22,257 nucleotides of DNA. Origin: Candidatus Sulfobium sp. Lineage in GTDB: Bacteria; Nitrospirota; Thermodesulfovibrionia; Thermodesulfovibrionales; UBA6898. The stretch is from positions 1-22,257 of the forward strand of contig JARRRI010000033.1 in assembly GCA_037380845.1 (NCBI GenBank). Direction: 5' to 3'. Positions 1-22,257 of the stretch are shown here, one piece after another. The position numbers and the translations under genes were made by a program. The notes below the pieces were generated by a model. The model saw only the letters and a program-made list of their open reading frames with translations. It was not told where the DNA came from and did not search any database. Numbering within the stretch: the stretch's first letter is position 1; every line of letters begins with the position of its first letter.

Positions 1-2953
1 CCGCCGTCGCTGATGTCCCTATCGGGGTGAAGTTTGTGCATCCTTTCCCGGCACACCGCTCTATCCTGTAGCCCGATACTTCCGTCTCGTCGGTAGACGC
101 TGTCCAGGTAAGGTCGATGATCGAGGGGGATGCCGCTGTTGCTGTCAGATTCGACGGTATTGACGGTGCCTCATCGGCAGGCTGCACAGTAAGGCTGACC
201 CGGCGGGAAGTGTTTCCTTCCCCGCTCGTGGAATTGACGAAGCTTACCGTAGCCGTGTGCGTACCGGCTGAAAGACTGTTTGCAGCAGACGTAAGCGAAA
301 CAACGACGCTGACGCTGTCCCCCGGGGACAGAGCCCCGGACCTGGAAGACCGGTTGATGATCGACGCCAGCCGGTCTGCTCCTGCCGAAGCCGATTTTAT
401 TTTTGCGAGCGGCATAGCTGCCATATTTATGTTCTTTCTTGCGTCCACCCAACTTCTCGACGCGGTTACCGACCAGTCAATCGGCGCATAGCCGGTGTTC
501 TTCAGGGTGTAAACCTTTCTCGAGGCAAAGGGGCCGCCTTCCAGTCCCGTCGAGACGAATTCTCCGGTGGGTGTTACCTCAAGAACACCTGGCGGCGTGT
601 ACTGTATCAGCGGCTTTTCGTAACCAATAGGACAATAGCCGGGGAGTCTCTTCTCCGTAAATACCAGGTCGATCTTTCCGCCGACACATGCCTCAATTCC
701 CGCAGAGAGGGTCCAGGACAGCGGAGGGACCCAGGCGTCCATCTTCAGGTAACCGTTCAGGCTTACGGAAGGTCCTGCTATACCGTAGAGCAGCATGGTG
801 AACTCAGGGCTGATATAGCCTCTTGCATAGGCCTCTGCGGACACGGTAGGAGGCGAAAAGGAAAAACTCTTTGTGAACCCGCCGACCGCATGCCATCCTG
901 TCTTTCTCTTGTAAACCGCTCCGACTTTCACTGATGCCTCCACTGTCACTTGCGCGGTCATTGAGGCATGAATACCGGCCTGCACACCCACATAGATGTC
1001 CGCCTGGGGCACGAGTACTATGTACCCGACCGGAATGGGTGTGAAATGCATGGTAGCTAATTTTATCCTTTTTTGGCCCTGCCAGCTGCCTTCCGCTATC
1101 ACTGCCAGACCATCACTGTTGTCCATCTCGAGAATCGCCCTGAATTGCTTGACATAAGGGACTACCCAGTGCTTCCTTCCTATACTTAACTTGAAGTCAG
1201 GTTTGAAGTCGAGTGTTATGGTGCCAACAAGTCTGACCTTGCCATACTGACTTTCATAGACCACCTTGTCTACAGTCAGGTCGATCTCCGGCTTCCCGGA
1301 GGCGGCTTTACGAACTGCTGCTACCTTGACGCCTCTTTCGAGTCGTGAAGCTCCCACGTCGACAGAGAAGTCTTCGGATGTAGCGATAAAGTCTCCTTCC
1401 TCCACCGCATCCAGCAGACTGGCATCTTCCGTCCGGACTTCGATGAGTCCTTCAGCGGATGTTGTTATGCCGACTATTCGCCGCAGGAAACCATTCCCAA
1501 TTGTACTGACGATTATATCGCCGGCCTGCAGGGTAACCAGCGTCATGATCCGGGGGTCGAAATAGTACGTCGTCCCGTCCTGCCTGACTATAAGGTTTAC
1601 GGCGTCTGCATCCAGCACCCTCACCGAAGGGTTGAGCGTCGTCTCTTTAAGGGTAAATGACGGCTGTACCGTCCTGTTTTTATCAATCGTGACGGTGCAT
1701 ATGTTCCCCTCGACACTGTCGCAGCCCTCCCACGAATGGAATATCGAGTCTGCATCCGGAGCGGCTGTCAGTGCGACGGTGGTGCCCGGATTATAGGATG
1801 CCGAGCAGTTATCGATGTCCTCGCTGCAGTTGATGTCATTATTATCACTTGTCACAAGACCGTTTCCGAACCTGTCTACCACGAGGGTCGATGAGGATAA
1901 TTCGGCACTCCAGAAAAAGTAAGTCTCTGTGGATCCGGCCGGCGTTACCACCAGATAGAATTTGTACGTCCCGGGGGGAAGTTCTGCCAGAGAGATATCG
2001 GACAAGACGATTTCCGATACAGGGCCGGTGATATTTTCTTTCCACTTCACAAGTCCTGACGACAGAGGTGAAAGTTCCATCAGCCCGTCGATCAGGTAGA
2101 TGTTCTCCGCATCTACTGCAGGCCAGTCCAGCGCAAGGTAAACATCCACGGGTGCTGAAAACTCCGGAAGCCCTATTCTCACGGTGACGTCATCCTCACC
2201 GGCGACCACAGCCCCCAGTCCGATCGGACTTGCCTCGGCCGCAATCGTACGCACGACCGGCAGAGCCGTTGCATGTGGGGCGAAAAGCTCCTGTCCCGAG
2301 GGTGGAGCCATCCGGCTGGGGGGAACCACAAAGGAAGTGCCATAGAGATTGTATTTGCCAAGATCACTGTGAGGGGTAACCATGAGATATACATAGTATG
2401 TTCCGGCTGGGAGGTCTTTTGCCGGAATGATCCCGTAGATAGATTCCTCTATTGGGGCGGTCAAGTTGTCCTTCCATTTTGCAAGTCCCGAAGAAAGGGG
2501 GGAGAGGGAAAGGTCTGCGTTGATGAGAAAGGGTTCGGGCTGCGGGGGAGCTTGAATGGCGCAGTAAACGTCTACGGGACCGGAGAACTTCGGCAGAGCG
2601 ATTTGAAGTGCAACGTCCCCACCTGCCAGGGCAACACTGCCGACGCCGATGGGCTTCATATCGGCAGCTTTCACGCCTGCCCTGGGGTACTCCACAGGAT
2701 CATAGGAAATGACCTCGGTGCCTTCAGGCAACTCAGCATCCTGAGCTTCCGCGGGTATAACGTAAAGAAGGCTCAAAATCGCCAATAAGGAGATCACAAT
2801 GAATTTCAGTTGCAGCTGCAGGCCGGCACGCTTCATTGTTAAGTCATGTTCAGTTCCTCCGGCTCTTCTTTCTCCACTGCTTTCTCTGCCGAACTCGGCT
2901 TTTACGTATTTGGATAGTTGTAAAGAATATCGGTTTCTCCTGGACGCCCCCAT
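1..2953 (-). CDS. Large secreted multidomain surface protein (signal peptide, two tandem ~140-aa domains, InlB B-repeat-like domain, long beta-rich domain, BACON-like domain, fibronectin type III); 3' end lies outside the window
   Basis: Manual translation gives a stop-free frame from ATG 2953 (SD GGAGG 5 nt upstream) or in-frame ATG 2836 to the window edge, i.e. at least 945-984 aa. Signal peptide MKRAGLQLQLKFIVISLLAILSLLYVIPAEA/QD. InlB-B-like GNGLVTS..INC..CSASYNPGTTVALTAAPDADSIFHSWEGC..CTVTIDKNRTV. BACON-like YTLKNTGYAPIDWSVTASRSWV..LSAGTHTATVSF. FN3 APSIPSNLTATAASPSIIDLTWTASTDETEVSGYRIERC. Confidence 0.9.
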   Translation of the reverse strand, partial: MGASRRNRYSLQLSKYVKAEFGRESSGERRAGGTEHDLTMKRAGLQLQLKFIVISLLAILSLLYVIPAEAQDAELPEGTEVISYDPVEYPRAGVKAADMKPIGVGSVALAGGDVALQIALPKFSGPVDVYCAIQAPPQPEPFLINADLSLSPLSSGLAKWKDNLTAPIEESIYGIIPAKDLPAGTYYVYLMVTPHSDLGKYNLYGTSFVVPPSRMAPPSGQELFAPHATALPVVRTIAAEASPIGLGAVVAGEDDVTVRIGLPEFSAPVDVYLALDWPAVDAENIYLIDGLMELSPLSSGLVKWKENITGPVSEIVLSDISLAELPPGTYKFYLVVTPAGSTETYFFWSAELSSSTLVVDRFGNGLVTSDNNDINCSEDIDNCSASYNPGTTVALTAAPDADSIFHSWEGCDSVEGNICTVTIDKNRTVQPSFTLKETTLNPSVRVLDADAVNLIVRQDGTTYYFDPRIMTLVTLQAGDIIVSTIGNGFLRRIVGITTSAEGLIEVRTEDASLLDAVEEGDFIATSEDFSVDVGASRLERGVKVAAVRKAASGKPEIDLTVDKVVYESQYGKVRLVGTITLDFKPDFKLSIGRKHWVVPYVKQFRAILEMDNSDGLAVIAEGSWQGQKRIKLATMHFTPIPVGYIVLVPQADIYVGVQAGIHASMTAQVTVEASVKVGAVYKRKTGWHAVGGFTKSFSFSPPTVSAEAYARGYISPEFTMLLYGIAGPSVSLNGYLKMDAWVPPLSWTLSAGIEACVGGKIDLVFTEKRLPGYCPIGYEKPLIQYTPPGVLEVTPTGEFVSTGLEGGPFASRKVYTLKNTGYAPIDWSVTASRSWVDARKNINMAAMPLAKIKSASAGADRLASIINRSSRSGALSPGDSVSVVVSLTSAANSLSAGTHTATVSFVNSTSGEGNTSRRVSLTVQPADEAPSIPSNLTATAASPSIIDLTWTASTDETEVSGYRIERCAGKGCTNFTPIGTSATA

Positions 2954-3075
2954 TTCAACCTCCCGGCAAAAATAAAATAACTATGTTTGTCATTAAGGAA
3001 TTCCTGTTTAAAACTTCTATGCTGATCGGGTAAGCACAGTAATCGATGAAAGATAACCTCCCCCGCATTTTCCCA

Positions 3076-3109
3076 AATGTACCTCACTGGAAGTAACAAA
3101 AAACCTACA
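3076..3109 (-). promoter_or_regulatory. Putative activator-dependent promoter of the secreted-protein gene: direct-repeat box plus -10
   Basis: Minus strand TGTAGGTTTTTTGTTAC (3109-3093), 11 nt, TACATT (3081-3076). 16/17 identical to the box at 3714-3698, with the same spacing to a TAnnnT hexamer. Confidence 0.6.
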
Positions 3110-3256
3110 GTTTGGAAGCATTCAGAAAATAGTGAAAAAACAGGACGTTACAAGGCTCAATCTGCAATGACCCGCCCCCGGGCTTTGACTGCTTTTCCTG
3201 TGTTGCCGACCGATCGTTATCCTCCTCCCTCCCTTCAGTGTTCCTTGTCCTTCCTT

Positions 3257-3673
3257 TTAAAAACGTACCCCGACGCCATAGCCCTCTGCGCCGCCAAATG
3301 GTTCTTGCCGCACCACCCTGGCCTGCCCTTTATAGGCTGAACGTTCCGGATCGATTAACAGGCTGATCACATCGTCCCGGACTACCTTGTTTTTCAGAGG
3401 GAAGAAGGCGCCCCGGTGGCTGATATTTTTCAGGAAAGATTCTTCGGTAAAGCGTTTTCCCAGGGCATTTGTCCCGGTCACTGTCACGGGAAGGACCAGG
3501 GGCAGCCGGCCTGCGACTCTCCGCTCCTGCGGAACGCAGCCCCAGAGGAAACAGAGCAGCTGCTCCGGGGAATGGAAGGCCCGACCCTCTCGTCCTTCTG
3601 CGTCTTCCACGGTCCCAACCAGTCTTCCCTCATCAGGCACTCGATCATAAATCCGCACGATGTAGTAGTACAC
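3257..3673 (-). CDS. Small protein: ~45-aa N-terminal YIVRIY..LVGxVE..AF domain fused to a PilZ domain
   Basis: PilZ signatures RxxxR (ERRVAGR) and (D/N)xSxxG (NISHRG), C-terminal beta strands GQARVVR..YGVGVRF. The track start is GTG 3682, but that overlaps the predicted -10, so GTG 3673 is preferred. Confidence 0.8.
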   Translation of the reverse strand: MYYYIVRIYDRVPDEGRLVGTVEDAEGREGRAFHSPEQLLCFLWGCVPQERRVAGRLPLVLPVTVTGTNALGKRFTEESFLKNISHRGAFFPLKNKVVRDDVISLLIDPERSAYKGQARVVRQEPFGGAEGYGVGVRF

Positions 3674-3680
3674 GAGGAAC

Positions 3681-3714
3681 ACTTTAACTGATGGGGGGTA
3701 ACAAAAAACTTACA
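3681..3714 (-). promoter_or_regulatory. Putative activator-dependent, probably leaderless promoter of the PilZ-fusion gene
   Basis: Minus strand TGTAAGTTTTTTGTTAC (3714-3698), 11 nt, TAAAGT (3686-3681), 7 nt, GTG (3673). Confidence 0.6.
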
Positions 3715-3834
3715 AAACCGGAAGCCGCTCCGAAGATATTTAAAAAAGGGGTTGCAGGGCAGACAAGCGAAATTGTACCGCAAAAAAGGGTGAGATCATA
3801 ATCAACTGAGTTTAAGAAGGCTTCAAAACAGTGG

Positions 3835-6800
3835 TTATTTCTTATCGGAAGGCCTTCCGTTTCCCTTGATTTCCCGGAACATGGCCTTCATTCTAACGGA
3901 AGGTTCGATCTCAAGCTGGCTGGCAAAGATTTCCTCACAGCGCCTATAAGTAGCGAGAGCTTCGGCCATCCGACCCAGGCTCCGATAGCATTCCATCATG
4001 TGCTCGTAAAATTCTTCCACCAGATAGTCTACCTCGACGCCCTTCTGATAACATTCTACGGCCCGGTCAAACCGGTCGGAACGTTCCCAGTACTTCCCCA
4101 GTTTCAGCGCGATCCGCACAAACTTGCTCCGAAGCCGCTCCCTCACACCTGTCGCCCATGACGCATTGGGTTCATTGGAGAGAAATGATCCTTTGTACAA
4201 CTTGAACGCCGTCTCCGTTGTTTCGAGGCCTTCCGCCGTCGTCTCCCTCCCCAAAGATTCAGCCTCCGATACCAGCCTCTCAAAGGCCCAGGAATCCGCC
4301 CAGCAATGCCTGGGACTCAGTGTCAGCCGTCCGTCCTTCAGAACGATGGCATCTTCCCCCACGATCCGGCGCAGCCGATACAGAGTGGTCGTAGAGGCCC
4401 TTCGGGCAGCGTCCCCTTCGGCTTCCGGCCAGAGGGTGTCGGCTACACGTCCTTCGCTCACATCCCTTCCCCCAAGTGCTACAAGTAGCTTCAGCATCTC
4501 CAGAGGTTTTCCACCTTTCCCGTTCCTAAGCGCCTGGGGCTTTCCCTCACATACAGCAGAAAAACGACCCAACGTATACACCTTCAGCTTCCAGGGCCAG
4601 GCCTCGATCTGAAGCGGGAGGACCTCTGGCGTCAAGCCTCGTTTTCGAATGAGGTCGCGGACGTAATCCACCTCGATGCCCGACTCCAGGGCCTTCGCGC
4701 AGAGCATCGACATAGCCTGCCTGCGCCAGAGGATCCAGGTATTTACGAACCCTTCCTTCCTTCCGACAGTCATTGCTCCACGGAGGAAATTCATGGAAGC
4801 TTCGCGGTCACGCTCCACGGCAAATTCCGCTCGGGCCAGGAGGCACATAAATTCGAACATAGAGCTCTTTCTGCGGTGTCCTATGCTGCGGGATTTCGCA
4901 ACACAGTCAACAGCTCTTTCATCGTCTCCTAAGGCATGGAGTATATGTGCCCTAAGAAGAGAGCTGAGTGCAACGCCGAAAAAATCTCCAATCTGTTCTA
5001 CCATTTCCATGGCAGCATCAACATAACGTCCGGCCTCATTCAACCTGCCCTGCAAAAAGGCCAACCAAGCCGTAAGAAAATAATAAAACGACAGATCCCA
5101 TGGCCGCACACCGCCAATTGGGGTCCTTATTTTTACAAGCAGCCTTTCCGCCTCCGCTTCATCTCCCTCCCCAAGCGCGCTGATTATTCCGTTTCCGAGA
5201 ATCATGAAGTCCATGACATGAACACCGGTAGTGCGCGCAAGCTCAATACTCTTTTTGACGGTTTCAAGGCATTCATCGTATCGGGCAACAAGGTTACAAT
5301 ATAAAACTTTTGCCAATGCAGCATTTAACTGTGCCAGTGGGGGCAAATCCGAGGATTGCACAAGCTCGTTCACCGAATCGAGAACGCGTTCACTTCCTGA
5401 GACGTCACCAGTTCTCACACGATCAAACAGGAAAACCAGGAGGGCCTGTGTCCTGGCAACCCCGTCCACTCCTTTTTGAGCGAGAGCGCGCTCTGCCCAT
5501 TTGTCGAACTCGGGATGCTCCGGTTTTCTGTGCACCAAAGCCATAAACATGCTCGAGGCCACGCGAGCTTCTACGGCTTCAGAGGGGAAAGCCACGAATT
5601 TCTCTATGACGGACTTGAACCGGTATATCCAGGGGTCCAGACGCCTGAAATTTTCGAAACCATATACAATGGAATCCACTACTCCGGACCATGAAAGAAA
5701 GGCGCCTGCCGCGTTCCCAGAAACAAAAAAATCATTAAATGCTTTTTCGAAATTCTTTCGGCTTTGTTGCTGGTTATAAGGCAGGTAGCAGACCCCTCTC
5801 CAGTAAATAAGCCAGGGCGCATCGTTCACAAGCTCCCGCGGAAGGTTTCCCAACCACCTCTCAAGGAGACTGAATCGCCCTTGCACGGCAAGCAAAGGCG
5901 CCTGACTCAGGATCAATCTAATCAGCTGCTGCCAGTCCTCTGCTTCGATGAGTAGTCTCGCTGCGTCTTCAAGATGACCCTCCTCCTCCAGAACCTTTGC
6001 CGCCTGTCTTTGGAGGCCGGCCAACTCTTTTCTGCTAAACCTCTCCTCGGCTTTGTCAAGGAGGAATTCCCTAAACAACGGATGGTATTGGTACCTCAGT
6101 CCGGGCCGCCTGTCAGTAAAGTAATTATTACGGAAGAAGGCATTCAAGATACGGTTCGCTTCTTTAAGACCGCTCATCGCCTCGGCAGATCGCGGCGTCA
6201 TGGAGGGCAGCAATGCCGTCTTAAGTAGAAACTCCCGCGTCTTGGTATCAGTCCCCTCCAGGATCTCCCCCGCGAAATAGTCGAAAACCTCTTCGAACGT
6301 GGCAGACCTTTGTTCATCCATAATACCGGTCCCTCTTTGTGTGAGCAGCACAACACCAGCCGCCCACCCGGCAGTTCGCTCATGGAGGTCCTGAAATGCC
6401 TTGGCAGAAAAACTTTTCCTTGCATGAAGCTTCGCCAGTTCTTTTGATTCATTTTCCCTGAGCCGCAAATCTTCCCACTCCACAAAGAAAATCGTCTCGC
6501 TGGCGCAAAGACGGGCGAACTCCTTCGGCGGGAACAAACGGCTCAGTACTATTACCGAAATTCCCTCAGGAATTGACGAGAAGCCATGGGAAAGAGCCTC
6601 GTGGAGCGCAGAAACGGCGGAGACTTCCTGGTAGTTGTCGAGAACTATGAGTGAGGGAACGTAAAGCCTCCCTGTGAGGTCTTCGAAAAAGCGTCTGGTA
6701 AAGGTTGGCACATGATACTCGGGGGTGAGAAGCGGTAACGGCCTTTTCTTTCGGGGAGCGGTCTTCGTTCCTGCAAGGCCCATGTAATAGAAGAAAGTTG

Positions 6801-7017
6801 CCAGGTCAGAGTCGCCCCCATCCATTTGATACCAGAGCGAGGGCAGTTTGCGAGATTGCACGTAGCTGCTCAAGAGGGTGGTCTTGCCGGAACCCGGCGG
6901 CCCCGATACCCAGACGACGGCATGTCTGCGCCCGCTGTCAAGCAACCTGAAGAGCCGTCCCCTCTCCAGCACCTCTTTCAAGGTCGGACGCGTTATTTTG
7001 GCAGGAAAGCGCCCCAA
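3835..7017 (-). CDS. MalT-like STAND ATPase / TPR transcriptional activator with C-terminal OmpR-type wHTH and BTAD domain
   Basis: 1060 aa. MalT-type N-terminus AKITRP..RGRL, Walker A GPPGSGKTT, Walker B LIVLDNY, TAGWAAG, YQYHPLFREFL, helical sensor region. SARP-like C-terminus KVYTLGRF..LWPEAEGDAA..TLYRLRR..LYKGSFL..RERLR..EEFYEHMMECY. TTG start, exact start uncertain. Confidence 0.9.
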   Translation of the reverse strand: MGRFPAKITRPTLKEVLERGRLFRLLDSGRRHAVVWVSGPPGSGKTTLLSSYVQSRKLPSLWYQMDGGDSDLATFFYYMGLAGTKTAPRKKRPLPLLTPEYHVPTFTRRFFEDLTGRLYVPSLIVLDNYQEVSAVSALHEALSHGFSSIPEGISVIVLSRLFPPKEFARLCASETIFFVEWEDLRLRENESKELAKLHARKSFSAKAFQDLHERTAGWAAGVVLLTQRGTGIMDEQRSATFEEVFDYFAGEILEGTDTKTREFLLKTALLPSMTPRSAEAMSGLKEANRILNAFFRNNYFTDRRPGLRYQYHPLFREFLLDKAEERFSRKELAGLQRQAAKVLEEEGHLEDAARLLIEAEDWQQLIRLILSQAPLLAVQGRFSLLERWLGNLPRELVNDAPWLIYWRGVCYLPYNQQQSRKNFEKAFNDFFVSGNAAGAFLSWSGVVDSIVYGFENFRRLDPWIYRFKSVIEKFVAFPSEAVEARVASSMFMALVHRKPEHPEFDKWAERALAQKGVDGVARTQALLVFLFDRVRTGDVSGSERVLDSVNELVQSSDLPPLAQLNAALAKVLYCNLVARYDECLETVKKSIELARTTGVHVMDFMILGNGIISALGEGDEAEAERLLVKIRTPIGGVRPWDLSFYYFLTAWLAFLQGRLNEAGRYVDAAMEMVEQIGDFFGVALSSLLRAHILHALGDDERAVDCVAKSRSIGHRRKSSMFEFMCLLARAEFAVERDREASMNFLRGAMTVGRKEGFVNTWILWRRQAMSMLCAKALESGIEVDYVRDLIRKRGLTPEVLPLQIEAWPWKLKVYTLGRFSAVCEGKPQALRNGKGGKPLEMLKLLVALGGRDVSEGRVADTLWPEAEGDAARRASTTTLYRLRRIVGEDAIVLKDGRLTLSPRHCWADSWAFERLVSEAESLGRETTAEGLETTETAFKLYKGSFLSNEPNASWATGVRERLRSKFVRIALKLGKYWERSDRFDRAVECYQKGVEVDYLVEEFYEHMMECYRSLGRMAEALATYRRCEEIFASQLEIEPSVRMKAMFREIKGNGRPSDKK

Positions 7018-7098
7018 TACTCTTTTGTTCCCTCTTGGGTATTTTTGCGCATAGAGGTTAAAAAGTCAATTATTTTATTTATAAATAGATTGCTATAT

Positions 7099-8280
7099 CT
7101 ATTCGGTCCCTCCGGCAACGCCCTCAGCGTCTTCTTCTTTTTGCTTCTCATAGATGAGCTGGAATAATCTCAGAGCCCTTTCCGGGTCTGTCACCTTAAG
7201 CTTCCTGTATTCCTTCATCGCCGAATCTCTTTCACCTGCAAAGAGGTAGGCAATTGCGAGGTTAAAGCGCGCTTCGTCGTAATCGGGCTTCAACTGGAGG
7301 GCCTTCTCGAATTCCTTGACAGCTTTATCATACATCCCCATGTCCATCCCGTATATCACGCCGATGTTGTTGTAAATGCCGGCGGACCCGGGTCTGAGGG
7401 CGGCGGCGTCCCTGTAAGCCTCTATGGCGTCCGCGTACATTCCCAATCTCGAATAGGCCCATCCGAGCATTACGAACGCCCTGGCATTTTCCGGTTCCTG
7501 TTCTACGAGCGACTTGGCTTTTTCGAGTTCCAACTCCAGCTCATCCGTGCCCGGACCGGGCTCTTCTTCCGAGCGGGATTCGTCCAGGCCCAGTGGTTCC
7601 GATTTCCTGTACTCCTTCAGAAGATCTGCAATATAAACGGAGGGAATAAGCCGGTCCGTAACGGCGCCGTCCTTCGTCTCCCGCTCCAGCATGGCCACTA
7701 CGCAGCCTTTCTGATTGAACACCGGTCCCCCGCCGGTCCCGGCCGGAGAGGGCGGATTCAGAAGGACGGTGTCCTTGTCCTCCGCTGAGGCGACCGCCTT
7801 TCTTTCAACAACGGGCTGTCCGGAATCGGTCCGCCCGCTTTCGATGAAGACCGTTTCACCCGGCACAGGGGGGCCGTCGGGGCAAAGTCTCACCATGGGT
7901 GGATCAACCAGGTCGATTTTCAGGAGAACGATGCCGTGGGGCTTGTCGACTGCGAGCACCCGGTCAGTCTGGATGTATGACCCTTCCGCGGTCCTGACGA
8001 ACAGGATGTTTCCGGGCCCCGGAACTGTGCTGAAAATTGGCATGTACGGGACAGCAACGACGCCGCCTTTGTCTACAAAGAATCCCTTTGTGATGCCCGC
8101 CTGCCTGCTTCCTACCTTGCCTGAATAGATCGTCACCAGAGCCGCCCTCTGTCGAATGACGACGGTCGGTACGTCGGCGTATGAGTATGATGGTGCCGTG
8201 TGCTGCAGGACGAGGAAGAATGACACCCACATTGCCAGCAGTGCTCCGTTCTTCGTAATGCGGCTGGATGACATGCGCAT
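7099..8280 (-). CDS. Exported trypsin-like (S1C-like) domain + TPR repeat protein, catalytically degenerate
   Basis: 393 aa. Hydrophobic N-terminus, trypsin-2-like KGFFVDKGGVV..PAGTGGGPVFNQKGCVVAM, then about three TPRs (AFVMLGWAYSRLGMYADAIEAY; IYNNIGVIY; ARFNLAIAY). Confidence 0.8.
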   Translation of the reverse strand: MRMSSSRITKNGALLAMWVSFFLVLQHTAPSYSYADVPTVVIRQRAALVTIYSGKVGSRQAGITKGFFVDKGGVVAVPYMPIFSTVPGPGNILFVRTAEGSYIQTDRVLAVDKPHGIVLLKIDLVDPPMVRLCPDGPPVPGETVFIESGRTDSGQPVVERKAVASAEDKDTVLLNPPSPAGTGGGPVFNQKGCVVAMLERETKDGAVTDRLIPSVYIADLLKEYRKSEPLGLDESRSEEEPGPGTDELELELEKAKSLVEQEPENARAFVMLGWAYSRLGMYADAIEAYRDAAALRPGSAGIYNNIGVIYGMDMGMYDKAVKEFEKALQLKPDYDEARFNLAIAYLFAGERDSAMKEYRKLKVTDPERALRLFQLIYEKQKEEDAEGVAGGTE

Positions 8281-8352
8281 ATTTACAGAATAAGGCGTAT
8301 CGCAGGATATGTAAACCCGGTGGATGACTTAAGCCGTTCCGCCGGTGCGGAC

Positions 8353-8379
8353 AAAAAAATAGGCCCTCTGGCGAGGGCC
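8353..8379 (-). terminator. Rho-independent terminator downstream of the DsrE-like gene
   Basis: Stem GGCCCTC / 4-nt loop / GAGGGCC (8362-8379), followed on the minus strand by TATTTTTTT. Confidence 0.75.
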
Positions 8380-8456
8380 CTTATCCTGAGGGCTGGGGAT
8401 CGGGGATAAACCCTCAGGAAACCTATGCGAGCTGGAGGGTAGAATGCCCGCATAGG
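8353..8456 (-). ncRNA. Candidate structured 3'-UTR element or small RNA (three hairpins, C-rich loops)
   Basis: Perfect inverted repeats 8422-8429/8449-8456 and 8384-8392/8411-8419 precede the terminator. Both stems extend by G-U pairs only on the minus strand. Confidence 0.4.
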
Positions 8457-8468
8457 GTAGATTCAATA

Positions 8469-8951
8469 TTATATAAACAAACTTATGTTTGCATCAAGGG
8501 CAAAATCCAGAAATTCGGCAGCGCCCGCTACAATGGCCCCGTCGACCAGATCATCCTTCGTGACTCCGGTCATTTCCAGCGTAGGAGTACAGACAATAAG
8601 CTTGACGTCCATCTCCTTGCAGGCATCCACGAGCTGGGGAACGGAAGGCCAGTTTATCTTCTTGATCATGCTATTCATCATGACGGTTGCCATGGAGGTC
8701 ATCCCTGGAAGCATACCGAGAACGTTGGGAAACGGGACCGGCGAAGGCATCGCCGGGTTGGCGATAGGGGCAACTTTCAGGTTGTGGTATTTCTTCTTGT
8801 TGACTATGTCTACTCCATAAAGAGTGAAGAAAATCTGAACTTCCACGTCCATGGCAGCCGCCGTCGAAGCGAGAATGAGGGGCGGGTATGCCATGTCAAG
8901 GGTCCCTTTGCTTGCGATAATCGCCATCTTCTTCTGTGTTGTCTCTGACAT
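8469..8951 (-). CDS. DsrE/DsrF/DrsH-like (DsrE2-type) putative sulfur-carrier protein
   Basis: 160 aa. KMAIIASKGTLDMAYPPLILASTAAAMDVEVQIFFT, conserved Cys in LIVCTPTLEM, C-terminal GAAEFLDFA..SLFI. SD AAGGAG upstream. Confidence 0.88.
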   Translation of the reverse strand: MSETTQKKMAIIASKGTLDMAYPPLILASTAAAMDVEVQIFFTLYGVDIVNKKKYHNLKVAPIANPAMPSPVPFPNVLGMLPGMTSMATVMMNSMIKKINWPSVPQLVDACKEMDVKLIVCTPTLEMTGVTKDDLVDGAIVAGAAEFLDFALDANISLFI

Positions 8952-9097
8952 TTTCCTCTCCTTTTTAATTATATCATTAATCTGCTTAAAAAAAGCTCAC
9001 AATTTGTGGTTTTTCCTGCCCGATTTGATATCCCCTCCCGGACCGAGAAGACCGCGACCGTCACGAACCGAAGCAATACGGTATCTTCATCGGACTT

Positions 9098-9127
9098 ATT
9101 ATAAAAACCCCTCGGCTTTATTGTCAA
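9098..9127 (-). promoter_or_regulatory. Consensus sigma70 promoter upstream of the DsrE-like gene
   Basis: TTGACA (9127-9122), 18 nt, TATAAT (9103-9098), in an AT-rich context. Confidence 0.7.
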
Positions 9128-9173
9128 TTAATTTATAAACACTGCAATATGTGGGGACCGCAACAGGCGGGCT

Positions 9174-10514
9174 TCAGATGATGCCGTATTTCTTGAGTTT
9201 AAGGTAAAGTGTTTTTCTGTCAATCCCGAGGATCTGGCTTGCTCTTGACTGGTTGCCCCCGGCTTCATTCAGCACCCTGAGGATATATTCTTTTTCCCAT
9301 TCTTCAAGTGAGGGCTGAGCACTTTTCGCTTTGGCAGAAACGTCTGCGGGAATGGAAAGATCTTCCTGCCTGATCTTTTCGCCGTCGCACAGAATGACCG
9401 ACCTCTCGACTACATTTTCCAGCTCCCTCACGTTTCCGGGCCAGTTATAGTCGTTTAATCTCTCCATTGCCTCCGGCGTGTAGCCCTTTACCGGCTTGGA
9501 CAATTTTCCGGCATATTTTCCAAGGAAATAGCGGGCAAGTTCGGGAATGTCTTCCCTGCGTTCCCTCAAAGGCGGAATGGTTATGTTTATGACATTCAGC
9601 CTGTAGAAAAGGTCTTCTCTGAACGTTCCTTCTCTTACCAGATCAACGAGATTCTTGTTGGTCGCCGCGATGATCCTCACGTCCACCTTGAGAGTCCTGT
9701 TACTGCCGACCCGTCTGAACTCGCCGGAGTCCAGAAATCTGAGCAGCTTGGCCTGAAGCCCCAGCGGCATTTCCCCTATCTCATCGAGGAAGAGCGTCCC
9801 CTTGTCGGCCACTTCAACTATCCCGTGCTTTGTCTGGTAGGCGTTGGTGAAGGCCCCTTTCTCGTGGCCGAAGATTTCCGACTCTATGAGGTTCTCGGAG
9901 AGAGTGGCACAGTTCAGCGCCACCAGGGGCGAGCCGTTGCGTCTGCTGTAATGCCATATGGTATTGGCGATGAGTTCTTTACCCGTACCGCTCTCTCCCT
10001 GGATAAATACCGGGGAGTCGGTCGGGGCGATTTTCCGGATAAGGACCAGGATGTCCCGCAACTGCCTGCTCTTGTGGATGAAGGCGAAAGGGGTTTCTTT
10101 CCTTAGCAGTTCCTGTTGAAGCAGCCGGTTCTGTATGCTCAGTCTGCCGAATTCATACGCCCTGTTGATGACAATCGTCAGTTCATCCAGTTTGTAAGGT
10201 TTGGTCAGATAATCGTAGGCCCCGTTCTTCATCGCCTCGACCGCCGTTTCAACCGTAGCCTTCCCGGTAAGGACTATTATGACGGGCGAAGAAGGGTCCG
10301 TCTTCATTTTTTTCATGAGGGTAATCCCGTCGATTTCCGGCATCACGATATCCAGCAGGATGACGTCGAAGGTTGCTTTTTTCAGCAGGGAAAGGGCAGA
10401 TTTGCCGTCGGACGCGGTTTCTACGAAAAAGCCTTTCCTTGCGAGTTCCTTCCTGAGAAGCCTCCTGAGAGGCTCCTCATCATCGACGACAAGAATCTTT
10501 ATCGTCTCTTGCAT
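9174..10514 (-). CDS. Sigma54-dependent response regulator (NtrC/ZraR/AtoC family: REC-AAA+-Fis HTH)
   Basis: 446 aa. REC VVDDE..LLDIVMP..KP, Walker A GESGTGKE, ESEIFGHEKGAFTNA, LFLDEIGE, FREDLFYRLNV, WPGNVRELEN, HTH NQSRASQILGIDRKTLYLKL. Confidence 0.95.
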   Translation of the reverse strand: MQETIKILVVDDEEPLRRLLRKELARKGFFVETASDGKSALSLLKKATFDVILLDIVMPEIDGITLMKKMKTDPSSPVIIVLTGKATVETAVEAMKNGAYDYLTKPYKLDELTIVINRAYEFGRLSIQNRLLQQELLRKETPFAFIHKSRQLRDILVLIRKIAPTDSPVFIQGESGTGKELIANTIWHYSRRNGSPLVALNCATLSENLIESEIFGHEKGAFTNAYQTKHGIVEVADKGTLFLDEIGEMPLGLQAKLLRFLDSGEFRRVGSNRTLKVDVRIIAATNKNLVDLVREGTFREDLFYRLNVINITIPPLRERREDIPELARYFLGKYAGKLSKPVKGYTPEAMERLNDYNWPGNVRELENVVERSVILCDGEKIRQEDLSIPADVSAKAKSAQPSLEEWEKEYILRVLNEAGGNQSRASQILGIDRKTLYLKLKKYGII

Positions 10515-12954
10515 TGGTCGGTAACTTTATGACGAAGGTTGTGCCGTCTTCTTCCCTGCTCTCTACGTCGATACTGCCGCCGTGTTCCTCGACAATCTTA
10601 TGGCAGATTGCGAGTCCGAGACCGGTGCCGTCACCCACCGGTTTGGTGGTAAAGAATGGGTCGAATACCTTGTCTACGACGTCCGCCGGAATGCCGGAAC
10701 CGGTATCGGTTACCGAAACCGTTATCTGCCCGGAATCTTCGGCGTTGTTTACCCCTGCGCCACTGTCGTCCATCCCGGTGGTGATGACGATGCTCCCCTT
10801 CTGGGGCGTGTAATAAATTGAATTGATTATGATGTTCATGAAAAGCTGTCTCAGGCTTCCGGGATCTGCGCATATAACCGGCAGGTCCCTGTTAAGCCTG
10901 AGTTCTATGTTGTGGCTGAGCCGCTTGGCCTTATGGTTGACCAGGAGGATAACTTCCTTTATAAGTTCATTGATGTCGATCTCCCTGAAGGTCGAGGAAG
11001 AGGGCCTCGCGAAATCGAGGAGGCTCCTCAGTATCCCCTTGCAACGGAAGATCTCGCTGTGGATAGTCGTCAGGTATTCCGGAAAGTCCTCGAATTCCGG
11101 AAGATCGAGAAGCCGCTTGTCCTTTGCCCTGTCGATGAGGGCCTCGGAGTATCCCGCAATGATACCCAGGGGGTTGTTTATTTCGTGGGCGATACCGGCC
11201 ACAAGGGTTCCCAGGGAAGCCAGCCGGTCGGACCTTATGAGCTGCTGTTCGAGTCTTTTTTGTGCGGTTACGTCTTTCACGTAGTGGACGATCGCATAGA
11301 GACGCCCTTCCTCGTCGATGAGCGGGTACGTCCAGAAGTCAAAGATGTTTCCGCCTGCCGCCTTGATCTCGGTGAAAGAAGGCCGATGGGTGGCCAGGGT
11401 ATCCTTGCAGAGACACCCGATCCCGGTTATCCCGATCTTCTCCAGGATCCGGCTGCAGCGCTTTCCCGAGGCCTCCATTGCGGAGAGGCCCGTCTTCTGC
11501 AGCAGGGTCCGGTTGGCACGGATGACGCGCTGCCATCCGTCTTCTATCCAGACCATGTCGGTAATGGCGTCGAACGTCTTTTCCCACTCCCTTTTTTCCC
11601 TTGATATCTGCTCAAAGAGGAGTGCGTTTTCCAGAGCGACCGATATATGCTTGGCGGCGGGCAGAAGTATCTGGAGGTCCTTTTCCGAATACTTGCCGGG
11701 CTCCGTGCTGTCGAGATTGAAGACCCCGATAATCTTGTCGTGATAAAGGGGTATGCTGATAGTCGATCTTATGCCCTCGTCGAAGAGCTTCCTGTCCAGG
11801 GGGAAGGCCGCCCCGGACAGGTCATTATTGATCCAGGGCTTGTTGTGCGTTATGACCCATCCCGCGCTTGTGCCCTTGATGGGGGCTTTTACCCCTTTTT
11901 TCATCACAGTCGGCAATTTAGTATCGAGGGCGAAGATTAGCAGGTTATTCTTTTTTTCATTGTAAAGGAGGAGACTTGCCCTGCTGTAATCTATCAGTTT
12001 TCTTATCTCGGACACCATGATCCTGAAGAGTGTGCCGATGCTCAGACTGGAATTGATGATGCCGCTGAGTTCGTTAATAAGCTTTATGTGGCTTACCTTG
12101 TTCTGCAGCTGGGCGATCAGGCCGGTATTTTCTATTGCGACTCCGAGAAGACTTCCGATGGTCGAAAGAAGCTGGGCATCCAGAGATGTAAAGTACGAGC
12201 CCCGCCTGCTTGCGACCCCCAGGACGCCCCGGGTGACGCCCCGGGAGGATATCGGGACCCCTATCATGCTCTCCATACCGGCGGCCCTGTGTGTTATCCT
12301 GGGATCATCGGACATCTTCTTTACGAGCAGGGACCTCCCCGACGCGAAGACCTTTCCGTTGAAGCACTCACCCGGCTTCAGGCTCCTTACCTCGTCTGCA
12401 AATTCGGGCGCGAGACCCTTCCGGGCCTTCAGGTGTATTTTGCCGGTTTCATCATCGAAGAGATAGATCCAGCCGGCGTCGGCTTCCATAAGGGGGAGGA
12501 GCATATCAATGGTTTTCTGCATGATCTTCTTCGTATCGGAGTGGCTGGTCAGAACTGCGGCAAAGTTGTTTATTACCGAGAGCTCCTTCGTCCTCTGGGC
12601 GGCCCGCTGCTGCAGCTTTTTTCGGTCGGAGATGTCCTGCGTGACAACCAGCCTGCGCCCGTCGGGGTAAGGGATAAAGGTGACCCGGGCGGCAAAAAGC
12701 TCTCCGTTTTTTCTCCTGCAGGCGGATTCGTGATGAACGCCTGCAGCCTTCTCGTCGGGCTGTCCGTCCACCAGAATTACCAGTTCGGAAAGGGTGCGGC
12801 CGACGATTTCGCCCGCCTTATAGCCAAACGCCTTCTCGGCGACCAGGTTGCAGGAAAGGACGGCAAGGTTTTTGTCGACCACAAAGGCCGGCATTTCAAG
12901 GTAATCGAAGGCATCGGGATTTATATGGGCCTTTTTTTCAGTGACGGACGACAT
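10480..12954 (-). CDS. Cytoplasmic PAS-GAF-GAF-PAS sensor histidine kinase (NtrB-like)
   Basis: 824 aa. H-box AHEINNPL, N-box QLFMNIIINS, DTGSGI, FDPFFTTK, GTGLGL. Two GAF and two PAS-like segments, no transmembrane helix. Overlaps the response regulator start by 35 nt. Confidence 0.93.
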   Translation of the reverse strand: MSSVTEKKAHINPDAFDYLEMPAFVVDKNLAVLSCNLVAEKAFGYKAGEIVGRTLSELVILVDGQPDEKAAGVHHESACRRKNGELFAARVTFIPYPDGRRLVVTQDISDRKKLQQRAAQRTKELSVINNFAAVLTSHSDTKKIMQKTIDMLLPLMEADAGWIYLFDDETGKIHLKARKGLAPEFADEVRSLKPGECFNGKVFASGRSLLVKKMSDDPRITHRAAGMESMIGVPISSRGVTRGVLGVASRRGSYFTSLDAQLLSTIGSLLGVAIENTGLIAQLQNKVSHIKLINELSGIINSSLSIGTLFRIMVSEIRKLIDYSRASLLLYNEKKNNLLIFALDTKLPTVMKKGVKAPIKGTSAGWVITHNKPWINNDLSGAAFPLDRKLFDEGIRSTISIPLYHDKIIGVFNLDSTEPGKYSEKDLQILLPAAKHISVALENALLFEQISREKREWEKTFDAITDMVWIEDGWQRVIRANRTLLQKTGLSAMEASGKRCSRILEKIGITGIGCLCKDTLATHRPSFTEIKAAGGNIFDFWTYPLIDEEGRLYAIVHYVKDVTAQKRLEQQLIRSDRLASLGTLVAGIAHEINNPLGIIAGYSEALIDRAKDKRLLDLPEFEDFPEYLTTIHSEIFRCKGILRSLLDFARPSSSTFREIDINELIKEVILLVNHKAKRLSHNIELRLNRDLPVICADPGSLRQLFMNIIINSIYYTPQKGSIVITTGMDDSGAGVNNAEDSGQITVSVTDTGSGIPADVVDKVFDPFFTTKPVGDGTGLGLAICHKIVEEHGGSIDVESREEDGTTFVIKLPTNARDDKDSCRR

Positions 12955-13042
12955 AATTTATTATAACATCCCCTTCTCCGGACCGGCCATGAATGGCTCT
13001 CGCTTAACAGCGGGCAGCGGGTGGACAAGGCGCGTGGCCACC

Positions 13043-13070
13043 TTGACATTTTACGGCTGTATGATAGGCT
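13043..13070 (+). promoter_or_regulatory. Putative sigma70 promoter of the YtxH-like gene
   Basis: TTGACA (13043-13048), 16 nt, TAGGCT (13065-13070) with an extended -10 TG. Confidence 0.45.
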
Positions 13071-13087
13071 TGAATCAGGAGGACACC

Positions 13088-13429
13088 ATGGATGACAACG
13101 GGAAGATGATAGGCGGAGCTTTCTTGCTGGGCGGAGTTGCGGGTGCCGTTATAGCCCTTCTTTACGCGCCCAAGTCAGGCAGAGAAACCAGGAGAGACGT
13201 TTCGAAGGCCGCACGCCGTATAAGCGATGACACGGTGGATCTCATTGAGGAGACCATTGAAGATGTGAACGGCTTCGCGAGCGATTTGAAGGAAAAGACG
13301 TCGGACATTATGGAGCAGGGGACGGACTTATCGGGCAAGGCGTGGAAAGAGGTTATGTCCACGCTGGAACAGGGGCAGAGGGCACTTGAAAAGAGAAGAA
13401 AGAGGTTGAGGAAGGCCCTGGGCATTTAA
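13088..13429 (+). CDS. YtxH-domain protein
   Basis: FLLGGVAGAVIALLYAPKSGRETRRD is the YtxH signature, followed by a coiled-coil tail. Start moved from the track's 12941 to ATG 13088, which follows SD AGGAGG. Confidence 0.88.
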   Translation: MDDNGKMIGGAFLLGGVAGAVIALLYAPKSGRETRRDVSKAARRISDDTVDLIEETIEDVNGFASDLKEKTSDIMEQGTDLSGKAWKEVMSTLEQGQRALEKRRKRLRKALGI

Positions 13430-13598
13430 GGGGTGAGGTCCGTAAAGGCGGCAGAGATGAAAATGAGGGGGGGCAGAAAGCTGCCGGCGCAGGCAGATAT
13501 CATTTCCGTATTGACCGACATTATTCACGAACTCCAGAGGTTGTGACACAAGGCGGGACAGAGGTCTCGATCTGTGCCGTTTATGGACAACCCGCAGG

Positions 13599-14570
13599 CT
13601 AGGGGTTCCAGAGATACATGAACTGCGCACCGGGGGAAAAGGGGAGTTGCTCGGCGTTTATCGAGAGGAGGTTTATAACCTGCGCGCCGCCCGGGGGCGT
13701 CAGAGGAGACTCCGAATATATATTGGATTTGAAAGTGCCCTGCCGGATATAGGTGACCACTTTGGCCTTCTTTATATGGAGGGCCTTTTTCATGGTGTCG
13801 ATCGTTTCGTCCAGGTAGGATACCTGGTCGATCAGTTTTGCCTTGAGGGCATCGCCCGCCGTAAGTATCCTCCCATCGGCAAGGGTCTTTATCTCTGCCC
13901 TGGTCAGGACTTTCTGCCTGCTTGCGAAGACCACATCCAGGAAGCGGGCATAGAGCTTGTCGATTATCCCCTGCAGCATCTTCCTTTCCTCCTCCGTGCT
14001 CGGCCGGAAGGGCGACCAGAAATCCTTTTTGGGGCCGGACTTATAGGTCTCCTCCGATACACCGATCTTCGAAAGGAGCTTCTCGATTTCGATCTTCATT
14101 GCTATGACGCCTATGCTCCCGGTAATAGCCGAGGGGCCGGCCGCTATATGGTCCGCCGCCGAGGCCACGTAATAGGCCCCTGAGGCCCCGAGTTCCATGA
14201 TCTGTGCATAAACCGGAACCTTCTTCTTCTCCCTGAAGCGCATGATCTCGTGATAGATCGTATCGCTGGCGGCAACGGTCCCTCCTGGGGAGTTTATCCT
14301 CACGATTACGCCCGCGACATCATTGTCCGCTTCGGCCTTCAGCAGGGCCTCCCTGAAAAAAGCGACCATCGACGGTCTCTTCTTTAATCCGAAGTAGCCC
14401 GTTTTCTGTTTGAAGGAAATGACGCCATCCAGGTCGACGAGAAGGATCTTCTGCTTCCCTTCGCCCTCCAGCAGTTTTTCCTCCAGCGGTTTTGTCTTCG
14501 GCAGGAGGGACACGGCGCAACCCGACAGCACCAGAAGAGAAATGACAAAAAGAAAGAGGCTTCTTTTCAT
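13599..14570 (-). CDS. sppA: Signal peptide peptidase SppA (36K type, peptidase S49), predicted lipoprotein
   Basis: 323 aa. Lipobox LSGC, RINSPGG, GASGAYYVASAAD, TGSIGVI, KSGPKKD, ADGRILTA. Confidence 0.93.
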   Translation of the reverse strand: MKRSLFLFVISLLVLSGCAVSLLPKTKPLEEKLLEGEGKQKILLVDLDGVISFKQKTGYFGLKKRPSMVAFFREALLKAEADNDVAGVIVRINSPGGTVAASDTIYHEIMRFREKKKVPVYAQIMELGASGAYYVASAADHIAAGPSAITGSIGVIAMKIEIEKLLSKIGVSEETYKSGPKKDFWSPFRPSTEEERKMLQGIIDKLYARFLDVVFASRQKVLTRAEIKTLADGRILTAGDALKAKLIDQVSYLDETIDTMKKALHIKKAKVVTYIRQGTFKSNIYSESPLTPPGGAQVINLLSINAEQLPFSPGAQFMYLWNP

Positions 14571-14855
14571 AAGTGACTCCCAATTGACGCGTATTCAACT
14601 GTTAAGAAAATTTCACCGTCGAGTCGCAGAGACCACACAGATTTATCAGCCGCCGGCAAAGTCAGTAGATTTCTGCTTTCCGCTGAGAGGCCGGTTGAAT
14701 GTATGTTTTTTTCTTTTTGCCACCAGATGAACTCTATTAAGAAAATTATATCAAGGAAGGGAGATCTTCCAAACAGGAAAAGAAGAGGGCACGGCACATC
14801 CAGCCTTTTTCTCGTTTCTGCCATGGAAAACCTGTTTTGAAATATAATAGATGGA

Positions 14856-17837
14856 ATGCCCGATATCCTGGAGAAAGACAGCCTCATTCACTTCCCTCAT
14901 TTCGCCGTACTGAAGGCGTCGGCCGGCTCCGGCAAGACCCATACGCTTACCAGGCGGTTCGTCCAGTTCATCCTGTCCGACAAGGTCCCTGGAAACAATC
15001 TAAGGAATATACTGGCTGTCACCTTTTCGAACAATGCCGCCAAGGAGATGAAGGCCAGGATCCTTGAGTGGCTGAAATCTATCTGTTTCGACGATGTCCA
15101 GAAGGTGGAAGAGCTTGCTCGTATCGTTTCCATGGACAGGGAAAGAATGATCGGGAAGGCCGGTTTTCTGGTGGAAGAGATACTGGAAAATTATTCGGAT
15201 TTTCAGGTGAAGACCATAGACAGCTTCATGACGACAGTGTTCAAGGCCTCTGCCGTCGACTTCGGATACAATCCCGACTTCGACATACTGATGAGGGGCG
15301 ACACACTCATGGCATATTCTTTCGACCTCTTCCTCAGGTCGGTGCGGGAGGGGTCGGAAGGGGCAGATCTATTCGACGATATTATTTCGCTCGTCCTTTC
15401 GGGGAGGAAGAAAGATGCGTCGTATCCCTGGGACCCTTCGGCTGTCCTCCTGGAAGAGATCCAGACGGTCTACTCGATCGTGGCAGCGGCCGGAAAGAAG
15501 CCGAGGGTTGAGGATTTTTCCCTGGAGGCCGCACATCTCAGAGACAGGCTGAGAGCACAGCTGGCGGAAATCGAAGACGCAATTGCGGGGTCCGGGCTCG
15601 ACCGGAGGTCCACCTCCGCTTATCCGGCGATCCTGCCGGAGGTGATGGCAGGGCGGTTCGCAGACCTTATCGGCAAAAGGCTGAAGGCGCCCCCCGTGAA
15701 CAAGCCTAAGAAGGGACAGCCCGGAGCAGCCTATGACCGCATCCTCGGAATGTGGGGAGAGTTCGGTGAACTCGCGAGGCGTTACACCGCGCTGCATGTA
15801 TTGTCCTGTTATACGCCTTATCTCCGGCTCTATGAGGAATTCCGCGAGACCGTCGAGTCTGTGAAGAGGCAGGAGGGCAAGGTCTTTATCGGAGACATCA
15901 ACCGGAACCTCTCGGAATATCTCCGGAGCGAGATCGTGCCTGACATCTATTTCAGGATCGGCCAGCGCGGAAGCGCCTTCGTAGTCGGCGATACCAAGCA
16001 GGCCATTTACGGGTTCCGAAACGCCGACTATACCATAATGAAGAAATGCGAAAACGAAAATCCCTTCCCTTCGGCGGAGCACGTCGTAAGGGAACTGGAT
16101 ACGAATTACAGGAGCCTCCACAGGATCCTCGAGTTCAATGAACAGATATTCAAGGAAATCGTCGCCGCCAACACGGAGTATAGTGCGGCGGCCGAAAGGA
16201 GCGGACTCACCGCCTATGTTCAGAAGGTGAGGGAAGGCAGGGAAAGCCCGGGATATTCGGAGGTAGTTATCCTGGAAAGAGATGATGAAGATCCGCCGGA
16301 GAGGAGAAAAGTGGGGGAGCTCATCGGGGAGCTCAGAGGCCGGGGGTACAATTACGGAGATATTGCGGTCCTCACCGCCAGAAACGAAGGCGCCGTCAGG
16401 ATCAGCGGCTGGCTCAGTGAGAAGGACATCCCTTTTATTTCTTACAGCAGTCTCGACATAAGGAGGAGAAAGATCACCGGGGAGATCGTTTCGCTCCTGA
16501 ACTTCCTCGATTCCCCGACGGACGACCTTTCCTTCGCGTCCTTTGTTCTGGGAGACATATTCGGACGGGTGCTTCTCCGGAAGGTAAGGGAGGGGCGGCA
16601 GCCGCTTAATGAATTCATCTTCAGGAACAGGGAAAGGCGTCCTCTTTACAAGGTTTTCCAGAGGGAGTTCGGGGAGCTCTGGGAGGAATATTTTTCGGTA
16701 CTTTTCAGGTCGGCGGGATATTACCCGCTGTACGATCTCGTGGCCGAGGCCTTCAGTGTCTTTAAGGTTTTCGACCTGATGGCAGAGGAGGAGGCGGCCC
16801 TGGTGAAGATCCTGGAGGTGGTCAAGGACTTCGAAGGAGAAGGTTATAACAGTCTGCGGGATTTCCTTACCTTCGCGGGCGACGAGGGCGGCGACCGGGA
16901 GTGGAACATGGAGGTCCCCAAAAGTGAAGACGCCGTCAAGGTGATGACTGTACACAAGGCGAAAGGCCTTGAGTTCCCGGTGGTGATCATCCTCCTTTAC
17001 GAGGAGGTGAACAGGGGGTTCGAATATATCGTACAGGAGGACGACGACGGGGTGCGTCTCCTGAAGATCAACAGGGACACCATGGAAAGCGATCCAGTTT
17101 TCCGGGACCTTTACACGGATGCGGTCCTCGGGGAAAAAGTGAACAGGCTCAACAGCATGTATGTGGGCTTCACCAGGCCGGGCGAAGAGCTTTATGTCGT
17201 AGGCGTGAGGGGAAGGGGGAAGGGGTACCCCTTCGATATCCTGGGGGAAGGGGCTTTTTCACCCTCCCCCAAGCCGGAACGGACGAATGTCGCCGCCCCG
17301 GAGAGACCCGGGAAGTTCACGGCCAGCCACCGCCACAGACGGATAGAGTTTGTCTCCGGACCGGATGAAATGCTGAATACGGAAGAGCGGAGGAGGGGAG
17401 AGTTCATCCATCGCATATTCCGCTTTGTCGGTTATGCGGACGAGGGGTTCGGAGAGATGCTTGCGGAGATAATCGGCAGGGTGAAGGAAGAAAGCGGAGA
17501 GGAATACGGCGACGAGGACACCGAAGACGTTGTCGGGAGCGCGGTTGAGCATGATGGACTGCGGGAGTACTTCGTGCGGAAGCCCGGCAGGGAAGTGAGG
17601 ACGGAACAGGAATTTTCCGACAGGGAGGGCAGCCTTTTCAGGATGGACCGTGTCGTGCTGGACGAAGGAAGGGTGACTGTCGTTGATTACAAGACGGGAC
17701 ACGACAGGACCGCGCAGGATAAGCATATGGCCCAGGTGAGGTCCTACATGAAGATATTGAGCGGGGTCTATCCCGGGAAGGCGGTGGAAGGGATCATCGC
17801 CTATGTCGATCTGCGGGAGGTGGTAAGGCTGACATGA
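14856..17837 (+). CDS. addA: AddA/RecB-like UvrD helicase + PD-(D/E)XK nuclease subunit, lacking helicase motif II
   Basis: 993 aa. Walker A ASAGSGKT, Ia VTFSNNAAKEM, TIDSF, III VGDTKQAIYGFR, IV NYRS, V MTVHKAKGLEF, VI YVGFTRP, nuclease RMDRV..VDYKTG..Q...Y. No DEFQD motif. Confidence 0.85.
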   Translation: MPDILEKDSLIHFPHFAVLKASAGSGKTHTLTRRFVQFILSDKVPGNNLRNILAVTFSNNAAKEMKARILEWLKSICFDDVQKVEELARIVSMDRERMIGKAGFLVEEILENYSDFQVKTIDSFMTTVFKASAVDFGYNPDFDILMRGDTLMAYSFDLFLRSVREGSEGADLFDDIISLVLSGRKKDASYPWDPSAVLLEEIQTVYSIVAAAGKKPRVEDFSLEAAHLRDRLRAQLAEIEDAIAGSGLDRRSTSAYPAILPEVMAGRFADLIGKRLKAPPVNKPKKGQPGAAYDRILGMWGEFGELARRYTALHVLSCYTPYLRLYEEFRETVESVKRQEGKVFIGDINRNLSEYLRSEIVPDIYFRIGQRGSAFVVGDTKQAIYGFRNADYTIMKKCENENPFPSAEHVVRELDTNYRSLHRILEFNEQIFKEIVAANTEYSAAAERSGLTAYVQKVREGRESPGYSEVVILERDDEDPPERRKVGELIGELRGRGYNYGDIAVLTARNEGAVRISGWLSEKDIPFISYSSLDIRRRKITGEIVSLLNFLDSPTDDLSFASFVLGDIFGRVLLRKVREGRQPLNEFIFRNRERRPLYKVFQREFGELWEEYFSVLFRSAGYYPLYDLVAEAFSVFKVFDLMAEEEAALVKILEVVKDFEGEGYNSLRDFLTFAGDEGGDREWNMEVPKSEDAVKVMTVHKAKGLEFPVVIILLYEEVNRGFEYIVQEDDDGVRLLKINRDTMESDPVFRDLYTDAVLGEKVNRLNSMYVGFTRPGEELYVVGVRGRGKGYPFDILGEGAFSPSPKPERTNVAAPERPGKFTASHRHRRIEFVSGPDEMLNTEERRRGEFIHRIFRFVGYADEGFGEMLAEIIGRVKEESGEEYGDEDTEDVVGSAVEHDGLREYFVRKPGREVRTEQEFSDREGSLFRMDRVVLDEGRVTVVDYKTGHDRTAQDKHMAQVRSYMKILSGVYPGKAVEGIIAYVDLREVVRLT

Positions 17838-20662
17838 AGGTCCTTTTGCTCTCACCCGCTGAAGAGCTCATGGAAGAGGTGCTCGGTCACCTTGAAGGCG
17901 ACGGCAGGGACTATTCACCAAGCATGGTGGTCTTCCCCGGCAAGAGACCGTCCCATTTCCTGAGAAAGGCGCTGGCCCGGAAAATCGGCGACAGCTTTAT
18001 CCCGCCGGCCGTGTTCTCTATGGATGAATTCATCGATCACCTTAGCGAAGACATCCCCGCGGGAAGAAGGATTGAGACTATAGACGCCGTCTCCATCCTG
18101 TATGACATTCACAGGAGGGCGAAGGACCCTCTCGGCGGCTCCGGGTTCATGACACCCGACAGTTTCTTTTCCCTGGGTCTCAGGATATACAGGGACATAG
18201 AGGAGTTGTATATCGAAGGGGTCAGCGTCCGCAGCGTGGAAGAGGTCCGCCATTACTCCAATGAAGAGATACCGCAGCAATCGCTCAGGAGGCTGGAGTC
18301 GCTGGCATTCTTCTATGAAGAGTTCTACAGGCGTGTCGAGGAAAAGAGGTTTTCGACACGGTCCCTGAGATACCGCAGGGTGGCGGAGAGAATCGAAGGA
18401 CTCATACCTGAAACGGTCCGCAGGATAATATTCGCCGGGTTCAATGCCCTGACCGGGACGGAGAAGGTACTATTCACCAAAATGGGAGATTCGGGCTTTA
18501 CTGTCTTTCTATTTCAGGACGGTCCCGGCATGGACGAAATACTCGGACAGCTCGGCATGGAGGCGGAACATGCCGGACAGGGACCGTCCCGTCCGGATGT
18601 CAGTTTCTACGGCAGCCCCGACACCCACGGGCAGGTATATGCATTGGGACGGGTCTTCGATGCGGAGGCTGAAAGGGGAACGACTTTCGACGAGAGGACC
18701 GCGGTTGTACTGCCCAACTCGGAGACTCTTTTCCCAGTGCTTCGTCAGGGCCTGCCCTTTCTGAACGATTCGGAATATAACATCTCGATGGGATACCCCC
18801 TGCAGCGCACGCCGGTTTTCGGTTTTCTCAACAGCCTGATGGATCTCATCACTTCGATCGACGGCGACCGGGTCTATGTCCCTTCTTATATAAGGTTCGT
18901 ACTTCATCCGTATACCAAGAATATATATTTCAGGGGTAATGCGGAGATAACCAGGATAATGTTTCATGCCATCGAGGACGAATTGACAGTCAACAGGACG
19001 AAGACCTTCATGACGATCTCCGAAATAGAAGGGGATGAAAAGATCCTCAGCAGCGTGCTGGAACGTATTCCAAAAGAGGCAGGACTGACGGAGGGCGCTG
19101 TGAGAAAACATTTGAGGACCATCCACGAAAACACCATAGAGAGTTTCCTGTCTTTCGAAAACCTGATGGACTTTGCCTCCCGGTGCACGGGTCTCCTCAC
19201 GTTTATTTACAACAACAGCACCGCCAGGCTCCATCCCCTCTTCCATCCCTTTGCGGAGTCTTTTATCAGGTCGCTCGATGTCATCTCCCGGTCTCTGATG
19301 AAGGACATGGCTTTCACGGAAAGGACGAGTTATTTCAGTTTCCTGAGGAAGTACGTTGCGACTTGCCATACCCCTTTTGACGGAACTCCGGTGAAGGGGC
19401 TCCAGGTGCTGGGCTTCCTGGAAACGAGGAACATTAAATTCGAAAGGGTCCTCATTCTCGATGCAAACGAGGAAACCCTGCCGGATACGAAGAAGGAAGA
19501 CACCTTTCTTCCTTTCAAGGCCCGACTGGCCCTGGGGCTGCCGACGTACGTCGAAAGAGACAGGCTGGCGGCCTATTATTTTGAGACGCTGATCAGGGGG
19601 GCCCGGGATGTGCATCTCTTCTTCGTAGAAAATGACAAGAAAGAAAGGTCGAGGTTTGTCGAAAAGCTCCTCTGGGAAAGACAGAAGAAAGACAGAACGA
19701 CGGAGACGAGGGATTACGTGCGGACGGTCGAATACCGGGTGAGGCTAAGGAACGGCGAGCCCGGGGAAATCGGAAAAACGGGCGACATGACCGAATATCT
19801 GAGGAGCTTCACGTACAGCCCGACCGCCCTGGATGCCTACCTCTCATGCCAGCTTAAATTCTACTACAGGTATGTTCTGGGGATCGACAGGAAGGAAGGG
19901 GTTTCCGGGGACATCGAAAGGGCCGACATAGGGAAGTTCGTGCACGGCACCATCTCGGCATATTTTTCTCCAAAGAAGGGTATCCCGCTGAAGCCTGAAG
20001 ACCTTTCTGTTAAAGAGATGGAAGGCCTTGTGGACGAGCTTTTCGGGCGGGAGTACGGCGGCGGACTTTCCGGGGCGGTCTATCTCCTCAGGGCGCAGAT
20101 CAGAAGGCATATGAAAGACCTCATCCTCGGCTACTATCGCCCCCTTGCGAAGGAAGGCCCTTTTTTGGTCTTTGAAAGCGAAAAGGGGATAAGAGGGACG
20201 CTGGAGGGCTTCAAGTTAATGGGCCGGGTCGACAGCGTAGAAAAGAGAGGTGGCAGAATATGTATAGTAGATTACAAAACCGGTTCGAACCGTAACAGGC
20301 TCAGGATTGATTTTGACAGACTTGACCCGGAAGACAGGTTGACGTGGAGCCGGGCGATTGGGAGTCTCCAGCTCCCCGCTTACCTGCAGATGTACTCTCA
20401 GATGACCGGGACCGCGGCGGAAGAAATGGATGCCATGTTCCTGCTCCTGGGCAAATCCGTGATTAGCCGGGGCATCGAAGTTCCGCTGTTCGGCGAATGC
20501 GATCCCCGTCAGGCTCTGGAAGATCTGAAAGCTGTTACCACCGGCCTGCTCAACGAGATCATCGACCCCGGGGTTCCTTTCGGCCCCGCGGCGGACAGGA
20601 AGCTGGTCTGTCCGGGATGTAATTTCCGCTATATCTGCGGAACCCAATGGGTGCAGGGATAA
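17834..20662 (+). CDS. addB: AddB-like PD-(D/E)XK nuclease subunit with Fe-S staple cysteines
   Basis: 942 aa. ATGA overlap with addA. SPTALDAYLSCQLKFY, GRVDSVE..VDYKTG, QLPAY, C-terminal CPGCNFRYIC (1+3 Cys arrangement). Confidence 0.85.
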   Translation: MKVLLLSPAEELMEEVLGHLEGDGRDYSPSMVVFPGKRPSHFLRKALARKIGDSFIPPAVFSMDEFIDHLSEDIPAGRRIETIDAVSILYDIHRRAKDPLGGSGFMTPDSFFSLGLRIYRDIEELYIEGVSVRSVEEVRHYSNEEIPQQSLRRLESLAFFYEEFYRRVEEKRFSTRSLRYRRVAERIEGLIPETVRRIIFAGFNALTGTEKVLFTKMGDSGFTVFLFQDGPGMDEILGQLGMEAEHAGQGPSRPDVSFYGSPDTHGQVYALGRVFDAEAERGTTFDERTAVVLPNSETLFPVLRQGLPFLNDSEYNISMGYPLQRTPVFGFLNSLMDLITSIDGDRVYVPSYIRFVLHPYTKNIYFRGNAEITRIMFHAIEDELTVNRTKTFMTISEIEGDEKILSSVLERIPKEAGLTEGAVRKHLRTIHENTIESFLSFENLMDFASRCTGLLTFIYNNSTARLHPLFHPFAESFIRSLDVISRSLMKDMAFTERTSYFSFLRKYVATCHTPFDGTPVKGLQVLGFLETRNIKFERVLILDANEETLPDTKKEDTFLPFKARLALGLPTYVERDRLAAYYFETLIRGARDVHLFFVENDKKERSRFVEKLLWERQKKDRTTETRDYVRTVEYRVRLRNGEPGEIGKTGDMTEYLRSFTYSPTALDAYLSCQLKFYYRYVLGIDRKEGVSGDIERADIGKFVHGTISAYFSPKKGIPLKPEDLSVKEMEGLVDELFGREYGGGLSGAVYLLRAQIRRHMKDLILGYYRPLAKEGPFLVFESEKGIRGTLEGFKLMGRVDSVEKRGGRICIVDYKTGSNRNRLRIDFDRLDPEDRLTWSRAIGSLQLPAYLQMYSQMTGTAAEEMDAMFLLLGKSVISRGIEVPLFGECDPRQALEDLKAVTTGLLNEIIDPGVPFGPAADRKLVCPGCNFRYICGTQWVQG

Positions 20663-20665
20663 ATT

Positions 20666-21403
20666 TCACTTTCGTATGACCCTGCCTGTCGGCTGCCACC
20701 CCTGGACCTTCTTCTGCGGGTGATAGCTCTCGACTATATCCCCGACCTTTATCCTGCTGAAGTTTCTTAGCTTTATGCCTACGCGCTGACCGGGCGACGC
20801 GGTCTGAACCGCATGCTCGCCTATATGGAGCGACTCCATGGTGCCGGAATAAACGGGTCCCATGGCGGAGACGATGCGAAAGTGCTGGCCCACGGCAAGA
20901 CGGCCTTCTGTTACTTCGCACCCCGCAATGATCCCCCTTCTGCTGCTTTTGAAAAGGGCTATCACTTTTGCGGAACCCGTGATCTGCTCGGTGGGACCGT
21001 GGGGAAGTATGGCTTCGGCGAGGACCTTCAGGTCCTCAGTCAACGCATAGATGACATCGTAGAGCCTGACCTCGACGTTACGCTCCCTCAGCGCCTTCTC
21101 GACGCCGGAAAGAACATCCACCCCGAAGCCTATTATCAGCCTGCCCGCCGTTTCCGCAAGGAATGCGTCCGACGTGGTGACGGCACCCAGTCCCTGCCGT
21201 ATGATGTCGATATCCACTCCGGCCGCTGTAATCCCGGAAATGGCGGCCGCCGCTGCCTCGAGGCTTCCTTCGGAGTCGGCTTTAAGCACGATCTCAAGCT
21301 TCGTCCCTGCCTCCCGAAACGAAGTATTCCGTCCGGTCTGCCCGGCCGTACGCCTGGAACTGCGCTGTTTTCCGGGACGAGTTTCCCTGTGTGGATGTGC
21401 CAC
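20666..21403 (-). CDS. Stand-alone translation initiation factor IF-2 C-terminal (C1+C2 domains) paralogue with no GTPase domain
   Basis: 245 aa. IVLKADSEGSLEA, GLGAVTTSDAFLA, IIGFGV, YDVIYALTEDL, GSAKVIALFK..IAGCEVTEG, IKVGDIVESY match the IF-2 C-terminal pattern. GTG start with GGGAG upstream. Confidence 0.85.
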   Translation of the reverse strand: MAHPHRETRPGKQRSSRRTAGQTGRNTSFREAGTKLEIVLKADSEGSLEAAAAAISGITAAGVDIDIIRQGLGAVTTSDAFLAETAGRLIIGFGVDVLSGVEKALRERNVEVRLYDVIYALTEDLKVLAEAILPHGPTEQITGSAKVIALFKSSRRGIIAGCEVTEGRLAVGQHFRIVSAMGPVYSGTMESLHIGEHAVQTASPGQRVGIKLRNFSRIKVGDIVESYHPQKKVQGWQPTGRVIRK

Positions 21404-21609
21404 TTGTCTTGCTCCCTGGGCGAAATACCGTCAAAAAATTCCTACTGATAATACTAATGCTAGCACTGAATAGAAGACCTCGCAACAGAAGATCTCAGGG
21501 TGATTTCCTCCCGGTCGGGCTGAAATTACAGTTTTGGCTGAAATTCAATTTTGTGCTTGACAAAATGACTGTTTTGGTATCAAGATTTAGTTGAGGAGAG
21601 GAAGAGGGG

Positions 21610-21909
21610 ATGGACAAAGTTAACTGTTGGGAGTTCTACGAGTGCGGCAGGGAACCCGGCGGGGGTAATGTGCGGGAATTCGGAACATGCCCTGTCGCGA
21701 CTGAAAGGAAGCTGGACGGAGTACACGGGGGTACGAATGCCGGCAGGGCATGCTGGGTCGTAGGCGGTACGCTTTGCAACGGAAAGGTACAGGAGACATT
21801 CCTGAAGAAATACGATGGCTGCATGGAGTGCGATTTTTATAAGAGAGTAAAGGAAGAAGAATCTCCGGATTTCAAGCTTTCAGCCAGCCTCTACATGATG
21901 CTCCATTAA
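21610..21909 (+). CDS. Small Cys-rich two-CW domain protein (putative metal/Fe-S binding)
   Basis: 99 aa. NCWEFYECGREPGG..CP..NAGRACWVVGGTLC..CMECDFY (7 Cys). Purine-rich SD upstream. Confidence 0.85.
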   Translation: MDKVNCWEFYECGREPGGGNVREFGTCPVATERKLDGVHGGTNAGRACWVVGGTLCNGKVQETFLKKYDGCMECDFYKRVKEEESPDFKLSASLYMMLH

Positions 21910-21925
21910 AACCCTCCGTGGCCAG

Positions 21926-22105
21926 TTATAAGTAGTTTAAGTTTGCAACGTTCGCCGTCCCTGACCTGTCTACCCATACGTGTGCCATAACGATTGGCAT
22001 CTCCGTAGTACCGGGATTTGCAAAGCAAACTTCTACGCCTGTGCGTAGGGCGGTTTCAACCAGGCTAAGTGCGTCTGTATTTGTGAGGGAGATGAATTGA
22101 GTCAT
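21926..22105 (-). pseudogene. Remnant of a TPP-dependent enzyme (acetolactate synthase large subunit-like) N-terminus
   Basis: SLVETALRTGVEVCFANPGTTEMPIV matches the TPP-enzyme N-terminal motif, but the frame stops about 20 codons later, whereas such enzymes are around 500 aa. Confidence 0.65.
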
Positions 22106-22257
22106 TTTGCCTATGGGGGACCACTGGTCATCCTTATGTTCGAAAAGGAGGGACTGCAAAGTATGTGGGCGGGCCGCATGGTGTCTGACACTGGAGGACC
22201 CGAGGGAAAAAGATCTTATTCCACGATTTGGCTGCACCTCACCACAAAGACCTTGTA

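Follow-up and report, generated by a model that had tools for sequence, protein, structure and literature searches.

We describe a three-gene cassette of Candidatus Sulfobium sp. that probably works as a surface-protein switch: a regulator joining a STAND ATPase to a SARP module would drive a small gene and a surface-protein gene by way of 11-bp direct repeats. The anatomy of the cassette, its conservation, its promoter geometry and the covariation between recognition helix and repeats were observed directly; DNA binding, activation, a ligand and whatever is said of the small protein's role are what we infer. The cassette lies on the minus strand of the window (the whole stretch analysed, 22,257 nt of contig JARRRI010000033.1), where the open reading frame list gives three co-oriented genes encoding the regulator, a small PilZ protein and a giant secreted protein (Table 1). 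This layout, with a common box upstream of the two downstream genes, had been claimed in the preliminary description and was borne out by the reading frames and by pattern counts. The likely start of the small gene is a GTG, and the resulting product has the length of window protein P0001. The three-gene block is retained in two other genomes (G001 and G012), where the genes upstream of the regulator differ, and comparison supports the view that regulator, box and two downstream genes form one conserved unit.

Table 1. Features of the cassette in the window
Feature	Coordinates	Strand	Remarks
Regulator gene	3835..7017	-	1060 aa; open reading frame
Small gene	3257..3673	-	138 aa from GTG at 3673; open reading frame itself 3682..3257
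Giant exported protein gene	2..2953	-	984 aa visible; runs off the contig end
Box 1, upstream of small gene	3696..3717	-	two 11-bp direct repeats: DRup 3717-3707, DRdown 3706-3696
-10-like hexamer TAAAGT, small gene	3681..3686	-	starts 16 nt past G (3702) of second repeat
Box 2, upstream of giant gene	3091..3112	-	two 11-bp direct repeats: DRup 3112-3102, DRdown 3101-3091
-10-like hexamer TACATT, giant gene	3076..3081	-	16 nt past G at 3097

A regulator with MalT-type and SARP domains

The regulator is made of a MalT-type STAND NTPase with its arm (positions ~1-409), a helical MalT-like sensor (to ~800) and a SARP module that occupies the last 250 residues, with a winged helix at ~815-905 followed by BTAD. 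Pfam placed BTAD at 908-1050 (3e-22) and returned TPR matches, together with N-terminal P-loop matches to NPHP3_N (1.8e-6), AAA_16 and AAA_22. NCBIfam assigned MalT to 5-407 (3.4e-51; 174 bits, far below the equivalog cut-off of 537) and AfsR to 842-1048 (3.9e-8). When the regulator profile was compared with PDB, positions 6-409 had MalT as best match (8bob_C, E 4.2e-65) and positions 820-1065 aligned to AfsR residues 25-264 (8k60_I, E 1.2e-19), with further matches to EmbR (2fez, E 2.2e-7) and MalT DT3 (1hz4, E 4.1e-7). The Walker A residues G42, G44 and K45, as well as D127, are invariant in 40 relatives. The OmpR-type winged helix named in the preliminary description holds only through the AfsR profile alignment, whereas Pfam gave no Trans_reg_C match in the regulator. 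Nor did Pfam detect a LuxR/GerE helix-turn-helix (GerE), the C-terminus being winged helix plus BTAD.

The protein combines traits of two families. The winged helix followed by BTAD that defines SARP regulators was found by Pfam and the PDB profile, but the module comes last, behind the ATPase, instead of at the N-terminus. The N-terminal STAND NTPase with Walker A and arm of the MalT/LAL family was likewise found by NCBIfam and the PDB profile, and the C-terminal LuxR/GerE helix-turn-helix of that family is missing. MalT of Escherichia coli, an activator binding repeated sites, resembles the regulator in its NTPase, arm and DT3-like sensor; unlike MalT, the output here is winged helix plus BTAD, and the putative sites are 11-bp tandem repeats replacing the -35 element. 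EmbR of Mycobacterium tuberculosis shares the SARP module but carries an FHA domain and no ATPase, while here the module follows a STAND ATPase and sensor.

The closest parallel is AfsR of Streptomyces coelicolor, which, in the portions of the sources available (PMC10936776; bioRxiv 10.64898/2026.09.02.748808), combines a STAND/NLR-type ATPase and helical sensor with a SARP module and has the small adjacent gene afsS as its main target. As in that system, ATPase and sensor are joined to a SARP module, and the main target would be the small gene directly downstream. The differences are several: the SARP module stands at the end instead of the beginning; the ATPase belongs to the MalT type, not to NB-ARC, AfsR matching positions 820-1065 only; the cassette is found in Nitrospirota; the small protein is a different one, in which a folded domain of 45 aa is followed by PilZ or a basic tail; and the cargo consists of exported proteins instead of antibiotic pathways.

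Linkage and exported cargo in other genomes

The preliminary description had made its reading depend on conserved linkage among homologues, and such linkage was found. The small gene occurs in 57 of 401 Nitrospirota genomes, with up to 6 matches per genome, and a co-oriented SARP regulator lies at most 5 kb upstream of 71 of its 85 copies (less than 500 bp in 46 of these), the other 14 having no regulator in the DNA examined. On metagenome contigs (80 loci), a regulator stands upstream of 51/85 copies, and only 3 copies lack one despite at least 3.5 kb of upstream room. Genomes with several regulators hold several small genes, each behind its own regulator. Seen from the regulator, the MalT-SARP form is present in 17 of the 41 related genomes, and 4 or 5 copies occur in some of them. 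A small gene lies in the 1.5-kb flank of only 8 of 19 paralogues, and 2 more have one farther off, so not every member needs the small protein.

The gene after the small gene usually appears to encode an exported protein. A signal-peptide-like start was seen in 54 of the 76 first reading frames downstream, an exported gene lies within a few hundred bases in most loci, and the Pfam domains of this cargo include Ig-like, fn3, beta-helix, propeller, RCC1, Lcl_C and subtilase. In the window, the visible 984 aa of the giant protein are 69% identical to a 1592-aa orthologue in G001. After a ~40-aa N-terminal extension come a hydrophobic stretch (signal or anchor), a pair of repeated N-terminal domains and then an InlB B-repeat, with Flg_new_2 as the only Pfam match. 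Beyond this part the orthologue has Ig_Rha78A_N and five fn3 repeats; the window contig stops within the first fn3 repeat. The giant gene has a strong GGGAGG ribosome-binding site, and its start is conserved in G012.

Repeat boxes, promoters and the recognition helix

The window holds two copies of GTTTTTTGTTAC, both of them minus-strand (3709-3698 and 3104-3093), against a chance expectation of 0.09; none of 100 shuffles held two or more copies. The stretch common to both boxes is 17 nt long (TGTARGTTTTTTGTTAC) and has exactly three perfect copies in the 3.18-Mb genome, the two of the window and one at C11:2964-2980, each 5' of a co-oriented gene. Allowing 3 mismatches added only two further matches in the genome, compared with 12 for a reversed-pattern control. 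The third copy precedes genes for a secreted 320-aa protein, a CHASE2 cyclase and a FecR/TonB-barrel protein. Box 1 is conserved in G001 and G012, and an alignment of ~110 nt spans the seven promoter copies found in G000, G001 and G012. The three promoters of the window genome are duplicates of one ~110-nt promoter cassette, so their likeness reflects descent as well as function.

A search of positions 2800-3900 found no sigma-70 -35/-10 consensus promoter, and the stretch turned up in no RNA run. As the preliminary description had proposed, the site is SARP-like with an 11-bp period: two direct repeats 11 bp apart just 5' of a -10 hexamer, lacking a -35 consensus. SARP sites consist of repeats 11 or 22 bp apart with the 3' repeat near the -10, the afs box spanning -40 to -19, according to the available part of PMC10936776; at sequence level both window boxes have this arrangement, and the predicted geometry matches the published rule. 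Similarly, the afsS promoter is described there with two 11-bp direct repeats overlapping a weak or absent -35 region, although the distance from repeat to hexamer is 6 nt in afsS by that source's numbering and 7 to 9 nt here, depending on the register chosen for the 11-mer.

The same geometry was found among relatives. A period-11 repeat (at least 8/9 matches) is present in 51 of 84 regions upstream of small-gene relatives, 19 of them perfect, and absent from 33; control periods of 9, 10, 12 and 13 gave 4, 6, 3 and 4 of the 84 regions, shuffles 2/84, and random pieces of the same loci 4/230. Among 42 anchored pairs, 33 have TAnnnT starting exactly 16 nt past the second repeat's G, as do both window boxes, and the TG of an extended -10 is seen in 18. 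The leader from the -10 hexamer to the start codon has a median of 43 nt. Comparison with related promoters revealed that a 21-nt stretch with the ribosome-binding site is deleted 5' of the small gene in the window genome, so that this gene starts only 7 nt past the -10 hexamer and its protein may be poorly made in this strain.

We then took 29 distinct regulator-box pairs and compared the recognition helix with the type of repeat. The helix triplet DTT goes with GTAAG (6/6 pairs), TTT or TTN with GTGAC (6/6), EMA or EMT with GTG(A/G)G (4/4), EIT with GTAGG (2/2) and KTT or KIT with GTAAC (3/3); because related loci share labels by descent, these pair counts, like the linkage counts above, overstate independence. 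Across distant paralogues, repeat type follows the recognition helix of the adjacent regulator. The window pair was left out of the scoring, its two repeats matching in 6/8 positions only. Its helix, RRASTTTLY, carries the TTT triplet and yet its box reads GTAAG/GTTAC, indicating that the triplet alone is no code.

The small protein and a proposed mechanism

The small protein (138 aa) comprises a ~45-aa beta-beta-beta-alpha domain joined to a PilZ barrel by a floppy, RxxxR-bearing linker. The YIVRIY stretch at the N-terminus, pointed out in the preliminary description, is real and opens the signature of the 45-aa domain, YIVRIY...LVG.VE...F...L. This domain has no family in Pfam or NCBIfam and no sequence match in PDB, and the structure search gave no fold match (best Z 3.6). 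PilZ was detected at 53-141 (PF07238, 5.5e-7, 30.3 bits against a cut-off of 22.5); the models reached pLDDT 84.7 and 85.1, with the barrel above 90. In Foldseek the highest-ranked matches were PilZ chains (probability 1.00, best E 1.3e-3), among them YcgR, MotI/DgrA, VCA0042/PlzD, MrkH and PlzA. The c-di-GMP motifs of PilZ are RxxxR and (D/N)xSxxG; both are intact in the window protein (RRVAGR, NISHRG), and barrel and motifs in sequence and predicted structure make it a candidate PilZ c-di-GMP receptor. Across 14 PilZ-fused or neighbouring forms, R50, R54 and S83 do not vary and G86 hardly does, PilZ was detected in 10/10 such proteins checked, and in one genome the small gene overlaps a separate PilZ gene by 4 nt. 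The genome carries 15 GGDEF matches, so c-di-GMP is probably made by the host. Like the two-domain PilZ adaptors YcgR, MotI/DgrA, VCA0042/PlzD, MrkH and PlzA, the protein places an N-terminal domain before a flexible RxxxR linker and a C-terminal barrel. In contrast to YcgR, its N-terminal domain is a new unit mostly found without PilZ, and in contrast to these adaptors as a group, its gene lies behind a SARP-type promoter beside its regulator. Most relatives have a basic tail in place of PilZ (net positive in 55 of 72 proteins, median K+R of 6 per 19 residues), and PilZ replaces the tail here and in at least 4 other lineages. The 45-aa domain is a new domain family with recurrent PilZ fusion. 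Since most relatives have the tail and only 8 of 19 regulator paralogues a small gene within 1.5 kb, the comparison counts against PilZ being necessary for the cassette's role.

What the small protein does is a matter of graded likelihood. Tentatively, we favor the reading that it feeds back on the cassette it belongs to by partnering the regulator, with c-di-GMP modulating the PilZ forms. A less likely account makes it a nucleic-acid-binding helper of its own operon, its basic tail (or PilZ) and its beta-beta-beta-alpha domain binding the long leader or DNA and so assisting the very long exported-protein genes in elongation, anti-termination or translation, and would not have it partner the regulator. 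The basic tails fit this account, although 17 of the 72 are not net positive; so do the leaders of median 43 nt and the position of the small gene at the head of operons whose next genes reach ~2400-2540 aa, but in many cases the genes downstream are short. Some PilZ proteins near the Foldseek top (MrkH, PlzA) bind nucleic acid, and several structural matches of the small domain are dsRBD-like (Z 2.5-3.4), yet these tie with unrelated ones.

It is distinctly improbable that the small protein is instead a diffusible output like AfsS, relaying the signal from the regulator to RNA polymerase or other genes and leaving its own cassette alone. The layout equals afsR-afsS as given in the available parts of the sources (STAND-type SARP regulator, 22-bp repeat box, small gene just downstream; PMC10936776; bioRxiv 10.64898/2026.09.02.748808), and the complete genome G104 has the box at the small-gene promoter and nowhere else. 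Genomes with several regulators, however, hold up to 6 small-gene matches, each behind its own regulator, which a general effector would not need, and most loci have the exported gene close downstream. We give very little credence to the view that some other factor, for instance an alternative sigma, reads the boxes as a duplicated promoter and that the regulator is an incidental neighbour. The alignment of the seven promoter copies does make likeness by descent real, but repeat sequence changes with the helix of the adjacent regulator across distant paralogues, the 11-bp period and the 16-nt distance to the -10 are kept where flanks are not, and to our knowledge sigma-factor -35 elements do not take the form of a tandem direct repeat.

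Returning to the STAND-SARP switch, regulator-dependent activation is well supported, if by inference, because linkage, repeats, helix-repeat match and exported cargo are conserved. The regulator would be a one-component STAND switch with its SARP output in the place of MalT's LuxR helix-turn-helix. Ligand and ATP may release the SARP module, and two protomers would then sit side by side on the two 11-bp repeats, substituting for the -35 element and recruiting the housekeeping RNA polymerase to a -10-only promoter, often an extended -10. Three promoters would be targets in this genome, those of the small gene, the giant surface protein and the C11 locus with the third box; the small gene may be the most constant first target of the family. 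More speculatively, and with considerable doubt, the 45-aa domain may bind its own STAND regulator and close a feedback loop, gated by c-di-GMP where PilZ replaces the tail. The cassette would then be a surface-protein switch that is portable and general among environmental Gram-negative bacteria, and its helix-to-repeat code could be read. If true, an NLR-like ATP switch would read the c-di-GMP level when deciding on surface-protein production.

SARP and MalT regulators are textbook systems. Their recombined MalT-SARP form is common in related genomes and yet has no studied member in the literature searched; within the limited coverage of that search no paper on this cassette was found either, in agreement with the earlier statement that no system of this make-up had been characterised. 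The comparison provides the family with a first target gene and with predictions for its operator and promoter geometry. The clean helix-repeat pairing among paralogues suggests that specificity follows a code that can be read, and the activators might form an orthogonal set. The PilZ fusion points to a previously unrecognised way for c-di-GMP to influence surface-protein expression in uncultured sulfur-cycling Nitrospirota of marsh sediments.

The cassette and its regulator

The preliminary description had read the cassette as three co-oriented genes, and the open reading frames of the regulator, the small protein and the giant protein do all lie on the minus strand of the window, which is a complete contig of 22,257 bases from a genome of 3.18 Mb in 104 contigs. 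Close relatives of its proteins and loci are publicly named as Candidatus Sulfobium, phylum Nitrospirota. The giant gene is cut by the contig end.

Coordinates of the cassette genes, of their promoter elements and of the operon at locus L141 on contig C11 of the same genome
Feature	Position	Strand	Description
Regulator gene	7017..3835	minus	ORF, 1060 aa
Small gene	end at 3257	minus	ORF
Giant gene	2953..2	minus	ORF, 984 aa, truncated by contig end
Small-gene box	DRup 3717-3707, DRdown 3706-3696	minus	direct repeats, 11-nt register
-10-like hexamer TAAAGT	3686-3681	minus	nine bases after small-gene box
Giant-gene box	DRup 3112-3102, DRdown 3101-3091	minus	direct repeats, 11-nt register
-10-like hexamer TACATT	3081-3076	minus	nine bases after giant-gene box
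L141 operon gene	within C11:2961-9967		320-aa protein, signal-like start, without Pfam family
L141 operon gene	within C11:2961-9967		CHASE2 adenylate/guanylate cyclase, 765 aa
L141 operon gene	within C11:2961-9967		FecR-TPR-TonB-barrel protein, 1145 aa

Pfam finds N-terminal P-loop matches, TPR matches and a BTAD domain at residues 908-1050 (3e-22) of the regulator. A profile built from 40 relatives and run against the PDB matched MalT (8bob_C) at positions 6-409 with E 4.2e-65, the MalT DT3 sensor (1hz4) at 614-781 with E 4.1e-7, and the SARP module of AfsR (8k60_I residues 25-264) at 820-1065 with E 1.2e-19; EmbR was matched as well (E 2.2e-7). The NCBIfam MalT and AfsR matches are concordant, yet stay far under both equivalog cut-offs. 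Because of these structural matches and sub-cut-off scores, the regulator is, as judged from its sequence, a MalT body with a SARP tail that belongs to neither family as defined. An NCBIfam ActJ identity was dropped, the match being weak (0.015) and the literature match unrelated.

The order regulator-small-giant is kept in G001, a genome of the same genus, and in G012, of the same family, with different genes upstream of the regulator. In the window, the blocks at 7099-8280 and 9174-12954 (minus), upstream of the cassette, hold a secreted-protein gene with a trypsin-like domain and TPRs, as well as a DsrE-like gene and genes for a PAS/GAF histidine kinase and a sigma-54 response regulator; they are not conserved beside the cassette in either relative. 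Farther away, a 245-aa ORF at 20666-21403 (minus) matches only C-terminal parts of IF-2 (IF-2 domain, EFTU_D2), without the GTPase domain, and the ORFs adjoining it are without a Pfam family.

A repeated box and its promoter

The claim that the same box precedes both downstream genes is borne out: GTTTTTTGTTAC occurs in the window at 3709-3698 and 3104-3093, where 0.09 copies are expected by chance, and two copies were reached in 0/100 shuffles. The stretch common to both boxes is 17 nt long and has exactly three perfect copies in the genome, the third, at C11:2964-2980, having identical geometry. No consensus -35/-10 promoter was found within 2800-3900 of the window, and no RNA runs containing 2800-4000 were listed. 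Autoregulation through the box was rejected, as pattern searches of the window and the genome gave no copy upstream of the regulator gene. The complete genome G104 has one exact copy of the box, before the small gene, and its one-mismatch matches are at control level.

The third box and its hexamer head the operon of locus L141, directly upstream of which lies a cNMP-binding/GAF gene. By sequence, the promoter cassette has spread to a second locus, one that includes a CHASE2 cyclase. G001 carries a box before the small gene, another before the giant gene and a third on contig C42, where the following gene encodes a product with a signal-peptide-like start; G012 has a single box, and its small-to-giant gap is only about 70 nt. 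Between the small and giant genes of G001 (L011:7480-9189) lies an extra gene, without a box of its own, for a 569-aa protein that starts in a signal-like manner and contains four Cu-binding MopE motifs.

Seven promoter copies from the window's genome, G001 and G012 are alignable over about 110 nt and, on this alignment, arose by duplication of a single promoter cassette; no variation is seen in the columns of the repeat pair, of two C behind it, and of TA.A.T. Upstream of the repeats, a T-rich stretch (3113-3150, minus) is also kept in all seven copies and contains, in the 11-nt register, two weaker repeat-like units, CTGTTTT and CTATTTT, which lie 22 and 33 nt ahead of the first repeat and could be further oligomer sites or an UP-like element.

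The small-gene promoter of the window lacks 21 nt that carry a GGGAGG ribosome-binding site in G001 and G012, and the GTG start therefore lies only 7 nt past the -10 hexamer (deletion region 3674-3686, minus). This deletion is real, because a 1039-nt contig from another study spans 2858-3896 with zero differences from the window and because at the same stretch a related strain, from a further run, shows 80 letters against the window's 59, that is, 21 more. With the start so close and the ribosome-binding stretch missing, the small-gene mRNA is predicted to be of leaderless type, or the gene to be poorly translated. Transcripts would start near 3674 for the leaderless small gene and, at the other promoter, near 3069.

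We then scored repeats in the 250 nt preceding the small gene across relatives, requiring at least 8/9 matches. Period 11 was present in 51/84 regions (19 of them perfect), as against 4, 6, 3 and 4 of the 84 at periods 9, 10, 12 and 13; shuffles gave 2/84 and random pieces from the same loci 4/230. The suggestion of SARP-type direct repeats with an 11-bp period thus holds at the sequence level. A pair anchored on the GT core is present in 42/84 regions, and in 33 of these TAnnnT begins exactly 16 nt past the G of the second repeat, a distance common to both window boxes and the C11 box; in the remaining pairs it begins at 13, 18 or 24 nt (one each) or is absent (six). TG stands at the extended -10 position in 18 anchored pairs. 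According to PMC10936776, SARP sites consist of direct repeats spaced by 11 or 22 bp, with 8 bp between the 3' repeat and the -10 element, and the afs box lies at -40 to -19, where contacts are made to the first 8 bp of each 11-mer; compared with this rule as given there, the cassette geometry matches to 1 to 3 bp, the figure varying with the choice of register.

The repeat sequence varies among paralogues and tracks the recognition helix of the adjoining regulator (29 distinct pairs). Helix DTT goes with GTAAG (6/6), TTT or TTN with GTGAC (6/6), EMA or EMT with GTG(A/G)G (4/4), EIT with GTAGG (2/2) and KTT or KIT with GTAAC (3/3), the other pairs being singles; these counts amount to no statistical test, because kin share labels. 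The window's own helix, RRASTTTLY, with its GTAAG/GTTAC box, departs from the triplet rule.

The small protein and its genomic linkage to the regulator

With the whole small protein as query, a word-indexed search gave 10 proteins, 2 genome loci were matched, and none was found among metagenome loci. This query was abandoned, as it returned close relatives only, and the N-terminal 47 residues (6 representatives), followed by profiles, opened the family. A small profile recovered 17 proteins, 56-111 aa long, that share this start and end in K/R-rich sequence, and a profile search placed the gene in 57 of 401 Nitrospirota genomes, the window's own included, with at most six matches per genome.

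Linkage was assessed in two samples. The first covered 8 kb on either side of 78 places, that is, all Nitrospirota small-gene matches with E up to 5e-8 minus the window's own, ten weaker places being left out; it was searched with HMMs from regulator paralogues and from alignment A3, since a plain motif regex on regulator flanks under-detected the small gene. It contained 85 small-gene matches, and for 71 a SARP gene of the same orientation lay upstream at a distance of no more than 5 kb (46 at up to 500 bp, 4 at 501-1000 bp, 16 at 1001-2500 bp and 5 farther); 11/85 had no SARP gene within 8 kb, and a further 3/85 had none with less than 4 kb of upstream room. At L082 (genome G227) the order is turned round, the small gene lying just upstream of the regulator, and at L092 (G256) a short SARP-like match overlaps it. 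For the metagenome scan alignment A7 was too diverse and the narrower A8 was used; among the best 80 of 143 confirmed loci, several of them near-duplicates, 85 small-gene matches had the regulator upstream in 51 (31 at up to 500 bp), less than 700 nt of upstream sequence in 13, and no regulator found in 18 with less than 3.5 kb of room and in 3 with more. Linkage is thus conserved among homologues, and the small gene is nearly always accompanied by the regulator. The converse does not hold: at 19 regulator paralogue loci with a SARP match, the small gene was in the 1.5-kb flank of 8 and 1.6-2 kb off in 2.

The 45-aa N-terminal domain is without a Pfam or NCBIfam family, and a PDB sequence search with the small protein gave zero matches. 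Modelled alone from 83 sequences, the domain folds as three strands and a helix (pLDDT 84.7). No known fold was assigned to it, the best Foldseek E being 0.62 and the best VIA-align Z 3.6, with dsRBD-like rows level with noise. The ESM Atlas gave nothing usable for the window's domain; a second query, protein P0020, gave only clusters of 68-69-aa 'hypothetical protein' (0.87-0.88), a lead only. Tails were scored in 72 of 85 small ORFs (median length 19, median K+R 6), and 55 of the 72 are net positive.

Only 5/85 surveyed small ORFs exceed 120 aa. The window's protein carries PilZ at residues 53-141 (Pfam 30.3 bits, cut-off 22.5), and its full model (pLDDT 85.1, pTM 0.58) joins the N-terminal domain through a floppy linker (43-55, RxxxR at 50-54) to a confidently modelled PilZ barrel, in a domain orientation that the model does not fix. 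Its top Foldseek matches are PilZ chains (BcsA, PA0012, MrkH, MotI, VCA0042, YcgR, Alg44, PlzA; probability 1.00, best E 1.3e-3). PilZ was confirmed in 10/10 fused or neighbouring proteins, and in 14 such forms R50, R54 and S83 never vary and G86 hardly does; in a split form (L108:7631-8150, genome G405) a 55-aa small gene overlaps a 125-aa PilZ gene by 4 nt. Because the window's genome holds 15 GGDEF matches, c-di-GMP is probably made there.

What the small protein does is weighed here between three readings. Every copy of the regulator comes with a small-gene copy of its own, a point in favour of action within the cassette, and we tentatively favour, at clearly less than even confidence, a partner of the regulator that would be modulated by c-di-GMP in the PilZ forms. 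That it would instead be a nucleic-acid-binding helper of the operon seems rather unlikely. A diffusible output such as AfsS, encoded by the small target gene that adjoins afsR in Streptomyces coelicolor, we regard as improbable.

Exported cargo and a proposed circuit

Among 76 first downstream ORFs, 32 are without a Pfam family at E up to 1e-5, and most of the others have domains that exported proteins commonly carry: beta-helix, Big_5, fn3, Ig-like, Lcl_C, Fib_succ_major, SdrD_B, Laminin_G_3, subtilases, lactonase and NHL propellers, CsgG, Omp85 and CHASE2. The large ones combine RCC1 with FG-GAP (2538 and 2533 aa) or a DUF5122 propeller with Big_13 (2398 aa), and aminotransferases, RimP, a histidine kinase and T2SSE form a plainly cytoplasmic minority. 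A crude hydropathy rule gives 54/76 a signal-peptide-like start, and in many of these a lipobox precedes glycines. In the window's giant protein Pfam finds only a divergent InlB B-repeat; it is 69% identical to its 1592-aa G001 orthologue, which goes on with Ig_Rha78A_N and five fn3 repeats. About 40 residues precede its hydrophobic signal/anchor (2836-2953, minus); G001 and G012 share both this extension and a strong ribosome-binding site, so that the extension probably represents a genuine segment, either cytoplasmic or of extended-signal type.

The preliminary description knew of no characterised system of this make-up, and a literature search of limited scope likewise found no paper on the MalT-SARP architecture, the small protein or the PilZ link. 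By analogy with AfsR, as described in PMC10936776 and bioRxiv 10.64898/2026.09.02.748808, and from the conserved anatomy found here, we consider it likely that the regulator acts as a switch gated by ligand and ATP, whose SARP module, as a side-by-side dimer, would sit on the repeat pair and recruit RNA polymerase to a promoter without a -35 element. The small gene would be the usual first target of this switch, followed by exported proteins encoded either in its own transcription unit or in one next to it.
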